Source of the DNA: Enterobacteria phage vB_EcoM_IME540 | Direction: 5' to 3' (one strand) | DNA length: 64,000 nt | Sequence record: MT150133.1 | Shown here: piece by piece, positions 1 through 64,000 of the stretch | Layout of the letters: each line of letters opens with the position of its first letter | How positions within the stretch are numbered: the stretch's first letter is position 1 | Translations under genes and position numbers: made by a program | Notes under the pieces: model-generated | What the model was told of the DNA's origin: nothing | The model's database searches: none | The model's input: the letters and a program-made list of their open reading frames with translations, nothing else

Positions 1-609
1 TACGGCCTGGCCAGTTTCCTTAGAAACATAAACTTCGCCAACTTTAGACTCAACCTTAGTATAAAGCTCGGCATCAATTTCAGGCATACCCTTAATATCT
101 TCAATATTAGTGCCACGACGTACTAAAAGAACATAGGTATGTTTTCCGGTGAATTGGTACATGGCATCAACAACTTTAAACTTACCACCAGTACGAGCCA
201 TAGCTAAACGAGCTAATACACGCTGAACAGTAGGACCCTTACCTTTCATTTTCTTGGTAGGGAACCGGAAAAGAACTGCATCCATTTTAAGTTTGTTTAC
301 TTGTTCGTATACAGTATCAAAAATGGTATTCAGCGTACCAAGTGGGTCAGAACCTAACCCACCTTTCAACTCGGCTGGGCTACCCTTAGCAGACAAACTC
401 ATCAAAATAACATGAACATATTTGTCTCCGGGCTTAACCATTTTAATAGCGTCTCCTTGAGACGCATAAGATACCATACGAGCAACCAGGTTATCATTAC
501 CTGGCGCTTTAATAGAGAAAATCTGTGGGATACCGGAACCTGGTTTAAGATTTATTACTGGATAGTTTTTATCGGAATCACTATCAAAAACCTCGTTTAA
601 ATTTTCCAT
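1..609 (-). CDS. Alt-family ADP-ribosyltransferase paralog, N-terminal 203 codons; gene continues beyond window start
   Basis: ATG at 609 on minus strand, in frame to position 1; my translation (MENLNEVFDSD...KMKGKGP...YQFTGKHTY...) is clearly homologous to the N-terminus of the adjacent 694-aa Alt-like ORF; nucleotide similarity of 1-200 to 2100-2300. Confidence 0.7.
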   Translation of the reverse strand, partial: MENLNEVFDSDSDKNYPVINLKPGSGIPQIFSIKAPGNDNLVARMVSYASQGDAIKMVKPGDKYVHVILMSLSAKGSPAELKGGLGSDPLGTLNTIFDTVYEQVNKLKMDAVLFRFPTKKMKGKGPTVQRVLARLAMARTGGKFKVVDAMYQFTGKHTYVLLVRRGTNIEDIKGMPEIDAELYTKVESKVGEVYVSKETGQAV

Positions 610-612
610 TAT

Positions 613-2697
613 TTACCCTTGGATGAATTTTTCTGGGATGTCATAGAGGTCTATGCATGAAGCCAAAAGAGGCAGTACATCAAACCGTGTAGATTTAACA
701 AATGAATCAAAAGATACGGGGCTTTCGGAAGTATCGAAGTCATCTTGATATACGACCAACTCGCCGGTTTCCATTAGTACGTCACCATCATATACCACAG
801 ATTCTTGAAGCTCATCTGTTGTCATAACTTCAGCTTGGATGAGTTTTGTATTACTAGATGTTGTTCCATCATTATTAGAAGCATCTGTTATTTTATTAAC
901 TTTGACCATTAATCCACGCGGTAGAATAACTTCGGCTTCAGTTGCTATTCCGAGATTTCCTGGATATACGACATTAACTTTATGAGCCCCATCAATGGCC
1001 CATCCTATTTGAACCTTAACGTAATCGGGATTTTCCTTATACGCTCTTATTTCATTAGGATTAATAGTTATTCCTTCTTCATTTTTATCAACTGTCAATT
1101 CGTTGCGAACTTCCGGTTCTAAAAGACCAATACCAGCGTGCGTAACACCAAAACGTCCGAAAATTATAGGAGTTAAAGAAGTAGATACAAAATTTCTAAA
1201 ATAAAACACTTTATTTTTAACTAGTGCTTCGTATATAGGAGCAGTCATACTCTGGGCACGATAAACTGTAATGCCTTCCGGTATACGGTCACCATTTTCA
1301 AAAGCTGAATCTAAATTATTTACAGCGGATTCGATATCTTTTTCGCTCATAACCTCATAGTTCTGAGGATTATAACGTCCTAAAAGAAGATTATTTATGT
1401 CTGTATATCCTGAACCACAATATTCTCTGATGCCGCGCTTTTGTGATGGGGTATATTTAGAGCCCTCACGAGCAATAGTAATATCGACCATAATACCACC
1501 ACCTACACCAGCAAAACTATACACACGTTTTTTAATGAACTTAGTCTTGGCTGCTTTCCACTTGGACTCGGTTAATTCATTCCAGACGTCGTCAGGTTGG
1601 CCTTTACGAGTTCTGTTATGGATAGCCAGCCACTCGCCTTTATATTCTTCGAAAATGGTATTAATGGTAGAGGCATATTTTTCCAGGGCTTTAACAGATG
1701 TCAAAGGTTCATTTTTGATAGCTGTAAGAATTTTCTCTTTAATTTTCTCTTGGATTTCACCAATACCGTGAAGTGGGAACAATTTATAGTCGTAATGCAA
1801 TTCTTCAGCAGTGCCTTCAGCTACTATATTAGCAACCTTATTTTTAGCCGCAGGAGAATTGTTATTAGTGACCATTTCCTGGGCCTCAGGGATTAATGGA
1901 ACTGTTGCCGGTTTATTAAAATCTACTGCAGTAGCTTCATATTTCTTAAACAGCTCACTTTCATTACGATAAGATTCTAACGATTGACTTGCCGCAATAG
2001 CACGTCGAGAAATCTTAGTCTTGGTTATAACCATTTTATCAGTGCGACGTTCTTCAACCTTAGCAATACTACCGGCGATAGCAGTTTCTTTAGTAACCTG
2101 CACGCCTTCTTTTTTAGAAATATAAACTTCACCGACATCAGAATCTACCTTAGTATACAATTCAGCATTAATTCCAGGCATACCTTTGATATCTTCTATA
2201 TCAGCTTGTTTACGAACTACCAGGATGTAAGTATGTTTACCGGTAAATTGGTACATAGCCGGAACTACTTTAAAACGTCCACCTGTTTTCTGTGCTACCA
2301 AACGTTGGATAATCCGTTGAACGATAGGGCCTTGACCTTTCATTTTCTTAGTAGGGAAACGGAACATCACGGCATCCATACGAAGCTTTTTAACTTGGTC
2401 ATAAACCACATCAAAAATAGTATTAATCGCATCTACGGGAGTAGGGCCTAGGCCACCTTTAAGTTCGGCAGGCGAACCTTTAGCTGAAAGGCTCATAAGG
2501 ATAACGTGGGCATATTTATCACCCATCTTAACCTGTTTAATAGCATCACCTTCAGAAGCGTAGGATACCATACGCGCCACTAATTGGGATTCTGCGTCAC
2601 CAATCTTCCAAATCTGGGGTACTTTAAGTTTTGGGTTCAAGTTTACTGTAGGCAGTGTGCCTTCGGACTCAAACACTTCATTTAATTGTTCGGTCAT
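613..2697 (-). CDS. alt: Alt-like ADP-ribosyltransferase (virion-packaged ART of T4)
   Basis: 694-aa ORF; length and position next to ligase match T4 Alt (682 aa); C-terminal region has ART-like motifs (YRAQS...FVSTSL); identification from memory of T4 Alt. Confidence 0.75.
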   Translation of the reverse strand: MTEQLNEVFESEGTLPTVNLNPKLKVPQIWKIGDAESQLVARMVSYASEGDAIKQVKMGDKYAHVILMSLSAKGSPAELKGGLGPTPVDAINTIFDVVYDQVKKLRMDAVMFRFPTKKMKGQGPIVQRIIQRLVAQKTGGRFKVVPAMYQFTGKHTYILVVRKQADIEDIKGMPGINAELYTKVDSDVGEVYISKKEGVQVTKETAIAGSIAKVEERRTDKMVITKTKISRRAIAASQSLESYRNESELFKKYEATAVDFNKPATVPLIPEAQEMVTNNNSPAAKNKVANIVAEGTAEELHYDYKLFPLHGIGEIQEKIKEKILTAIKNEPLTSVKALEKYASTINTIFEEYKGEWLAIHNRTRKGQPDDVWNELTESKWKAAKTKFIKKRVYSFAGVGGGIMVDITIAREGSKYTPSQKRGIREYCGSGYTDINNLLLGRYNPQNYEVMSEKDIESAVNNLDSAFENGDRIPEGITVYRAQSMTAPIYEALVKNKVFYFRNFVSTSLTPIIFGRFGVTHAGIGLLEPEVRNELTVDKNEEGITINPNEIRAYKENPDYVKVQIGWAIDGAHKVNVVYPGNLGIATEAEVILPRGLMVKVNKITDASNNDGTTSSNTKLIQAEVMTTDELQESVVYDGDVLMETGELVVYQDDFDTSESPVSFDSFVKSTRFDVLPLLASCIDLYDIPEKFIQG

Positions 2698-2719
2698 AAT
2701 AATTCCTCTTTAATAACCT

Positions 2720-2727
2720 TATTTATG
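2720..2727 (-). promoter_or_regulatory. possible late promoter variant for alt
   Basis: CATAAATA on minus strand ~25 nt upstream of alt ATG. Confidence 0.3.
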
Positions 2728-2733
2728 CCAGAA

Positions 2734-2749
2734 AAGGCCCGAAGGCCTT
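2734..2749 (-). terminator. UUCG tetraloop hairpin
   Basis: AAGGCC-UUCG-GGCCUU on minus strand between small ORF and alt; weak U tract. Confidence 0.45.
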
Positions 2750-2751
2750 TA

Positions 2752-2934
2752 TTAAAGTACTAACAGCGTACGGTACACTTCAAATTTAGGACCCTTTTCA
2801 TAGCGGTCGAAATTATCTTTAAAATCAGCGAACGCGATTTCATTTTCAAATTCAAGGACAATTTGGGACACTGCAGTGGAGACATCCCCACCTTCTTTAT
2901 ATCCAATAACCACGGTTTCTAAATAAGCTTTCAT
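2752..2934 (-). CDS. hypothetical small protein
   Basis: ORF track 2752..2976; start trimmed to ATG at 2934, directly after the ligase stop; start uncertain. Confidence 0.3.
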   Translation of the reverse strand: MKAYLETVVIGYKEGGDVSTAVSQIVLEFENEIAFADFKDNFDRYEKGPKFEVYRTLLVL

Positions 2935-2935
2935 A

Positions 2936-4459
2936 TTATAGACCAGTTTGAGACCAATCACCGAATACATCTTCAAATGTATCAGCTTCTGTTTTATCGA
3001 AACGCCAACCTTTAATGATTGGAAGGAAAATACCTACAGTATCAGTACGTCCTTTAGAATGAACCCAACCATTACATTCACAGTCAGCAATACGTCCAAT
3101 CAACTTACCTTCACGAGCTTGTTTCATAAGAAGTTCACGGTCTAAATCAGGACGGTCTTCCAATGGAATCAATACCTTTTTACCTGATTTATCTTTCTTA
3201 TGGGTAGTATCTTTAAAGCCTGAACCACAGTCACTTGTAATTCGACGACAACGTGATACTAACTCAACACCACCTAGTTTGTTAGGGTCCTTCGAGTGTT
3301 CATAATAACCTACCACTTCTAAAGCGATATCGATTACTTCTTTGAACTTGATAAGATTCTTAGAACGGCGGTTTTCCCAGTAGGAGTCCATGTTCTTAAG
3401 GATAATGCCTTCCAGACCTTGGTCGACATATTTCTTATAAACGACTTTAGCTTCTTCAAGATTATTAACCCACTGGTTTTCGATAGCTTCAACACGCGTT
3501 GTGCCATGCAATACGACATTATGAGCCACCATAAGTTCTAAGGCTGTAAAGCGTACATCATACTTATCGCCTTTAATTTTGCCTTCAGAATACACGACAT
3601 CCAGTGGGACATAATCCCATGCCTGTAATACCATACCAGCGGCTTCAGTAGCCGAAATAGTTCCTTGAAGAGCCTTATTAGCCAATCCATTTGACGTAGA
3701 ACGATCGGCGACAGTTTGGAATTCCTTAGCCTTACTTAATTCAGGAAGTTCCTCGTCAAACATACTAAACAAATCATTAGATGCTTTAGGTTCTACCTTA
3801 GGAGTATGGTAAACTAATTCGCCATCAATCATAACGCCATTAGGATGGCGTTGTCGAGCTTCTTCGGTCATGGCCATTAATTCAGCCGCCAAAAGATTAA
3901 GCCCTTGATATTCGTTACCACCACGAGTAAGGAATGTCACACCATCGTTACGAACTTCGGCAAAACAACGAGCACCATCAGCTTTTAATTGAGCAAACGC
4001 TGGCCATTTAATATTTTTCTTAATCAAAGCTTCATCATAAGAACTCGCCAACATCTGCGGTTGTTCAGGGATTAAACCTTTCCAAACCTTGTTAGCAATA
4101 GAAATCGATGCACCACATTCAAGGTCGCGCATCATTACACGACGTAATACCTCGGCATCCGGGGCCTTAGCATCAGCAATGATTTGAGCCAGTTCTTCAA
4201 TAGCCGCATTACCCGTAATCTTACGTGTGGCTAATGTGAATTCAGCGAAATCAAGAAGGTCTTCAAGAGTAATCATACCAAAGGATTGAGATGTAAATCC
4301 AGGTTCTGGCCACTTTTTAATACCGTAGTTCAGACGACGGGTATAAGCCATACGATAAACACGTTTCAGAAGCTCATTGTCCTTTTCACGAGCAATAATG
4401 GCTTCTTTAGCTTTAGTAGAATCAATAGCAGCAATTTCGTTTAAAATATCTAAAATCAT
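2936..4459 (-). CDS. 30: ATP-dependent DNA ligase
   Basis: Strong resemblance to T4 gp30 (MILDILNEIA..., KADGARC adenylation motif); start set at MILD ATG rather than the upstream ORF-track start. Confidence 0.92.
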   Translation of the reverse strand: MILDILNEIAAIDSTKAKEAIIAREKDNELLKRVYRMAYTRRLNYGIKKWPEPGFTSQSFGMITLEDLLDFAEFTLATRKITGNAAIEELAQIIADAKAPDAEVLRRVMMRDLECGASISIANKVWKGLIPEQPQMLASSYDEALIKKNIKWPAFAQLKADGARCFAEVRNDGVTFLTRGGNEYQGLNLLAAELMAMTEEARQRHPNGVMIDGELVYHTPKVEPKASNDLFSMFDEELPELSKAKEFQTVADRSTSNGLANKALQGTISATEAAGMVLQAWDYVPLDVVYSEGKIKGDKYDVRFTALELMVAHNVVLHGTTRVEAIENQWVNNLEEAKVVYKKYVDQGLEGIILKNMDSYWENRRSKNLIKFKEVIDIALEVVGYYEHSKDPNKLGGVELVSRCRRITSDCGSGFKDTTHKKDKSGKKVLIPLEDRPDLDRELLMKQAREGKLIGRIADCECNGWVHSKGRTDTVGIFLPIIKGWRFDKTEADTFEDVFGDWSQTGL

Positions 4460-4469
4460 AATCACCTCA

Positions 4470-4748
4470 TTAGTCATGGATTCTATTATAAGCCACATCA
4501 GCCAAAAGCAAGTCTAATCGCTTATGATAAGAGAACACAAATCTCATTCGCCCATCAGATTTGAACTTGGACATAAAGTGGACATAAATGAATCCCTGTT
4601 CGACGCATTCGCGCCAAACAGGATGGTCTTTAGCCGGATTTACATCAAATGAGTAATCATGATTCACATGACGAATAAACTGGTTTACATGACCATAATC
4701 CATTGTAGTGGTAGGACCATAGTCTGAAATTGTATGAACTACAAACAT
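4470..4748 (-). CDS. hypothetical protein
   Basis: ORF track; start set to ATG at 4748, one base after the stop of the upstream HAD-like gene. Confidence 0.4.
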   Translation of the reverse strand: MFVVHTISDYGPTTTMDYGHVNQFIRHVNHDYSFDVNPAKDHPVWRECVEQGFIYVHFMSKFKSDGRMRFVFSYHKRLDLLLADVAYNRIHD

Positions 4749-4749
4749 A

Positions 4750-5388
4750 TTAACCTCGAGCAATCCATTCAACTGCGGCATTATTACGAAGGGATTCGAT
4801 TGCTGCGATATCGTCCCATGAATTAACCTTTACGGCTAAATTAGGTTTAAAGTCACGTTCACCACGAGCTAACCAATAAACTTGGATATCCATGAGAACA
4901 TTAGATGCAGCATCACAGTGGTGAGCCAAATCATCAACATAAAACTTAATACGTTTACCGTACGTATTTTTAGCTCTTATGAAGAGGTCTTCTTTTGATT
5001 CTGAATGACCACACATCAGAATCTCCTTGAATGCGCCAGGGAACAAAGCATTCAAATTGAATTGTCTATTCAGCAGGGCATCAATTGAGTCGCCTAGCGC
5101 AGTCACGGCTACAAAATCGAAGTCTTTTTTGAGCCTGTTGATATGTTTTAATGCGTCCATGTAAGGAGACAGATAACGAATAAAATCTGACTGATTATAT
5201 TTCTCGATTAAACGAGCGCCTAATTCATTATCACAATTAAACAGCTCGCCTGGAGATAAGAAACGTTCGTCCTGAATCATATTCAAAATATGTTCTAAAG
5301 GCAAATTATATTTCTGTGCGAAATAAGGCAAGCCGGACTGCCAACTTAAACATACTCCATCGATATCTGTTAAGATAACTGGTTTCAT
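4750..5388 (-). CDS. HAD-superfamily hydrolase-like protein
   Basis: N-terminal ILTDIDGV motif typical of HAD motif I (DxDG); 212 aa. Confidence 0.5.
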   Translation of the reverse strand: MKPVILTDIDGVCLSWQSGLPYFAQKYNLPLEHILNMIQDERFLSPGELFNCDNELGARLIEKYNQSDFIRYLSPYMDALKHINRLKKDFDFVAVTALGDSIDALLNRQFNLNALFPGAFKEILMCGHSESKEDLFIRAKNTYGKRIKFYVDDLAHHCDAASNVLMDIQVYWLARGERDFKPNLAVKVNSWDDIAAIESLRNNAAVEWIARG

Positions 5389-5852
5389 AATAAATCTCTC
5401 AATTTGTTTAGGATGTCGATAAACTCTTTTTCAGTTAGTATTGTATCACATTCTGTAAGGTGGCTCGCCATCGAATGCTTTAAAACTTTGCCCTTTGTAG
5501 CTTGTAATGCGTCGCGGAATCCTTTGTTTTGGAGCGCTGCTTCAAAATAAGCATTTGTATACAACTCTTTCCATGATGCAGAGTATCTTGAAAAGGGAAT
5601 TCCAAGCCAGAACAGCGTCCCACGGTCCGCAGCTCTAGCATAAGCTCTTCCAGTTTGTTGTGCGGCCAGACCGGACATCCCAAATATACGTTTTTGTTGT
5701 TCATGATTTCTCACCTTACATCCTTGGAGGAATCCTTCGAGCCCACCAAATTGGATACCATCCATAACGAAAGGCCATTTAGCAAAGTTACTTAATGCAC
5801 ACGATGGCCATGGAAAATTGCTTCTTATTTCTAACTCAGACATCTTTGACAC
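5385..5852 (-). CDS. NADAR (YbiA/DUF1768)-like protein
   Basis: LSNFAKWPFVMDG segment resembles the conserved SNFAAWP..DG core of E. coli YbiA; 155 aa, typical NADAR size. Confidence 0.55.
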   Translation of the reverse strand: MSKMSELEIRSNFPWPSCALSNFAKWPFVMDGIQFGGLEGFLQGCKVRNHEQQKRIFGMSGLAAQQTGRAYARAADRGTLFWLGIPFSRYSASWKELYTNAYFEAALQNKGFRDALQATKGKVLKHSMASHLTECDTILTEKEFIDILNKLRDLL

Positions 5853-6048
5853 TTATAATTTCGACATCAGCCCAATGACCATAACCAGGTAGACGGTCTT
5901 CAATAGATAATCCGCCATCAGATTTCAGCATTTTAATTGTTTTAGTATATGGTTCATCTTGCGGATGCACAGGAGATAAATCAGTTACACGATAAGTCAC
6001 TTCGACCATTTCCGTACCTAATAATTTCTGAATCAATTTCTTAAACAT
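5836..6048 (-). CDS. hypothetical protein
   Basis: ORF track, compact minus-strand operon context. Confidence 0.4.
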   Translation of the reverse strand: MFKKLIQKLLGTEMVEVTYRVTDLSPVHPQDEPYTKTIKMLKSDGGLSIEDRLPGYGHWADVEIISVKDV

Positions 6049-6049
6049 A

Positions 6050-6244
6050 TTATCCTCGCTTTAAACATTTGATTACAGACAGTTCACCGCCCATGCGAAC
6101 GTCTTCAGTTCCATCGACCCATAGGACGGTGTAGGCTTCTTTAATAGTAACATTACCTAATTTAAAAGCAGGTAGAACCTTTGAAATCATTCCAGGAATA
6201 CCTACGCCTTTTAACTGGACTGTTTGCGATAAAAATAGTTGCAT
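6050..6244 (-). CDS. hypothetical protein
   Basis: ORF track, abuts neighbours. Confidence 0.4.
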   Translation of the reverse strand: MQLFLSQTVQLKGVGIPGMISKVLPAFKLGNVTIKEAYTVLWVDGTEDVRMGGELSVIKCLKRG

Positions 6245-6531
6245 TAGAACCTCATCTGAAAGCCGTGTGATTTAACATTACCGCCGTAGATGTCAGAGGT
6301 GTTGACTTCACGGGCGGCACTAGGGTCGATATTGATATCACGGTTGAGCTTAGTGATTGCTAAGGTATCACGACCATTAACAGTACGGAATTCTACTGGA
6401 CATACAACATCAGCATAGGCCTTAATAGATTCACGAGTAGGTTGTTTGTCGGCAGGAACGTCTTTACCTGCTTTAGAGAAAACAACTTCACAGAAATTTT
6501 TACGAGTATCGAAATAAGTGGTCATAAACAT
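6244..6531 (-). CDS. hypothetical protein
   Basis: ORF track 6244..6564; start moved to ATG at 6531, preceded by GAGGAAA and a UUCG hairpin. Confidence 0.45.
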   Translation of the reverse strand: MFMTTYFDTRKNFCEVVFSKAGKDVPADKQPTRESIKAYADVVCPVEFRTVNGRDTLAITKLNRDINIDPSAAREVNTSDIYGGNVKSHGFQMRF

Positions 6532-6546
6532 AATATTTTCCTCAAA

Positions 6547-6562
6547 GGAGGCCGAAGCCTCC
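6547..6562 (-). promoter_or_regulatory. UUCG tetraloop hairpin in an intercistronic leader
   Basis: GGAGGC-UUCG-GCCUCC followed by GAGGAAA and ATG; identical 16-mer at 45308..45323. Confidence 0.45.
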
Positions 6563-6572
6563 ATTTTTAAGA

Positions 6573-6938
6573 TTAGATGTCGAATTCGTTCAGAACTACA
6601 TCAAAGATTGCTTCCAGGTGTTCAGGTTTAGCTCGGTTGCTCAGGATGTGACGAATCCAAGTTTTAACCAGAAGCTTACGATTAACACCGTTCCAGCAAG
6701 GATGGGTACCTAAATCACGTTGACGGAAATCATCATCTAAAGCGATTTTAAAAGTAGAACCTTCCATTGTGATTGAAACCGTAATACCATTTTCAAAGCG
6801 CATATAAACGTAGTTAGGAGTCATGCACTGTTCGATTTCGCACACCGCGCCGTTGTTGTGTTTCCACAGGCAAATAACTTCAGAAGAACCAGCGATACCG
6901 TTAGAAACATATTTACGTTCGAAGTTGATGTAGTTCAT
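6573..6938 (-). CDS. hypothetical protein
   Basis: ORF track; own early promoter and GGAGAA Shine-Dalgarno upstream. Confidence 0.5.
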   Translation of the reverse strand: MNYINFERKYVSNGIAGSSEVICLWKHNNGAVCEIEQCMTPNYVYMRFENGITVSITMEGSTFKIALDDDFRQRDLGTHPCWNGVNRKLLVKTWIRHILSNRAKPEHLEAIFDVVLNEFDI

Positions 6939-6974
6939 TTTATTCTCCAGTTTGTTTTCGTATTATTTGGTACA

Positions 6975-7010
6975 GGTCTATAATAACACAACCTGTACCA
7001 AAGTAAAACA
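6975..7010 (-). promoter_or_regulatory. early promoter (T4 early type)
   Basis: TTTTAC, 17 bp, TG-extended TATTAT on minus strand; ~35-nt leader with GGAGAA to ATG at 6938. Confidence 0.45.
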
Positions 7011-7011
7011 T

Positions 7012-7344
7012 TTATTTCACAACATTCCAATTTTTCATATCAAGTTTACCAACTTTTTTCATCTGAGCAATCAGACGTTCAGCACGTGTACGGGCATTAA
7101 CATAATAGAATTCACCATTTTTGTTTTCTTCAATACGACCAGTAATTACAGTTTTCAGTTCATAAATCCAACCTGTAAAGAAGTTGTGAAGCTCGATGGT
7201 GAATGTAAAATCAGTACCCATACCTTCAGTTGTTTCAACTTCGATGATATCACCTTCAACTGCAGTCAGGACCCACATGGTTTCTTGATATTCACCGTTG
7301 AAACATTTAGCTTTAACAGATGCATTCAGATTTACAGTTTTCAT
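7012..7344 (-). CDS. hypothetical protein
   Basis: ORF track; own early promoter; 5' leader duplicated with that of 6573..6938. Confidence 0.5.
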   Translation of the reverse strand: MKTVNLNASVKAKCFNGEYQETMWVLTAVEGDIIEVETTEGMGTDFTFTIELHNFFTGWIYELKTVITGRIEENKNGEFYYVNARTRAERLIAQMKKVGKLDMKNWNVVK

Positions 7345-7382
7345 TTTATTCTCCAGTTTGTTTTAGTATTATTTGGTACATG

Positions 7383-7416
7383 TCTATAGTATCATGCCTA
7401 CCGGAGATGTACACCC
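7383..7416 (-). promoter_or_regulatory. early promoter
   Basis: GTGTAC, 17 bp, TG-extended TACTAT; directly downstream of the 7443..7460 terminator. Confidence 0.5.
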
Positions 7417-7442
7417 TTTTTTAAAGATTTAGAAACAAAAAT

Positions 7443-7460
7443 GGGACTCCGAAGAGTCCC
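7443..7460 (-). terminator. rho-independent terminator
   Basis: GGGACUC-UUCG-GAGUCCC followed by AUUUUUGUUUC, directly after the 53-aa ORF stop. Confidence 0.7.
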
Positions 7461-7465
7461 ATAAC

Positions 7466-7627
7466 TTATGCCTGAGGCTTACCAAAGCAAGCAGCATCTG
7501 CACGCAATACTGCACGAGCACGAGCTTGAAGCTTATCAACTACCTGATTGATACGCTTGTTGGACGCACGCTTGTAACCAGCGCGTTTAGAGGTACCGTC
7601 AACTACTTTAACTTCTTTCTTAGCCAT
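7466..7627 (-). CDS. small basic protein (53 aa)
   Basis: Hand-translated MAKKEVKVVDGTSKRAGYKRASNKRINQVVDKLQARARAVLRADAACFGKPQA; below ORF-track size cut-off; followed immediately by a UUCG terminator hairpin. Confidence 0.45.
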   Translation of the reverse strand: MAKKEVKVVDGTSKRAGYKRASNKRINQVVDKLQARARAVLRADAACFGKPQA

Positions 7628-7779
7628 TTTAAATCTCTTAAATTAGGATGCAGGACTTATTGGCGTTGCCTGCGCAAGCCCTCAAGGGGAACATAGGTTT
7701 CGGATATTTAACGACAGGATAACCATAAACCTCGTCATCATACCAACCACGACTTAGACAGATAACCTTTTTCTGACGC

Positions 7780-7813
7780 GTGATAGTACAAAATACATTC
7801 AAGAGGTACACCG
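7780..7813 (-). promoter_or_regulatory. possible early promoter
   Basis: GTGTAC, 17 bp, TACTAT within the 250-bp intergenic region. Confidence 0.3.
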
Positions 7814-7889
7814 TAAAACTGTTGGGGTCTTAAAACTATAATGATTCGCAAATCATTAATCAAACAGTTCGACGGCTCCTCGATTTAAC

Positions 7890-8138
7890 TTACTTCAGGG
7901 TAATAATAAAATGACGTACTGCTTTACGAGCTGCTGAAGCCAAAGGCTTAGCAAATTTCAGTTCATCTTTAGCTTCCAGTTCAGCAGCCAGAGTAGCCTG
8001 AGCAGGATTCAGATGTTTGAAATAACGCAGGATTTCCAGTGCTTCGGCCTCAACATCAATAGATGCGCCGTAGTTTTCGTGACCGTTGTTCCAAGCGTTG
8101 CGTTGCAGTTCAAGAGCGTGATTCAATTGTTTGTTCAT
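7890..8138 (-). CDS. rIII: rIII-like lysis inhibition accessory protein (by position and size)
   Basis: 82 aa, next to gene 31 as in T4; assignment by synteny and length only. Confidence 0.5.
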   Translation of the reverse strand: MNKQLNHALELQRNAWNNGHENYGASIDVEAEALEILRYFKHLNPAQATLAAELEAKDELKFAKPLASAARKAVRHFIITLK

Positions 8139-8276
8139 TTTAGTTTCTCAATTCGAGATAAAGATTGGTGGACACGTTCTTCTGAATTTCACTTCCTTTC
8201 GGCAAGTCTCTCAGTTGTAGTCCACCGCTTAGGATTCTCCGGTTAACTAACTAGTCAGGCAGCCAATCCATATTAT

Positions 8277-8284
8277 TATTTATA
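8277..8284 (-). promoter_or_regulatory. late promoter upstream of rIII-like gene
   Basis: Exact TATAAATA on minus strand directly after gene 31 stop. Confidence 0.45.
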
Positions 8285-8608
8285 TCACTTATAAAGGCAA
8301 GGAATAGCTTTATAGTGACAGGTAACGAATTTTTGTTTAATTTCTTTAGGTTGTTTAATACCCAATGCAACCAACGGATGAGGCACGTTAGCAATCTTAC
8401 CAACAGGAAGTGGAGTCAAATCGCCTACTTCACAAAAATCTTCAGGGACATCAGGTCCTACAGAATAAATTTCACAAAGTTCAGGGATTTCACCTTGATG
8501 AAGTTTGCCAATAACGATACCAGATGCAGTAGTTTCTTCATCACCAGCTTGTTTTGGTTCGGAAACGAGAATAACATATTCTCCGACCGCTTTAATAGGA
8601 AGTTCCAT
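8285..8608 (-). CDS. 31: co-chaperonin for GroEL (GroES-like)
   Basis: Near-colinear with T4 gp31 ([12 protein letters not shown]...VGPDVPE...[16 protein letters not shown]). Confidence 0.9.
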
Positions 8609-8629
8609 ATTTAATCCATATTGTTTTGT

Positions 8630-8667
8630 TGATAGATTAATAATAACACGCTATTCTTAAAGCATAT
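8630..8667 (-). promoter_or_regulatory. possible middle promoter for gene 31
   Basis: MotA-box-like ATGCTTTAA followed ~12 bp later by TTATTA/TATTAT. Confidence 0.35.
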
Positions 8668-8966
8668 TACAGGACAAGCAGAGTTTCAGTCTGAAGGCCG
8701 TTAATAGAAATCAGCTTATCGAAACGGAATGAGCGCCAATCATTAACCTTGGTATCAAATACTCTGATATAATTAACAGGTTCTTTATTGGCTTCTGGCC
8801 CAGGGGCCTGGACTTCTTTATACGGCAGCAGGTCTAAGTCGCGAGTACAAGTCATACGACGGGCACTACCATCAGCTTTTTCAAACAGGACTTCGTGAAA
8901 ACCAACAGACAAAATAGTCTTGACTTTTTCACGGAGACGAATAGTTTCTTGTTCGGTTAAAATCAT
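8667..8966 (-). CDS. hypothetical protein
   Basis: ORF track. Confidence 0.45.
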   Translation of the reverse strand: MILTEQETIRLREKVKTILSVGFHEVLFEKADGSARRMTCTRDLDLLPYKEVQAPGPEANKEPVNYIRVFDTKVNDWRSFRFDKLISINGLQTETLLVL

Positions 8967-8968
8967 AA

Positions 8969-9202
8969 TTATTCCAGAATAGTTTTGATAGTGGTTGCAT
9001 TACGCTCTTTTAGAGCTCTTAATAGGCTATGGCAATTATCAAGAATAGGCACCGTTTTATATTTCATTTCAGCGCGAACCCACTCGGATTTATAGTACGA
9101 TTTCCAACGAGAGAAAAAGTACTTTTTATATTCTACTGAATAAGCTATCAGGTTTTCACCTTTTGAGTTCAGACCTGAAAACTTAACTAAACGAAATTTC
9201 AT
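8969..9202 (-). CDS. hypothetical protein
   Basis: ORF track. Confidence 0.4.
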   Translation of the reverse strand: MKFRLVKFSGLNSKGENLIAYSVEYKKYFFSRWKSYYKSEWVRAEMKYKTVPILDNCHSLLRALKERNATTIKTILE

Positions 9203-9225
9203 TTTGTTTCCTTCAATTAGGATGC

Positions 9226-9531
9226 TTAGCCTTCGATTTTTATATAATCAATGCGGACAATATACTTGGTTTCGCCGCCACGAGTTTCTTTACGAACTTC
9301 ACGGACTAATACCAATTCTGGGTTTACATTTACCAATTGGTCAATAACATATTCGATATCACTAGTAGAATGAGTCGAAATTTCGCCAGTAGAATTGCCT
9401 TTAAGCTGTTCAATAACATAAAGTGGACCTACTTTAATAGATTTGATACCTTTTTGGAGAAGAGCATCAATAAATGTATCTGTGTAATCAACAGTAACCA
9501 CTTGTTTAGGTTTTTCAAATAAAATATTCAT
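9226..9531 (-). CDS. hypothetical protein
   Basis: ORF track. Confidence 0.45.
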   Translation of the reverse strand: MNILFEKPKQVVTVDYTDTFIDALLQKGIKSIKVGPLYVIEQLKGNSTGEISTHSTSDIEYVIDQLVNVNPELVLVREVRKETRGGETKYIVRIDYIKIEG

Positions 9532-10076
9532 TATTCACCGCAATAGTTTTGAATTGATTCCCAGTTCAAAGAACGGAGACCTGTACGATTATACTGGATA
9601 ACTTCGATGCCTGATTCACGGAGGATATCGTCCCAACCTTCAGGATTTCGGTCATAGAGCTCAGCATAAACCAATGTTTTAATTCCGGACTGCGCAATAG
9701 ACTTAGCACAATCAGCGCACGGAGATAACGTCACGTACATCGTAGCGCCATCAATAGAACTTCCGGTACGAGCTGCAAACAAAATAGCATTCAGTTCGGC
9801 ATGGATTTCATTTTTAGATGACCATGCAGCGTGAGCCATGCGGTGTTCTTTAAGAAGAACAGATTTATGCGACATCCGCGCTGGGTCATACACAACACGG
9901 GTCCAGTCTTGTTCCACAGCGTGGTCACAACAGTTAACACCGCCGGACGGTGAACCGTTATAGCCTGTAGAGATAATGCGACCGTTCTTTTCGATAACCG
10001 CACCCACTTTCCATGAACAACATTTTGATTCTTGAGAAATCAGATATGCAATCTGAAGGTATGTGCTTGCTTTCAT
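9531..10076 (-). CDS. cd: dCMP deaminase
   Basis: Cytidine/dCMP deaminase zinc motifs HAELNAI and PCADC; position as in T4. Confidence 0.85.
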   Translation of the reverse strand: MKASTYLQIAYLISQESKCCSWKVGAVIEKNGRIISTGYNGSPSGGVNCCDHAVEQDWTRVVYDPARMSHKSVLLKEHRMAHAAWSSKNEIHAELNAILFAARTGSSIDGATMYVTLSPCADCAKSIAQSGIKTLVYAELYDRNPEGWDDILRESGIEVIQYNRTGLRSLNWESIQNYCGE

Positions 10077-10306
10077 TCTATGAACACTCGCTGCGCTTCG
10101 ACCAGACCATCAGAACCAAGTTTCAACTGGGTAATCTGGCCGCCATTTTTAGGATTAACGATAACCAATACCGCACGTGGTGATTCCTGAATTACTCGCA
10201 GAGTTGCGTCAGGAAAACGTACAGAAACCTTATTAATCAGGGCCTGAGCAAATTCTTTAACTTTAACTTGGAACTGCTCTACAGTAATAGGTTGTTCGCT
10301 CAGCAT
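10073..10306 (-). CDS. hypothetical protein
   Basis: ORF track; 4-nt overlap with cd. Confidence 0.4.
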   Translation of the reverse strand: MLSEQPITVEQFQVKVKEFAQALINKVSVRFPDATLRVIQESPRAVLVIVNPKNGGQITQLKLGSDGLVEAQRVFIE

Positions 10307-10860
10307 TAGATGGTCTCCAACTTAAGTTGTTTGGTAGTGGTAGCTTGGGTAACGTCGCCTTTAACAATATAACACACTTGTTGGAACGACTTAGTCAAAA
10401 GCTCTTCAGCCTGACGATCGGCTTGTTCCTTTGTGTTATGGCGAGAATGAACTTCAATCTTACCATTTTTAACAATAAGCACTTTCCAATCGGCCGTAGC
10501 TTTTACTGGCTTAGGTTCTGGCTTTACAGCAATACTCGTAGTAGCCAGTGGACGTACTACTTCAATAAAGTATTCGAATTCATGGGCAAAGGCGCCTACT
10601 GAATTAAAAAGAACACTAGTTGCATCATCGGGATTACCTGTGATTTTGCTCAGGTCAACAAACATCAACTCATCGTATACACGAATTCGGCTTACACGTG
10701 GCTTCCCGTTATGGTAATCAATTTCAACTTCAAACGGGTTCATACCTACATACTTGGCAAAAGCTGTATTGAGGCCGTAAGCGCCGTTATTAGTGAATTT
10801 GTTTTTAGTGTATTCACCAACGAACTTATAAAACTTACGCTCTTCAAAGAACTGGCTCAT
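10306..10860 (-). CDS. hypothetical protein
   Basis: ORF track 10306..10971; start moved to ATG at 10860 (MSQFFEE), preceded by GAGGAAA. Confidence 0.45.
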   Translation of the reverse strand: MSQFFEERKFYKFVGEYTKNKFTNNGAYGLNTAFAKYVGMNPFEVEIDYHNGKPRVSRIRVYDELMFVDLSKITGNPDDATSVLFNSVGAFAHEFEYFIEVVRPLATTSIAVKPEPKPVKATADWKVLIVKNGKIEVHSRHNTKEQADRQAEELLTKSFQQVCYIVKGDVTQATTTKQLKLETI

Positions 10861-10922
10861 TTCGATTTCCTCATTTGTTTCGGTAGGACTACTATACCAC
10901 AGTCCTACCATAGTGTAAACAC

Positions 10923-11201
10923 TTAAATTGCTTCGACAACTACCGTTTGTTTCTGGAAGTCCATTTTGCATGAAATAGCCAAAATGTGGTTATCAATTTT
11001 AAATGGAACAATTGCAAATGCTGCACCAGGCGTGAGTTGAACAGTGATTGCATCAACTGCATCTGGGAACATGATTTCCAGAATAGCAGACAAACGACCG
11101 TGCACTTTTAGTTCAGTCGACACGTCGACGCTTTCGTATAGATAATCAGATACAATCTGGCTAAAAACGGTTTTAACAATTTGAGAATAAGTAGGGAACA
11201 T
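10923..11201 (-). CDS. hypothetical protein
   Basis: ORF track. Confidence 0.4.
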   Translation of the reverse strand: MFPTYSQIVKTVFSQIVSDYLYESVDVSTELKVHGRLSAILEIMFPDAVDAITVQLTPGAAFAIVPFKIDNHILAISCKMDFQKQTVVVEAI

Positions 11202-11208
11202 AATTACC

Positions 11209-11424
11209 TCAGTGTACTGTATGGACCTTCACGTTAACAATAAACCGGTCAACGACTTCAGTCAGAGGAACGAACTCAACATAGTACTCGCCTTTGTAAC
11301 GTTCATTGAGGTCATTACGAAGGGCCGCTAGTGAGTTAATGAGGGTAGGAGACATATTCTGCCCTACCAGTTTCTGAAGCTCTTTATAAGCTTCTTCTTC
11401 AACTTCATGGTGTTTGTTATACAT
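11209..11424 (-). CDS. hypothetical protein
   Basis: ORF track 11209..11493 trimmed to internal Met to reduce overlap with upstream ORF; uncertain. Confidence 0.3.
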   Translation of the reverse strand: MYNKHHEVEEEAYKELQKLVGQNMSPTLINSLAALRNDLNERYKGEYYVEFVPLTEVVDRFIVNVKVHTVH

Positions 11425-11613
11425 AATGTTCTTCCAAGAAGGCAAGGAGTTCAGGAGCGGATTTAAAAATATCACCATCAACCTTGTCTTCATCTTTATA
11501 GTCCATCACATCCAGGCCAATACGTCCGTCAGTTAAAGGCCATACGCCGAAGAAAAAGCATTTACGTTTTTCAATTTCTTCGATTGTACGAAAAATCTTT
11601 TCGATATTATTCA

Positions 11614-11614
<1 letters not shown>
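11417..11614 (-). CDS. hypothetical protein
   Basis: ORF track. Confidence 0.35.
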
Positions 11615-12818
<1,204 letters not shown>

Positions 12819-12849
12819 AATAATTTCCTCAATTTTTATAATCCGTAGG

Positions 12850-12885
12850 AGCATTATACTCTGCTCCCAAGAGTTTGTAAACTAC
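12850..12885 (-). promoter_or_regulatory. early promoter
   Basis: GTTTAC, 18 bp, TATAAT. Confidence 0.5.
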
Positions 12886-12985
12886 TTTCCGAAAAGACCA
12901 TGCATACACATGCTGAACACAATCCCAAAACAAAAGAATGCAGCGCCAAATCTAACGGCATCCCAACCGCAAACGCATGTCTCAA

Positions 12986-13276
12986 TCATTTGCACTTCCC
13001 CTCTTTTAGTCCAGAACGATAATAACATAACATAGATTTCTGGTCTTGTACATATCTTTTTACGTCATTCAACCAAATACGATGTTCTTGGGAGTCTTCG
13101 AAAGGCATTCCAACCCAGGCCTTACCGTCGATTACCTTAACCTGCCATTTAACATTATGTTCGGCGATAGGTTGTGGCCATGAAGGATGCAGTTGTTGCT
13201 TAGGCACTACAGGGATGTCCTGGGCACATCCAACTAACAAGCCAATAGATAATACTACCGCAGATAATTTAATCAT
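12986..13276 (-). CDS. o-spanin (outer-membrane lipoprotein, Rz1-like)
   Basis: Signal peptide with lipobox LVGC, proline-rich mature region; 4-nt overlap with upstream i-spanin; position as T4 pseT.2/pseT.3. Confidence 0.7.
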   Translation of the reverse strand: MIKLSAVVLSIGLLVGCAQDIPVVPKQQLHPSWPQPIAEHNVKWQVKVIDGKAWVGMPFEDSQEHRIWLNDVKRYVQDQKSMLCYYRSGLKEGKCK

Positions 13277-13626
13277 TCTGTAATGCTCCTGAAGTCTTCT
13301 GTAAAGGAATCGAAGGACTTGTTGATTTGTTTTTCGACCAATCCTGGCTTACTTGCCACCACGTGCGCCTTCTTCGAATCTTTACGGAGCTTTTCATTTT
13401 CTACCTTAATTTTATCCATTCGGGCATTCATTTCAGTAGTACGGAATTCAATATCAGAGTATTGGCCACGTAGGTCCTCTACAGCTTCAGCGTTCTGTTT
13501 AGCCGTTTGCTGGGTAGTTTTCAGTTCTTCAGTAAGAGTATCAATACGGCTTGATTGATACGAAATAAAACCGTAAGCACCTACTGCAATGGCTCCAGCT
13601 AAAAGGTAAATACTTAATTTAGACAT
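13273..13626 (-). CDS. i-spanin (inner-membrane, Rz-like)
   Basis: N-terminal transmembrane segment (LSIYLLAGAIAVGAYGFI) followed by charged coiled-coil-like region; paired with downstream lipoprotein. Confidence 0.7.
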   Translation of the reverse strand: MSKLSIYLLAGAIAVGAYGFISYQSSRIDTLTEELKTTQQTAKQNAEAVEDLRGQYSDIEFRTTEMNARMDKIKVENEKLRKDSKKAHVVASKPGLVEKQINKSFDSFTEDFRSITE

Positions 13627-14114
13627 TTGGTAATAATCTCGATGATGTCATCACGTGACAGGGAATTAATAAGAACCGTTTTAGGATTTTCACACTGAAT
13701 TTTGTACGTTTCGAACATAAAACACAATTCTTCAGCGGTATGGTAAGGACTTGAAATGCCAAGGCGATTAAACTTGTCGCTTAATGGGTCACAAATCAAA
13801 TAGAAAGTGATGCCTGAGATTTTAACATTAGGTTGGCTAATATTAATGAATACCTCGGCATCGTACTTGGAAAGGTTATTTTGGAGAAACTCAACCATAG
13901 AGTTAACAGCTTCCGGCATGGCTTCACGCTTTTCTTCTGCATAACGGGTAGAGTATTCTTTTTGCTTGATTTTCTTTTTAGCATTTTTAGCTAAAGTAAC
14001 ACGAAGATCGGTCAGGTAACCTACTGCACGAGAACCTTTAAAAACTTGGATACCATCAGTAGAGTCACCAAAAGCTTTAACAACCATTTCGTTAGTAATC
14101 ATCTGCATATTCAT
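13614..14114 (-). CDS. hypothetical protein at the position of T4 alc
   Basis: 166 aa (T4 Alc is 167 aa) between spanins and RNA ligase 1; assignment by length and synteny only. Confidence 0.4.
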   Translation of the reverse strand: MNMQMITNEMVVKAFGDSTDGIQVFKGSRAVGYLTDLRVTLAKNAKKKIKQKEYSTRYAEEKREAMPEAVNSMVEFLQNNLSKYDAEVFINISQPNVKISGITFYLICDPLSDKFNRLGISSPYHTAEELCFMFETYKIQCENPKTVLINSLSRDDIIEIITKCLN

Positions 14115-14139
14115 TTTGTTTTCTCCTCATTAGTTGGTA

Positions 14140-14176
14140 AGTCTATACTAACACATTATGAGGAGATGTAAACTAC
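14140..14176 (-). promoter_or_regulatory. early promoter
   Basis: GTTTAC, 17 bp, TG-extended TAGTAT; -35 element overlaps rnlA stop codon. Confidence 0.5.
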
Positions 14177-15321
14177 TCTACCACAATTTCTTTCAAATAT
14201 TTTTCAGGGATTTTGGCCTTATGATTTTTCAAGAACACAGAGTTAATCTGGTCTACAACCGTATCATAATTAATACCGCCTACGTACGCCTGCATAAGAA
14301 TAGAGAACAAGCCTGGGAAGTCCTTAAGGATTAGCTGTCCAGTAACGGCGTAGTCTTTACGGTCGCGGCCCTTGAGTTGGGAATATGCTGCTTCCAACAA
14401 AGCCAATGATTGTTCTAAGTAATCTAAATGGATACGTTCGAAGGCATCGATTTTCTCAATAGCAAACGAATCTGTACTGAACAGACCACGGAGGTCATCG
14501 GTTCCACCTGCAACTACAACTTCAAATAAACGTTCGTTATTGTTAATGGAATCTTTGGTGTGATGCAGTGCACTGTACCAGGCGGTTTTGAGTTTAAAGA
14601 ACGTGCCGTCTTTCAGAACAAAGATGAAACCTTCAATACCCTCTTGTTTACGGATGTTTTCTACGAAATCGCCTTCAGTGAGGTCATAGCTTTCAACCAA
14701 ATGCTTACGCAGGGCCCCATCTTTAAACAGTTCAGCATACGGAATATACTCACCCGTTTCATTATTACGAACGTTCAACAGGATGAGGTTTGTTTCTTGG
14801 TAAGCCAGCACGATACGGTTGGTAGGTGCAACATATTCAAGGTTGCAGGTATACCCGGCTTTGGTGATTTCTTCTAGACGTGCGGCAAAAGCCTCGTTCT
14901 CAGGGCGACGAAGGAAACGTAAAGAATCATATACCATCGATGAATGGATAGAGCCTTTAGATTTAACAGAAAGATACTGTCGGTCCATAAAGGTAGAAAT
15001 CAGAGAACCATCTTCCTTAGCCATTACGAGGTCGATATTTTCTGGCGACAAATCCAGACCGATAGTCATAGGGTTTTCGTCGAGGTTAAAGAACTTTTGC
15101 ATAGGACGAGCAGCAATACGTACCGGACCGTTCTCGTCCATTTCAAACATAATGCCTCGGCACTCTAGTGCGCCGTCTTCCAACCAATCACTGTACGATG
15201 CATAGTTATAACTAAAGATGCGATAGTTGACTCCTAGCGCACTCTGAAAGTCTTTAAAGAAGAACTTAGATTTAGTCGAGTTTTTAACCAGGGCCATCAA
15301 GTTATCATATAATTCAATCAT
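14173..15321 (-). CDS. rnlA: RNA ligase 1 / tail-fibre attachment protein
   Basis: Strong resemblance to T4 gp63 (YRIFSYNYASYSDW...ECRGIMFE...KEDGSL...). Confidence 0.9.
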   Translation of the reverse strand: MIELYDNLMALVKNSTKSKFFFKDFQSALGVNYRIFSYNYASYSDWLEDGALECRGIMFEMDENGPVRIAARPMQKFFNLDENPMTIGLDLSPENIDLVMAKEDGSLISTFMDRQYLSVKSKGSIHSSMVYDSLRFLRRPENEAFAARLEEITKAGYTCNLEYVAPTNRIVLAYQETNLILLNVRNNETGEYIPYAELFKDGALRKHLVESYDLTEGDFVENIRKQEGIEGFIFVLKDGTFFKLKTAWYSALHHTKDSINNNERLFEVVVAGGTDDLRGLFSTDSFAIEKIDAFERIHLDYLEQSLALLEAAYSQLKGRDRKDYAVTGQLILKDFPGLFSILMQAYVGGINYDTVVDQINSVFLKNHKAKIPEKYLKEIVVE

Positions 15322-15968
15322 TACTTTACCTTAAAATTTTCAACCATTTGATAATAGGATACATCAGGATAATTTAAAGCTACCATCTTGCGTTTAAAGG
15401 TTCTATGACCGCATCGGCCCATTTTAACCCAATGTTCGAAAAGCTCCTTTTCGTAAAGCCAATGTTCCTTACGCTTGGAAGAAGGAACTCCTAGGGTTTT
15501 GGTATTAGAATTTGCTTTTAATCCTGAATTTTTTTCAAAGGCCGCTATAAGGCCTCCGTAATGCTCATTAGGATATCCTAATGAAACCGCCAAGCGCCCA
15601 AATCTTCCGTATCCTAATAGACCGTTATTTACCCATAATTCAAAAAGCTCATCATAAAAATACCATTGTGATAATTTATCACCAGTTTTATGACCCCTGC
15701 CTCCAAGAACAACATTTAAACAATATGGGTCCATTAAGGCCTCATAACATACCAATTCCTTTTCTTTATCATAAGCTTCCTGTTCATCTGAATGAAATGA
15801 TAAAATTTCCTTAATAAATCTAAAATTTCTTTTTATATAGGGTAGTTTTACACCACTACCACTATAAATGTCATTTTCAGGGTCCTCGTTAGACCTTTTA
15901 CCTATATAATAGTGGTCTTTAAATGGGCCTTCCATAACTGTAATTTTGTATATGTAATGTTTCTTCAT
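15321..15968 (-). CDS. GIY-YIG homing endonuclease-like protein (Seg-like)
   Basis: N-terminal YIYKIT...YYIGKRS GIY-YIG motifs; start ATG overlaps denA stop in an ATGA arrangement. Confidence 0.65.
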   Translation of the reverse strand: MKKHYIYKITVMEGPFKDHYYIGKRSNEDPENDIYSGSGVKLPYIKRNFRFIKEILSFHSDEQEAYDKEKELVCYEALMDPYCLNVVLGGRGHKTGDKLSQWYFYDELFELWVNNGLLGYGRFGRLAVSLGYPNEHYGGLIAAFEKNSGLKANSNTKTLGVPSSKRKEHWLYEKELFEHWVKMGRCGHRTFKRKMVALNYPDVSYYQMVENFKVK

Positions 15969-16375
15969 TTGGCACGGTGTTGGGTATTCCAAGGTGGATT
16001 AAATTTCTTTATGAACATTGGCTCTTCAAGAGACATGGTCTCAACTGACATAGTTCCAAGTTCGTTAGTCATCGACAGATTAAAGCACTGCCGTGCATAG
16101 AACTCTACCTTTTTACCAGCCATTAATGCTTCATGAATCAGAATGGACTTAGTCGAATCTGACGTTTGGTCCTTACGATTAATAGCGGTTCGGTAGTAGT
16201 TGATGCGCTTACGAAGATTTTTAGTCTTCCCGACGTAGACTAGTATATCATCAACCGCTATAGCATATATGACATTTTGTTTATTTGGTACTGTGAGTGG
16301 AGCTATGGTGGCGTCATCTTGGAGTTCTAGGGTGACGTACTTGATAAAGCTAAATTCGTCTGCGATTTCTTTCAT
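15965..16375 (-). CDS. denA: endonuclease II (GIY-YIG family)
   Basis: Resembles T4 DenA (VIYAIA...YVGKTKNLRKRINYYRTAINRKD...); start set at MKEIADE Met. Confidence 0.85.
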   Translation of the reverse strand: MKEIADEFSFIKYVTLELQDDATIAPLTVPNKQNVIYAIAVDDILVYVGKTKNLRKRINYYRTAINRKDQTSDSTKSILIHEALMAGKKVEFYARQCFNLSMTNELGTMSVETMSLEEPMFIKKFNPPWNTQHRAK

Positions 16376-16383
16376 AGCAATAA

Positions 16384-16397
16384 GGGGCCGAAGCCCC
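16384..16397 (-). promoter_or_regulatory. UUCG tetraloop hairpin between nrdB and denA
   Basis: GGGGC-UUCG-GCCCC; no U tract. Confidence 0.45.
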
Positions 16398-16402
16398 ATT
16401 CC

Positions 16403-17581
16403 TTAAAAATATTTCTTGTACGATGCCATTACTTTTTCATCAACATCGTTATCAATTTGTGCTACAAGGTAAGAACTGATTTCCACTTCCTGAGGAGCAG
16501 CCTGTACAGCATCAGAGTTCAGGTATTCACGAATCCAAGGATAAGGATGGCGAGTAGGGGCATCAGTAATAGGACATGGTAAGCCACATTGCTTCATACG
16601 AGAAACTGTCAGGTAATCGACAAAAGCACCCATGTTCTGAGTATTTAATCCAGGGCAAGTGCCATCTTTGAACAGGTGAGCGGCCCATTCTTTTTCTTGA
16701 CGGTTAACTTCCATGAAAATATCAACCGCTTCTTGTTCACACTCTTGAGCAATTTTAACCCATTCGTCGCCATCAGTACCAAGCTGAAGTTGACGAATAA
16801 TGTACTGGGTGCCTTTAAGGTGGAGCTGTTCATCACGTGCAATAAACTTCATAATCTTAGCATTACCTTCCATGATTTCCATATTTTTGTGGAAGTTAAA
16901 GGTACATGCAAAAGATACATAAAAACGAATAGCTTCCAATGCGTTGATTACATGGAGGCAGAGGTAAAGAGAACGCATTAGTTCACGTTTCCAATAAATC
17001 TCATGCTCTATGACATCTTCAATATCATCTTCGTCTGCGTTAATTTCTTTTTGGTACTCAATATCAGCTTTAGCATTCTGCCAATATCTAGTTTTCTTTA
17101 AAACATCGTCATAATAACGGCCAATAGATTCAGCACGTTTCATGATGGCATCATCTAACAGAATTTCATCAAATACCTTAGATGGGTCTGTATAGAGGTT
17201 ACGCATGATATGGGTATATGAACGAGAGTGAATAGTTTCACTAAAGGTCCATGTTGCCACCCAAGTATCAAGGCTAGGGTCTGAAATCAAGGCTTGGAGT
17301 GCAGCAGAAGGAGCCCGTCCTTGGATACTATCCAGAAGTGATTGATACTTCAGGTTATTGGTAAAAATATTTTGTTGGAACTGTGGAAGCTTATTAAATT
17401 GAGCAGCATCCATCATCAAGTTGACTTCTTCTGGGCGCCAGAAAAAACTCAACTGCTTTTCACAAAGCTCTTCGAATACTTTATGACGTTGGATATCGTA
17501 ACGGGCAATACCCAATCCTGAACCAAAGAACATCGGTTCGACTAAAACATCAACTGGGGTGGTATTAAAAACTGTAGACAT
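16403..17581 (-). CDS. nrdB: ribonucleotide reductase small subunit
   Basis: Near-colinear with T4 NrdB; single uninterrupted ORF; start set at MSTVFN. Confidence 0.9.
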   Translation of the reverse strand: MSTVFNTTPVDVLVEPMFFGSGLGIARYDIQRHKVFEELCEKQLSFFWRPEEVNLMMDAAQFNKLPQFQQNIFTNNLKYQSLLDSIQGRAPSAALQALISDPSLDTWVATWTFSETIHSRSYTHIMRNLYTDPSKVFDEILLDDAIMKRAESIGRYYDDVLKKTRYWQNAKADIEYQKEINADEDDIEDVIEHEIYWKRELMRSLYLCLHVINALEAIRFYVSFACTFNFHKNMEIMEGNAKIMKFIARDEQLHLKGTQYIIRQLQLGTDGDEWVKIAQECEQEAVDIFMEVNRQEKEWAAHLFKDGTCPGLNTQNMGAFVDYLTVSRMKQCGLPCPITDAPTRHPYPWIREYLNSDAVQAAPQEVEISSYLVAQIDNDVDEKVMASYKKYF

Positions 17582-17634
17582 ATTATTCTCATTTGTTAGT
17601 GACTCATCCATGAGTCAATTATAATCAGATTTTA

Positions 17635-19890
17635 TTAAAGCTTACATGCTGCACAATCGTCGGCTTTAGGAGTTTCGATTTCGTAGTCATCAGTACCAGA
17701 GCCATCTCGGGTATTATGATAGTAAAGGTTCTTACCGCCGTAGTACCAGAAATACAGCAGGTCATCAAGCATTACCGACATCGGAACTTTTCCTTTTGGG
17801 AAAATCTGTGGGTCGTAATATGTATTCGCTGATGCTGATTGACACACCCATTTCAACGCTATTGCCACTTGGGTAAGATAAGGTTTATTACCTTTCTTAG
17901 CAAGGGTCCAAGCGTAATCGTAGAGTCCTTGGTTATGTTCTACATTAGGAACTACCTGACGGAAGTTACCTTCTTTAGATTCTTTAATACTTACCGGACC
18001 ACGTGGAGGTTCGATACCGTTTGTAGAGTTGGAAACCTGGCTGCTTGATTCACACGGCATAAGTGCTGATAATGTGCTATTACGGATGCCATGTTTAGCC
18101 AAGTCTTCCCGCAACGACGCCCAGTCACAAACATAGTTAGGGGCTGCGATTTGGTCAATCTTTTTATTGTACCAGTCGATAGGTAATTCGCCTCGAGACC
18201 ATTTAGTGTCTGAATAATACTCGCAAGGTCCTTTTTCTTCGGCCAACCTGATTGATGCTCGGATAAGTCCATATTGTAATCTCTCAAACAGTTCATGAGT
18301 TAAATCGTTTGCGTCTTCATAAGAAGCAAAGTTGCTTGCTAACCAAGCGGCATAGTTCGTAACACCAACACCCAGGTTGCGACGTTTCTTGGCCTTCAGA
18401 GCTTCAGGAACAGGATAATCTTGATAGTCCAACAGGTTATCAAGTGCACGTACTTGTACTTCAGCCAGCTCGTTGATTTTGTCTTGGTCCTGCCAATCGA
18501 AGTTATCCAATACGAATGCAGACAACGTACACAAACCAATTTCAGCGTCAGGACTATTCACGTCAGTAGTCGGGATAGCAATTTCACAACACAAGTTGCT
18601 CTGACGAATAGGAGCTTTTTCACGAATAAATGGTGTGAAGTTGTTAGTGTTATCAACGAACTGAGGATAAATTCGTGCAGTGCCTGAACGTTCAGTCATG
18701 AACAATTCGAAAAGGTCGCGTGCCTTAATACGTTTCTTACGAATACTAGGGTCTTTTTCTGCGGCTTCATACAATTCACGGAAACGGTCTTGGTCTTCGA
18801 AATAAGAATAGTAAAGCTCACCACCCATTTCATGAGGACTAAACAACGTGATGTAATCATTTTTACCGAAACGTTCCATCATAAGGTCGTTCATCTGGAT
18901 TCCGTAGTCCATATGGCGAATACGGTTCTCATCGACACCTTTGTTGTTTTTCAGAACGAGCAGATTTTCAACTTCCAAATGCCAAATAGGATAATAAGCA
19001 GTAGCAGCGCCGCCACGGATTCCACCTTGTGAACATGATTTAACAGCAGTCTGGAAATGTTTCCAGAATGGAATAACACCGGTATGCTTGACTTCGCCCA
19101 TGCCAATACGAGAACCTTCAGCACGAATCATACCAACGTTGATACCAATACCGGCACGTTTAGAAATGTATTCAATTATTGAGTTAGCAGTTTTGTTAAT
19201 AGATTTCAGTGAGTCGCCTGCTTCAATAACCACACAAGAACTAAATTGACGGGTTGGTGTACGTGCTCCAGCCATAATAGGAGTTGGTAATGAAACCTGA
19301 CGGGTACTTACAGCATCATAAAAACGAATAATATGTGCTAAACGATTACCTGGCTCGTCTTGGTGTAAGGCCATACCAATACACATGATAGCGAACTGAG
19401 GGGTTTCGTAGATTTTACCGGTTGTTTTATCTTTAACCAGATATTTCTCTTTAAGCTGCATCGCACCAGCATAAGTCAATTCGAAATCGCGTTCATGCTT
19501 TATATGAGATTCTAAGAAAGTAATTTCTTCTGCAGAATATCGAGACAACAATTCAGGGTCATATTTACCTTCGTTAACACAATAGGAAATATGGTCGATA
19601 AAGCTACGTGGTTCGAACTGCCCATAAACTTCTTTACGCAGTGCAAACATCAATTCTTTTGCAGCAACATATTGGTAATCAGGCTCTTCAACCGAGATAA
19701 GGTTGGCTGCTACCTTAACAGTCAGATTTTGGATATCTTTGGTAGTCATACCGTCACGAAGATGGGATTTGATTTCTTCGTATAATTCATAGGGGTCGAT
19801 TTGGGTTCCTTCACAGCCCCAAGTCAGAACTTTAATAATTTTTTGTGCGTCAAAATCTTGGGATACACCACTACTTTTTTGTACTTGCAT
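17635..19890 (-). CDS. nrdA: ribonucleotide reductase large subunit
   Basis: 751 aa, near-colinear with T4 NrdA. Confidence 0.93.
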   Translation of the reverse strand: MQVQKSSGVSQDFDAQKIIKVLTWGCEGTQIDPYELYEEIKSHLRDGMTTKDIQNLTVKVAANLISVEEPDYQYVAAKELMFALRKEVYGQFEPRSFIDHISYCVNEGKYDPELLSRYSAEEITFLESHIKHERDFELTYAGAMQLKEKYLVKDKTTGKIYETPQFAIMCIGMALHQDEPGNRLAHIIRFYDAVSTRQVSLPTPIMAGARTPTRQFSSCVVIEAGDSLKSINKTANSIIEYISKRAGIGINVGMIRAEGSRIGMGEVKHTGVIPFWKHFQTAVKSCSQGGIRGGAATAYYPIWHLEVENLLVLKNNKGVDENRIRHMDYGIQMNDLMMERFGKNDYITLFSPHEMGGELYYSYFEDQDRFRELYEAAEKDPSIRKKRIKARDLFELFMTERSGTARIYPQFVDNTNNFTPFIREKAPIRQSNLCCEIAIPTTDVNSPDAEIGLCTLSAFVLDNFDWQDQDKINELAEVQVRALDNLLDYQDYPVPEALKAKKRRNLGVGVTNYAAWLASNFASYEDANDLTHELFERLQYGLIRASIRLAEEKGPCEYYSDTKWSRGELPIDWYNKKIDQIAAPNYVCDWASLREDLAKHGIRNSTLSALMPCESSSQVSNSTNGIEPPRGPVSIKESKEGNFRQVVPNVEHNQGLYDYAWTLAKKGNKPYLTQVAIALKWVCQSASANTYYDPQIFPKGKVPMSVMLDDLLYFWYYGGKNLYYHNTRDGSGTDDYEIETPKADDCAACKL

Positions 19891-19920
19891 AATTTCCTCA
19901 ATATGTTAGGTTCTATAATT

Positions 19921-19945
19921 ATTCTATCATAGAACCTGTTAAGCA
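19921..19945 (-). promoter_or_regulatory. MotA-dependent middle promoter for nrdA
   Basis: MotA-box-like TGCTTAA, 12 bp, TAGAAT. Confidence 0.4.
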
Positions 19946-19953
19946 TGGACTGA

Positions 19954-19961
19954 TATTTATA
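19954..19961 (-). promoter_or_regulatory. late-type promoter motif upstream of nrdA
   Basis: Exact TATAAATA on minus strand ~65 nt upstream of nrdA ATG. Confidence 0.4.
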
Positions 19962-20025
19962 GGTCTTCTAATGAGAACGTGTCTTTGAAAAGTTTGTTAA
20001 CAACCAGGGCTATCACATCCCCATG

Positions 20026-20250
20026 TCAGTCCTTAGGTTTACAGGTACACGCTATACGCATACCTCTAAGGGTTTCAAGATGTTCTCTTTTAATTTCGCC
20101 CGATTTTATTTTAGCAATAAAGTATTCTTTAAAGTTCTTGATGTTTTCCTCGCGGGTTCCATCTTTAAATGGATTACCCCACATAGTTCCACGTTGGATA
20201 TTGACATCAAAGTCTTCTTTATACTTGTTAACAACTCTGCAAACTCTCAT
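20026..20250 (-). CDS. hypothetical protein (GNPF...CxC motif)
   Basis: ORF track 20026..20376 trimmed to internal ATG to avoid 65-nt overlap with td. Confidence 0.4.
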   Translation of the reverse strand: MRVCRVVNKYKEDFDVNIQRGTMWGNPFKDGTREENIKNFKEYFIAKIKSGEIKREHLETLRGMRIACTCKPKD

Positions 20251-20311
20251 TATAGCACCAAATTCAGCCCAACCATAATAACCAAAAACAGAGTACAGAT
20301 TATTTGAATTT

Positions 20312-21997
<1,686 letters not shown>

Positions 21998-22017
21998 TTT
22001 ATTCTCCTTAGTTGATA

Positions 22018-22055
22018 AGGCTATAGTATCACTACCATAGCCTGGTGTAAACTTA
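22018..22055 (-). promoter_or_regulatory. early promoter
   Basis: GTTTAC, 18 bp, TG-extended TACTAT; -10 embedded in palindrome GGCTATAG..CATAGCC. Confidence 0.55.
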
Positions 22056-22298
22056 TTTTTGAATTAAGCCCATATAAAATTTAGCGTCTTCCGGGTGCAT
22101 ACCGTCACAATACTCGTCAGCCATAAAGCGGGTAAGGTCTTCAAGAGGACCTTGGACTTCAATTTGCATACTACAGAATTGAGTATCTTTAATATGGGTC
22201 ATAACTAAAGAAGGATAACGATTACGGATAACTTCGTAAGTGTATTCAAAATCAACGATATCAATATTAACCTTAGCCATTTTATTTTCCTCACTCAT
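22053..22298 (-). CDS. hypothetical protein
   Basis: ORF track; own early promoter. Confidence 0.45.
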
Positions 22299-22307
22299 TA
22301 GTTGATA

Positions 22308-22344
22308 GGTCTATAGTATCATGTTTAAAGGCGTTGTAAACATT
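22308..22344 (-). promoter_or_regulatory. early promoter
   Basis: GTTTAC, 17 bp, TG-extended TACTAT; ~45-bp cassette nearly identical to 23020..23056. Confidence 0.6.
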
Positions 22345-22604
22345 TATTTTTGAATTTTATCAAGCCATTTACCAAGTTTAATCATTTCTTTGGTAGCTTT
22401 TTCCATACTTCTAAATTTAACCAGTAAAGGTTGGGCATCAACACCCATAACTAAGGTGGTTACAAGACTATGTTCACCTACAAGCCATAATGAATAAGTT
22501 TGGATATCGAGCCCGTAATTTCGGTCTTTATGAACTCGTACACCCATCACTTCAAATTTCTCACTGGCTTTTTCTACTGCATCCAGGAAATCATCTTTAG
22601 TCAT
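22344..22604 (-). CDS. hypothetical protein
   Basis: ORF track trimmed to ATG at 22604, immediately after upstream stop. Confidence 0.4.
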   Translation of the reverse strand: MTKDDFLDAVEKASEKFEVMGVRVHKDRNYGLDIQTYSLWLVGEHSLVTTLVMGVDAQPLLVKFRSMEKATKEMIKLGKWLDKIQK

Positions 22605-22605
22605 A

Positions 22606-22995
22606 TTAGGCCTTAAAAGTTTTTTGCAAAAGTTCAATGATTTGGTCAACGTTCTGTTCGGTGACAATGCAATGGATTTGAGTCACACCGGCCTTAGCAA
22701 TAGGCTCATCGATTTCTTTATCTTCCACAACATATTCACGGAAGCAATAGAACTCGTCTTCATGCAACTCAAAATAATTTGGCACCAACCCAACTTCATT
22801 ATAAATCTCGCCGTTAGCGCATTCGATTTCAGTCACAAATTTGTCGCCATCCATAGTCACCATATCCTTTACTTCAAACCAACCGCCGTTGTCTTGGATA
22901 AGGCCGACCATGCTTTTATTATTTTCATATTCGTCCATTTCAATAAAGTCTTTAATGCATTCAGGACGAAGTTCATAAGTTTTACCGATTTCCAT
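22606..22995 (-). CDS. hypothetical protein
   Basis: ORF track; own early promoter. Confidence 0.45.
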   Translation of the reverse strand: MEIGKTYELRPECIKDFIEMDEYENNKSMVGLIQDNGGWFEVKDMVTMDGDKFVTEIECANGEIYNEVGLVPNYFELHEDEFYCFREYVVEDKEIDEPIAKAGVTQIHCIVTEQNVDQIIELLQKTFKA

Positions 22996-23019
22996 TTTTA
23001 TTTCCTCATGTAGTTGATA

Positions 23020-23056
23020 GGTCTATAGTATCATGTTTAAAGGCGTTGTAAACCAT
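23020..23056 (-). promoter_or_regulatory. early promoter
   Basis: GTTTAC, 17 bp, TG-extended TACTAT; repeat of the 22308 cassette. Confidence 0.6.
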
Positions 23057-23105
23057 TAAATGCCAAAAAGGGAAGACCGAAGTCTTCCCATTATAAATCA
23101 ATAAC

Positions 23106-24011
23106 TTATAGACCAGCTAACAGGTCGTCCAGACCATCGTCATCAGAAGGACTTACTGACGGCTCAGGAGTAGTGGAACGAGTCGGTGTAGATGGTTTAG
23201 AATCATATGCATCAAGGTCTGCACTGAATGCGTCCAGGTCATCACCAATCTTATCAGCGGCTGCAGAAGCTTTAGCGGCAGCACCACCAAGAGCAGCTGT
23301 ACCAACAACTTTCTTAAACTTGGCTTCGTTAGTTTCGAATGATTTGAAATCGAGCAGTTTAGAAAGGTCGTGCATTTCTTCCATCAATTTAGCTTGGTAA
23401 GCTTCATCATTGATGTTAGGAATTTCAGACTGACCCATGAATTTGGAATCGTCGTAGTTCTTGAAGTCGCCAACTTTCTTAGATTTCAGTACGAAGTTCG
23501 CACCATCAAACGGACATGTTACGTCAACCGGCACTTCACCAATATCAGTATCAACTTCAACCATCTGGTTGATTTTATCCATAATTTTCTGACCGAAACG
23601 GAATTTAAACACTTTACCTTCGTTAGCAGGTACTGCACTATCCTTAATAACAAGGATGTTAGCCCAGAAGGAAGTTTTACGTTTCATCAGTTTGTATTCG
23701 GCATTATTAGTATTAAAGGTATCATTCTGGTTCATGTATTTACATACAGGACATGAATCGAAATCACCATGAGTAGACGTACATGATTCGATATACCACT
23801 GACCATTTTTCTTAAAACCATGGTTAACAAGCTTAACGAATGGGGATGGATTAGCTTCGTTTTTCGAAGGAAGGAATCGAATAACTGCGGTTCCTACGCC
23901 ATTGTCATCTTTCAATTTCCATTCGGATTTGTCATCAGACGAGAAAGAAGAGCCACCTTTCATTGCAGACAGTTGAGCAGCAAGTTCAGCAGGATTACGG
24001 CGTTTAAACAT
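23106..24011 (-). CDS. 32: single-stranded DNA-binding protein
   Basis: Near-colinear with T4 gp32 (MFKRR...AVIRFLPSK...acidic C-terminus); start at MFKRR. Confidence 0.92.
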
Positions 24012-24060
24012 AGACATATTATTTACCTTATTTGATATATTTAATAAATTTATTAACAGT
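24012..24060 (-). promoter_or_regulatory. gene 32 5' leader, candidate autoregulatory translational operator
   Basis: A/U-rich unstructured leader (TTAATAAATTTATTAAATATATCAAATAAGGTAAATAAT before ATG) like the T4 gene 32 operator. Confidence 0.4.
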
Positions 24061-24115
24061 TGTTGTTATCACGTTTACCTTGATAACTAGGTTTTGAAGA
24101 TGAAGTAATTATATA

Positions 24116-24733
24116 TCACTTCGAATAAAGCATTTTTAACTTAATGAATTCAGGGTCATCATTAGGAACCCAACCCTCATTAAATTGTTTAATCATACTC
24201 TTTGATGTAGTTTCACTAACATTTATACCAGAGTTAATGAGACGCCTCCATCCACAAGCTCTTCCACTAGAATTAATTATACAATAATTAGTATAAGCAA
24301 TATCACTAAGCATCCAATCTAAAGGGTTTGCTCTAGAAGTTTTCCAAGGACGGTAATCGGGTTGATTCATATAGTTAGCAGCTTTCATATGGGCTCTAAC
24401 TTCAGGACGTTTGGCTGGGTGAGTGCATCCAAAGACTCCAAATCCGCCACCGGCATAAACCAAATTAAAATAATCATCATTATCTCTAGCTTGAACTTCC
24501 AATTGTTCTGAACGTTCAATATTAATAACAATATCAAATGGCGTTATAGCCAAAATTTCAACAATAGGTTTTTCTTCTTCGATGGCCTCTTTAAATCTTG
24601 ATTGCTCGCAAGAGGTCCAATACTCTTTACCTTTACAGTCAATAATCACGCCATTTTCAAAAGTACAATTAGTTTTAGAACCTATGTACGAAAACGGCTT
24701 AATATTATTAGCCTGACGATTAAGCCAAGTCAT
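24116..24733 (-). CDS. unassigned protein between genes 59 and 32
   Basis: ORF track 24116..24760 (track start is TTG); first ATG at 24733; no Shine-Dalgarno seen; no family recognised by eye. Confidence 0.5.
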   Translation of the reverse strand: MTWLNRQANNIKPFSYIGSKTNCTFENGVIIDCKGKEYWTSCEQSRFKEAIEEEKPIVEILAITPFDIVINIERSEQLEVQARDNDDYFNLVYAGGGFGVFGCTHPAKRPEVRAHMKAANYMNQPDYRPWKTSRANPLDWMLSDIAYTNYCIINSSGRACGWRRLINSGINVSETTSKSMIKQFNEGWVPNDDPEFIKLKMLYSK

Positions 24734-24747
24734 TTTATAAACTATAT

Positions 24748-25401
24748 TCAAAATTTGCAACCCTTAATTGTTTCGATGAACAATTTACGAGCTTCTAAAT
24801 TATCAATTATAAGAATTTTCTTATAAGCATTTAATTTAGTCGAATACTTAGACCACACTAAATCGTTGGTCTGTTCATCATGTTTATCAATTATATCCAT
24901 AAATGAATCAAGCAAAATAAACGTTTCGAATGAAATAACATTCGATTGAAGGAGCTTAAAAATATAGCTCGAGTTAACTTTTTTATTATAATCAAAAATT
25001 TCAGAAAGCGCTTGAACTTCCACTTTCTTACTAAAATAATAAATGTTTTTGATATCATCCTCAAAAACTTGTTTTATTCTTTTAAGTCTACCGATATATT
25101 CTCGGTAAAAGACTAAGGCGTCAGCATCACTGATGTCGCCAATCCATGCGTCTTGGTTAGCCACCAAGTTACTCATGAAGATAAGAGCAAGCTCTTTCAA
25201 AGTGTATTTATCACTCAATTTCTCAAAGAAATATTTGTCACGACGTTTTTGATAAGCCGTATCAGAGATTCGCATGACCCAGTTATATTTGATAACGTCG
25301 TATTTGGCGTTGAAGTGATGCTTAAGTTGCAAATATAAAGAATACACGCTCTTACCATTCACCATACGATTATTGTTTGGCGGCATACGAATCTTAATCA
25401 T
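24748..25401 (-). CDS. 59: helicase loader / gp59
   Basis: 217 aa, near-colinear with T4 gp59 (MIKIRMP...YDVIKYNW...ANQDAWIGDISDADALVFYREY). Confidence 0.9.
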   Translation of the reverse strand: MIKIRMPPNNNRMVNGKSVYSLYLQLKHHFNAKYDVIKYNWVMRISDTAYQKRRDKYFFEKLSDKYTLKELALIFMSNLVANQDAWIGDISDADALVFYREYIGRLKRIKQVFEDDIKNIYYFSKKVEVQALSEIFDYNKKVNSSYIFKLLQSNVISFETFILLDSFMDIIDKHDEQTNDLVWSKYSTKLNAYKKILIIDNLEARKLFIETIKGCKF

Positions 25402-26080
25402 GATATTTCCATCCAGTCCACTTATCGCTTTTTAATCTGTAACTAACCAAACTATTGGATATTCCGAATTTGGAAGCCACTTCAGAACATGAATCATAAC
25501 ATATTCCATCGATAAGCAATTTCTTTTTGTATAAGTCTTTAAAAGATTGTGGCCTAGGTCCTGTATTTGCCTTAAGAAGAGCAGCTCTTGTACTATCAGG
25601 CATTTTAGGTCCTTTCTTACCTGCTCTGGATTTACTTAGAGCTTTTCGATGTGCATCGGTAAGATTAATACCTTTATTTGGTGAAGGTATATTTCTAAGT
25701 CTTCTTGTTATAGAAACTTTTTTACAAACACTATCAGGTCGTGGAATACCTAATTTAGATTTACTTATAGCAAGTTTATGTTCTTCAGATATTTTCTTAC
25801 CAAGTCCACCTTTACCGCCAACAACCAAATTATAAGTATTCGGGTCTGAAACAAATTCTTCGTTAACGAGTTCTCGCTCTTTATCAAAGGCCTCCTCTTG
25901 GGAATCCATAACAAAGAGAATTTCTTTTTCAAAATTCTCTATACCATGTTTTAATATAGCCTTCTTAATTAACTTACCTGAACCCATATAATGGTCATGG
26001 CGTTTGGTTTCTTTATGCACACCGATATAAATTTTACCATTCAATTTATTGGTTACTTTATATACGGTGTGTTTAATCAT
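25394..26080 (-). CDS. GIY-YIG homing endonuclease (Seg/I-TevI-like)
   Basis: VYKVTN...GKIYIGV GIY-YIG core, NUMOD3-like repeats, C-terminal region resembling the I-TevI DNA-binding domain; ATGA overlap with gene 33 stop. Confidence 0.8.
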   Translation of the reverse strand: MIKHTVYKVTNKLNGKIYIGVHKETKRHDHYMGSGKLIKKAILKHGIENFEKEILFVMDSQEEAFDKERELVNEEFVSDPNTYNLVVGGKGGLGKKISEEHKLAISKSKLGIPRPDSVCKKVSITRRLRNIPSPNKGINLTDAHRKALSKSRAGKKGPKMPDSTRAALLKANTGPRPQSFKDLYKKKLLIDGICYDSCSEVASKFGISNSLVSYRLKSDKWTGWKYHD

Positions 26081-26379
26081 AACAAGAAATCCAGGGTATT
26101 AGTCTTTTGCGTTCGGGCCATTGAAGGTCGAAGCAAGTTATCATCAATGGCTTCGTTCATAATTTTATCAATAATTCCTGCAGGCAAATAACGAGCAAAG
26201 TTACCTTCAGGGATGCTGTTCTCTTCCAACCATGCGGTAGCCGCTTCGAGGTAACTACAACCTTCAGCCTCAACAAAGGCCTCAATATCAAGACCGTTCT
26301 GTTGTTTGTTTACGAGCACATGGACAGGTTCGGAAGCGGTATTAACCGCTCCATCAAAATCATTCAAAGATTGTGTCAT
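26077..26379 (-). CDS. 33: late transcription co-activator gp33
   Basis: 100 aa, resembles T4 gp33 (SYLEAATAWLEENSIPEG...LLRPS...KTNTLDFLL). Confidence 0.85.
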   Translation of the reverse strand: MTQSLNDFDGAVNTASEPVHVLVNKQQNGLDIEAFVEAEGCSYLEAATAWLEENSIPEGNFARYLPAGIIDKIMNEAIDDNLLRPSMARTQKTNTLDFLL

Positions 26380-26629
26380 ACAGTTCTACCACTTCAGTTT
26401 TTTCGTCTTCGAAACGTTCACGAGTGCCTTTATGATACAGGGAGAACAGCTGGTTAAACATTTTACCGTCTACACCAAGTTCAGTCTTAGCACGGTCTTT
26501 GATATCTTTAATTTCGTCGCCATAAGCTTCCATTTTTAATTTAGTATCGGAAGCAGACTTAATCAGTTGTGCCAATGTGTTACCGTGTTCTTCTTGATTG
26601 AATTCAACTTTCACTTTTTCTTTAGCCAT
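26360..26629 (-). CDS. dsbA: DsbA-like double-stranded DNA-binding protein
   Basis: 89 aa from MAKEK; position between 33 and rnh as in T4. Confidence 0.6.
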   Translation of the reverse strand: MAKEKVKVEFNQEEHGNTLAQLIKSASDTKLKMEAYGDEIKDIKDRAKTELGVDGKMFNQLFSLYHKGTRERFEDEKTEVVELYDTIFE

Positions 26630-26639
26630 TATATTCACC

Positions 26640-27587
26640 TTAATAAAAATCAGCTACTGTAGCGGTTAGTTTAGACAAACCAGATTTAACGAAATAAGGA
26701 TAGACTTTAGATTTCGAAGGTTTGTTATACGTATTATATCTTTCAGTAATTAAAGCAACAATATCATCTGGAATAAAGTCCATATCAATTAAGATTTGGT
26801 TTTCACAGAAACGTTCATATTGTTCTTCAGTAAGAAGTGTTTTAATTATATCATGGTCATAATAATTCAGAGCAATCGCTTCAAGTTCCTTGGCACGAGT
26901 GCTAGGAGTACGTTCGCCTTCAACCATTGTCAACCAGTAATCACCACGAACTTTAATACTCGCGACGTTATCTTTACGGTCACCTTTAACAACCTTAGTC
27001 ACGCAATCAAGCAATGCATCACCAGATTTTGTTTTGACGAATTTTTTCTGCATTGGGGACCATTGTTTTACACCAGGGAATTTATGAAGTTGGGTAAAGT
27101 CACCATCAGAAGAACCAATCATAACAGGGTGACCTAAAGCCGTAAGGATACGAGTCAATACAGCAATATGGTCATCAGCCTCGATTGTATCGATATTCAT
27201 AACAATATAAGGCATATTATGTTCCAATTCATCGACAATAATATGCATTGCTGTAAATAGGCCTTCCCAGTCAAATGGTGATTCGTCACGAGCCTTAGCA
27301 CGGTTTTTCTTATAATAAGAAGAATAACGACGACGCCAATAACCTGATTTGGAGTTATCAACACAAATAATTAATTGGTTGTAACCTTGTTTACGGAAGT
27401 CTTTAATGTTTTTCTTAATTGAATTCAACACGAGGTGTCGAAGCATTGCGGTAGTTACTTTAGGAAATCCAGCATTCTCACCAAACTCTTGGAAAGCCGC
27501 AGCCATAATGATTTGGCTGAAATCTAGGAGTAAAAATCCATCTTTTTGTTGGTCTTCTTCAGGAAGTAAAAAATCTAAATCGTTCAT
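26640..27587 (-). CDS. rnh: RNase H (5'-3' exonuclease, FEN family)
   Basis: Near-colinear with T4 RNase H. Confidence 0.88.
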   Translation of the reverse strand: MNDLDFLLPEEDQQKDGFLLLDFSQIIMAAAFQEFGENAGFPKVTTAMLRHLVLNSIKKNIKDFRKQGYNQLIICVDNSKSGYWRRRYSSYYKKNRAKARDESPFDWEGLFTAMHIIVDELEHNMPYIVMNIDTIEADDHIAVLTRILTALGHPVMIGSSDGDFTQLHKFPGVKQWSPMQKKFVKTKSGDALLDCVTKVVKGDRKDNVASIKVRGDYWLTMVEGERTPSTRAKELEAIALNYYDHDIIKTLLTEEQYERFCENQILIDMDFIPDDIVALITERYNTYNKPSKSKVYPYFVKSGLSKLTATVADFY

Positions 27588-27613
27588 ATGAACCTCTGTT
27601 CAAGTAGTTGAGA

Positions 27614-27650
27614 GGTCCATTATATCATGGGTTTTAAGGAAGTAAACATC
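27614..27650 (-). promoter_or_regulatory. early promoter for rnh
   Basis: GTTTAC, 17 bp, TG-extended TATAAT. Confidence 0.6.
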
Positions 27651-27654
27651 TTGC

Positions 27655-27662
27655 TATAAATA
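27655..27662 (+). promoter_or_regulatory. late promoter for gene 34
   Basis: Exact TATAAATA about 33 nt upstream of the gene 34 ATG. Confidence 0.7.
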
Positions 27663-27694
27663 GTTCTATACCCTGAAAACGAAAAGGAAATAAA

Positions 27695-30600
27695 ATGGCC
27701 GATATTTTAAAACCTGCCTTCCGTGCTACATCCGGACTCGATGCTGCAGGCGAGAAAGTTATCAATGTTGCCAAAGCCGATTACAATGTATTAGACGACG
27801 GCGTCAACGTTGAATTCTTTATAGATGAGAACACCATCCAGGCGTACGACGAGACGCGCGGATATAAGAAAGGGTTTGCCGTAATCCATGACCAACGTAT
27901 CTGGGTTGCTCAACGTGATATCAATGCTCCAGCAGGAACCTTTGTACCTGGTTATTGGACTGCTACCCGTACTGACCCTAAATGGATTACCGTAGCATCT
28001 CCTACACGCCAACTGGCTTCTGGTGAATATATTGCAGTGGATTCTGCTGCTAGCTTTACTACATTTACCCTGCCTCCGAACCCTACTGATGGTGATACCA
28101 TCGTAATCAAGGATATTGGTGGCCGTGTAGGTTATAATGAAATTAAGCTCCAGTCTAGTTCTGCTCCAGGTGGTGGTAATCAGAAAATTGTCCGTTTCGG
28201 TAACCAGTTCACTGAGACCTTAATTACGAAGCCTTTTTCCTATAATATGATTATCTTTGCCAACCGTTTATGGCATTTCTGGGAAGCAGCTAATGAAGAA
28301 CGTGGTATTCGTGTAGAACCGAACACCGCCCAGTTCCAATCACAAGCGGGTGATAACGTTTTACGTCGTTATACTTCGGGTGCAGTAATTAAGTTTACTC
28401 TTCCTAAGTATGCGAACCAAGGTGATATTATTAAAACCGTTGATATCGATGGTTTAGGAAGTAAATTCCACTTAATCGTTGAAACATTTGATGCGTCATC
28501 TTCATTAGGTAAGCCTGGCCAGCATAGCATGGAATTCCGTACTTCAGGTGATGGATTCTTTGTTTATAACTCTACCGAAAAATTATGGTATGTTTGGGAC
28601 GGCGACCGACAAACTCGTTTACGTGTAATTCGTGACGATGTTGAACTCTTGGCTAACGAAAGTGTTATTGTTTTTGGTCCTAATAACACGACACCCCAGA
28701 CAATTAATATCACATTACCTACCGGTGTGGCCCAGGGTGATGTCGTTAAGATTGCTCTGAACTATCTCCGTAAAGCTCAGACAGTAAATATTAAGGCTGC
28801 CGTAGGAGATAAGATTGCTTCATCCGTCCAGTTGCTTCAATTCCCTAAACGTTCAGAATATCCACCAGAAACCGAATGGGTATTGAATGACGTACTGACC
28901 TTTAATGGCAATATAAGTTATACTCCGGTTATTGAACTGAGTTATATCGAAGACACCACTACAGGTGGCAAATATTGGGTTGTTGCCCAGAACGTTCCTA
29001 CTATAGAACGTGTGGATTCTAAAGATGATTTAACTCGTGCTCGTTTAGGTGTTATTGCCCTTGCGTCCCAGACTCAAGCAAACGTTGACCATGAAAATAA
29101 TCCTGAAAAAGAACTGGCAATTACTCCGCAGACTTTAGCTAATCGTGTGGCGACTGAATCTCGTCGTGGTATTGCTCGTATTGCTACTACTGCTCAGGTG
29201 AACCAGGACACAACCTTCGCATTCCAGGACGATTTGATTATTTCTCCTAAGAAATTAAACGAACGTACTGCAACCGAAACTCGTCGTGGTGTTGCTGAAA
29301 TTGCTACGCAAGTTGAAACTGATGCTGGTATAGATGATACTACAATCATCACTCCTAAGAAGCTACAAGCGCGCCAGGGTTCGGAAAGTCTTTCAGGTAT
29401 TGTAACATATACCTCTACTGTAGGAACCACTCCTGCGACTGCTAGGGACACCGTAGGTACTAACGTTTATAATAAGAACGTAGGCAATTTGGTTATTTCT
29501 CCTAAAGCTCTTGACCAGTATAAAGCTACCCAAGTTCAACAGGGTACGGTATATCTTTCTAACCAATCTGAAGTTAACGCAGGTCAATCGGCAAGTGGAT
29601 TTGCCAACAGTGCTGTTTCTCCTGAAACATTACATGCTCGTGTGGCTCTTGATACTCGTACAGGGTTAATTGAAATTGCTACGCAAACAGAGACTGATAC
29701 TGGAACAGATTATACTCGTGCGGTAACGCCTAAGACGTTAAATGATAGGAAAGCTACGGAAGGATTGACTGGTATTGCTAGAATTGCAACACAGGTAGAA
29801 TTTGATGCAGGTGTATTAGATAATGTTATTTCAACTCCGTTGAAAATTAAAACAAGATTTAATGATACCGCTAGAACTTCTGTCTCAGCAGCCAGTGGTT
29901 TGGTTGAATCAGGAACCTTATGGAACCATTATACACTAGATATTAGAGAAGCAAATGAGACTCAACGTGGTACTGCTCGCCTGGCGACCCAGACCGAAGT
30001 CAACGTTGGTACTGATGACAAAACCATCATCACTCCTTTGAAATTACACTCTAAAAAATCTACTGAAAGTTCTGAAGGTATTATTCGTGTTGCAACCAAT
30101 ACCGAAACAACCGCAGGAACTTCTAAAGTTTTGGCTGTAAGCCCTTCTGGTTTAAAATATGTAGTACAGACCGAAACTACTTGGGAAGCTACTGCACTTC
30201 GTCGTGGATTTGTTAAATTAACCGAAGGTGCTTTAACCCATTCAGGAAATAAAGTTACTGGTTCTGGTGTTAAATTCAACTCAGGTACAGGCCTTTATGA
30301 GAACGATGATACTGTTCTGAACGCAGCGAACTATCCTAAAACGGGTTATGCGGTTTCATCTTACGAGATGAATAAAACTTTACAGAACTTTTTACCTATA
30401 AATGCTACGGCTGTGAACTCCGAGAAATTGGATGGCCTAGATTCACTCCAGTTCATTCGTAGAGACGTCGATCAAACGGTTAATGGTTCTTTAACCCTGA
30501 CCAAACAATTGAACCTGGCAGCTCCTCTAGTGTCTTCTAGTACTGCTAATATTACCGGCAATACTATTTTAGGTTCTCTGGAAGTAACAGGAAATTCTAC

Positions 30601-31747
30601 TTTTAAAAATGATGTATCTGTTAGCTCAGGTAAATCTATTAAATTTGTAGGACCCCAGTCTGGCGCAGGTTCTTGGGATTCTCAGGCAACTAATTTTGCA
30701 CCTATTTTCTCTGAGATAAATTCTACTGTTGATGCTAGTTATCACCCTATTGTTAAGCAACGATTAGGGCAGGGTACTTTCTCTTTAGGTACTTTAAATG
30801 ACGGTTCCGGCGATTTTAAAATCCATCATATTAGCAGTGCTTCTGGTGCTTTAAAATCTTCCTACTGGACCTTTAATACGACCGGTGATTTTGCTGTTAA
30901 TAGTGGTTCTATTAGTATTTCTAAGAATGCTAATATCACAGGTATAACCACTTCTAACGGTGTTTCTACAACCACACTAAATGCTTCTGCTCTGTCTTCG
31001 TTGCAAAACGTAACTACTTCAGGTACTATCGTTTCCACCGGACAGGTATCGGCAAATAATGGTTTGGTTGCTCAAAAATACGTCCGTTCTGTTGGTGTTA
31101 AACCTACATTAGCATCCCAGGCCCCTACTGCAGAAACAGTTGGCTTCTGGTCTGTTGATATCAATGATTCGGCCACATTTAACCTGTTCCCTGGTTATTG
31201 GACGATGAAAACGAAACGCCAGGTTAATATCGATACGGTCCAAACTAAACCTGCCGGTGTTTCTGATGAGATATGGAATGCTTCTGGTTGGTTGACAGAA
31301 ACAGGTGCATTTAGTTCTCCGGCTATTCGTTATCGTAACGAAGACGGTAGTTTTGGTGACGAAGTTCTCGGTACGTCAGGTCAGAAATTACGTGGTACTT
31401 GGTTTGATTATTCTGTTCGTGATAAGGAAGTTAAATATCCTGGTACGTTAACCCAGTTTGGTAATACATTGGATTCATGTTATCAGGATTGGGTGTGCTA
31501 TCCTACAGGATTGAATGGTGGTACTATTCGTTATACACGTACCTGGCAGAAAAATAAAAACGCATGGACTACGTTCTCTATGGTCTATACGGCAGATAAC
31601 CCTCCTTCTGCGGAAGAGGTTGGTGCATTGCCTGCTGATAACGCTACAATGGGTAACATTACAATCCTTGATTGGTTACGTATTGGTAACGTTCGTATTA
31701 TTCCTGACCCGGTCACTAAATCCGTTAAGTTTGAGTGGATTGAATAA
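27695..31747 (+). CDS. 34: long tail fibre proximal subunit
   Basis: 1350 aa; colinear with T4 gp34 including conserved N- and C-termini. Confidence 0.95.
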   Translation: MADILKPAFRATSGLDAAGEKVINVAKADYNVLDDGVNVEFFIDENTIQAYDETRGYKKGFAVIHDQRIWVAQRDINAPAGTFVPGYWTATRTDPKWITVASPTRQLASGEYIAVDSAASFTTFTLPPNPTDGDTIVIKDIGGRVGYNEIKLQSSSAPGGGNQKIVRFGNQFTETLITKPFSYNMIIFANRLWHFWEAANEERGIRVEPNTAQFQSQAGDNVLRRYTSGAVIKFTLPKYANQGDIIKTVDIDGLGSKFHLIVETFDASSSLGKPGQHSMEFRTSGDGFFVYNSTEKLWYVWDGDRQTRLRVIRDDVELLANESVIVFGPNNTTPQTINITLPTGVAQGDVVKIALNYLRKAQTVNIKAAVGDKIASSVQLLQFPKRSEYPPETEWVLNDVLTFNGNISYTPVIELSYIEDTTTGGKYWVVAQNVPTIERVDSKDDLTRARLGVIALASQTQANVDHENNPEKELAITPQTLANRVATESRRGIARIATTAQVNQDTTFAFQDDLIISPKKLNERTATETRRGVAEIATQVETDAGIDDTTIITPKKLQARQGSESLSGIVTYTSTVGTTPATARDTVGTNVYNKNVGNLVISPKALDQYKATQVQQGTVYLSNQSEVNAGQSASGFANSAVSPETLHARVALDTRTGLIEIATQTETDTGTDYTRAVTPKTLNDRKATEGLTGIARIATQVEFDAGVLDNVISTPLKIKTRFNDTARTSVSAASGLVESGTLWNHYTLDIREANETQRGTARLATQTEVNVGTDDKTIITPLKLHSKKSTESSEGIIRVATNTETTAGTSKVLAVSPSGLKYVVQTETTWEATALRRGFVKLTEGALTHSGNKVTGSGVKFNSGTGLYENDDTVLNAANYPKTGYAVSSYEMNKTLQNFLPINATAVNSEKLDGLDSLQFIRRDVDQTVNGSLTLTKQLNLAAPLVSSSTANITGNTILGSLEVTGNSTFKNDVSVSSGKSIKFVGPQSGAGSWDSQATNFAPIFSEINSTVDASYHPIVKQRLGQGTFSLGTLNDGSGDFKIHHISSASGALKSSYWTFNTTGDFAVNSGSISISKNANITGITTSNGVSTTTLNASALSSLQNVTTSGTIVSTGQVSANNGLVAQKYVRSVGVKPTLASQAPTAETVGFWSVDINDSATFNLFPGYWTMKTKRQVNIDTVQTKPAGVSDEIWNASGWLTETGAFSSPAIRYRNEDGSFGDEVLGTSGQKLRGTWFDYSVRDKEVKYPGTLTQFGNTLDSCYQDWVCYPTGLNGGTIRYTRTWQKNKNAWTTFSMVYTADNPPSAEEVGALPADNATMGNITILDWLRIGNVRIIPDPVTKSVKFEWIE

Positions 31748-31755
31748 GAGGTATT

Positions 31756-32877
31756 ATGGAAAGATTTATGGCAGAATTTGGACAAGGATATGTCCAGGTT
31801 CCTACATTATCTGAAAACAATGCTGTAAGGTATAAACTTAGTATAGCGGGTAGTTGTACTAAGTCTACCACAAAAGCATATGTTAAATTTCAAGATGGGA
31901 ACTTCGGTTCCCAGAATTTTCAAAATGGATTAAACCTTATAGAAATTGATGTTAGTGCTGAACCTAAAATAGTGGCTAACAAAACTTATAGTTTTACAAA
32001 AGATTTTGATGTTATTTCTGAAGCTTTTATAACGTATATAAATTCTATACCGGCCAATAGAATAGTTTGTTTAGTATCTTCTGGTAGATTAAATGCTTCA
32101 CAAAAACTTATCGATTGGTTCCGTGCAGCAGGAAGTACCGCATTCCCGACTAAATGGTTAATAGACCGGTTTGAGCCATCTTATTCTGCATTTTATGTTT
32201 CAGGAAGGAATGCTATAGTAATGGAACATGTGCTTTATAATGATGGGGTGCTTGTCGAAGATGTTTCTACTCCATTAGAAGTGGTATTTGATGATATCAG
32301 CGACGTCGGTGGTACAGGATATCCTGTCAGAATTGTTGAAGACGAAAGCACTTATCTAAGCAATGAGGGAGATGAAATTAAGCGATTTCCTACCGAATCT
32401 CCTACCACCCCATTAACAGATTATAACATGAAGCCAGGTGAATTCTTTTACCTTAAGTTTCAATTAATGTGTGACCAAGCTTTAAAAGACGTCGGGACCT
32501 CTCAGATGTCTGTTAGATTTTTTAATGCCTCAGGTGCTTTAACCGGGACAGTTAATATGGACGTTCCTTCCAACGTTCCTGCTGGTGCATGGATGACATT
32601 TGAACGGGTAGTAATGGTTCCTGAAGGTACTACAGACTTTACCCTTTATGCCAGAAAAACAGCTTCGGCCGGACAAGGTGGAGTTCGAAATGTTATGTTC
32701 GGTGAGATATCTGAATCAGAACCTCAGCCAAAACCCGCTGAATTTGGTGTTAACGGTATTCGTATGAACTTTGGTACGGAAACTAAAAATATGGGTACTA
32801 CCATAGCCCAGCTATATGATAAAACAGGCACTAAACCCGGTCAGGTTTGGGTCGCTGAATTTAGAGAAAAATATTAA
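31756..32877 (+). CDS. 35: long tail fibre hinge protein
   Basis: 373 aa, position and size of T4 gp35. Confidence 0.8.
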   Translation: MERFMAEFGQGYVQVPTLSENNAVRYKLSIAGSCTKSTTKAYVKFQDGNFGSQNFQNGLNLIEIDVSAEPKIVANKTYSFTKDFDVISEAFITYINSIPANRIVCLVSSGRLNASQKLIDWFRAAGSTAFPTKWLIDRFEPSYSAFYVSGRNAIVMEHVLYNDGVLVEDVSTPLEVVFDDISDVGGTGYPVRIVEDESTYLSNEGDEIKRFPTESPTTPLTDYNMKPGEFFYLKFQLMCDQALKDVGTSQMSVRFFNASGALTGTVNMDVPSNVPAGAWMTFERVVMVPEGTTDFTLYARKTASAGQGGVRNVMFGEISESEPQPKPAEFGVNGIRMNFGTETKNMGTTIAQLYDKTGTKPGQVWVAEFREKY

Positions 32878-32905
32878 GGAACCTTCGGGTTCCTTTTTCG
32901 TTTTT
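32878..32905 (+). terminator. rho-independent terminator after gene 35
   Basis: GGAACC-UUCG-GGUUCC followed by UUUUUCGUUUUU. Confidence 0.75.
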
Positions 32906-32910
32906 ACGGC

Positions 32911-32924
32911 CATAAATATATAAA
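32911..32924 (+). promoter_or_regulatory. possible late promoter variant for genes 36-37-38
   Basis: CATAAATATATAAA between gene 35 terminator and gene 36; not an exact TATAAATA. Confidence 0.3.
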
Positions 32925-32951
32925 AGGCTATAACTCCCAAAGGAAACTCAA

Positions 32952-33599
32952 ATGGCAGATTTAAAATTAGGTTCTACAGCAGGAGGTTCGGTATTATGGC
33001 ACCAAGGTAATTTTCCCTTAACGCCTGTATCAAACGACCTTCTTTACAAAACATATAAAGTTTACACTGAATATAATAAACCACAAGCCGCTGATAACGA
33101 CTTTGTTTCAAAAGCAAACGGCGGCAATTATAAGAATAACGTGTATTTTGAAAAAGGTTTGACCTTTAATGATACCAATGGATATGGTATTAAATTAGGA
33201 GCAAGAACTGGCGGAGCCCCGTTCACAGCTTCTTTCCGTATTAAAGGTGCTTTTGGATATGAAACGGAAGATGGTACACCGTTCGTTATATTTGACCCAA
33301 GTACAGTAGTGGGTGCTAAACGCCTCACAGTAATGGGTGATTCATTATTCCGCCAAGTATATGACGAATCAGGTCGTGTATTCAGCCCAGGCAACACCCC
33401 TACTAAAGCCCAAGTAGGATTATCGTTAGTAGATAACGCAAAACAGGTCCAAATAAATAATACTAACATGCAAACAATGACCGGAGTACTTGCTGCTCCT
33501 AACTTTATTTCGCTGAATCCGGCCTCTGACGCAGGACACGTTCCTCGTTTTGACCAGATTGTTATTAAAGATTCTATTCAAGATTTTGGTTATTATTAA
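32952..33599 (+). CDS. 36: long tail fibre distal connector
   Basis: 215 aa; conserved N-terminus and C-terminus (HVPRFDQIVIKDS.QDFGYY) as in T4 gp36. Confidence 0.9.
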   Translation: MADLKLGSTAGGSVLWHQGNFPLTPVSNDLLYKTYKVYTEYNKPQAADNDFVSKANGGNYKNNVYFEKGLTFNDTNGYGIKLGARTGGAPFTASFRIKGAFGYETEDGTPFVIFDPSTVVGAKRLTVMGDSLFRQVYDESGRVFSPGNTPTKAQVGLSLVDNAKQVQINNTNMQTMTGVLAAPNFISLNPASDAGHVPRFDQIVIKDSIQDFGYY

Positions 33600-33607
33600 G
33601 AGGCATT

Positions 33608-36600
33608 ATGGCTACTTTAAAGCAAATCCAATTTAAAAGAAGTAAAGTAGCCGGTGTACGTCCGACACCGGCCCAGTTGGCTGAAGGCGAACTGGCTATT
33701 AACTTAAAGGACCGATTACTTTTTACTAAAGACGATACCGGAGCGATTATCGACCTTGGCTTTGCTAAAGGTGGTAATATTGACGGCAATGTTATTCATA
33801 CCGGTAACTACAATCAAACCGGTGATTATACCCTAAATGGTACCTTTACCCAAACAGGTGATTTTAATTTAACCGGTATTGCTCGCGTAACTCGTGATAT
33901 TATTGCTGCAGGTCAGATAATGACTGAAGGCGGAGAACTTATTTCTAAGAGTGCTTCAACTTCTCATTTGAGATTCTTTGACGGTGCATCACGTGAACGT
34001 GGTATTATCTTTTCTCCTAATAATGCAGGGTTGACAACTCAGGTAGTTAATATCCGTGTTCAAGATTATGCCGCTGGTAGCGAAAGCACTTATGCATTTT
34101 CAGGCAATGGTCAATTTACTTCACCTGAAGTATCGGCATGGAAATCTATTTCATCCCCACAAATTCTGACCGATAAAGTTATTACAAATGGTAAGAAAGC
34201 TGGCGATTATGATATATCTTCATTAGCAAATAATAATTCTGCCACGGATAAAAACTATTTGCGCGTTGTACGTACCGACCCGGCGTCTGCAATGCTCCAT
34301 GAAATTTGTGAAAATAACGGTATCAGTTGGTATTCTGGTTCAACCCCTACTGATTATATGTTGTCTTTTGCTTATTCTGGCGGTTTTCAAGCTGGACATT
34401 CGATTGCAGTAGGTATGGAATCAGGGCCTATGACATATTCAGCCTTAGGTAAAGGTTCTATTGCTTTGGGTGATAATGATACCGGATTAAAATGGCATCA
34501 AGATGGATATTATTTCAGCGTTAATAACGGCACAAGAACTTTACTGTACGGCCCTGCAGAAACAACTAGCCTAAGAAAATTTGTGGCCGGTTATTCTGTA
34601 AACGGTACCGATTTAACCACTCCTCCGTCGGAAAACTATGCATTAGCCACTGTTGTTACTTACCATGATAATAACGCGTATGGTGATGGCCAAACTCTTT
34701 TAGGTTATTATCAAGGTGGTAATTATCACCACTATTTCCGTGGTAAGGGTACTACAAACGTTAACACTGCAGGTGGTCTGTTAGTTACTCCTGGTAATAT
34801 TGATGTTGTTGGTGGTTCGGTTAATATTGACGGCCGCAACAATGCTTCTACTCTGTTTTTCAGAGGAAATACTACAGGAAATAGTTCAGTTGATAACATG
34901 TCTATCAACGTTTGGGGTAACACCTTTAGTACAGTAGATGGCTTTCGTAAAAACGTGATGGAAATATCTGATGATATTAGTTGGATGCATTATATCCAGC
35001 GCAATAAAGATAATACCATTGAGGCTGTATTAAATGGGCAACAAACTATTAACGAAAATCTTGTTGTTAAAAAAGATATTTTGGTTGATAGAGCGGTCCA
35101 CACCGCTGGTGAAATTACTACAAATGCTGTTAACGGGCTCCGCATCTGGAACAACGATTACGGGGTCATTTTTAGACGTTCAGAAGGAAGTCTTCACATT
35201 ATTCCTACTGCATTTGGTGAAGGTAAAAATGGTGATATCGGACCACTTCGTCCATTTAGTTTGGCTTTAGATACCGGTAAGGTTGTTATTCCTGACTTGG
35301 ATTTGAGTTATGCTTCTTTTGCAGCAAACGGCTATATTAAATTCGGTGGACATGGTGCAGGTGCAGGCGGTTACGATATTCAATATGCACAAGCAGCTCC
35401 TGTTTTCCAAGAAATTGATGATGATGCTATAAACAAATATTATCCTATTGTTAAACAGAAGTTTTTAAACAGCAAAGCTGTTTGGTCTTTAGGTACTGAA
35501 ATTAATTCAGGTACATTTGTTTTACACCATATCAAAGAAGATGGTTCACAAGGCCATACATCAAGATTTAACGCTGATGGTACAGTTAACTTTCCGGATA
35601 ACGTTCTGGTCGATGGTGGTATTAACATGAAAGGCGTGATGACTTTTGACGCCGGACATTTAGGATCACAAGATTATTTTAAATTTAACCATTTGGGTGA
35701 TAGTAATAATGCTCGTGATAACATCATCCAGTTAGAAGATAGTCAAGGCGCTCATTTTTCCACTGAACGTACTTTAGCGACAGGTGCAATTAAAACTCGT
35801 TTCTTTGGCGAAACATCCACTGATGGTACATTATACCTAAATCAGATGAATAATAGCTCTGAACGATTCTCTATTAATAATTGGGGAAATTCAGAAGTTG
35901 GTCGCGCGGCAGTGATGGAAGTCAAAGATTCCAAAGGTTATCACTTCTATACTGAACGCAGGACAGATAACAGTTTGAATTTTGATGTTGGTGGCAATTT
36001 TACTGCGCATGGACCTTCCGGAATAACCATCAAAAACTCTGCTGGCGCTCGCCACATCTGGTTTAAAGATGATAGCGAATCGGAAAAGGCTGTTATCTGG
36101 GCTACAGATGAGGGTATTTTACATATACGAAATAATTATGGGGGTTCATTTAGTCATCACTTCCGGGGTGCAATGATTCTAGCGGAAGAGCGTGTTCCAT
36201 ATAATAGTGAATACGCTCTTATCCGTGGTAATATTTCCGGTGGTGCATGGGTAGACTGGCGAGATCGTCCGGCTGGATTGTTGGTAGACTGTCAGGACTC
36301 ACGAAATCAAGCATATAACATTTGGAAAGCTACTCATTGGGGCGAACAGCACATTGCGGCGATGGGTGTTCATGCCGGCGGTGGTAATCCTCATGTTGTA
36401 TTGCATGTGGGTGGGAGTGATTACGCATTTGGATTTAACGGTGATTTTACTGCTGGTGCTGCTGTATATTGTAACGACGTTTATATTCGTTCTGACCGTC
36501 GTCTGAAAATTAATGTTGAAGACTACGAAGAGAATGCGGTGGATAAGGTAAATAAACTCAAAGTTAAAACCTATGATAAAGTTAAATCTCTTTCTGACCG

Positions 36601-36844
36601 CGAAGTTATCGGCCATGAGATTGGTATTATCGCACAGGATTTGCAAGAAGTATTACCGGAAGCTGTTAGCACTTCTAGTGTCGGATCTCAGGATAACCCA
36701 GAAGAAATTTTAACAATTTCTAACTCCGCTGTGAATGCTCTTTTAATTAGGGCCATTCAGGAAATGAGTGAAGAAATTAAAGAATTGAAAACGCCTTTCT
36801 TCACTAAAATTGCTCGCAAAATTGGTAAATACTTTAAATTCTAA
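33608..36844 (+). CDS. 37: long tail fibre distal subunit with C-terminal intramolecular-chaperone-like domain
   Basis: 1078 aa; conserved gp37 N-terminus; C-terminal ~120 aa beginning SDRRLKINVEDY resembles self-cleaving chaperone domains of phage fibres. Confidence 0.9.
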   Translation: MATLKQIQFKRSKVAGVRPTPAQLAEGELAINLKDRLLFTKDDTGAIIDLGFAKGGNIDGNVIHTGNYNQTGDYTLNGTFTQTGDFNLTGIARVTRDIIAAGQIMTEGGELISKSASTSHLRFFDGASRERGIIFSPNNAGLTTQVVNIRVQDYAAGSESTYAFSGNGQFTSPEVSAWKSISSPQILTDKVITNGKKAGDYDISSLANNNSATDKNYLRVVRTDPASAMLHEICENNGISWYSGSTPTDYMLSFAYSGGFQAGHSIAVGMESGPMTYSALGKGSIALGDNDTGLKWHQDGYYFSVNNGTRTLLYGPAETTSLRKFVAGYSVNGTDLTTPPSENYALATVVTYHDNNAYGDGQTLLGYYQGGNYHHYFRGKGTTNVNTAGGLLVTPGNIDVVGGSVNIDGRNNASTLFFRGNTTGNSSVDNMSINVWGNTFSTVDGFRKNVMEISDDISWMHYIQRNKDNTIEAVLNGQQTINENLVVKKDILVDRAVHTAGEITTNAVNGLRIWNNDYGVIFRRSEGSLHIIPTAFGEGKNGDIGPLRPFSLALDTGKVVIPDLDLSYASFAANGYIKFGGHGAGAGGYDIQYAQAAPVFQEIDDDAINKYYPIVKQKFLNSKAVWSLGTEINSGTFVLHHIKEDGSQGHTSRFNADGTVNFPDNVLVDGGINMKGVMTFDAGHLGSQDYFKFNHLGDSNNARDNIIQLEDSQGAHFSTERTLATGAIKTRFFGETSTDGTLYLNQMNNSSERFSINNWGNSEVGRAAVMEVKDSKGYHFYTERRTDNSLNFDVGGNFTAHGPSGITIKNSAGARHIWFKDDSESEKAVIWATDEGILHIRNNYGGSFSHHFRGAMILAEERVPYNSEYALIRGNISGGAWVDWRDRPAGLLVDCQDSRNQAYNIWKATHWGEQHIAAMGVHAGGGNPHVVLHVGGSDYAFGFNGDFTAGAAVYCNDVYIRSDRRLKINVEDYEENAVDKVNKLKVKTYDKVKSLSDREVIGHEIGIIAQDLQEVLPEAVSTSSVGSQDNPEEILTISNSAVNALLIRAIQEMSEEIKELKTPFFTKIARKIGKYFKF

Positions 36845-36848
36845 TAAC

Positions 36849-36865
36849 AAGGGGCAATGCCCCTT
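36849..36865 (+). promoter_or_regulatory. hairpin between genes 37 and 38
   Basis: AAGGGG-CAAUG-CCCCUU followed by GGAG and gene 38 ATG. Confidence 0.4.
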
Positions 36866-36877
36866 TGGAGATAAATT

Positions 36878-37681
36878 ATGGCAGTAGTTGGTGTTCCTGG
36901 TTGGATTGGAAGTTCAGCCGTAAATGAAACGGGCCAGCGCTGGATGAGTCAAGCGGCTGGTCAATTAAGATTAGGTGTTCCTTGCTGGATGAGTCAATTT
37001 GCAGGTCGCTCAAGAGAAATTATTCATACACTTGGAGCGGACCACAACTTTAACGGACAATGGTTTAGAGACCGTTGTTTTGAAGCCGGTGCTGCACCTA
37101 TTGTGTTTAATATTGTAGGCGATATAGTATCTTACGACCGTAACGTTCCGCTGTTCTTTATGAATGGTGATACTCCTAATGAATATGTTACTTTGAATAT
37201 TCATGGTGGGGTTCATATGTGGGGACGTGGTGGTCATGGCGGTTGGACCCACTCAGGTGGAGACGGTAACGGTCAATGGGGTGGCGATTGTATAGTCAAC
37301 CATATAGGTCATAGACTACGTATTTGGAACTATGGGGTTATCTGTGGCGGTGGCGGTGGTGGTGGTGGCATTGCGTATCGTCCTCACTCAGGTGCTAACT
37401 GGCAAGATATCGGTGGTGGTGGTGGACGTCCATTTGGTCCTGGTGGCGGTGGTGGATACTCCGGTGGTGGTGCTTCTTATGAAAGCCCTGGTGGTGGATA
37501 CGATTATGGTAATGCCCACTCAGGTCGTGGCGGTGATGCTGGCGGCGCTGGCGGCAACGCATGGAATGATGGTGGTAAAGTTCTTAAAGTTGGGGCTGGG
37601 GGCGGTTCTGGAGCTGCTGTTGCCATTTCTGCTCCTGCATGGGGCGCGACAGGTACGATTTACGGTCCTTGGCTTAGTTAA
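36878..37681 (+). CDS. 38: tail-fibre adhesin gp38 (T2 type, glycine-rich motifs)
   Basis: 267 aa; conserved N-terminus [71 protein letters not shown] and several poly-Gly motifs. Confidence 0.85.
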
Positions 37682-37686
37682 GAAAT

Positions 37687-37694
37687 TATAAATA
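37687..37694 (+). promoter_or_regulatory. late promoter for holin t
   Basis: Exact TATAAATA 19 nt upstream of ATG at 37713. Confidence 0.7.
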
Positions 37695-37712
37695 TCTTTA
37701 AAGGAGAAAAGT

Positions 37713-38366
37713 ATGGAACCAAAAGTAGGAATATCATTATCAGACCTACTTTTTGGACTTCTTGATAGAATTTTTAAAGATACTTCTTCCGGGAAAGTAG
37801 TTTTTTCCCGGGTCCTAGTCGTGATATTATTGTTCTTTATGGCATTGGTTTGGTATAAAGGCGAGTATATTCTAAACTTTTATAAAGAGACAACTTATGC
37901 CTCTTATACTGAAATGATTAGACAAGACCAGGACAATAGATTTAAAATTGCGGCTATCGAGCAGCTCCGAATAGTGCATTCTTCTTCAGGCGCAGACTTC
38001 ACAGCAATATATTCTTTTAGACCAACCAACATGAATTATTTTGTGGATATGGTGGCTTACGAGGGTAAATTACCGGAAACGGTAGACGCAAAAAATACGG
38101 GAGGGTTTCCAATTGACAAAACGTCAGTAGAATATATGGTGGGAGTTAACGGGAACTATTTTGAATCAAGTACCGAAACTGTATTCCTTCCTACAAAGAA
38201 GAAAACACAATTCACGTATATGTTTTCGTGCCCGTTTTTTAATTTGGATAACGTCTACGCCGGCTCGATATCGTTGTACTGGTATGATATCAAACCGGAT
38301 TTAGGATTTCCTAGACTTTCGTCTATGTGCGGTCAGGCTGGGAGGACATTAGGTCGAACACGTTAG
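37713..38366 (+). CDS. t: holin
   Basis: 217 aa; resembles T4 holin T; single N-terminal transmembrane region. Confidence 0.9.
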   Translation: MEPKVGISLSDLLFGLLDRIFKDTSSGKVVFSRVLVVILLFFMALVWYKGEYILNFYKETTYASYTEMIRQDQDNRFKIAAIEQLRIVHSSSGADFTAIYSFRPTNMNYFVDMVAYEGKLPETVDAKNTGGFPIDKTSVEYMVGVNGNYFESSTETVFLPTKKKTQFTYMFSCPFFNLDNVYAGSISLYWYDIKPDLGFPRLSSMCGQAGRTLGRTR

Positions 38367-38638
38367 AAATTGGAGGTATACATCATTAAGTAACGGTGTA
38401 TATCTTCATACCCTTCATTAAATTGCTCAATAAGAGTGTCACGTTCATCTTCAGTTAATGACTTAAATAATTTGTTATAAGACAAACCATTAAGTTCCTT
38501 TCCATGTTCATTACGAATACCCAACTCATTCAAAAAGGCAATAAACTCATCACGACGTTGCATGATGTCTTCACAATCCGTTTTAATCAAAATGGAAACA
38601 ATAGTAGCAATTTCGGAAACAATTTCAATTTTAGTCAT
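38363..38638 (-). CDS. asiA: anti-sigma70 factor AsiA
   Basis: 91 aa; resembles T4 AsiA (IAFLNE...LIEQFNEGYEDIHRYLMMY). Confidence 0.85.
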   Translation of the reverse strand: MTKIEIVSEIATIVSILIKTDCEDIMQRRDEFIAFLNELGIRNEHGKELNGLSYNKLFKSLTEDERDTLIEQFNEGYEDIHRYLMMYTSNF

Positions 38639-38676
38639 AATATTCTCTTCAATTCAGTACGTGTCATTATCTGATA

Positions 38677-38713
38677 GGGCTATACTAACATATCCTTAGG
38701 GATTGTAAACATG
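38677..38713 (-). promoter_or_regulatory. early promoter for asiA
   Basis: GTTTAC, 17 bp, TG-extended TAGTAT. Confidence 0.55.
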
Positions 38714-38854
38714 TCCTTCGTTCTTTTTAACATATTCCTGATACATCTCTTCTATTGGTTCCTGGAACTTAAAATCAGCTCCCAGGAATTCCTCAAAGCA
38801 CTCCTGATCACGCGTACGCATGCCTGTTACGGTATTCTCTAAGTTATGACTCAT
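38696..38854 (-). CDS. small hypothetical protein (52 aa)
   Basis: Hand-translated ORF below track cut-off; overlaps the asiA promoter; weak. Confidence 0.3.
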   Translation of the reverse strand: MSHNLENTVTGMRTRDQECFEEFLGADFKFQEPIEEMYQEYVKKNEGHVYNP

Positions 38855-38943
38855 AGCCTTTACCCTTATGTTTCTGTTTACGTTTAGACTCTTTAAAGTT
38901 TTTCTTCTTATCCTTATGGACAGAAGCCTTATTGAAATCGTGC

Positions 38944-39225
38944 TTAGCTACCAGATTGTTCACGTAATTTCCTTAATTGATATTCAAGAGAGCTGATAAT
39001 TTCTTTATTAGTTGCAATATACATATCACGTAGGAACGGCTTCAACCCTTCCATATTCCCATGGATTGTCTTGGAACTAATATTCTTTATATATTCATGG
39101 TCCAATGCATCCCAAGCTGGTTGGTTGACATAAGTTCCCCAGTTGTCTTCCACCATAACATTAAGACGTTTAATATGGTTAATATGGGCTTCGATTGCAT
39201 CAATCTGGAGTTGTTTAAGATTCAT
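38944..39225 (-). CDS. hypothetical protein at the position of T4 arn
   Basis: 93 aa (T4 Arn is 92 aa) between asiA and motA; assignment by position and size only. Confidence 0.35.
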   Translation of the reverse strand: MNLKQLQIDAIEAHINHIKRLNVMVEDNWGTYVNQPAWDALDHEYIKNISSKTIHGNMEGLKPFLRDMYIATNKEIISSLEYQLRKLREQSGS

Positions 39226-39722
39226 TAGTAAAGGTCCTCAGAGTAAAGTTCTTTTTCACTACCACCACGTTCAATACGTACTTGTCCGGCGTAAGTTGCA
39301 ATAATCATTGCTTCTTCACGGGTCCAATAGTTTGAATATTGGTCAATAAAGCCTTGGTCATCACCACAAACATGGTCTGATACAAGTTTATCACTTACCT
39401 GGTCAAGAACTTCAGCCATATCTTTAGAATAATGACGAGCGCCAGGAATAACCAGAGTCCCACCATCTTTTAACTTAAAGCGGTTGGCTGCACACACAAT
39501 TCGACGTTGATATTTTTCATTATTGTTCCAATAGGCAATCTGCCAACAGATTTCAGGAACCTCTTCTAAAACATCCTCTTCCGTATATTTGGTGTAGTCG
39601 CCATAGGCCTGTAATTTAGCTGCTAGACTTTCGGGCGTCTCACGAGAAAGAGCTTTATCTAATAAGGCCATTCGGTCTTTAAAGGATAATTCTTTACCTT
39701 TTAATGGATTCATTTGAACCAA
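39225..39722 (-). CDS. hypothetical protein
   Basis: ORF track; 165 aa. Confidence 0.45.
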
Positions 39723-40039
39723 CCTTTAACACGTTGCCACAGACTTTTCTGTTGAGCTTTATTAACACCAATTGAACGAATGACAGGTTGTGATTCCTGG
39801 TATTCTTTATAGTCTGCTTTATAAACTTCGTAAGCTGCGTCAACAAAGGAAGAAATAGCTGCCATATAATTTTTACGAATACCGAGTGGTGCTTTTCCAT
39901 CGTCACGATGAATAAAGTATGAACCGGCTTTAATCTTCACAATACTTCCGAGATAAGCACCATGATACCAAATGTCCCAACCTTCTTGAGTAGGTTCTGC
40001 ACAACGACGAAGTTCATTAACAATATTCAGCTTGTTCAT
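39710..40039 (-). CDS. hypothetical protein
   Basis: ORF track. Confidence 0.4.
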
Positions 40040-40049
40040 AATAATTTCC

Positions 40050-40682
40050 TCAGATTGCGTTAGTTACGGTTTTGATAACTTCAGATGATACATTTTGGAA
40101 GTCGATATAAGTATTCTTACCACCAGTCTTAATCTTAACATCAAGATTCAAGGAAGTAAACACTTGTTTTTCTTTATCAGTCATATTATAACCGAAGATA
40201 CGCATCATTCCGTCGCGACGGACTTCGATTTGACGAATACCATTGGTGCGTTTAGCGAATCGAACTTCAAGGTTGCTACGGTTTTCAGCAATTTCACGAA
40301 TCTCGATACGGTCTTCTAATAAAGCTTTAACTTCATCAGCCAGAGTTACCATTTCAGGAGTAACACCACGTGAACTGCGTGTTTTACGTTTTTCCAACAT
40401 CTCTGGAGCATTTTCAGAAGCGAACAGGTCGGCAGCTTTTTGAACTAGGTCCATTGCTTCACCTGTAGCCACTAAACCATCACCAGATTTTTCGATGAAT
40501 CCTTTCTTAATCAATACACCGATGTTAGAGTTAACTACCGCAGCACTAAATTGCTCACTCAGGGCTTCACGGACTTCGCCTGAAGTGATGAAGTTATGCT
40601 TGATGATATGTACTAAGATCGAAGCAGTTTTTTCATTCAGGACGTCTTCAGAAGCTTTGATGATATAAGTAATTTTAGACAT
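40050..40682 (-). CDS. motA: middle-transcription activator MotA
   Basis: Resembles T4 MotA (MSKITYIIKAS.DVLNEKTA...VVNSNIGVLIKKG..EKSGDGL); start at MSKITY. Confidence 0.9.
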   Translation of the reverse strand: MSKITYIIKASEDVLNEKTASILVHIIKHNFITSGEVREALSEQFSAAVVNSNIGVLIKKGFIEKSGDGLVATGEAMDLVQKAADLFASENAPEMLEKRKTRSSRGVTPEMVTLADEVKALLEDRIEIREIAENRSNLEVRFAKRTNGIRQIEVRRDGMMRIFGYNMTDKEKQVFTSLNLDVKIKTGGKNTYIDFQNVSSEVIKTVTNAI

Positions 40683-40715
40683 TTTGTATCTCCATTTCAC
40701 TCTATTGTTTTGATA

Positions 40716-40751
40716 GGTCTATAGTATCATGTTTAAAGCAGAAGTAAACAC
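40716..40751 (-). promoter_or_regulatory. early promoter for motA
   Basis: GTTTAC, 17 bp, TG-extended TACTAT (gataggtctatagtatcatg cassette). Confidence 0.6.
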
Positions 40752-40772
40752 TTTTTTCACTAAACCCAAAAA

Positions 40773-40789
40773 AGAACCCGAAGGTTCCT
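40773..40789 (-). terminator. rho-independent terminator
   Basis: GGAACC-UUCG-GGUUC followed by UUUUUUGGGUUU on minus strand. Confidence 0.6.
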
Positions 40790-40893
40790 TACTTTTTAAA
40801 GTGGGCCGCTATTAAACCTATAGCTAAGCCTGTCGCCAGGCCTAGAATAACAGCAAAGATACAGAGTAACAAGAACTCGACTCCAAGGCTCAT
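40789..40893 (-). CDS. small hydrophobic peptide (34 aa)
   Basis: Hand-translated MSLGVEFLLLCIFAVILGLATGLAIGLIAAHFKK; ATGA overlap with gene 52 stop; followed by terminator hairpin. Confidence 0.35.
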   Translation of the reverse strand: MSLGVEFLLLCIFAVILGLATGLAIGLIAAHFKK

Positions 40894-42218
40894 AGAGCCT
40901 CCAAATCTTTAACATACTCAGTTACCACATCAGTGGTTTTCCAGTATTGATGCTCTTCTTTCTTAGCCTTGGCTTCGAGGGCCAGTTTCTTGGCTTCATC
41001 GGATGTGATATGGAAAATGTTCATGGCCACTAGTTTATCGGCATATTCGCCATAGACTTTATTACCAGCCAATTCCTCAGTTAAAACCTTACGGGTCTTA
41101 CCTTGGATAACTACAGTCCCATCAATAACATCTTTGATAAATGTAGCTTTAGCCAATGCTAGTTTAAAAGCTTCTTCGGTTTCGATGATTTTACCATCAA
41201 TACGTTTTTGTACAAAGGTCTTACGGACCTCAACGAAATCACGAATCAGTTCAACTGCATCTTCGTAAACCTTAAGCTTACCTTTTTCATTAATGACGGT
41301 CAGGTTTTGTGAACGACGTTCGATTAACCCGAAGTCCTTCATGAGTTTTTCGTGTTTCTTATCTTCATCAGTAGGCAATTCGTATTCTTTACGAATCTTA
41401 ACCTTGAAGCCAAAACCGTTCTCATCACAGTCATCATCATATGTGATATACCCTTTGTCTTCCAGAGGGTCTAATATCTTAGCCACATATGTTTCACGGT
41501 CATATTTGTACGGGATTTCCGTGATATGCATTTGGGTTCGGGATGTGAACTTATACGTTCCACGAATCTCATAACTACCAGGTTCAATCTCAACAACATC
41601 ACCGCGGAATTCAGGATAAGCCACTTTGGGTTTGGTTACTCGTTTTTCCTGAAGAATTTGCAGTACAGCTTTCTTAACAGAATCAAAACTATGAGGAAGA
41701 ATATTAGTTGCATAACCAGTTGCAATACCGGAAACGCCATTAAGAAGAACAGTAGGAATAATAGGCAGATAAAAAGCCGGTGGCTTATGTTCAACATCCG
41801 CATGAACCGGAGCATATTCTGTGTCCTTATAAACTTTTGCAAAGTTACTTCCAATACGAGCAAAAATATAACGAGAGGCTGCAGCTTTTTGAACCAATCG
41901 GGAACCAAAGTTACCTTGACCGTCTAACAATGGATAGTTGTTGTTCCATGTGTTAGCCATCAAAGCCCCTGCTTCCTGAGCAGAACCTTCACCGTGGTGA
42001 TATCCGAGGTCGGCTACACCACCAGCGATAGAAGCCAGTTTGTGGAATTTTTCTTTATTACCACGAGCCATATCAAGACAACGAGCCACTACAAAACGTT
42101 GTACAGGTTTAAAGCCATCAATCATATTTGGAATGGCTCGGTTTTCGACAGTATACATTGCATAAGCCAATGCTTCGTTGTCGATAATACTTTTTAAACC
42201 ACGAGATGTTAATTCCAT
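40890..42218 (-). CDS. 52: DNA topoisomerase II medium subunit (GyrA-like)
   Basis: 442 aa; resembles T4 gp52. Confidence 0.92.
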   Translation of the reverse strand: MELTSRGLKSIIDNEALAYAMYTVENRAIPNMIDGFKPVQRFVVARCLDMARGNKEKFHKLASIAGGVADLGYHHGEGSAQEAGALMANTWNNNYPLLDGQGNFGSRLVQKAAASRYIFARIGSNFAKVYKDTEYAPVHADVEHKPPAFYLPIIPTVLLNGVSGIATGYATNILPHSFDSVKKAVLQILQEKRVTKPKVAYPEFRGDVVEIEPGSYEIRGTYKFTSRTQMHITEIPYKYDRETYVAKILDPLEDKGYITYDDDCDENGFGFKVKIRKEYELPTDEDKKHEKLMKDFGLIERRSQNLTVINEKGKLKVYEDAVELIRDFVEVRKTFVQKRIDGKIIETEEAFKLALAKATFIKDVIDGTVVIQGKTRKVLTEELAGNKVYGEYADKLVAMNIFHITSDEAKKLALEAKAKKEEHQYWKTTDVVTEYVKDLEAL

Positions 42219-42222
42219 AATT

Positions 42223-42363
42223 TTACCATACTAGTGAATGAATAGCCATAATAACATCGGAAATAAAAAGCACAACTTGGATAAGTCCGAACATTACTCC
42301 GTAATACAGCGCTACTAATAAAGCAGCAAGGGCTAACGAGTAGCCCAGGATTTTATTAATCAT
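42223..42363 (-). CDS. small membrane peptide (46 aa)
   Basis: ORF track 42223..42411 trimmed to ATG at 42363, which lies within the last codons of the upstream small ORF. Confidence 0.35.
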   Translation of the reverse strand: MINKILGYSLALAALLVALYYGVMFGLIQVVLFISDVIMAIHSLVW

Positions 42364-42517
42364 TTTTAATCGTCTTAAGTAAACCGACAAAAGTAGAAAG
42401 AACCCAACCAATAAGCAGAAAACTTAAGAATATCGGACCAGGGGTCCACACACCTAAAAAGAAGCAAACCGAACAGACTATAGCCGTAATAAGTTCAATA
42501 AAAACTACGATAATCAT
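42356..42517 (-). CDS. small membrane peptide (53 aa)
   Basis: Hand-translated MIIVVFIELITAIVCSVCFFLGVW...; below track cut-off; GAGGAAA upstream. Confidence 0.35.
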   Translation of the reverse strand: MIIVVFIELITAIVCSVCFFLGVWTPGPIFLSFLLIGWVLSTFVGLLKTIKND

Positions 42518-42604
42518 ATTTTCCTCATTAGCGTCCGAAGACGCCTTTAGTTTTAAGATTGTTACGATAGAACTGCATCACATGTTCGTTATGGAAATTA
42601 CTCA

Positions 42605-43054
42605 TTAGTAAGCCTGAAGGATGAATTTAAAGTTATCAGCCAACATACGGTTCATTTCTTCCAGTGTCTGGAGGTCGGAACTATGATTGCGAGTGAAAGC
42701 CATTGCAATTTGACCCTTACCAAAACCAGTAGTCAGAGGTTTCATCTTAGAAGCCGGTACATAAAGAACTTCATACACAACACCGTTCACTGCCATAGTG
42801 CGAGCTGATTGAGAACGTTTCTTACGAATGTTAGCCACGATACCATCGAGACCTTGAGCAGAACGTTGATTACCGACATAAAAACGAGCAGCTACGACAC
42901 GAGAATCAGCACCACCTTTAACAAAGAAGTAGAAGCCTGGTTGAGCAGAGATTTCTTTAGAAGGTTTACCATTTTGGTATTCACCGTTCTTAACATAAGC
43001 AACAGTAGTAGCACCAGCAGACAGAACGTTACGGCGAGTCATATAAGTATTCAT
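42605..43054 (-). CDS. ndd: hypothetical protein at the position of T4 ndd
   Basis: 149 aa (T4 Ndd about 151 aa) downstream of gene 52; assignment by position and size. Confidence 0.5.
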
Positions 43055-43131
43055 ATCAATTTCCTCAGTAGATTAATGTTTTGTTATCCGGTCAACGAGA
43101 ACCATTATAACATGATTCTCGAGGTTGTAAA

Positions 43132-43476
43132 CTATTTTTGTAGCTGTTCTAAAATAAATCCGCTGGTGTAAAGGCTTGCATTATACAGGCGGTCAAGAGA
43201 TAACGAATCCAATCCATAAGCTTCACGAATTGCATTGATAGCACTCTCATAACTTGTATAATAAACATCGCGATAATCGCGGTCCATAGTCATGCGGAAC
43301 TTAATAAATTTGTAGAAACCAGTTTCAGGGTCCTGATAGAATGCAAATTCTGCAGACGCTAAATTTTTAAGGTTAACAGCTTTTGTGTCGCCTGAATAAC
43401 TTAAATCAAATGTTTCTGACATGCTAATCTGTTTAAAGAACATAATGTTGCGATTACCAAAAAATAATTTAGACAT
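43132..43476 (-). CDS. hypothetical protein
   Basis: ORF track trimmed to MSKLFFG ATG with AAGGAAA Shine-Dalgarno. Confidence 0.45.
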   Translation of the reverse strand: MSKLFFGNRNIMFFKQISMSETFDLSYSGDTKAVNLKNLASAEFAFYQDPETGFYKFIKFRMTMDRDYRDVYYTSYESAINAIREAYGLDSLSLDRLYNASLYTSGFILEQLQK

Positions 43477-43486
43477 AATATTTTCC

Positions 43487-43699
43487 TTATTCAGCGTCAA
43501 CAGAAATAGCCATCAGTTCATCAACAGTAAGGCATTGCACACTAGGGCCTACACAAAAACGCTTAGTTGAATCATAAAGGTCTGTAGCATTAACAGGTTG
43601 TAATTCAGTCCCAACTTGCAAAGGAGAAATGCGAATCAGTTGTTGGCCATTATGCAATACAAAGCTCTCGCCGACTACCACATCTTTAAAAAGTTTCAT
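43487..43699 (-). CDS. hypothetical protein
   Basis: ORF track trimmed to MKLFKD ATG with GAGGAAA Shine-Dalgarno. Confidence 0.4.
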   Translation of the reverse strand: MKLFKDVVVGESFVLHNGQQLIRISPLQVGTELQPVNATDLYDSTKRFCVGPSVQCLTVDELMAISVDAE

Positions 43700-43709
43700 A
43701 ATATTTTCC

Positions 43710-43826
43710 TCAGAAGTTAAAGAATACACGTACATGGTCAATCATAAAAACGATTGGGAAAATGCTCAATACCATTAACAACACAAACATGTTCCAAATT
43801 GCTTTAAGTAAGTTTTTCATAATCAT
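43710..43826 (-). CDS. small membrane peptide (38 aa)
   Basis: Hand-translated MIMKNLLKAIWNMFVLLMVLSIFPIVFMIDHVRVFFNF; GGAG upstream; own early promoter. Confidence 0.3.
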   Translation of the reverse strand: MIMKNLLKAIWNMFVLLMVLSIFPIVFMIDHVRVFFNF

Positions 43827-43841
43827 CTCCATTAGTTGATA

Positions 43842-43877
43842 GGTCTATAATATCATGATTAATGGAGATGTATACTG
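43842..43877 (-). promoter_or_regulatory. early promoter
   Basis: GTATAC, 17 bp, TG-extended TATTAT. Confidence 0.45.
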
Positions 43878-43965
43878 ATTTATGCCAATTTCCACAACAA
43901 TAAACTAAAACATACGCAAATCACTGGGATACAGGCCATCCAAATAAGGCACCACATTTTGCTAC

Positions 43966-44232
43966 TCAAAACACCACCTCTTTTATCTCAATTAATCCCC
44001 TGTGCAATGCAGTACGAAGGTCATAAAGAATATCTATGCCGTCAACATTATCCAGTTTTCCATCAATAAGCTTTTCTAAATCTTCCTTGGATGCGATTAA
44101 GGGGCGGAGAAATTTACATTCAGAAAGAGATAACTCTGTAGTAACATCATCACCTTCACCTGATGCATCATACATAGCGGCAACAACCATACCTGTAACT
44201 TTGTGTTTAGCGTAATATAATTTGATATCCAT
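43966..44232 (-). CDS. hypothetical protein
   Basis: ORF track trimmed to MDIKLYY ATG; GAGGAG Shine-Dalgarno; early promoter overlaps the longer ORF-track start. Confidence 0.45.
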   Translation of the reverse strand: MDIKLYYAKHKVTGMVVAAMYDASGEGDDVTTELSLSECKFLRPLIASKEDLEKLIDGKLDNVDGIDILYDLRTALHRGLIEIKEVVF

Positions 44233-44255
44233 TTTGTTCTCCTCATTAGTTGATA

Positions 44256-44292
44256 GGAAGATAGTAACACCATCCATGGCGTATGTAAACAC
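44256..44292 (-). promoter_or_regulatory. early promoter
   Basis: GTTTAC, 18 bp, TG-extended TACTAT. Confidence 0.5.
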
Positions 44293-44306
44293 CTATTTTA
44301 AAAAAA

Positions 44307-44864
44307 TTATAAGGCGAGATACCAGCCGTTGTAATTGCTCTTACGGACTAGCTTTGTGATGGCTTCTCTGTCACCAGAGAACTTAGGAGTGAACAGGACA
44401 TCGCCTGCCTCATTTACCGAAGTGTCGAATATAATTATACAATCTGCAACTTTATGATTCAAGAGCGGGCCCAGGTTAATCCCTGTTCCATAAGGGAAGT
44501 CACCGGAGTATCCTGTAGTGCAGGAAATCCACTTAGAATCCGACTGATGGGTCTTGACCTCTACGCGTAGTCCACAGTACATAGGATGAGCTAAAACATC
44601 CCATGCATAGGTATAAGGGTCGTCATGGTCTTCCAGACCACTGTTAACATATCCTTTCAACCAATCGGCAACCATGTACTCGGCGTACGTTGCAATGACA
44701 CACCGAGTCAATACTTCTTTCTTATCTTGGGACGGGTCTTGACTTAAGGAATACAATACGGTATCCTTAATCTTGACCTTCATTTCGCCTGTTAAATCAG
44801 ATGTCTTCAGGGTAAATGTCGGCATCGCTGCCAATCGGAGTAGTCCCGGGTTCGTCTTCACCAT
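44307..44864 (-). CDS. hypothetical protein at the position of T4 denB
   Basis: 185 aa from MVKTNPG (T4 DenB is 185 aa), between ndd-like gene and rIIB; by position and size only. Confidence 0.4.
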   Translation of the reverse strand: MVKTNPGLLRLAAMPTFTLKTSDLTGEMKVKIKDTVLYSLSQDPSQDKKEVLTRCVIATYAEYMVADWLKGYVNSGLEDHDDPYTYAWDVLAHPMYCGLRVEVKTHQSDSKWISCTTGYSGDFPYGTGINLGPLLNHKVADCIIIFDTSVNEAGDVLFTPKFSGDREAITKLVRKSNYNGWYLAL

Positions 44865-45105
44865 AAATGCCTCGAATATGAAGTTCACCGTAATAAATTC
44901 GGTCGTCGGGTTCTAAAGTATCAGAATCTGCTAAAGGAAATTCGCCTTCGACCACCTCATCGCATTCTAGAAAAGCGTAATGAACATCACCCGGGTGTTT
45001 AACGAGCTTAGCACAATAAACAGTACCTGCTTTATGGAATCCACGCAAATTAGAAATCTTGATATCACGTTCACCGACATTCAGGTAATTAATCATTTTA
45101 CTCAC
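44797..45105 (-). CDS. hypothetical protein
   Basis: ORF track; overlaps downstream gene start. Confidence 0.35.
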   Translation of the reverse strand: MSKMINYLNVGERDIKISNLRGFHKAGTVYCAKLVKHPGDVHYAFLECDEVVEGEFPLADSDTLEPDDRIYYGELHIRGIYGEDEPGTTPIGSDADIYPEDI

Positions 45106-45295
45106 CGAAATAAGAAATACGAACCTCTAAACAATGAGCATAAGCGCCCATCGCATCCAGTTGTGCAATCAGTAACCCTTGTTGACGGATATCAAGAGTT
45201 TCAAAAACACCACCTTCAATAAAGGTTTCTAGTGCGTTAATTTTAAGAACCAACTGGTCGTATTCTTCAACTACACGTGCTTGGTAACCTAACAT
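45098..45295 (-). CDS. hypothetical protein
   Basis: ORF track; GAGGAA Shine-Dalgarno and UUCG hairpin upstream. Confidence 0.4.
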   Translation of the reverse strand: MLGYQARVVEEYDQLVLKINALETFIEGGVFETLDIRQQGLLIAQLDAMGAYAHCLEVRISYFGE

Positions 45296-45307
45296 AATTC
45301 CTCATTA

Positions 45308-45323
45308 GGAGGCCGAAGCCTCC
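45308..45323 (-). promoter_or_regulatory. UUCG tetraloop hairpin in an intercistronic leader
   Basis: GGAGGC-UUCG-GCCUCC then UAAUGAGGAAUU AUG; identical to 6547..6562. Confidence 0.45.
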
Positions 45324-45332
45324 GTTATTGAT

Positions 45333-46301
45333 TTAGTATTTGTATTCGTTTGCGAACTGTTCGGTGACGTCTTCTAGAACTTCATAATAACATACACGCA
45401 TTTTAGCATCACCGTAATCGACCGGAATACTAACAACATCACGTGGGTTAACTTTACATGAAACCACTTTACAGCTTGAGTTACCAAAATGACCGATATA
45501 ACTACGAGAGCAAACGTGCAGACCACTTGAACAGGTTACTTCATCATCGTCATTTACACGAGAACGAGGCATTTTAACCGGTTTGCCTGGTGAGTTATCA
45601 AACGTACCGGTACGGCAGTCGGTGTAATCGGAGTTAACCACCTTCCACGTAATAAAGTGACCATCTTCAGTAATTTTGATGTCGTTTGCCACCAAGAAGT
45701 CGAACAAACGTTGTACAGCTTTTTCGCTTGGGTTTTCTAACAGGTTCTCAAGGAACGGCAGGTAGAATTCGAAGTCTTCACCGTTTTCCATTGAAGTGAT
45801 AATACGGTCAATCAACCCTGAACGCAATTCAATGCCTTGGTAAACCAGACGTCCACCTTCAATACGAACGTTGCCTTTAACAAAGGCCTTAACGGCTTCT
45901 TTAATGGAAATCAGTTTAATCGCGTCATCGAAACGAGATTCTTTAAGAGCCTGTACGATGGCATCAAAATGTTTGTTCTTATTAGTGGTGTTCCATACTG
46001 TACGACCTTCAGTGATGGATACGAATTTAGAACTCGCGTTCCAGATAATTTCAGGGCGAGAGCCGCCAATAGTAACTTCAACGGGAACTTCACGAGGCTC
46101 GTTAGGAACTGTTACTTTGATATTTCCGGTAATAACTACCTGGGCCTGTCCAGCTCCTTTAGCATTTTTCAGGACTTTACGGATTGTATCAACTGATACA
46201 CCGTACCAGTCAGCCAACTCATTCTGAGTATAATTACCAGAAATATATAACTTAACGATTTCAACTTGCTCAGCGGAGGTCAAACACTTAATATTGTACA
46301 T
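45333..46301 (-). CDS. rIIB: rIIB protein
   Basis: 322 aa, near-colinear with T4 rIIB. Confidence 0.9.
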   Translation of the reverse strand: MYNIKCLTSAEQVEIVKLYISGNYTQNELADWYGVSVDTIRKVLKNAKGAGQAQVVITGNIKVTVPNEPREVPVEVTIGGSRPEIIWNASSKFVSITEGRTVWNTTNKNKHFDAIVQALKESRFDDAIKLISIKEAVKAFVKGNVRIEGGRLVYQGIELRSGLIDRIITSMENGEDFEFYLPFLENLLENPSEKAVQRLFDFLVANDIKITEDGHFITWKVVNSDYTDCRTGTFDNSPGKPVKMPRSRVNDDDEVTCSSGLHVCSRSYIGHFGNSSCKVVSCKVNPRDVVSIPVDYGDAKMRVCYYEVLEDVTEQFANEYKY

Positions 46302-46315
46302 AATATTTCCTTAGA

Positions 46316-48526
46316 TTAAGCCGCTTCCACGGCTTTCATGAATTTAACAATTTGAGCTACAGAAGCCTCGGTAATGGATGTTCCACGACGATACATGTAG
46401 TCCGAAACTAAATGGTAATCAGATTCAAACTGTACAGTCATTTTATCATTGTTGCTTGAAGCATTATCAGTCAACTTAAAAAAAGTATTGTTACAAATTT
46501 TCTTGATAACGGAAAGCTTATCATCAGTGATATAACCATGGAAATTCATATAACGGAATATATCATAGAAATTACTCAGACGAGTATATGCTTCAGTTAC
46601 CGGCTTATCACTGAAATACTTGGTCATGAAATTAAGCTGAGGGAACTTAGCAATGATTTCAAGGTAATACCTAGCTCGAGTATTGCTACCAAGGTAGTCA
46701 TCAACATCTACCGCGTCTAAGGCTTCAGCATAAGCTTCTAATGTAGCTTCCATCAAGCATTCGCATTGGCCTAACTTTTTAATCTTTTTGGCAATCTGAG
46801 GGCGAATGATATGGAATTCGGTAGAACCAATCAAATTAGCCATACGACACATGGTAGTGGTATTGATGTCAAAGATACCATAAGCTTCATCCATTCCCAT
46901 AATATCAGAACGACTGCCAAACAGAACATAACCTGTAATTTCTTCTGCTTCGGCAGCAGTCAAATACATGGTCTCTTGTTGCCAGCGCCCGTCTTTAATG
47001 AACCAACGATAAGCACTCGGTGTTTTAGGACGCGGTTCTGATGAACGGACAGTAACCGGAATCCATGGCTTAACAATTTTATTCAGTTCAGAGACTTTAT
47101 AAAAATGAATTGTGTCACCTTTAAAAAGTTCTTTAACCTTTTCAAGTTGTTGCATTTGCAACATTGAATTTGGGTCGACAAAAATAAGGTCAGTTCCGTA
47201 TTTAGGAATATTGTTCTCTTTAACAATTTTCTTAGCCGAAGCACTGTTGTCCATTGCCAGAGCCCAAAGACCTCGAACTAATGGCACACGACCTTTTTCA
47301 TCATCATAAACAACATGGATTTCTTTCTTATTAATGCCTAATAAATTACTAAGTCCTGCTACCGAAGAAGTATTACCACTTGACTTAATTCGTTTCAAAC
47401 GTGGGTCTGAAACGACTTCGTAAACCACACCTAAATTAATAAGGTCGTTTTGAAGGGTATAACGCTGGTATAATTTCTCATATGTCAATTTTTCTGTAGT
47501 AAACAGGCTAGTTCCACCTTTTTTGGTAAGATAGTCACGAGCACTGTAACCAAGGTTAGAAAGGTCACGATAAACATGGCGTGGATTATCAGATTCAACC
47601 CATTCCTGTGTATCGTTTTTAAAGACCACTGCATCCAGTGCTTCGATACGGGTTGCAATATTTTCCATCGTACGTTTATCAAGAGACAACACTTCACGAG
47701 AAGGAGCAATATCCAGTGAACCCATAGGGAACTTAATATAAACTACATCATGGCGAGTACGCATCCACGTGCCTTTATTATAGGCGGAATCCAATGGATA
47801 AACAATACCACCATAAACTGCATAAAGTCCTGAACGTTCGAAGCTGCCATAATTTGTAGTGGTTACAGGATGGTAATCGTCAAATTCAGGGAAATAATCA
47901 ACTTCAACACCGTCTACATCACCAAGACCAATGAAAGGCCGCATGATATAACGAACTTCAGTTTCAAACTTACGGAAATCTTCTTCATCAACAGGAACCG
48001 TGATTTCGATACCTGTTTTATCACCTGGCTGCATAGGTTCTACGAAAGTAGGTTTAATCTGCGGGCCATCACCATCCATATAAGCTACATAACCACGAAC
48101 TTCACCGTTATGCCATGAGGTGATATTAAACGTTTCGGTATAACTGAACGGAGATTTTGAACCAAGGCCAAAGCCACCGATGAAATCGTTAGAAGCCGTT
48201 TTGGATGATGCGAAATAAGAGTTGTACAAACCTGTTTCGTTTTCATCACCACGAATTTGGAAATCACTCATACCCGGACCGAAATCACGACATACAAAGC
48301 GAGGGTCTAGTTTACCAGGAACCTGTACTTTCCAACGTTCTTTATTACCATTTAGAATATGGGCATCAATCATGTTGGTAATTAGTTCACGAACTACGGC
48401 ACGTACTTTATTACTATAAAGGTCTGATGACAAAATTTTAAAGACCTTAGGCGATGCCTGAATAGTAAAGCCTGTGGACTTAGCACCATTACCAATGATT
48501 TGTTCTTTTTCGGTTTCAATAATCAT
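46316..48526 (-). CDS. rIIA: rIIA protein
   Basis: 736 aa; resembles T4 rIIA N-terminal ATPase-like region. Confidence 0.92.
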   Translation of the reverse strand: MIIETEKEQIIGNGAKSTGFTIQASPKVFKILSSDLYSNKVRAVVRELITNMIDAHILNGNKERWKVQVPGKLDPRFVCRDFGPGMSDFQIRGDENETGLYNSYFASSKTASNDFIGGFGLGSKSPFSYTETFNITSWHNGEVRGYVAYMDGDGPQIKPTFVEPMQPGDKTGIEITVPVDEEDFRKFETEVRYIMRPFIGLGDVDGVEVDYFPEFDDYHPVTTTNYGSFERSGLYAVYGGIVYPLDSAYNKGTWMRTRHDVVYIKFPMGSLDIAPSREVLSLDKRTMENIATRIEALDAVVFKNDTQEWVESDNPRHVYRDLSNLGYSARDYLTKKGGTSLFTTEKLTYEKLYQRYTLQNDLINLGVVYEVVSDPRLKRIKSSGNTSSVAGLSNLLGINKKEIHVVYDDEKGRVPLVRGLWALAMDNSASAKKIVKENNIPKYGTDLIFVDPNSMLQMQQLEKVKELFKGDTIHFYKVSELNKIVKPWIPVTVRSSEPRPKTPSAYRWFIKDGRWQQETMYLTAAEAEEITGYVLFGSRSDIMGMDEAYGIFDINTTTMCRMANLIGSTEFHIIRPQIAKKIKKLGQCECLMEATLEAYAEALDAVDVDDYLGSNTRARYYLEIIAKFPQLNFMTKYFSDKPVTEAYTRLSNFYDIFRYMNFHGYITDDKLSVIKKICNNTFFKLTDNASSNNDKMTVQFESDYHLVSDYMYRRGTSITEASVAQIVKFMKAVEAA

Positions 48527-48533
48527 ATTTTTC

Positions 48534-48737
48534 TCAATTCAGGTTACGTTTAAAAATGTCTGCCACTTCAAGGAGCTCGTCCTTAGTAGCGATGTCGTTG
48601 AGTATTTTATATCTGATTTCTTTAAAGCGTTCTTTAAAATCCTCAGCCGCATTGATATCAAAAAATCGTTGGATTAACCGGAATTCTTTATGGACGGCTT
48701 TATCGAACAAATCAATATTCACTTTAAAGTTTGTCAT
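48534..48737 (-). CDS. hypothetical protein
   Basis: ORF track; immediately upstream of rIIA. Confidence 0.45.
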   Translation of the reverse strand: MTNFKVNIDLFDKAVHKEFRLIQRFFDINAAEDFKERFKEIRYKILNDIATKDELLEVADIFKRNLN

Positions 48738-49047
48738 TTTTAACTACCTCATGTTGAACATATTCTCTGGTAGAACCTAGTTCAGCCAGAATTCTTCTCA
48801 TAGAACCCATTGTACTCTTGTGATCCCGATGGCGATACATTATCTCTAAAACCTTTTCCTGGACCACAGGAGAGAGCGCCTGGTTATCTTTAATCTTTAA
48901 GGCAATAGATTTTACAGCCTTAAGGTATTCAAGTCCCTTACCGCTTGTAGTCACTATTCCTTCGTCCTTACAATTTCGTATGGCTGTTTCCATAAAGGAT
49001 AGAGCCAGGTTGTCAGTGTTCACTATACTGTTATCTTGCATAATCAT
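48724..49047 (-). CDS. hypothetical protein
   Basis: ORF track trimmed to ATG at 49047 with GGTGAGAA Shine-Dalgarno. Confidence 0.45.
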   Translation of the reverse strand: MIMQDNSIVNTDNLALSFMETAIRNCKDEGIVTTSGKGLEYLKAVKSIALKIKDNQALSPVVQEKVLEIMYRHRDHKSTMGSMRRILAELGSTREYVQHEVVKNDKL

Positions 49048-49100
49048 ATTCTCACCTCTAGATAATCCTATCATAACCACGGGTCTTTGTAAACCCCGAA

Positions 49101-49118
49101 AAGGGCCCGAAGGCCCTT
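49101..49118 (-). terminator. UUCG tetraloop hairpin / terminator
   Basis: AAGGGCC-UUCG-GGCCCUU followed by UUCGGGGUUU. Confidence 0.5.
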
Positions 49119-49124
49119 ATTAGT

Positions 49125-49325
49125 TTAGTTACTTGAATCGACCTTATAGACTTGTCCGCGGGTTTGGTAAACTTCGCCGTCCCATGTCTCGACTGTAATA
49201 GTCACGTATTCTGCAAACTGAGGTCTAGTATCAGTCCAGATATAACCGTATTCACCGGTGACGAGCGTAACCCAGTACTTTCTCATAAAGTCTCCTTTTG
49301 TATGGCACCAATTAGTACCATACAT
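49125..49325 (-). CDS. hypothetical protein
   Basis: ORF track. Confidence 0.4.
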   Translation of the reverse strand: MYGTNWCHTKGDFMRKYWVTLVTGEYGYIWTDTRPQFAEYVTITVETWDGEVYQTRGQVYKVDSSN

Positions 49326-49330
49326 ATTTA

Positions 49331-51148
49331 TTACGACATCCAGGCCTTACGGAGTTGAGGGTCATTACCAAGGAGCATTTCGAACTGTTCTTTCCAATCT
49401 TCAGGTAATTGAACAACATCAAATTTAGGGTCTTGAATCATTCGGCGGTATTCAGCTTTCTCAAGAGAACCTAGTCCTTTGATATACCGAATAGAATGTT
49501 TTGGTAGAGAGTCCTTAGCTTTGGTATAACTAGGAACATCATAGAACCATTCCTGTTCTTTACCGACCTGGGCAATAATTACCGGAGTTTTACAGAAACG
49601 TACTCGGCCTTGTTCGAACAATTCAGGCCATTGACTAAAGAAGGCTAGCAATGATGGATAAATCGAACCAGTACCATCCACATCGGCATCGGTCATAATA
49701 GCAATATTACGATAGTTGGTTTTCTCTGCGGGTTCACCAATAACCAATCCAGTGATTGCACAGATATCAAATAGTTCCTTGTTCTTCATGATATCTGTTG
49801 CTGTCATTCCCCAGGTATTCATAACCTTACCACGTAATGGATAGCCACCTTGAAGGTCTTTATTACGGACTTCAATGAAAGGACCCATAGCGGAATCACC
49901 TTCGGTTAGGAACAGGGTTGTATCAGCATCTTTGCCGTATAAGTTAGCTTTAATATGCTTATGGACCTTGGCTTTAGAAGCTTTCTTAGCGGCTTTAGTT
50001 TCAGCGGCCTTTTCAGCTGCTAATTTACGTGCTAAAGCAGCTTCAACGATAGGCATAATCAACCCATCGACCTTAAGAATAGCTGTGGCAATTTTCTTAG
50101 CATCAATTTGGATATGATTGCGAATCTCACCAAAAGGAGAGGTCAAACGTTCTTTAGTCTGTGAATCAAAACGCATGTTGCTCATATCACGAATGAACAT
50201 CACCATCGTAAGGCATTCTTTAACACGAGCTTTAGTTACTTCAATTCCACGGTATTTCTTTTTAATGCCTGGCAGAAGGTGTTCACAAATATCATCGAAT
50301 ACACATTCAACGTGGTGGCCACCATTCTTGGTGTGGATATTGTTTACATAAGTCAGTTGACGGAATCCATCCGGAGAAGGAGTGAACGCCATCGAAACAT
50401 TATCGGTTTCTTGGATTACAAAGTCTTCACCAAATTGCTTAGCATACTTTTTAAAGTTGCCATCTACTTTTTTACCATTAAAAGTAAATTGAATATCAGG
50501 ATAAACTACGGCCAGAGTTTGCAATCGGTCTAATGTAATATCCAGATAAATTTGTGACAGGCTATTTTCTTCGAAATGATTAAAGTCTGGGGTGAATATA
50601 ACCGAAGTACCCTTACCTTTAGATTTCTTAGTAGACCAACCTTTGTTTTCCATTCCGTTTGAACAGTTAACAGTAATCTCATTCTCACCATCAGAGGTGA
50701 TGCCTGTGAACAAAACAGAGAAGATATTAGTTAAACTACTACCGACACCATTCATGCCGCCTGTCTTACGCTCAGCGTCATCTCCAAAGTTACCACCTGC
50801 CTTTGGAATAGTCCATGCAGCTACAGGACCTGGAATCTGTTCACCATTTTGGTCGGTGACCATTGCTTGTGGAATACCACGACCATTATCAGAAACTGAA
50901 ACCTGGTTATTCTTAATTTGAACATCAATTTTATTTGCGAATTTAAAATTGGTACGAATAGCTTCATCGACAGAGTTATCAATGATTTCATCAATTAATT
51001 TAACCAGTCCAGGAACATAGTTTACCTGTGTAAAATTACCAAACAGGAATCGACCGTGAGCTTCATTAGCACTTGAGCCAATATACATCCCACTACGTTT
51101 TTTGATATGTTCAATGTCGGACAGTACTTTAATTTCATTCTTAATCAT
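49331..51148 (-). CDS. 39: DNA topoisomerase II large subunit (GyrB-like), single fused ORF
   Basis: 605 aa continuous ORF with GHKL ATPase and TOPRIM regions. Confidence 0.92.
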   Translation of the reverse strand: MIKNEIKVLSDIEHIKKRSGMYIGSSANEAHGRFLFGNFTQVNYVPGLVKLIDEIIDNSVDEAIRTNFKFANKIDVQIKNNQVSVSDNGRGIPQAMVTDQNGEQIPGPVAAWTIPKAGGNFGDDAERKTGGMNGVGSSLTNIFSVLFTGITSDGENEITVNCSNGMENKGWSTKKSKGKGTSVIFTPDFNHFEENSLSQIYLDITLDRLQTLAVVYPDIQFTFNGKKVDGNFKKYAKQFGEDFVIQETDNVSMAFTPSPDGFRQLTYVNNIHTKNGGHHVECVFDDICEHLLPGIKKKYRGIEVTKARVKECLTMVMFIRDMSNMRFDSQTKERLTSPFGEIRNHIQIDAKKIATAILKVDGLIMPIVEAALARKLAAEKAAETKAAKKASKAKVHKHIKANLYGKDADTTLFLTEGDSAMGPFIEVRNKDLQGGYPLRGKVMNTWGMTATDIMKNKELFDICAITGLVIGEPAEKTNYRNIAIMTDADVDGTGSIYPSLLAFFSQWPELFEQGRVRFCKTPVIIAQVGKEQEWFYDVPSYTKAKDSLPKHSIRYIKGLGSLEKAEYRRMIQDPKFDVVQLPEDWKEQFEMLLGNDPQLRKAWMS

Positions 51149-51200
51149 GTTATTTCCTCATGTAGTAGGAGAATATTATCCCATTTCACTTAAAGCATAA

Positions 51201-51216
51201 AAGGGCCGAAGCCCTT
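51201..51216 (-). terminator. UUCG tetraloop hairpin
   Basis: AAGGGC-UUCG-GCCCUU immediately after lipoprotein stop, upstream of gene 39. Confidence 0.5.
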
Positions 51217-51475
51217 AATCAAATCGAATGGTCGACTTTTTAAAGAATAAACCAGAACAAACAGTCCCTTCAACCCTTTTACCTGTCGGACCCACAGCAA
51301 TAAAGCCTGTACGTTGGAAATCATCTTCAGAACAGCCAAATAGGTTGTATCCTGTGATTTGGATTTGTTCGTAGCCATTTGCATCCAATACACGGGTAGC
51401 ATTATCGCCATCAGTACATCCAACCAACGAAACCGCTAATACGAGAGCTGCAATAGAACGATTAATATATTTCAT
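51215..51475 (-). CDS. predicted lipoprotein
   Basis: Signal peptide ending in lipobox LVGC; 86 aa. Confidence 0.5.
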   Translation of the reverse strand: MKYINRSIAALVLAVSLVGCTDGDNATRVLDANGYEQIQITGYNLFGCSEDDFQRTGFIAVGPTGKRVEGTVCSGLFFKKSTIRFD

Positions 51476-51481
51476 AATTTC

Positions 51482-51658
51482 TCACTTAGTCAGCAGGTCG
51501 TAAAAACCGCCATTAACATGTTTAGGAGCCGAGACTAACCGAACAGCCAGCCGATGGCAATCAGGACAAACATCATTATCTCTTTCAGAGATTTTCTTGA
51601 TTTTTTCGTATTCTTTTGCACAGTCTTCAGATTGGCATTTGTAATCATAAAGTGGCAT
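51482..51658 (-). CDS. small zinc-ribbon protein
   Basis: CxxC...CPxC pattern (YDYKCQSEDC...VCPDCH); ORF track 51482..51751 trimmed to MPLYDYK ATG. Confidence 0.4.
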   Translation of the reverse strand: MPLYDYKCQSEDCAKEYEKIKKISERDNDVCPDCHRLAVRLVSAPKHVNGGFYDLLTK

Positions 51659-51869
51659 TATAAGTTTCCTTCCAGAAGTCGGTGCCTTCAGCAGTGATTT
51701 CACGGAACACCGCATAGATAGGGTTTTTATCACCTTGATTTTCGTATACATAAACCGATGATAAATGAGAAAACATATCAGAATGTTCCTTTTGGACCAC
51801 GATTAAATCAGGGTTGAACAGAACATCTTCAAATTCTTCACGAGTCGAGTTCATAGTAACTTTAGCCAT
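51645..51869 (-). CDS. hypothetical protein
   Basis: ORF track; own early promoter. Confidence 0.4.
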   Translation of the reverse strand: MAKVTMNSTREEFEDVLFNPDLIVVQKEHSDMFSHLSSVYVYENQGDKNPIYAVFREITAEGTDFWKETYNATL

Positions 51870-51894
51870 TTTATTTTCCTCTCATTTGTTGATA

Positions 51895-51931
51895 GGGTAA
51901 TCTTATCACTACCCTACCATATTGTATACTG
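51895..51931 (-). promoter_or_regulatory. early promoter (variant)
   Basis: GTATAC, 18 bp, TAAGAT with palindrome GGGTA..TACCC around -10. Confidence 0.4.
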
Positions 51932-51942
51932 TTTTTTAAACT

Positions 51943-52509
51943 TTATGCAAAATGAATATCAGCATACTCAACGATAAAGCTCTCAGGAACAACCTTAAAG
52001 GTTCCAAGGAATACGATGTTATAGAGCTTAACGCCTTCTTCAACCCATTGGTCTGTGATGTAACCGGACATACTAGTGGTTTCATAAGTCGGACCATACT
52101 TGCAATTGTATTCAAACGGTTTAGGTGAAACGAAAAAGACACCTTTACCCAATTTCCATTTGAAATCAACACCAACATGAGATTGGTCAATAGTTTCAAC
52201 GTCTTGAGCTACTACGCCACGGATATCATTGCTTTCACATACATACCTATCATGGGATTCAACTTCTTCAACTACAGGAGCGATGTATCCGGTAAATTCA
52301 GTCGATTCCAAGAATTTAGCACGCACATAAGCGAATTGAGTTTCAGTCTGGCCATTTTTAGGAATGATACGCACTTTTACTTCAGAATTTTCTACACTGA
52401 CACCTTCTTTAAGTTGGATGCTAACAACTTCAACTAAACGGCCTGCAGCTTTTGAACGAGACTTTTTGGATACACGAACGATACCGCCGATATCGGAAAT
52501 AGTAATCAT
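51943..52509 (-). CDS. hypothetical protein, paralog of 52583..53338 (shared C-terminal motif)
   Basis: C-terminus ITDQWVEEGVKLYNIVFLGTFKVVPESFIVEY aligns with VTDQWVEDGVELLNVVHAGDFSVVPRSAVVNVL. Confidence 0.5.
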   Translation of the reverse strand: MITISDIGGIVRVSKKSRSKAAGRLVEVVSIQLKEGVSVENSEVKVRIIPKNGQTETQFAYVRAKFLESTEFTGYIAPVVEEVESHDRYVCESNDIRGVVAQDVETIDQSHVGVDFKWKLGKGVFFVSPKPFEYNCKYGPTYETTSMSGYITDQWVEEGVKLYNIVFLGTFKVVPESFIVEYADIHFA

Positions 52510-52582
52510 AATTTTTCTCTCTTGGTTAAAGGTTTATAATCCATGAGAGCCATTATAACATGGCTCTCGATAAAGTAAACTA

Positions 52583-53338
52583 TTAATTCAATACATTAAC
52601 CACTGCACTACGAGGTACTACACTAAAATCACCAGCATGGACAACGTTCAGGAGCTCAACACCATCTTCAACCCACTGGTCTGTTACCCAACCACAGATA
52701 GGATTATCAAAAGGACGACGGATAGACACAGCAGCACACAACAGGTCGGTAGGGTCTTGTTCTTCAACTTCTTGGAACAGGATTAACTCTGCTTCATAAA
52801 CCAGGTTTTTCTCTACTTTGTTATTATCTAACCGGCGACCGTGGATGACATAAGATTTGGCAAACCAGTCACTTTTGGCAAATTCTTCAACAATAAATTC
52901 GCCTTCGCCAAAAACAGCAGTCAGAGTTTTATAACCAGAAATCAAGGCCTTAGTTTTAATTTCAGGTTCAACCAGTTTGTAGGTTTTGCCGATTTCGATA
53001 GTCTGAGTAGTCATAGGTGATTCCTTAATTTCCAGTGGTTTAACAGGGCATACATAAGTGCTTAAAACATCAAAATCAATTAGCTGGCTTGCCATTGGGG
53101 CCAAACGAATAAATGAATCAATTTCCCGTTGTGACAAGCGAATGGTGTGGATTTCCGGGACACCGCATTCTTGAACTGTTACAGATTTAATATTATCAAA
53201 CTCATCAGGTTCAATAGAAAGAATACGGAACTCGGTACCTTTAGTCATCTTTTTAAGGATGTCATAAGCTTGGTTGTGGAGCTTAAGGGCTGAAAACGGC
53301 GTAACAATATATTTGGCATTCGGATCAAAAGTGTTCAT
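52583..53338 (-). CDS. hypothetical protein, paralog of 51943..52509
   Basis: Shared C-terminal motif with neighbour; 251 aa. Confidence 0.5.
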   Translation of the reverse strand: MNTFDPNAKYIVTPFSALKLHNQAYDILKKMTKGTEFRILSIEPDEFDNIKSVTVQECGVPEIHTIRLSQREIDSFIRLAPMASQLIDFDVLSTYVCPVKPLEIKESPMTTQTIEIGKTYKLVEPEIKTKALISGYKTLTAVFGEGEFIVEEFAKSDWFAKSYVIHGRRLDNNKVEKNLVYEAELILFQEVEEQDPTDLLCAAVSIRRPFDNPICGWVTDQWVEDGVELLNVVHAGDFSVVPRSAVVNVLN

Positions 53339-53844
53339 AATTTTCTCATTTCAATAAAATCTACAAGTTCGGCATGGGATTTGCGGAACATTACTTGGCG
53401 GCCGCCGATGACAACCTCATCTTCTGGTATTTCGTAAACAGCGAGGTAAAATCCTTTAGAAGATAATTCTTCACGCTCTTCACGAGTGAACCAGCGCATC
53501 ATATCATACTCGCTGGCAAAAGCAAAATGGTAGAGGTTAACAAACCAACCTGGAATATAATCATCAGAGCCTTCATAATCAGACCGTTTCCACTTGGTTC
53601 TAATGGCTTTATTAGAATTTTCTACCAACAACTTATCTTGACCTGGTAGCGGAATATTTTTATTAATGCTATGATGATGCCTAAAATTAGGTCTGTTGAA
53701 ACCTACTTCCAATAACCAACCTTCACTCCACGGGTCCATTGTACTTCTATATGGAGTCATTTGGATACAGAGGTCTCGACGTATTGTTACAGCATCTTCA
53801 TAATCTAGGATACTGAACGATGACTCCACTCGATAAATTTTCAT
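53335..53844 (-). CDS. hypothetical protein
   Basis: ORF track; own early promoter. Confidence 0.45.
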   Translation of the reverse strand: MKIYRVESSFSILDYEDAVTIRRDLCIQMTPYRSTMDPWSEGWLLEVGFNRPNFRHHHSINKNIPLPGQDKLLVENSNKAIRTKWKRSDYEGSDDYIPGWFVNLYHFAFASEYDMMRWFTREEREELSSKGFYLAVYEIPEDEVVIGGRQVMFRKSHAELVDFIEMRKL

Positions 53845-53866
53845 TTTGTTCTCCTCATGTTGATAG

Positions 53867-53902
53867 GGTAGATAATATCATGTCATGAGGAGAAGTAAAC
53901 AT
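53867..53902 (-). promoter_or_regulatory. early promoter
   Basis: GTTTAC, 17 bp, TG-extended TATTAT. Confidence 0.55.
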
Positions 53903-53904
53903 TT

Positions 53905-54579
53905 TTATCGATTTTTTATACTTAATGGGTCAGGATTCTCAGGGACATCTTCCAGGCCCAAAGCGTATCGTTGGGCATATTTAAGCATCAGGATATCCTT
54001 AGCACAGTCATGGATGGAGTCATGGGCAACAAAGCCATTCAATGTTCCGTTAGGCAGAGGACACATGCTCAATCCACGAGTTAGTGAATATGCTTCAATA
54101 GCCGTACGGATATCGCGTTGGTTCCAGAATTTAACCGGTTCTAATTTACTGGTATCAATTTCATTCTCGGGAACACCTTCAGAACGATAAGCATCACGAA
54201 TAAGGTCGACTAAGATAGGAAAGTCAAATGACATTCCACGGCACCACATCTGTGATTTCCATTGGTCTACTTCGTTTTTACGGCAGTATTCCAGGAAATT
54301 GCCAAGGCCGATAGAAGTGGACACATCAATTTCGGATGGCGCCAGGTTTTTACGTGCTTCAGGCCCTTGCTCTTTCCACCACTGCAACGTGCTTTTAGAA
54401 AACAGTCGTCTATCACGTTGAGAAGCGAGGTCAAATTTAATACGAAGGCCTCGTTGAGTAAGCTCTTCAAACGTTTCTACAACCTCTGGATTAGGGTCAT
54501 AAGCAATTACCGCGAGGTCAATAACCGCCGCATTTTGGGTTGTGGCAAAGGTTTCGAAGTCGATAATTATATCTTTCAT
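53905..54579 (-). CDS. dexA: exonuclease A (DnaQ-like 3'-5' exonuclease)
   Basis: IIDFET Exo I motif, 224 aa, position next to dda as in T4. Confidence 0.85.
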   Translation of the reverse strand: MKDIIIDFETFATTQNAAVIDLAVIAYDPNPEVVETFEELTQRGLRIKFDLASQRDRRLFSKSTLQWWKEQGPEARKNLAPSEIDVSTSIGLGNFLEYCRKNEVDQWKSQMWCRGMSFDFPILVDLIRDAYRSEGVPENEIDTSKLEPVKFWNQRDIRTAIEAYSLTRGLSMCPLPNGTLNGFVAHDSIHDCAKDILMLKYAQRYALGLEDVPENPDPLSIKNR

Positions 54580-54815
54580 TTAACATACCTCATAAGGTCA
54601 CGGATTTGACCGACGGTGTAGTCTTCAATATAAACCGAAGAGATATTGTCGTCCATCAGTTTTTGTACAGCAATAAAATCACTTTCAATCTCTTTAAGAG
54701 AATGCAAGACCTTATGAGCCTTGCCACGAATATTTGTATCGTCTTGGTTGACCTTAATAATATATTCGGTTTCAAATTTCAACTTATAAAATTGGTCTTT
54801 AGTTACTTTAATCAT
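54576..54815 (-). CDS. hypothetical protein
   Basis: ORF track trimmed to MIKVTKD ATG with GAGGAAA Shine-Dalgarno. Confidence 0.4.
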   Translation of the reverse strand: MIKVTKDQFYKLKFETEYIIKVNQDDTNIRGKAHKVLHSLKEIESDFIAVQKLMDDNISSVYIEDYTVGQIRDLMRYVK

Positions 54816-54822
54816 ATTTTCC

Positions 54823-56154
54823 TCAAACGTAATAAGCGTCAGTACGAGCACGAGTAATACTAACATAAGCCAGCTGTGAAGCTAAATTCACATCAGCCAT
54901 GTGCATACACGGGGTATAGATGAAACTGTTCTGGACTGTGAGGCCTTGTGATTTATGGACCGTGCTTACAGGAAGAGCTCGAACCTTAGTAAACATTCTC
55001 TTAGCTTTCCAAAAATCAGCCCACTTAGGTTTCTTACCCGTTCCACGCATGGCTTTGTACTCAGTAGCAACCTTAGCCAAGAAATAATGAAACTTCTCAA
55101 CTGAAGCCTCATCGATAACCTTTAAATGCTCTACGTAATACTCATCATCTTCATCGACGGATTCTACTTGAAGGTCCCAGTAATTAATCATTTGACGGGT
55201 GCCTACATCCTTAGCAGACAAGAACAATGAGGTGTGGTTCACATCCAGAATACGAACCATTTGTCCGTTATTAAAAATGGTTTCAGAGAATTTCTTACCG
55301 TCGTATTCAAGTTCCTTCATAAAAGGCTCTTGCATCACTAGGATTTCGCCCTTGATATAAGGCGCATCGGTTTCATAAAGCTTTTTACGAATAATACTAT
55401 TCAGCTTTTCAACCGATTTATTTGTATAAGCAAACATCCTATTTTCAAATAAGGCATCCGCGTCTTTTACGATGGAAAAATAATTCATCATAAAATCTTT
55501 TAAAGCAGTTTGAGATTTAAAGCCATGGACACCATGTCCTTCGAATACACAATCTCTAAACCATCCGCCATTACGGATTTCGGTAGCCACCTCAATGATA
55601 GGAGCATTACTACGCATTACTTCAGTCAAATGCAATTGCTTGATTTTTGGATGAGTAAAGAACGGAGACAACTGTGGACTACCATCACTTCCAGGTTCCA
55701 CTGGCTGTAGCTGAGCTCTGTCGCCAATCCCTAATACAGTACACCATGGCGGCACAGAAGATTCGATAATCTTAAACAGCTTACCGTCAATCATCGAGCC
55801 TTCATCAACGACCAGCACATTACATTTGCTCAAGTCAGGAGCTTCGCGTTGTTCAAAGATGTCCTGGTCTTCGTATGTGGTAGGGTTAATCTTTAAGATT
55901 CTATGGATTGTTGATGCTTCTTGACCTGCGAGTTTCGACAACACCTTTTTGGCCGCATGAGTAGGTGCAGTCAAAATAACTCCGAGTTCACCATTCTTGA
56001 CTAGATGGTCAAGAATAAATTTGGTAAGGGTTGTTTTACCCGTACCGGCAGGGCCATTCAATGTAATCCATTCGCCCTTACGTCGTTTAATGGCTTCAAT
56101 GATTTCTTTAAAAGCCGTCCTCTGGCCGATATTCAAGTCTTCAAATGTAATCAT
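54823..56154 (-). CDS. dda: DNA helicase Dda (SF1B)
   Basis: 443 aa; near-colinear with T4 Dda including Walker A GPAGTGKTT. Confidence 0.92.
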   Translation of the reverse strand: MITFEDLNIGQRTAFKEIIEAIKRRKGEWITLNGPAGTGKTTLTKFILDHLVKNGELGVILTAPTHAAKKVLSKLAGQEASTIHRILKINPTTYEDQDIFEQREAPDLSKCNVLVVDEGSMIDGKLFKIIESSVPPWCTVLGIGDRAQLQPVEPGSDGSPQLSPFFTHPKIKQLHLTEVMRSNAPIIEVATEIRNGGWFRDCVFEGHGVHGFKSQTALKDFMMNYFSIVKDADALFENRMFAYTNKSVEKLNSIIRKKLYETDAPYIKGEILVMQEPFMKELEYDGKKFSETIFNNGQMVRILDVNHTSLFLSAKDVGTRQMINYWDLQVESVDEDDEYYVEHLKVIDEASVEKFHYFLAKVATEYKAMRGTGKKPKWADFWKAKRMFTKVRALPVSTVHKSQGLTVQNSFIYTPCMHMADVNLASQLAYVSITRARTDAYYV

Positions 56155-56447
56155 GCCAATTTTACTCGCTTAACATATAAAGTGTCTAAAACTAATTTAA
56201 GTTCTCGGGCCCGTTCTTCAGTAGGATATACGGTTTTAGTTTCCCGCTTATCAAACCACCATTTTCTAGGTGTGTACACTGTTTCAATGCGTCCCTTACT
56301 TAAATATAGTTTTGTAGTGTATGAATACCCAGCGCATTCTAAATCAGCAGCGGCTTTTGTGGAATATAAGGTCACCTTTCCTTCATATTCCAATGGAATT
56401 TCGTACCCATCTTTGTCCTTGTGAACTAATACGTATGCATAGTACAT
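56151..56447 (-). CDS. hypothetical protein
   Basis: ORF track (track start is GTG at 56450; ATG at 56447). Confidence 0.45.
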   Translation of the reverse strand: MYYAYVLVHKDKDGYEIPLEYEGKVTLYSTKAAADLECAGYSYTTKLYLSKGRIETVYTPRKWWFDKRETKTVYPTEERARELKLVLDTLYVKRVKLA

Positions 56448-56451
56448 CACG

Positions 56452-57198
56452 TTAACCTCTAATCAGTGAAAAAATTGAAGCATTCAGCGGAAGACCTTTT
56501 TTCAACTTCATTTTGTCAATAAAAGAAAGGTGTTCTAAACGCTCCAGACCTTGAATAATTTTATCATACATATCGTAACGCGTTTCTGCTTCAGACAATT
56601 TAAACTTGACACGCCAATCAGGCCCACCAATTAAAGATTTAAGACCCTTTTCCATAGTACCTATTGAAGCGTTAGAACCGTGGATACGAGCTTTAACCGC
56701 GATAACAGAAGGGGTCTTATCAGTAGCTCCTGATTTAATAAGGTCTTTAAGACGTTTTTCACGCTTTTTAAGACCTCTTTGGGTATCTTTAATATTTTTA
56801 ACGATTTTACGAATTTTATAATAATTATCGGGGGTAACTTTAAAACTATTAGGCATTTTAGAACTACCTGAAATACGGACCGCTAAACGGGTCTGGGCTC
56901 GTTTCAATTCATCTAGAGACAAATCGGCACGTAAACTGTTGTACTTAACTTTAACTGGGATTACATTACCTTCAATATAACCAATATCGTTATTAAAACG
57001 TTCAAATGAAATCTTATCATTAACTGAATTCTCATCAAAGCACTCGCCTGAATAAGCACACACTTTTTGTTCGAGAAGTCTACGAACATACTTACTAGAT
57101 AGGTTGAAGTCCTTACCGCGTTTATAAGCAGAAGCTTTGGTGTGTTTGCGGCGGTTGTAAACCTTTAACTCAAATTCAGTAGTCATGATTTTTCTCAT
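56452..57198 (-). CDS. hypothetical protein at the position of T4 srd
   Basis: 248 aa, adjacent to dda; own early promoter; assignment by position and size only. Confidence 0.4.
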   Translation of the reverse strand: MRKIMTTEFELKVYNRRKHTKASAYKRGKDFNLSSKYVRRLLEQKVCAYSGECFDENSVNDKISFERFNNDIGYIEGNVIPVKVKYNSLRADLSLDELKRAQTRLAVRISGSSKMPNSFKVTPDNYYKIRKIVKNIKDTQRGLKKREKRLKDLIKSGATDKTPSVIAVKARIHGSNASIGTMEKGLKSLIGGPDWRVKFKLSEAETRYDMYDKIIQGLERLEHLSFIDKMKLKKGLPLNASIFSLIRG

Positions 57199-57219
57199 CT
57201 TACGGACGATTAGTTGATA

Positions 57220-57255
57220 GGTCTATAGTATCATGTTGCTAGGTAAAGTAAACAC
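57220..57255 (-). promoter_or_regulatory. early promoter
   Basis: GTTTAC, 17 bp, TG-extended TACTAT. Confidence 0.6.
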
Positions 57256-57322
57256 TTTTTTGCTTTAAATTTTCGACGGTATAATGAATCAAGGACTTTG
57301 CCTTTCAATTAAACCGGGTGGT

Positions 57323-57937
57323 TCAGTAAGAAAGAACGGAAAGATTCCAAATGGTGTAATTATTCCATTTAGGATTTCTCTCAATAGAGTCTATGCGCAG
57401 CGTAGTTCCCGCAGGGAACATCATCTCATCTTCATCATTGATTAATTGTAAGTTTGCTACACGGGTAGATTCAGGAAATGCACCTGGGAACTCTTCAGGG
57501 GGCGCGGCACATAACATTTTAAAGATTTCTTCCTGATAATTGTACACAAATGGTGCATCATTAATACAAAAGATATTAAATGTGCCGTAGAAGTTATAAG
57601 ATGCGAAGTTACGAGCTACATTGAAATCTTTTGAGAAGCTCATTACTCGGTCGAATTCAATTACGGCACCTACACACATAGTAGATTCAAGATATGCCAT
57701 AGTCTTCTTAGAAATCCCACGGTACAACTTGTCAGGCACTGCAGAAGTCAGGTTCTTACGAATAATTTTGTTCAGAGTTTCCTGGATATTATCTGGTTTA
57801 TTTTCCATGCACTGCCAGAGGGTACTCTGTTCTAAATCAGAATACACCTCATCAATTTCTATCTGAGTATTCTCACGGAAATCATCGCATTTGGCATTGT
57901 TGATAAATTCTGCTAATTTATGGCTTGGATATAACAT
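57323..57937 (-). CDS. Mod-like ADP-ribosyltransferase (ModA/ModB family)
   Basis: R-S-ExE type pattern (LYRG, SFSKD, acidic EDEMMF) and position after srd/dda as in T4 modA/modB. Confidence 0.65.
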   Translation of the reverse strand: MLYPSHKLAEFINNAKCDDFRENTQIEIDEVYSDLEQSTLWQCMENKPDNIQETLNKIIRKNLTSAVPDKLYRGISKKTMAYLESTMCVGAVIEFDRVMSFSKDFNVARNFASYNFYGTFNIFCINDAPFVYNYQEEIFKMLCAAPPEEFPGAFPESTRVANLQLINDEDEMMFPAGTTLRIDSIERNPKWNNYTIWNLSVLSY

Positions 57938-57957
57938 ATTATTCTCCTCAGTTGGTA

Positions 57958-57994
57958 GAAAGATAGTACCACAAGCTTCCTTGCCTGTAAACTA
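57958..57994 (-). promoter_or_regulatory. early promoter for Mod-like gene
   Basis: GTTTAC/TTTACA, 17-18 bp, TACTAT. Confidence 0.5.
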
Positions 57995-58561
57995 AAAATC
58001 CAACATTTTTAAATGAATTGTTTTATACTCGATTTCGTACGGGTCTCTTTTGACGGTTTCGATTGCAACAATCTCAAATCGCGATTGGCTGGAGACCATG
58101 AACTCACATTCAGTTTCAACCATATCATAGAGGTCAATACGAGTTTCATCAATTTCAAGGTCGTCTACATTCCCTGCAAGAACAAGGTCGATAGCATGGT
58201 TGTAGTAGTCGAAAATGAACGGTGCATTCCTGAGACTTAAAATGGTTTTGGTTCCGTATTCCCATGCCCCTGCAAACTGACGAGCCTGAGAGTATTGTGT
58301 ACTAAAAGAAGTAACGCGACCAGGAGACCATTGACACCCAACAGAAAGAACTTCAAGTTGCTCAAGTTCTCTGGTGGTAATCCCACGATAAAGCTCTACC
58401 GGAACCGCTGAAGTAACATGCTTACGAACTAGCTTATCAAGGTCGTAATGTAAGTTAGGGTCTTTTTTGGCATCTAGACATTTTTCTAAAAGATTCTGTT
58501 CGTGTTTTGAGAATTTGGAATTGATTCGGTCTTGATAAAGACATTTTTGTTCGATGTTCAT
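57992..58561 (-). CDS. Mod-like ADP-ribosyltransferase (ModA/ModB family)
   Basis: LYRG, TSFSTQYSQAR, ECEFMVSS motifs; paralog of adjacent gene. Confidence 0.65.
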   Translation of the reverse strand: MNIEQKCLYQDRINSKFSKHEQNLLEKCLDAKKDPNLHYDLDKLVRKHVTSAVPVELYRGITTRELEQLEVLSVGCQWSPGRVTSFSTQYSQARQFAGAWEYGTKTILSLRNAPFIFDYYNHAIDLVLAGNVDDLEIDETRIDLYDMVETECEFMVSSQSRFEIVAIETVKRDPYEIEYKTIHLKMLDF

Positions 58562-58564
58562 ATG

Positions 58565-58585
58565 ACCTCCAGTGATTTAGAGGTC
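58565..58585 (-). promoter_or_regulatory. 5' leader hairpin sequestering the Shine-Dalgarno of the Mod-like gene
   Basis: Inverted repeat GACCTC/GAGGTC with 9-nt loop; 3' arm contains GGAGGU 5 nt before AUG at 58561. Confidence 0.4.
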
Positions 58586-58616
58586 ATTATAACATGAAGG
58601 GAGGAGGTGTAAAACT
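58586..58616 (-). promoter_or_regulatory. early promoter for upstream Mod-like gene
   Basis: TTTTAC, 17 bp, TG-extended TATAAT. Confidence 0.5.
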
Positions 58617-58805
58617 TTATTTTACCCAAGGAGCCCAGGGTGGAGGGTCTAAGTAATAAGAAGCTAGGTCACTAAGAACATCTTTAGGCAACTTAAAACC
58701 ATGCTTCTGTATAATCATATCAAGTTCGTTGACGAGGTCAACAGGCGGCTCCTGAGTTGTTTCAGGCTCAGGGTCCGGAATGACAAACATATCAAATAAG
58801 TCCAT
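58617..58805 (-). CDS. hypothetical protein
   Basis: ORF track. Confidence 0.35.
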   Translation of the reverse strand: MDLFDMFVIPDPEPETTQEPPVDLVNELDMIIQKHGFKLPKDVLSDLASYYLDPPPWAPWVK

Positions 58806-59296
58806 TAGTAACCACCGATAGGACCGTAGCCATACATACGAGCTCGCGCCTTAGCATCGCAAATAGCGTCTTCAGTCATGGTAAAGCGCAATCCAATATC
58901 AAAGTGTTTCCAAATCTGACGTTCGACTTCAGTAAGGTCTTCGGTGGTGGAAATCAAATATGTATGACCTTTAAGACGCTCATTTGCCATTTTATCTCTA
59001 TCTTTATAGAAAATGTCCATTGTTCCTTCAGCATAAGGGTCTGCCGGATAACGATAACCCTTGATATGTAATGCTTCGGCCAGGCTAAAAGGACAACCTT
59101 CAGCAACATCAACATTTTTATTATGATACGCCTTCATTAGAATATTTTCTGGCGGCTTAATATCTTTTAATCGTGTTTCTAACTGGGTTATAGAATTCGT
59201 GCCATTATCGACAAGGATAAGACATGCCGTAGCATCATAAGGTCGCGTTTGTCCGGCAGAATCACGTACATGGAATTCGAGTTCATAGACTTTCAT
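58805..59296 (-). CDS. hypothetical protein
   Basis: ORF track. Confidence 0.45.
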
Positions 59297-59450
59297 TATA
59301 TTTTCCTCTTTTTAGTTTACCTACTAAAGGACCATCCGGAATTTTATTTTCTTGGATGTATTTCTCGTTTTCTTCCATCATTTTACTACCAATTTTAAGA
59401 AGCAAATCCAGTGCCTCTTTAGCTTGTTTTTCGGCCTCTTCAGTAGTCAT
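59283..59450 (-). CDS. small hypothetical protein (55 aa)
   Basis: Hand-translated [23 protein letters not shown]...; ATGA overlap with upstream stop; below track cut-off. Confidence 0.3.
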
Positions 59451-59647
59451 GATTTATCCCCATAGATGTCACGCATAATTCTAAGAGCTTCGCGTTCTAA
59501 TTTCTTTTCGCGTTCTTCACGGATACCTTTAAGAATCCATTCTTCGGACTCGCGTTTCATTTCTGCATTAGCTTGGTCCAACCACCCGTCATCAAGATAA
59601 TCACCAGGACGGTCTAGCCAATCTTTAAGCCATGATAAAGGTTTCAT
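59447..59647 (-). CDS. hypothetical protein
   Basis: ORF track (track start is TTG; ATG at 59647). Confidence 0.4.
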
Positions 59648-59964
59648 CAATCACACGAGCCGGACGATGAGCCACAGCTTCCTGAGTCAGAATAAGACGA
59701 ATCGCCGGTCCATGAACTAACAGCAGCCGCAACCATAATAGGAGTACTATCAATATGGCTTGTGCGACGAGCTTCTAAATGTTCTTTAAACTTTTTAGAA
59801 TTCAAAGGAAGGGCACCCAGGCCCACATTACCTGCTTTTTCAGGTTGCCGTATAACTTCTTCCATCATACCATCGCCCACATAAACATATTCCTTCAGAC
59901 CTGAGATAGGAACCACCCCTTCACCAGGTTTGGTCTTGAAAAAATTCTTAAGCCAACGAATCAT
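59647..59964 (-). CDS. hypothetical protein
   Basis: ORF track; ATGA overlap with upstream stop. Confidence 0.4.
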   Translation of the reverse strand: MIRWLKNFFKTKPGEGVVPISGLKEYVYVGDGMMEEVIRQPEKAGNVGLGALPLNSKKFKEHLEARRTSHIDSTPIMVAAAVSSWTGDSSYSDSGSCGSSSGSCD

Positions 59965-60206
59965 AGGAAACCTCGTTTAAATTCAACTTTATCAATATCA
60001 TCAGTCTCGTGACGGATTTCGGCATTAAATTCGATAGAACCGTCTTCATGCATCATAAATGAATGGACAATAACTTCGGTATACCAAGGCGTATAGAAGT
60101 ACTTTTTCAATACATGATTAGCGATAATTTCATCTAAAGTTTTATTTGGTTTAATCCAACGATTTAACATAGCATTCTCCTCTATAAGATAAGACCATCT
60201 TAACAT
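59961..60206 (-). CDS. hypothetical protein
   Basis: ORF track. Confidence 0.4.
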   Translation of the reverse strand: MLRWSYLIEENAMLNRWIKPNKTLDEIIANHVLKKYFYTPWYTEVIVHSFMMHEDGSIEFNAEIRHETDDIDKVEFKRGFL

Positions 60207-60240
60207 AACCTTCTTAGAAAGTAAACCCTTAAAACCAAAA

Positions 60241-60258
60241 AAGGAACCCGAAGGTTCC
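60241..60258 (-). terminator. rho-independent terminator after soc
   Basis: AGGAACC-UUCG-GGUUCCU followed by UUUUUUGGUUUU. Confidence 0.65.
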
Positions 60259-60264
60259 TTATAA

Positions 60265-60498
60265 TTAAACTACTGGGGTAGGCGTAAACATCGCCGCGTT
60301 CTTAGTTCGCCAATCGGCTGCATCAGTTACTACAGTAGTGTATGCCGCCTTTTCAGAAGGAAATGTCTGATAGTGTGCATTCGCAATACGATGCTCGTTT
60401 GAATAGATTTCAAACGGAACAGATACTTCAACACCTTTAACTTCTTTACCTTCACCAGCCGGATGCGTAAAGGTTTTGATATTAACGAAACCACCCAT
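60265..60498 (-). CDS. soc: small outer capsid protein
   Basis: 77 aa; resembles T4 Soc (VNIKTF...AHYQTFPSEKAAY); TATAAATA late promoter upstream, UUCG terminator downstream. Confidence 0.8.
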   Translation of the reverse strand: MGGFVNIKTFTHPAGEGKEVKGVEVSVPFEIYSNEHRIANAHYQTFPSEKAAYTTVVTDAADWRTKNAAMFTPTPVV

Positions 60499-60529
60499 AA
60501 TTAACTCCTTTGTTGTTTAATTACAGGTG

Positions 60530-60537
60530 TATTTATA
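60530..60537 (-). promoter_or_regulatory. late promoter for soc
   Basis: Exact TATAAATA on minus strand ~30 nt upstream of soc ATG. Confidence 0.65.
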
Positions 60538-60539
60538 AC

Positions 60540-61061
60540 TTAATAACCTCGGTCCTGGCGAGCAAAGTTCTCGGCATTTTTCAGATAATACAGTTTAAAG
60601 ATTTCTTCAGCAGTCAGACCAAGACCTTGGAACATATTCAGAACGAAATGGAGAATATCGATCATTTCAAATTTAATTTCGAGCTGGTCTTCAGGAGACA
60701 AATCGTTAATCAAGGTTTCACGACGTTCAGCATGCTGAGCTTTCCAAGGCTTCCATACTGCTGATGCATCTTTTTCACCATTGCTCATACCACCAAGAGA
60801 AGTCAGAAGTTCACGGAATTCATCATCAATATAATCTTTCTGATTACGCAGCCAATCAACAACTTCACCTGCAGTAGCCAAATCATCAGGATGACGGTTG
60901 TATTCAGGTTTATCTTTAGATAAACGGACCTGTAATGATTTCTGCATATCAAGCATAACCTGCAGAGGGTCTTTATCTTCATGAATCAGAGCATTAAAAT
61001 AAGCTTCCTCAGCTTTATCAACACCAGCAATTAGGTTTGCGCATTCGTTAAAGTGTGCCAT
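60540..61061 (-). CDS. 56: dCTPase/dUTPase (MazG-like)
   Basis: Resembles T4 gp56 (MAHFNECA...DPLQVMLDMQ...IDDEFRELLTSLG...FARQDRGY); start at MAHFNE. Confidence 0.85.
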   Translation of the reverse strand: MAHFNECANLIAGVDKAEEAYFNALIHEDKDPLQVMLDMQKSLQVRLSKDKPEYNRHPDDLATAGEVVDWLRNQKDYIDDEFRELLTSLGGMSNGEKDASAVWKPWKAQHAERRETLINDLSPEDQLEIKFEMIDILHFVLNMFQGLGLTAEEIFKLYYLKNAENFARQDRGY

Positions 61062-61151
61062 TATATTTTTCCTTTTCAATTCATTAGTAAGTTAGATAAT
61101 TATAAACTGTTAGATTAAAGCGAATAAATATTAATTTAACAGGAGGATAAC

Positions 61152-61352
61152 ATGGGCAGTATTTTTTACCAAATCTGGAAATTGGCCGAAAAGAAAGACA
61201 AGAAAATGATGTTAGGTTTTCTTGCGCTAGACGTATTCCTTTGGAATCTTTTAGTAGTCCCTGTAGCCGCTAGCCAAGGGATAATTTTACCAGCGGTTAC
61301 AATGGAACACGTATTAAGCATAATTGGATTCTTTAGCGGAATTCCTGCCTAA
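61152..61352 (+). CDS. small membrane protein on the opposite strand
   Basis: AGGAGG about 5 nt upstream of ATG; 66 aa with two hydrophobic segments; 3' end overlaps gene 61 stop convergently. Confidence 0.45.
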   Translation: MGSIFYQIWKLAEKKDKKMMLGFLALDVFLWNLLVVPVAASQGIILPAVTMEHVLSIIGFFSGIPA

Positions 61353-62377
61353 ATTTTGGAATATTTCGAAAGTCTCATTTTAGCCATTAGACCTTGGGCT
61401 ATATTAGCTTTCATATATGCCAGTACATCATTTATATCAGCTTTATCTTTCATAATCATATCATTTATATCTTTAGAAGGCCATGGAGCCTTGTCCCAGA
61501 ATAGAACCCTTTCGCCGGCATCAACTAATCGTTGCATACGCTTAATTGTGTCAGGATGGCGGGGTTCATTGTCCATTACCCAGGCACGAGTTTCTTTACA
61601 TGGAACCATAGCCAAGTCCAACGACCCGCCAGTAATTGCTATTGCATTCGGTACGAATAATGAATCGATAGGACCTTCCATTACCCACACCAACTGACGT
61701 TCGTCGACAGTATCCATTCCATATATTTTTGTAGCTTGGTCATGAGCTTTTATTGTAATATATTTTTGTGGAGCATCTTTACGTAAGGCTCGACCCTGAA
61801 AACTTTCTATTTGTTTATCCTTATTGAAAATAGGAATAACCAAACGAGGCTCAGGCATTTCTTTAGAATAGGTCCCTGGATTGACAGAGTTCACCAATGC
61901 CGGCCATTCTTTAGTAAACCATAAGCGATTCCATTTGTTTTCAGGAATGCAACGTAGTGTTACATATTTGATAATAGGATGGTCCTTCGGCATTCTATCT
62001 AATCGTTCGCAGAAATTAAGCTTTTCGATAACGGGCATCTTAGCTTTAATTTTTTCAGATATCTCCACCTTAGGTGCAGCTTGTCTCCCGAACGATTGCT
62101 CTTTATGTTTCTCAAGAATATATTCTCGATATAAATCCGGCTCGTATTCGTATAGATACTTCTTAATTCCTGCCGAATAGTCGCAGTTAAAACAGTGCAG
62201 CATTACGGAGCCATCATTAGCCGGATAGGCCCAAAAACGAGCTTTGTTCTCATCTTTTTGGGAGTCGCCACATACACGACAACGACAGTTTAATTTAAAA
62301 TCACTACCAGTTACTTGTCTGAATTTAGGTTGGTAATTCAAGGCACGTACAGCAAATTCTCTATCGACATATGACAT
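61349..62377 (-). CDS. 61: DNA primase
   Basis: 342 aa; near-colinear with T4 gp61 (zinc ribbon CRCRVCGDS...HCFNC, TOPRIM). Confidence 0.92.
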   Translation of the reverse strand: MSYVDREFAVRALNYQPKFRQVTGSDFKLNCRCRVCGDSQKDENKARFWAYPANDGSVMLHCFNCDYSAGIKKYLYEYEPDLYREYILEKHKEQSFGRQAAPKVEISEKIKAKMPVIEKLNFCERLDRMPKDHPIIKYVTLRCIPENKWNRLWFTKEWPALVNSVNPGTYSKEMPEPRLVIPIFNKDKQIESFQGRALRKDAPQKYITIKAHDQATKIYGMDTVDERQLVWVMEGPIDSLFVPNAIAITGGSLDLAMVPCKETRAWVMDNEPRHPDTIKRMQRLVDAGERVLFWDKAPWPSKDINDMIMKDKADINDVLAYMKANIAQGLMAKMRLSKYSKI

Positions 62378-62415
62378 TATTTTTCCTTGGGCTCTAAATT
62401 AATAGAGCCATTATA

Positions 62416-62577
62416 TCATTCGTTTTCGGATTTTTCTTTACGCTTTTTAGATGGGATTTGTTCAGGCCCTTTGTTGACGACCGCGCCTGAGGTAGTTCCG
62501 GAGGCAATATTAGATGGGTTACCACCTGCATCGCCTGCGACCATATCTTCGTTCATAACTTCTTTAAAAGATTTCAT
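62416..62577 (-). CDS. small hypothetical protein (53 aa)
   Basis: Hand-translated MKSFKEVMNEDMVAGDAGGNPSNIASGTTSG...; AGGAG 5 nt upstream of ATG; below track cut-off. Confidence 0.4.
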   Translation of the reverse strand: MKSFKEVMNEDMVAGDAGGNPSNIASGTTSGAVVNKGPEQIPSKKRKEKSENE

Positions 62578-62593
62578 AGGCTCCTGGCCTTAT

Positions 62594-62785
62594 TTATATT
62601 ACGAAAATAGCTTTATCACCATTCGCATCAGTGACTTCATAGGTATCTTCATGATACAGTGGGATAATCCAAGTCACACCATCACCGGCAATAATATGGA
62701 TAGCTTCTTGGTCCTTTGATACGATTTCATACTCTTCGAATAATTCGAATACAGAAATCTTAGAGCCCGTACACATTGCACTCAT
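62594..62785 (-). CDS. hypothetical protein
   Basis: ORF track. Confidence 0.35.
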   Translation of the reverse strand: MSAMCTGSKISVFELFEEYEIVSKDQEAIHIIAGDGVTWIIPLYHEDTYEVTDANGDKAIFVI

Positions 62786-62981
62786 ATTGTTCCCTTCTTT
62801 TAATCAGTTTACGATGAGCCTTTTTAAGTTTACGAAGCTGGCGTTTAGTTGGTCGCGCAACATAAGCTTGAGTAGTTACTCGTCCAAAAACACCGTACTT
62901 AGGTGAAGGAGAATCGATAAAGACTTCCCACTGACAAGAGTAACTATACACTGCTTTAGAGAATTGGGTTAAGACAAACAT
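62760..62981 (-). CDS. small basic protein, paralog of 63769..63993
   Basis: Shared PTKRQ(L/I)R..K(K/R)..RK segment. Confidence 0.4.
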   Translation of the reverse strand: MFVLTQFSKAVYSYSCQWEVFIDSPSPKYGVFGRVTTQAYVARPTKRQLRKLKKAHRKLIKRREQYECNVYGL

Positions 62982-62982
62982 A

Positions 62983-63423
62983 TTAACCTCGATTCATAAA
63001 AGCATTAAAAATTTGGTCATCAATTGAATAAACCGGGGCTTCCAGAATTTTCAACAGACTATTTTTGATATACTTGCTAGGGATATCCATGTTAATGCCG
63101 TCATTCAATTCATTGTCCGGGAGGATATCTTTAAATTCAAACCCATCAAACTCAACCCTATCAGGAATACCATCAGCGAAAAAATAAACCAATTGGTGCA
63201 TTGCATTGCACGAAAATAATTTAGACTTGACCGCAATAAGTTCTTGCCAATGGTTTAATTCTCTGTTAAGGAGTTTACGAGCAAATATAATTCTATCATC
63301 ACTATCAACAAGAAAATAACCTAGGTATTGGTGGTCGTCGCTCCAATACATCCTGTATGCTTGCGCATTTGGATTTTTACAACGAAGTTTTTTGATAACT
63401 AAATTTCTGTTAATCTTATTCAC
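62983..63423 (-). CDS. hypothetical protein
   Basis: ORF track; apparent GTG start; 146 aa. Confidence 0.4.
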   Translation of the reverse strand: MNKINRNLVIKKLRCKNPNAQAYRMYWSDDHQYLGYFLVDSDDRIIFARKLLNRELNHWQELIAVKSKLFSCNAMHQLVYFFADGIPDRVEFDGFEFKDILPDNELNDGINMDIPSKYIKNSLLKILEAPVYSIDDQIFNAFMNRG

Positions 63424-63709
63424 CTGTCACCTCTTTAACGATATTTTTGTTATCGAAATTGGCATCGCAATACAAAACATAGTTATATTGCATAACACCG
63501 CCTGAAGCTAATTGGTCTGACACTTCTTTAGCCATATCAGGGCGGTCGCGTTTAGTGATGTTCATTATATCAGCATAAATCTGATGTTCGACTGATTCTT
63601 GGTCTGCAGTCATAGACCATTCACAAAGGTCTTTATCCAATCCAGCCGTAACTGGAGCGGTGCCACATGATGCTACTGTAAGGATTGCTGCGATTAATAA
63701 CTTTTTCAT
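63416..63709 (-). CDS. sp: secreted protein at the position of T4 spackle
   Basis: 97 aa from MKKLLIAAILTVASCG with signal peptide; GAGGAG Shine-Dalgarno; T4 Sp is 97 aa; start trimmed from ORF-track 63769. Confidence 0.55.
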   Translation of the reverse strand: MKKLLIAAILTVASCGTAPVTAGLDKDLCEWSMTADQESVEHQIYADIMNITKRDRPDMAKEVSDQLASGGVMQYNYVLYCDANFDNKNIVKEVTGE

Positions 63710-63732
63710 TTTTAACTCCTCGTTAGTTGATA

Positions 63733-63770
63733 GGTCTATAGTATCACTACCATAGACCGTTGTAAACACT
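63733..63770 (-). promoter_or_regulatory. early promoter for sp-like gene
   Basis: GTTTAC, ~19 bp, TACTAT within palindrome GGTCTATAG..CATAGACC. Confidence 0.45.
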
Positions 63771-63993
63771 ATTTCAACGAATCTTCCAAATAAATTTTAC
63801 GGAATTTACGTTTTGTCTGACGAATCTGACGCTTAGTAGGTTTCACAGGAAAATCGAAGAACTCTACGTATTCTTGTTCATAATCGTTGTGACCGACTGA
63901 AAGAACCAGTTCCCAGTTGCTTACGGTACGTTGGATAAACATGTTATGCTTACCAAAAGATTTATTCCAAAAAGAACTAGGAGTTGGTTTCAT
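63769..63993 (-). CDS. small basic protein, paralog of 62760..62981
   Basis: ORF track; shared basic PTKRQ motif; real start may be the internal Met near 63942. Confidence 0.4.
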   Translation of the reverse strand: MKPTPSSFWNKSFGKHNMFIQRTVSNWELVLSVGHNDYEQEYVEFFDFPVKPTKRQIRQTKRKFRKIYLEDSLK

Positions 63994-64000
63994 TAAGGTA

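Follow-up and report, generated by a model that had tools for sequence, protein, structure and literature searches.

The window analyzed here, a 64,000-nt stretch of Enterobacteria phage vB_EcoM_IME540 (MT150133.1), comes from the genome of a JS98-like Dhakavirus of the T4 family. Its minus strand carries two adjacent genes that an initial annotation, made from the sequence alone, had described as a pair of Mod-like ADP-ribosyltransferases (ARTs). This description was correct, the two genes being the modB/modA pair already annotated in Dhakaviruses, so that the pair itself is nothing new. The gene order mrh/modA.3-modA.2-modB-modA-srd-dda.1-dda is kept between the window and the annotations of T4, RB69 and JS98. 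The features of the locus are the following:

59296..58805, minus strand: mrh-like gene, upstream of the modA.2 homologue
58617..58805, minus strand: modA.2 homologue (62 aa), co-directional with modB and 5′ of it, stop codon at 58619-58617
58586..58613, minus strand: early (sigma-70 type) promoter of modB, with -35 TTTACA at 58613-58608, TG at 58594-58593 and -10 TATAAT at 58591-58586
58550..58598, minus strand: whole hairpin, inner stem plus outer helix, with the AUG (58561-58559) in a 3x3 internal loop
58578..58587, minus strand: 5′ arm of the inner stem, AUGACCUCUA, covering the discriminator and 2 nt at the 3′ end of the -10 hexamer
58577..58580 (58579 +/-1), minus strand: predicted modB transcription start, 7 +/-1 nt past the -10
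58562..58571, minus strand: 3′ arm of the inner stem, UGGAGGUCAU, holding the Shine-Dalgarno sequence (SD) GGAGG at 58570-58566 and ending at -1 of the AUG
57992..58561, minus strand: modB orthologue (189 aa), upstream gene of the pair (ORF list, PHROG 832, annotated relatives)
57991-57986 (TTTACA) and 57968-57963 (TACTAT), minus strand: early-type promoter of modA
57323..57937, minus strand: modA orthologue (204 aa), paralogue of modB (ORF list, PHROG 832)

The two encoded proteins are paralogues (32% identity, E = 6e-28) and the R-S-ExE motifs noticed earlier in these adjacent ORFs were confirmed, since the columns of R, of S in the S-x-S region and of ExE are invariant in a 14-sequence alignment including ModA and ModB of T4 and RB69. 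The residues of catalytic type are R59/S85/E151/E153 in the window ModB and R73/S100/E169/E171 in the window ModA, in register with R72/E163/E165 of T4 ModA and R73/E171/E173 of T4 ModB. Both proteins match PHROG 832, "RNA polymerase ADP-ribosylase" (E = 1.4e-37 for modB and 2.6e-44 for modA); modB is annotated in the relatives Bp7, JS98 and RB69, the modB/modA pair in JS98, IME08, Bp7 and RB69, and annotated modB was matched by tblastn in 1068 phage records. A Pfam-A profile search with both window proteins and a phmmer search against PDB sequences gave no match, homologues carry the precomputed Pfam PF26816, and single-protein scans of viral contigs returned close relatives only. On sequence grounds, both proteins belong to the T4 ModA/ModB-type R-S-E mono-ADP-ribosyltransferases, with putative activity.

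An AlphaFold2 model of the window ModB (pLDDT 85, pTM 0.80) was compared with the PDB by Foldseek. The top 50 matches were all R-S-E ARTs, comprising Certhrax, C3bot, C3larvin, VIP2, iota Ia and CDTa, and the matches to Certhrax/C3/VIP2-type toxins had a probability of 1.00, E about 1e-6 and TM about 0.5-0.56. The window ModB is accordingly predicted to have a C3/Certhrax-type ART fold. It shares the fold and the R, S, ExE signature with the C3-like/Certhrax/VIP2 toxins at just 10-14% sequence identity, and differs from them as a phage enzyme of small size that has an additional helical segment at its N-terminus. In T4, ModB ADP-ribosylates and RNAylates the ribosomal proteins S1 and L2, with EF-Tu and trigger factor as other targets, and the target of ModA is R265 of RNAP alpha (PMC3014915, PMC10931766). 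Overexpression of ModB is lethal and ModA is highly toxic (PMC3014915, PMC2988021).

In a consensus scan, the modB promoter agreed with the consensus at 11/12 positions, with a 16-nt spacer and an extended -10 (TGtTATAAT), and it is common to T4, RB69, JS98 and others; the T4 GenBank records hold no promoter or stem-loop features annotated at the modB leader. As the -10 of T4 early promoters is numbered -12..-7 (PMC1524935), we infer that modB transcription starts at 58579 +/-1. The leader of modA, which lies behind its own early-type promoter, has no masking hairpin (-6.4 kcal/mol, z = +0.25).

The modB leader can be computed to fold into an inner stem and an outer helix. The inner stem, formed by AUGACCUCUA and UGGAGGUCAU, has 10 bp and a 6-nt loop, with a folding energy of -14.3 kcal/mol and a z-score of -4.35, and equally stable folds were found in 1/200 dinucleotide shuffles. 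The outer helix (8 bp) pairs 58598-58591, including the TG of the extended -10, with 58558-58550 in codons 2-4, and brings the whole fold to -19.3 kcal/mol in a 65-nt context. An independent repeat finder returned 16-nt arms at 58554-58569 and 58580-58595 with 81% complementarity. The 6-bp inverted repeat first reported at this place is present as the GACCTC/GAGGTC core, but it is really part of the 10-bp stem plus outer helix; likewise, GGAGG does lie in the 3′ arm, but this arm ends at -1 and not 3 nt before the AUG. The folding energy, which had been named as a check, did not refute the structure.

A scan of the 28 early-promoter-like gene junctions in the window ranked modB as the strongest outlier (z = -5.9), while the modA and srd leaders were unremarkable. 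A general trait of T4 early promoters was ruled out on this basis, modA, srd and most window junctions being without such a fold. A chance palindrome was ruled out by the shuffles together with the conservation described below, and a known RNA family by a search of the curated Rfam families, which gave no match at E <= 1 on either strand from 56000 to 61000. In the same window, a gp47-like gene offers another, weaker example of modB-like masking, which is not conserved in T4.

The position of the hairpin relative to the promoter determines which RNA can fold. From inside the -10 hexamer (58591-58586) the 5′ arm (58587-58578) reaches to around the predicted +1, so that an RNA starting at 58579 retains no more than 3 of the 10 nt of this arm and, for lack of it, is predicted to be unstructured (0 kcal/mol). 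The probability of the SD being unpaired is 0.00 in the read-through RNA against 0.55 in the own-promoter RNA; the AUG, with P(unpaired) 0.61, sits in the internal loop, and masking in the window relies therefore on the SD. Because of this overlap, the hairpin can act only on transcripts initiated further upstream.

This geometry bears directly on the reading of the initial annotation, in which the hairpin lies in the 5′ leader of modB's own transcript, directly downstream of the promoter, and throttles translation of a toxic enzyme. Such a model would draw on the stability of the hairpin (-14.3 kcal/mol), on the masking of GGAGG and on the toxicity of the product, but a sigma-70 start 6-8 nt past the -10 removes the 5′ arm from that transcript, and the same exclusion was found in the hairpin-bearing homologous leaders, where own-promoter RNA, as in the window, keeps 0-3 of the 9-16 nt of the 5′ arm. 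An own-leader riboregulator was rejected on promoter geometry and we regard it as extremely improbable. The placement downstream of the promoter holds for the DNA and fails for the RNA, and of the proposed translational control by an SD-sequestering hairpin the stable, unusual and conserved structure stands, with a different RNA as its target.

The hairpin covering the ribosome-binding site of modB is genuine and is conserved in related phages. The same promoter/hairpin layout was found in T4, RB69, JS98 and at least five further groups (Karam-, Kanagawa- and Jiaodavirus, the Klebsiella-phage Biddle group and a further contig), in all of which a GTTTAC...TATGAT-type promoter has its -10/discriminator paired with the segment from the SD to the AUG; the Biddle and Jiaodavirus groups show the same masking with the register shifted by 5 nt. 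Across the homologous leaders, the read-through RNA folds at -16 to -27 kcal/mol and the own RNA at 0 to -5 kcal/mol, and the SD is unpaired with a probability of 0-0.24 in the former and 0.2-0.76 in the latter. All 13 representatives had z-scores from -3.5 to -8.4, with 0-1 of 500 shuffles as stable.

To this thermodynamic evidence an unbiased alignment of 15 leaders by MAFFT adds covariation. In this alignment 93.7% of the cells are paired, compared to 28-54% when the partners are slid, and at four base pairs both partners vary (AU:7/GC:7 and AU:7/GC:6 are examples). Cognate arms fold with a mean energy of -19.9 kcal/mol and chimeric arms with -12.9 kcal/mol. The stem sequences differ between groups and the changes are compensatory, the covariation reflecting few independent evolutionary events, roughly 4-5 stem solutions. 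The stems contain up to six G.U pairs, and the sense strand folds better than the antisense strand by 1.8-14 kcal/mol in 24/26 hairpin-bearing leaders, the exceptions being two Jiaodavirus leaders.

The same data weigh on the idea that the inverted repeat, which extends from the -10 to about +18, acts as DNA, either as the operator of a dimeric phage or host protein or as a cruciform regulating the promoter. Repressor operators typically lie where this repeat does, from the -10 into the early transcribed region, and the position of the repeat is conserved. What is conserved in the arms, however, is complementarity and not sequence, which an operator would conserve; the G.U pairs would be mismatches in DNA, the antisense strand folds worse, as given above, and two registers are in use. 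A DNA operator is disfavoured by the G.U pairs, the sense/antisense asymmetry and the shifted registers, and we consider a DNA-level element very unlikely.

Transcripts able to form the hairpin would have to enter modB from upstream. A terminator scan of the minus strand predicted no terminator-like sites from 60241 to 58590, the nearest predicted upstream terminator being that of soc (60260-60241), which makes read-through plausible. The modA.2 stop codon lies 19 nt from the outer helix and 30 nt from the inner stem, and a ribosome terminating there is too distant to open the stem.

We propose that the modB DNA serves two purposes, as the -10/discriminator of an early promoter and, in upstream-initiated RNA, as the strand opposing the SD and start. 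Polymerase would start about 7 nt past the -10, inside or just beyond the 5′ arm, and the own mRNA would have an 18-nt unstructured leader with an open ribosome-binding site. Read-through transcripts (mrh.2 ... modA.3 - modA.2), originating from the modA.2 homologue, the mrh-like gene and genes further upstream, would hold both arms and fold, at about -19 kcal/mol, into a hairpin in which GGAGG is buried and the AUG is flanked by paired segments, and 30S binding would be blocked. Toxic ModB would then be produced only during, and in proportion to, the firing of its own early promoter, and its synthesis would be insulated from upstream early transcripts. That the hairpin blocks modB translation in the read-through RNA while the own-promoter RNA is translatable, which amounts to promoter-autonomous translation, we hold to be probable. 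What was computed is the hairpin structure with its statistics, how it is conserved and covaries, and the geometry of the promoter; read-through RNA, in whatever amount, and a translational block on it are presumed.

The upstream promoters are also early, and tens of seconds would suffice for read-through RNA to extend into modB. For this reason, a benefit in timing is much harder to see than in the case of the late genes e and soc, and we infer that the advantage of masking modB must be dose or insulation.

ModA and Alt ADP-ribosylate RNAP alpha, altering the use of early promoters. Insulation of modB could complete a negative feedback by which the ARTs would limit their own synthesis, and T4 ModA, being translationally coupled, would likewise depend on transcripts from the modB promoter. 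This wider scheme, with modB translated exclusively from its own-promoter RNA, an ART feedback loop and a "promoter-autonomous" class of early genes in the Tevenvirinae, is put forward tentatively and we doubt that it holds in full.

A role in RNA processing or decay could coexist with SD masking. The hairpin might shield the GGAG of the SD from RegB in the long RNA, or be a target of RNase III, and thereby set mRNA lifetime. RegB cuts GGAG in the SDs of early genes and secondary structure protects from it (PMC3014915), and stems of 17-19 bp occur in some homologues. At modB, however, GGAG-GTCATAT matches the strong-site consensus GGAGRAYARAA (PMC3014915) in 4/7 positions, in the window and T4 alike, by which a strong RegB site at the modB SD was ruled out, and the stems fall short of the usual length of RNase III substrates. 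This role appears improbable to us.

A more serious alternative is that the stem-loop works as an insulator or attenuator of the PeSL type, terminating, attenuating or stabilizing the 3′ ends of upstream transcripts and possibly acting as a recombination hotspot, with the overlap with the SD being secondary. Early promoters with stem-loops overlapping the -10 or lying between -10 and +1, one of them with terminator activity, were described by Arbiol et al. (PMC2839356), and PeSL-like sequences were mentioned there for JS98. Similar stem-loops overlapping the -10 without involving the SD are found elsewhere in the window, at ATG@63709, at ATG@21997 and at the motB-like ATG@52509, the last of which brackets the -10, leaves the SD unmasked and shows compensatory differences from T4 motB. 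Moreover, an ORF insertion of about 230 bp in the JS98/IME08 lineage ends exactly at the modB -35, as predicted by cassette shuffling, and in Krischvirus ECD7 a TTTTTT run comes after the equivalent hairpin. Since stem-loops over the -10 recur in T4-type early promoters, part of the selection could be unrelated to the SD.

Other observations point away from this explanation. The Tevenvirinae leaders have no U-tract and their 3′ arm continues into the AUG and coding sequence; at modB it runs into ATGAACATC, with no T-run, and the missing U-tract together with the negative terminator scan led us to reject an intrinsic terminator. An attenuator would leave the position of the stem free, whereas all hairpin-bearing leaders, whichever register they use and ECD7 included, have their SD within the 3′ arm. 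Compared with the PeSL cassettes of the RB49/phi1 type, modB has in common an intergenic, strong sigma-70-like early promoter with a stem-loop at the -10 or before +1, and it may also resemble them in its link to an indel boundary, given the extra ORF next to its -35 in JS98, IME08 and others, although modB itself is a conserved gene. The PeSL stem-loop, on the other hand, is drawn apart from the SD, is often of the GGGG/CCCC kind, which modB-type stems are not, and is read as a terminator or attenuator (PMC2839356); PeSLs sit at ORFans, while at modB the 3′ arm is the SD-to-AUG segment of a conserved gene. Insulation or attenuation of this type is possible but rather unlikely as the explanation of the hairpin, and it and SD masking are not mutually exclusive.

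ModB now attracts much interest as the RNAylation enzyme, which links NAD-capped RNAs to ribosomal proteins. If masking of the SD in read-through RNA is true, it would explain how T-even phages dose the dangerous ModB via one early promoter, it would extend the principle of a promoter inside an inhibitory hairpin, as in e and soc, from late genes to sigma-70 early genes, and at least one of the many early-promoter stem-loops that lack an explanation in T4-type genomes would acquire a definite role. In practice, RNA-seq coverage alone would be insufficient to infer modB expression, and mutations in the discriminator should deregulate ModB with the protein unchanged.

Among known systems, the closest for the genes themselves is T4 modB/modA, which has the same genomic position and the same PHROG as the window pair. 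Identity to the T4 proteins is low (32% for the window ModB and 36% for the window ModA), and the window ModA is 59% identical to RB69 ModA. In T4, modA overlaps modB (ATGA) and is without a promoter of its own, whereas in the window and RB69 a gap of 54-63 nt follows modB and modA has its own early-type promoter.

For the hairpin, a literature search found no description of such a hairpin/promoter device for modB, and modB is not among the examples of masking hairpins in a 2010 review (PMC3014915). In T4 e, soc, 49 and I-TevI, the SD/AUG is sequestered in upstream-initiated RNA, an internal promoter lies in or near the 5′ strand, and the shorter RNA from this promoter, lacking the 5′ strand, is translatable (PMC3014915); further inhibitory hairpins of the e/soc kind in translation initiation regions are those of Aeh1 mobE and T4 segB. 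The geometry is common to modB, where the start is masked in the long RNA and the promoter RNA, given its predicted start, is without the 5′ strand. The internal promoter of e, soc, 49 and I-TevI, however, is late (gp55, TATAAATA) and provides early-versus-late timing, while that of modB is of the sigma-70/T4-early type, which makes modB a variant of this kind and not a strict member. As both modB RNA species are early, the effect would be insulation or dose control instead of timing, and, unlike in e, soc, 49 and I-TevI, it is the -10 hexamer itself that pairs with the AUG region.

By its sequence, the region is that of a JS98-like Dhakavirus, a T4-type phage, and the DNA at 57200-58900 shares 86-97% identity with phages vB_EcoM_FB, QL01, IME08, JS10 and JS98. 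The genes are arranged as follows:

59296..58805, minus strand, mrh-like/modA.3
58805..58617, minus strand, modA.2
58561..57992, minus strand, 189-aa ORF (modB)
57937..57323, minus strand, 204-aa ORF (modA)
57198..56452, minus strand, srd, then dda.1 and dda on the same strand

This order is identical in T4, RB69 and JS98, where both ORFs are annotated as modB and modA; the gene pair is already known. The srd homologue (57198..56452) matches the Srd PHROG with E = 6.5e-92, and its N-terminal ~110 residues also match HNH endonuclease and endonuclease VII PHROGs (~1e-15).

The initial annotation described a pair of Mod-like ADP-ribosyltransferases (ARTs) with R-S-ExE motifs, and the protein comparisons bear this out. 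Both ORFs match PHROG 832 'RNA polymerase ADP-ribosylase' (E = 1e-37 upstream, 3e-44 downstream) and their products are 32% identical to each other; the upstream protein shares 60% identity with RB69 ModB and 32% with T4 ModB, the downstream one 59% with RB69 ModA and 36% with T4 ModA. In an alignment that took in T4 and RB69 ModA and ModB and single Mod proteins from other genera, the R, S, E and E columns are invariant (R59/S85/E151/E153 upstream, R73/S100/E169/E171 downstream), and the window's catalytic columns align in register with T4 ModA R72/E163/E165 and ModB R73/E171/E173. A predicted ART fold was found for the upstream protein, whose AlphaFold2 model (pLDDT 85) matches Certhrax, C3 exoenzymes, VIP2, iota toxin and CDTa. 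A search of a local copy of Pfam-A gave no family for either Mod protein (57323-58561); as PF26816 is a precomputed assignment on Mod homologues in a large protein collection, this blank points to a library-version gap and not to a missing family.

The 6-bp inverted repeat reported at the modB Shine-Dalgarno (SD) sequence exists, was also recovered by an independent repeat finder, and is the core of a larger structure. A 10-bp inner stem, AUGACCUCUA (58587-58578) with UGGAGGUCAU (58571-58562), encloses a 6-nt loop (-14.3 kcal/mol, z = -4.35), and an 8-bp outer helix pairs 58598-58591 with 58558-50, so that the AUG sits in a 3x3 internal loop; folded in a 65-nt context, the whole structure reaches -19.3 kcal/mol. 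No Rfam family matches the hairpin. Among 28 early-promoter-like junctions scanned within the window, modB is the strongest outlier (z -5.9, own RNA 0 kcal/mol); the leaders of srd and the modA-like gene do not stand out.

The modB promoter comprises TTTACA (58613-58608), a 16-nt spacer and TGtTATAAT, with the -10 hexamer at 58591-58586. Since the -10 of T4-type early promoters occupies -12..-7 (PMC1524935), transcription is predicted to start at 58579 +/-1. The 5' arm of the inner stem (58587-58578) covers the final two hexamer bases and fills the discriminator. That the hairpin acts in the promoter's own leader, as originally proposed, is less likely because its 5' arm lies upstream of the predicted start: RNA beginning at 58579 folds at 0 kcal/mol with the SD mostly open, whereas P(SD unpaired) is 0.00 once upstream sequence is included. 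With the start as predicted, the hairpin is possible only in upstream-initiated RNA, which excludes it from the leader of the own transcript. Of the proposed translational control, stable folding with upstream sequence and likely SD masking are retained; the target would be read-through RNA and not the promoter's own RNA. From the soc terminator (60260-60241) to modB, prediction gave no terminator-like site, and with the stop codon of modA.2 19-30 nt ahead of the stem, a terminating ribosome would be too distant to open it. [quoted passage not shown]

JS98 has promoter and hairpin sequence unchanged from the window, and T4 (GTTTAC...TATGATAGCTTCTGAAGTATACGGAGGCTATCATG) and RB69 keep the layout with different stem sequences. 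Across 31 distinct leaders taken from 43 loci, the -10/discriminator pairs with SD...AUG in all Tequatro-, Mosig-, Dhaka-, Karam-, Kanagawa- and Jiaodavirus leaders, in the Klebsiella-phage Biddle group and in contig L031; the element is absent from leaders L036-L039. The hairpin-bearing leaders fold at -16 to -27 kcal/mol as read-through RNA versus 0 to -5 as own RNA, with P(SD unpaired) of 0-0.24 versus 0.2-0.76, and only 0-3 of the 9-16 nucleotides of the 5' arm lie downstream of the predicted start. Each of 13 representative leaders gave a z of -3.5 to -8.4. When 15 leaders were aligned with MAFFT, pairing across the 13-pair structure was 93.7% versus 28-54% in slid controls, with both-sided changes at four pairs; cognate arms average -19.9 kcal/mol versus -12.9 for chimeric arms. 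In the Biddle and Jiaodavirus groups the pairing register is offset by 5 nt, so that they attain equal masking via different pairing. A DNA operator is a less likely explanation, since the stems hold up to 6 G.U pairs and 24 of the 26 leaders with the hairpin fold more stably as sense than as antisense strand, by 1.8-14 kcal/mol (the exceptions are the two Jiaodavirus leaders), which favours sense RNA. A RegB or RNase III role is likewise less likely.

The main rival is an attenuator like the promoter-early stem-loop (PeSL) cassette of T4-type phages (PMC2839356), which can coexist with SD masking. Further -10-overlapping stem-loops in the window and the indel boundary at the modB -35 in JS98 speak for it; against it, the SD is constantly included in the 3' arm and a U-tract is missing after the modB stem, where a terminator scan found no terminator-like tail. 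The Krischvirus ECD7 leader (L016 1120-1200) reads TTGACA...TATTAT, then directly GCCTCC...GGAGGC and TTTTTT; its promoter/anti-SD geometry is like the window's, but it differs by this intrinsic-terminator-like tail.

The indel itself is a ~230-bp insert with an additional small ORF, found between modA.2 and modB in JS98 (L003 1785-2020), IME08, WG01 and other Dhakaviruses; absent from the window, it corresponds to 58616-58614 and stops exactly at the promoter's -35, so that the promoter cassette borders on an indel. At ATG 63709 and ATG 21997 (minus strand), the 3' arm of a stem-loop holds the -10 TACTAT of an early-type promoter just upstream (stems GGTCTATGGTA/TACTATAGACC, z -4.0, and AGGCTATGGTA/TACTATAGCCT, z -3.3); both are PeSL-like, leave the SD unmasked and show compensatory differences between the copies. 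At the motB-like gene (start 52509, minus strand), a stem-loop brackets the promoter -10 (GAGAGCC...TATAAT...GGCTCTC), and T4 motB (L042) has GGGACC...TATAAT...GGTCCC, pairing being kept with changed sequence. A gene for a gp47-like 315-aa exonuclease (start 27587, minus strand) has a modB-like layout, TATAAT then GGACCTCT...AGAGGTTCAT-ATG, with a 5' arm that begins in the -10 and a 3' arm that spans the SD region; the fold has -12.8 kcal/mol and z -2.55. This layout is not shared by T4, in which 47.1 is the upstream neighbour.

The best-supported reading of our analysis is that the modB hairpin would work by the principle of T4 e, soc, 49 and I-TevI, in which long transcripts form an inhibitory helix over the translation-initiation region, and a promoter within the helix yields a short, translatable RNA (PMC3014915 section 29). 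In long upstream-initiated transcripts the helix would mask the modB translation-initiation region, and the promoter inside it would give a short modB RNA open to translation. The modB promoter is early sigma-70, whereas those of the T4 examples are late; as both RNA species would be early, the benefit is probably not early/late timing. ModB overexpression is lethal (PMC3014915) and ModA is highly toxic (PMC2988021); the likely benefit is that a toxic enzyme is insulated and its dose controlled. The T4 modA gene, which overlaps modB, would be gated jointly with it; in the window, modA is served by a promoter of its own and lacks a hairpin. The arrangement is readily testable. modB is missing from the examples given in the review (PMC3014915), and we found no published description of this arrangement for modB in a literature covered incompletely for older work. 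The regulatory arrangement is conserved even in T4, and it is an apparently new form of the principle known from T4 e, soc, 49 and I-TevI.

Follow-up and report, generated by a model that had tools for sequence, protein, structure and literature searches.

The interval between genes 56 and 61 of the T4-type phage vB_EcoM_IME540 raises the question of whether a short open reading frame (ORF) found there, on the strand opposite to all long ORFs around it, is a genuine gene, at which stage of infection it would be expressed and what its product would do. The stretch of DNA analysed, called here the window, comprises 64,000 nucleotides (sequence record MT150133.1) and belongs to a Dhakavirus which, in this region, shares 96.8% identity with Escherichia phage QL01 and 94.5% with JS98. 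An earlier, sequence-only reading of the window had described a plus-strand ORF of 66 codons with an AGGAGG ribosome-binding sequence, which ends over the stop codon of gene 61 and is surrounded by genes of the minus strand, and the analysis confirmed each of these points (Table 1). The TAA stop codon of the ORF (61350-61352) shares 4 nt with the TAG stop codon of the convergent gene 61, and the long ORFs on both sides are all on the minus strand. In the QL01 record the ORF at this site is annotated as a hypothetical protein, and in the JS98 record it is unannotated.

Table 1. Features of the gene 56-gene 61 interval, segments of the 66-amino-acid protein, and related loci. Positions are those of the window, except in the last row, where they are those of each locus.
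Feature	Position	Strand	Basis or remark
Gene 56, dCTPase	60540..61061	-	PHROG 173, E 7e-46; annotation of JS98 and QL01
Middle-promoter-like site for gene 56: GCTTTA (MotA-box-like), 11 nt, TATAAT	61099..61121	-	Read from the sequence
Late-promoter-like box AATAAATA	61123..61130	+	T4 consensus TATAAATA; end of box 21 nt before ATG
Shine-Dalgarno sequence AGGAGG	61141..61146	+	5-nt spacer to the ATG of the 66-aa ORF
CDS of the 66-aa protein, T4 dam.1 homologue, PHROG 2024 member	61152..61352 (stop included)	+	ATG start; ORF list, sequence
Basic N-terminal helix, residues 1-18, 5 Lys	61152..61205	+	Alignment; AlphaFold2 helix 4-41
Transmembrane helix, residues 19-41, invariant W31-N32 and P37	61206..61274	+	Hydropathy, hhalign; aligns with TM2 of PF11351
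Conserved loop, residues 42-50, G43-x3-P47-x-V49	61275..61301	+	Invariant columns; AlphaFold2 coil
Second helix, hydrophobic, partly amphipathic, residues 51-66	61302..61349	+	Aligns with TM3 of PF11351
Gene 61, DNA primase	61349..62377	-	PHROG 47, E 4e-97; annotation of JS98 and QL01
Canonical T holin gene of the same phage	37713..38366	+	PF11031 Phage_holin_T, E 2.4e-66; TATAAATA at 37687 upstream
Recurrent prophage and metagenomic module	L016 4670..6291; L019 4681..6291; L020 4553..6082; L021 2627..5243; L124 4001..5610; L127 2669..4213		

The predicted product was analysed for hydropathy and structure. Kyte-Doolittle means over 19 residues were about 2.0 around residues 19-41 and 1.2-1.7 towards the C-terminus, and the AlphaFold2 model, of modest confidence (mean pLDDT 69), contained helices at residues 4-41 and 51-61 separated by a coil at residues 42-50; the two-helix hydrophobic protein supposed at the outset is thus borne out by both analyses. 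According to the positive-inside rule, the N-terminus is predicted to be cytoplasmic. The second helix begins with a conserved acidic residue and has its end near G63. The search of BFVD for similar folds with this model returned family members only. A possible dual-start motif at Met19/Met20 of the window protein was rejected, as these residues are not conserved in the T4 type of the family described below.

Database searches revealed that the window protein matches phrog_2024 with an E-value of 4.8e-28, residues 1-64 aligning on profile positions 1-64 of 65; PHROG 2024 is a family listed with function unknown. Homologues located at the same convergent position beside gene 61 were found in more than 800 phage records, T4 included, and tblastn retrieved ORFs of the window type from 131 records. 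The comparison of the 56-61 interval among related phages, suggested as a check in the sequence-only reading, showed conservation of the ORF in at least 10 genera rather than its absence from close relatives: it was found in Dhakavirus, Gaprivervirus, Mosigvirus, Tequatrovirus (T4) and Marfavirus, and likewise, convergent beside the primase gene, in Kanagawavirus, Mosugukvirus, Gelderlandvirus, Moonvirus and Klebsiella phage Roth51. In every locus opened (Marfa, VR26, Q7622, PM2, CGG4-1, CIP9, PEi20, Merlin, JK36, and Roth51), an ORF of 61-74 amino acids lies opposite to the primase strand and abuts or overlaps the 3' end of the primase gene, and the convergent position abutting gene 61 was recorded for the window and 14 related phages.

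Frame and length (61-74 amino acids) are kept across genera down to approximately 20-35% identity, and besides the start Met the residues W31, N32, P37, G43, P47, V49, and G63 are invariant across three subfamilies. Between the window and Marfa, there were 12, 4, and 38 changes at codon positions 1, 2, and 3, respectively (pN 0.135, pS 0.77), and between CIP9 and PEi20 there were 2, 3, and 21 (pN 0.040, pS 0.46, dN/dS 0.06), so the synonymous sites of the ORF are saturated and the protein is conserved. In addition, each of the 12 lineages compared has GGAG or GAGG ahead of the start codon. A spurious gene call on an ORF arising by chance in an AT-rich spacer would be short, as this one is, and would have no Pfam family and no annotation in records such as JS98 and the reference T4 genome, but it would hardly keep its frame, length and invariant residues, show a low pN at saturated synonymous sites, or be preceded by a conserved Shine-Dalgarno sequence and promoter box, and the comparative data effectively exclude this explanation. 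The 66-amino-acid ORF is almost certainly a real gene, and its product a membrane protein. In public records, the ORF has received several mistaken automatic names, namely "thymidylate synthase" (SHP1, phage 04086), "DNA packaging ATPase" (SAKp28, UPEC01), "dCTP pyrophosphatase" (CGG4-1 gp026), and "DNA helicase" (ESCO10).

The corresponding interval of T4 had been described as holding additional genes, among them dam; dam is indeed present there, but not in place of the ORF, since a 66-amino-acid homologue lies in the same interval, beside gene 61. In the T4 reference record (NC_000866.4) this homologue occupies positions 17738..17938 (2739..2939 of locus L011), within the 309-bp gap between dam and gene 61 for which no feature is listed, and only the record of phage T4T (HM137666.1) names the ORF, as dam.1, a hypothetical protein (ADJ39749.1). 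ORFs of the T4 dam.1 type were found in 698 records. Like the window ORF, dam.1 encodes 66 amino acids, is convergent with gene 61 and overlaps its stop codon by 4 nt. It is preceded by its own GGAGG and GATAAATA, and the upstream string gcg(A)ATAAATATTAATTTAA, followed by GGAGG, is nearly identical in the two phages. The proteins also share the core W-N-x4-P ... G-x3-P-x-V and the match to phrog_2024, which for dam.1 has an E-value of 4.6e-31. Identity between them is approximately 20-40%, with a BLASTP alignment of just 25 residues, and the two types form separate subfamilies. Since they are separate and both occur in tandem in Gaprivervirus VR26 (1295..1492 and 1501..1701 of locus L004), the subfamilies are better described as paralogous lineages of one family. 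The literature search found no paper on dam.1, T4 Ribo-seq or unannotated T4 genes.

Genomic context analyses showed that the gene is present at the 3' end of the primase gene in most Tevenvirinae genera, in Marfavirus and in Klebsiella phage Roth51, and that it is absent from that site, the one inspected, in phiR1-RT, Aeromonas 44RR2.8t, Acinetobacter ZZ1, KP15, RB43, and ECD7; in KP15 and ECD7, gene 56 directly follows gene 61. Both subfamilies were also observed in tandem in Gaprivervirus DK-13 (1749..1946 and 2001..2126 of locus L015), and in this phage and its relatives the second copy is reduced to residues 25-66, with a homing-endonuclease gene separating it from the primase gene. In IME08, VR5, and AnYang, a mobE-like endonuclease gene comes between the ORF and gene 56, and the interval as a whole is a hot spot for homing endonucleases.

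Regarding expression, the window ORF is preceded by a box of the late-promoter type, a feature of T4-type late genes. The box is AATAAATA in the window and a perfect TATAAATA in Marfa, Q7622, and CIP9. Of 50 listed late promoters of T4, 32 are perfect and nine have A in place of T at -13, which is the commonest accepted variant, and late transcripts of T4 occur in either polarity (PMC2988020). In 10 of 12 lineages, the core ATAAATA was located 19-28 nt upstream of the ATG, compared to 0.32 expected from shuffled sequences, and it persists between genera whose sequence upstream of the ORF diverges. Over the whole window, ATAAATA is depleted (14 copies on both strands compared to 26.3 +/- 4.7 expected from shuffles), which is consistent with avoidance of spurious late promoters, and four of the five plus-strand copies are found 18-33 nt upstream of the start codons of gene 34, gene 36, t, and the 66-amino-acid ORF. 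Judging from the position of the box, approximately 6-7 nt upstream, the late transcript would be expected to start at about 61136-61138.

Since the ORF has a late-promoter motif of its own, it most likely belongs to the late genes, and its transcript would continue into gene 61 in antisense orientation. The idea of a membrane protein expressed antisense to early transcription therefore stands in so far as there is a genuine small membrane-protein gene on the opposite strand, with a strong ribosome-binding site and converging on gene 61, but it needs refining with respect to timing, as the motif points to late expression. The promoter-like sequence that had been assigned to gene 56 fits a candidate site made of GCTTTA and TATAAT, which, set against the T4 middle-promoter consensus, would resemble a MotA-dependent middle promoter. 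This site stands back to back with the late box of the plus strand, 1-2 bp apart, and GCTT(T/A)A recurs in JK36, PM2, and DK-13. On the minus strand, a perfect TATAAATA is found at 62591..62598, 13 nt before the ATG of gene 61.1 (62416..62577, 53 amino acids), and a further one before soc (60537), which places late promoters on the minus strand inside the early region.

The same arrangement could be read as mainly regulatory, with the plus-strand transcript acting either as antisense RNA on gene 61 or within an origin of the oriA kind, and with the ORF merely incidental. The ORF converges on gene 61 with overlapping stop codons, and no terminator was found between the two (the scan was no better than shuffles), so a late transcript would run antisense into the primase mRNA; moreover, the middle-promoter-like site of gene 56 adjoins, and the primer of T4 oriA is a gene 56 transcript according to the T4 record. 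The codon-position pattern, however, indicates selection on the protein and not on RNA, and within the 56-61 interval only weak short repeat matches, no origin-like features, no Rfam match or structured RNA, and no excess of sigma-70-like sites over shuffles were detected. In Roth51, a GC-rich hairpin, GGGGCtttgGCCCC (about 1920..1945 of locus L116), separates the convergent ORF from the primase gene, in contrast to the window and T4, where the stop codons overlap and a terminator is absent, and antisense read-through is thus not conserved. In the phages compared, the ORF remains linked to gene 61, at its 3' end, and not to gene 56 or oriA, and in T4 it is separated by dam from the annotated oriA by approximately 1 kb. 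These results give no backing to the earlier suggestion of a link to an origin, and a mainly regulatory interval is very improbable.

With the ORF regarded as a late protein-coding gene, the relationship of its product to known families was investigated. The window protein had no Pfam match at E-values up to 1 and remained below the gathering threshold of PF11351 (24.8 bits); by Pfam's own criteria, the 66-amino-acid protein is not a member of PF11351. An exhaustive profile search of 1.84 billion cluster representatives retrieved only 23 proteins at E-values up to 1e-3, with 45-99 amino acids and the common motif (W/Y)-N-x4-P ... G-x2-(L)P-x2-P-(L)-(D/E). Enterobacterial prophage proteins of 80-99 amino acids (for example P0160, P0129, P0119, and P0130) are homologous to the C-terminal 45-50 residues of the 66-amino-acid family and match phrog_2024 with E-values of 1e-8 to 1e-11, but they possess an extra N-terminal amphipathic helix and a linker, which align with the N-terminal part of PF11351. 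Among such intermediate proteins, 32 of 42 matched PF11351 (GTA_holin_3TM) below threshold, with a best E-value of 8.5e-4, and some matched PHROG 3427 "holin." One UniProt entry of the family carries the unexplained name "Holin."

For direct comparison, gp44 of Roseobacter phage CRP-125, identified by tblastn, was used as a bona fide PF11351 protein (Pfam E 1.9e-15); its gene is located between tail-fibre genes and maturase A, which we take to be the position where T7 has the holin gene 17.5. The PF11351 set consisted of 85 relatives of gp44 from IMG/VR, and hhalign was run on strictly separated sets. The T4-type family aligned with the prophage-type proteins over the C-terminal core (Prob 97.9%, E 3.6e-13), and the prophage-type proteins aligned over their full length with the 85 PF11351 proteins (Prob 94.2%, E 1.1e-7). 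The T4-type family also aligned directly with PF11351 over the TM2-loop-TM3 segment (Prob 91.8%, E 7.3e-7), while reversed-sequence controls gave probabilities of 0.1-4.4% and E-values of 0.0094-0.48. With smaller alignments, the direct comparison gave a Prob of 39.9% (E 3e-4) and the bridging comparison one of 95.8%, so the direct match is moderate and varies with alignment depth, short hydrophobic proteins being prone to spurious profile matches. Taken at the profile level, these alignments suggest that the T4-type family is probably homologous to PF11351.

The 80-99-amino-acid relatives are common in enterobacterial chromosomes, P0160 alone being present on 941 contigs, and they are located at the end of prophage tail modules, after the tail-tip gene and beside a Phage_lysozyme gene. 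Their partners are a DUF2730-like membrane-anchored coiled-coil protein, a small GIY-YIG or Endonuclease VII gene, and two conserved proteins of approximately 180 and 105 amino acids. In a metagenomic phage (L124/L125), the family member belongs to a tight co-directional operon, in which it is followed in turn by proteins of 180 and 109 amino acids and by Phage_lysozyme. This lysis-cassette context supports a role of the intermediate proteins in lysis. A recurrent module was observed in enterobacterial prophages and metagenomic phages, consisting of a holin-family member, a basic soluble protein of approximately 180 amino acids, a protein of approximately 105 amino acids, usually a T4-type lysozyme, and a small GIY-YIG or Endonuclease VII gene. 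The two conserved proteins of this module matched no Pfam, PHROG or PADLOC family, and the search for phage homologues of the 189-amino-acid prophage cassette partner yielded one unrelated match only.

In the window itself, no endolysin or spanin gene adjoins the 66-amino-acid ORF, whose neighbours are the primase and dCTPase genes; adjacency to an endolysin gene is seen only in the distant prophage and metagenomic relatives. It is possible, if doubtful, that the product is a real late membrane protein unrelated to lysis, such as an assembly or packaging factor, a late superinfection-exclusion protein or one with an anti-defence role, in which case its likeness to PF11351 would go back to an ancient two-helix membrane module common to both, or would be convergent; this is the main competing explanation. 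The isolated position of the gene, at a distance from e, t, rI, and the spanin genes, in a phage that has a T holin, and the moderate direct match to PF11351, with the hallmark motifs of that family missing, would agree with such a role. So would the cassette copy of locus L019, which is found in a defence island beside a KAP NTPase (PADLOC PDC-S20) and an EcoRII system, although PADLOC matched neither the 66-amino-acid protein nor the cassette partners. Against a role outside lysis, the transitive homology to PF11351 is consistent in register and exceeds the reversed controls, and the intermediate proteins sit with endolysin genes.

The reading that we tentatively prefer, and consider quite possible, is that the 66-amino-acid product is a late inner-membrane protein of holin ancestry with an accessory function in membrane integrity or lysis timing. 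The gene would be transcribed from its own gp55-type late promoter, AATAAATA, with a start approximately 15 nt before a strongly initiated ATG, and would encode an inner-membrane protein of 66 residues with a basic cytoplasmic N-terminus and one transmembrane helix, followed by a short conserved loop in the periplasm and a second helix of hydrophobic or amphipathic character, probably arranged as an N-in/C-in hairpin. The family would represent a truncated distant relative of PF11351 (ICP1 TeaA and the RcGTA holin) that has kept the last two helices. Accumulating late in the inner membrane, the protein may oligomerise and affect membrane integrity or energisation, and hence could alter when lysis occurs or whether it is completed; it would assist the T holin and not replace it. 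T4 t mutants do not lyse and continue to respire, so under standard conditions the 66-amino-acid protein cannot suffice as a holin by itself.

Lysis and lysis inhibition in T4 are textbook cases for which t, e, rI, rIII, and the spanin genes are thought to give a complete account. The more specific proposal that T4 and most of its close relatives carry an overlooked second holin-family gene, a late two-helix remnant of the TeaA/GTA type that tunes inner-membrane de-energisation, is rather unlikely, but if true it could sharpen the triggering of the T holin or control the collapse of lysis inhibition, and would add a missing component to the best-studied phage lysis system. A conserved, apparently late, holin-family-related gene that is absent from the NC_000866.4 annotation and hypothetical elsewhere would be a candidate for adding a further level of control over the membrane or lysis in hundreds of phages, many of them considered for therapy. 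The ORF family is already present in databases, under the headings of hypothetical protein, PHROG 2024 and T4T dam.1; three points appear to be new, namely its reasoned connection with PF11351, the evidence of late-promoter conservation, and the finding that T4 itself carries the gene. In addition, an orphan PHROG becomes connected with a Pfam family, and wrong automatic ORF names in public records are exposed.

Compared to known systems, the 66-amino-acid family resembles PF11351, represented by ICP1 TeaA and the Rhodobacter capsulatus GTA holin, in consisting of small phage membrane proteins and in the pattern of an aromatic residue, a Pro six positions on, a Gly, (L)P, an acidic residue, and a Gly near the end. 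TeaA, for which holin activity has been measured, leads, when expressed alone, to collapse of the proton motive force and to lysis triggered by dinitrophenol (PMC7182436). The 66-amino-acid proteins are about half as long as PF11351 proteins, contain only the last two helices, and are devoid of the N-terminal helix, the coiled segment, the GWRPxIGW motif, and the basic or charged C-terminal tail RTFEKMKG; their gene has no endolysin gene beside it, and it occurs together with a canonical holin that is unrelated. Class II holins and pinholins, such as S68 of phage 21, are small late proteins with two hydrophobic helices. The 66-amino-acid protein lacks the dual-start motif and charged C-terminal domain that many holins typically have, but it resembles these proteins in its small size, its two hydrophobic helices, its likely N-in/C-in hairpin and its probable late expression.
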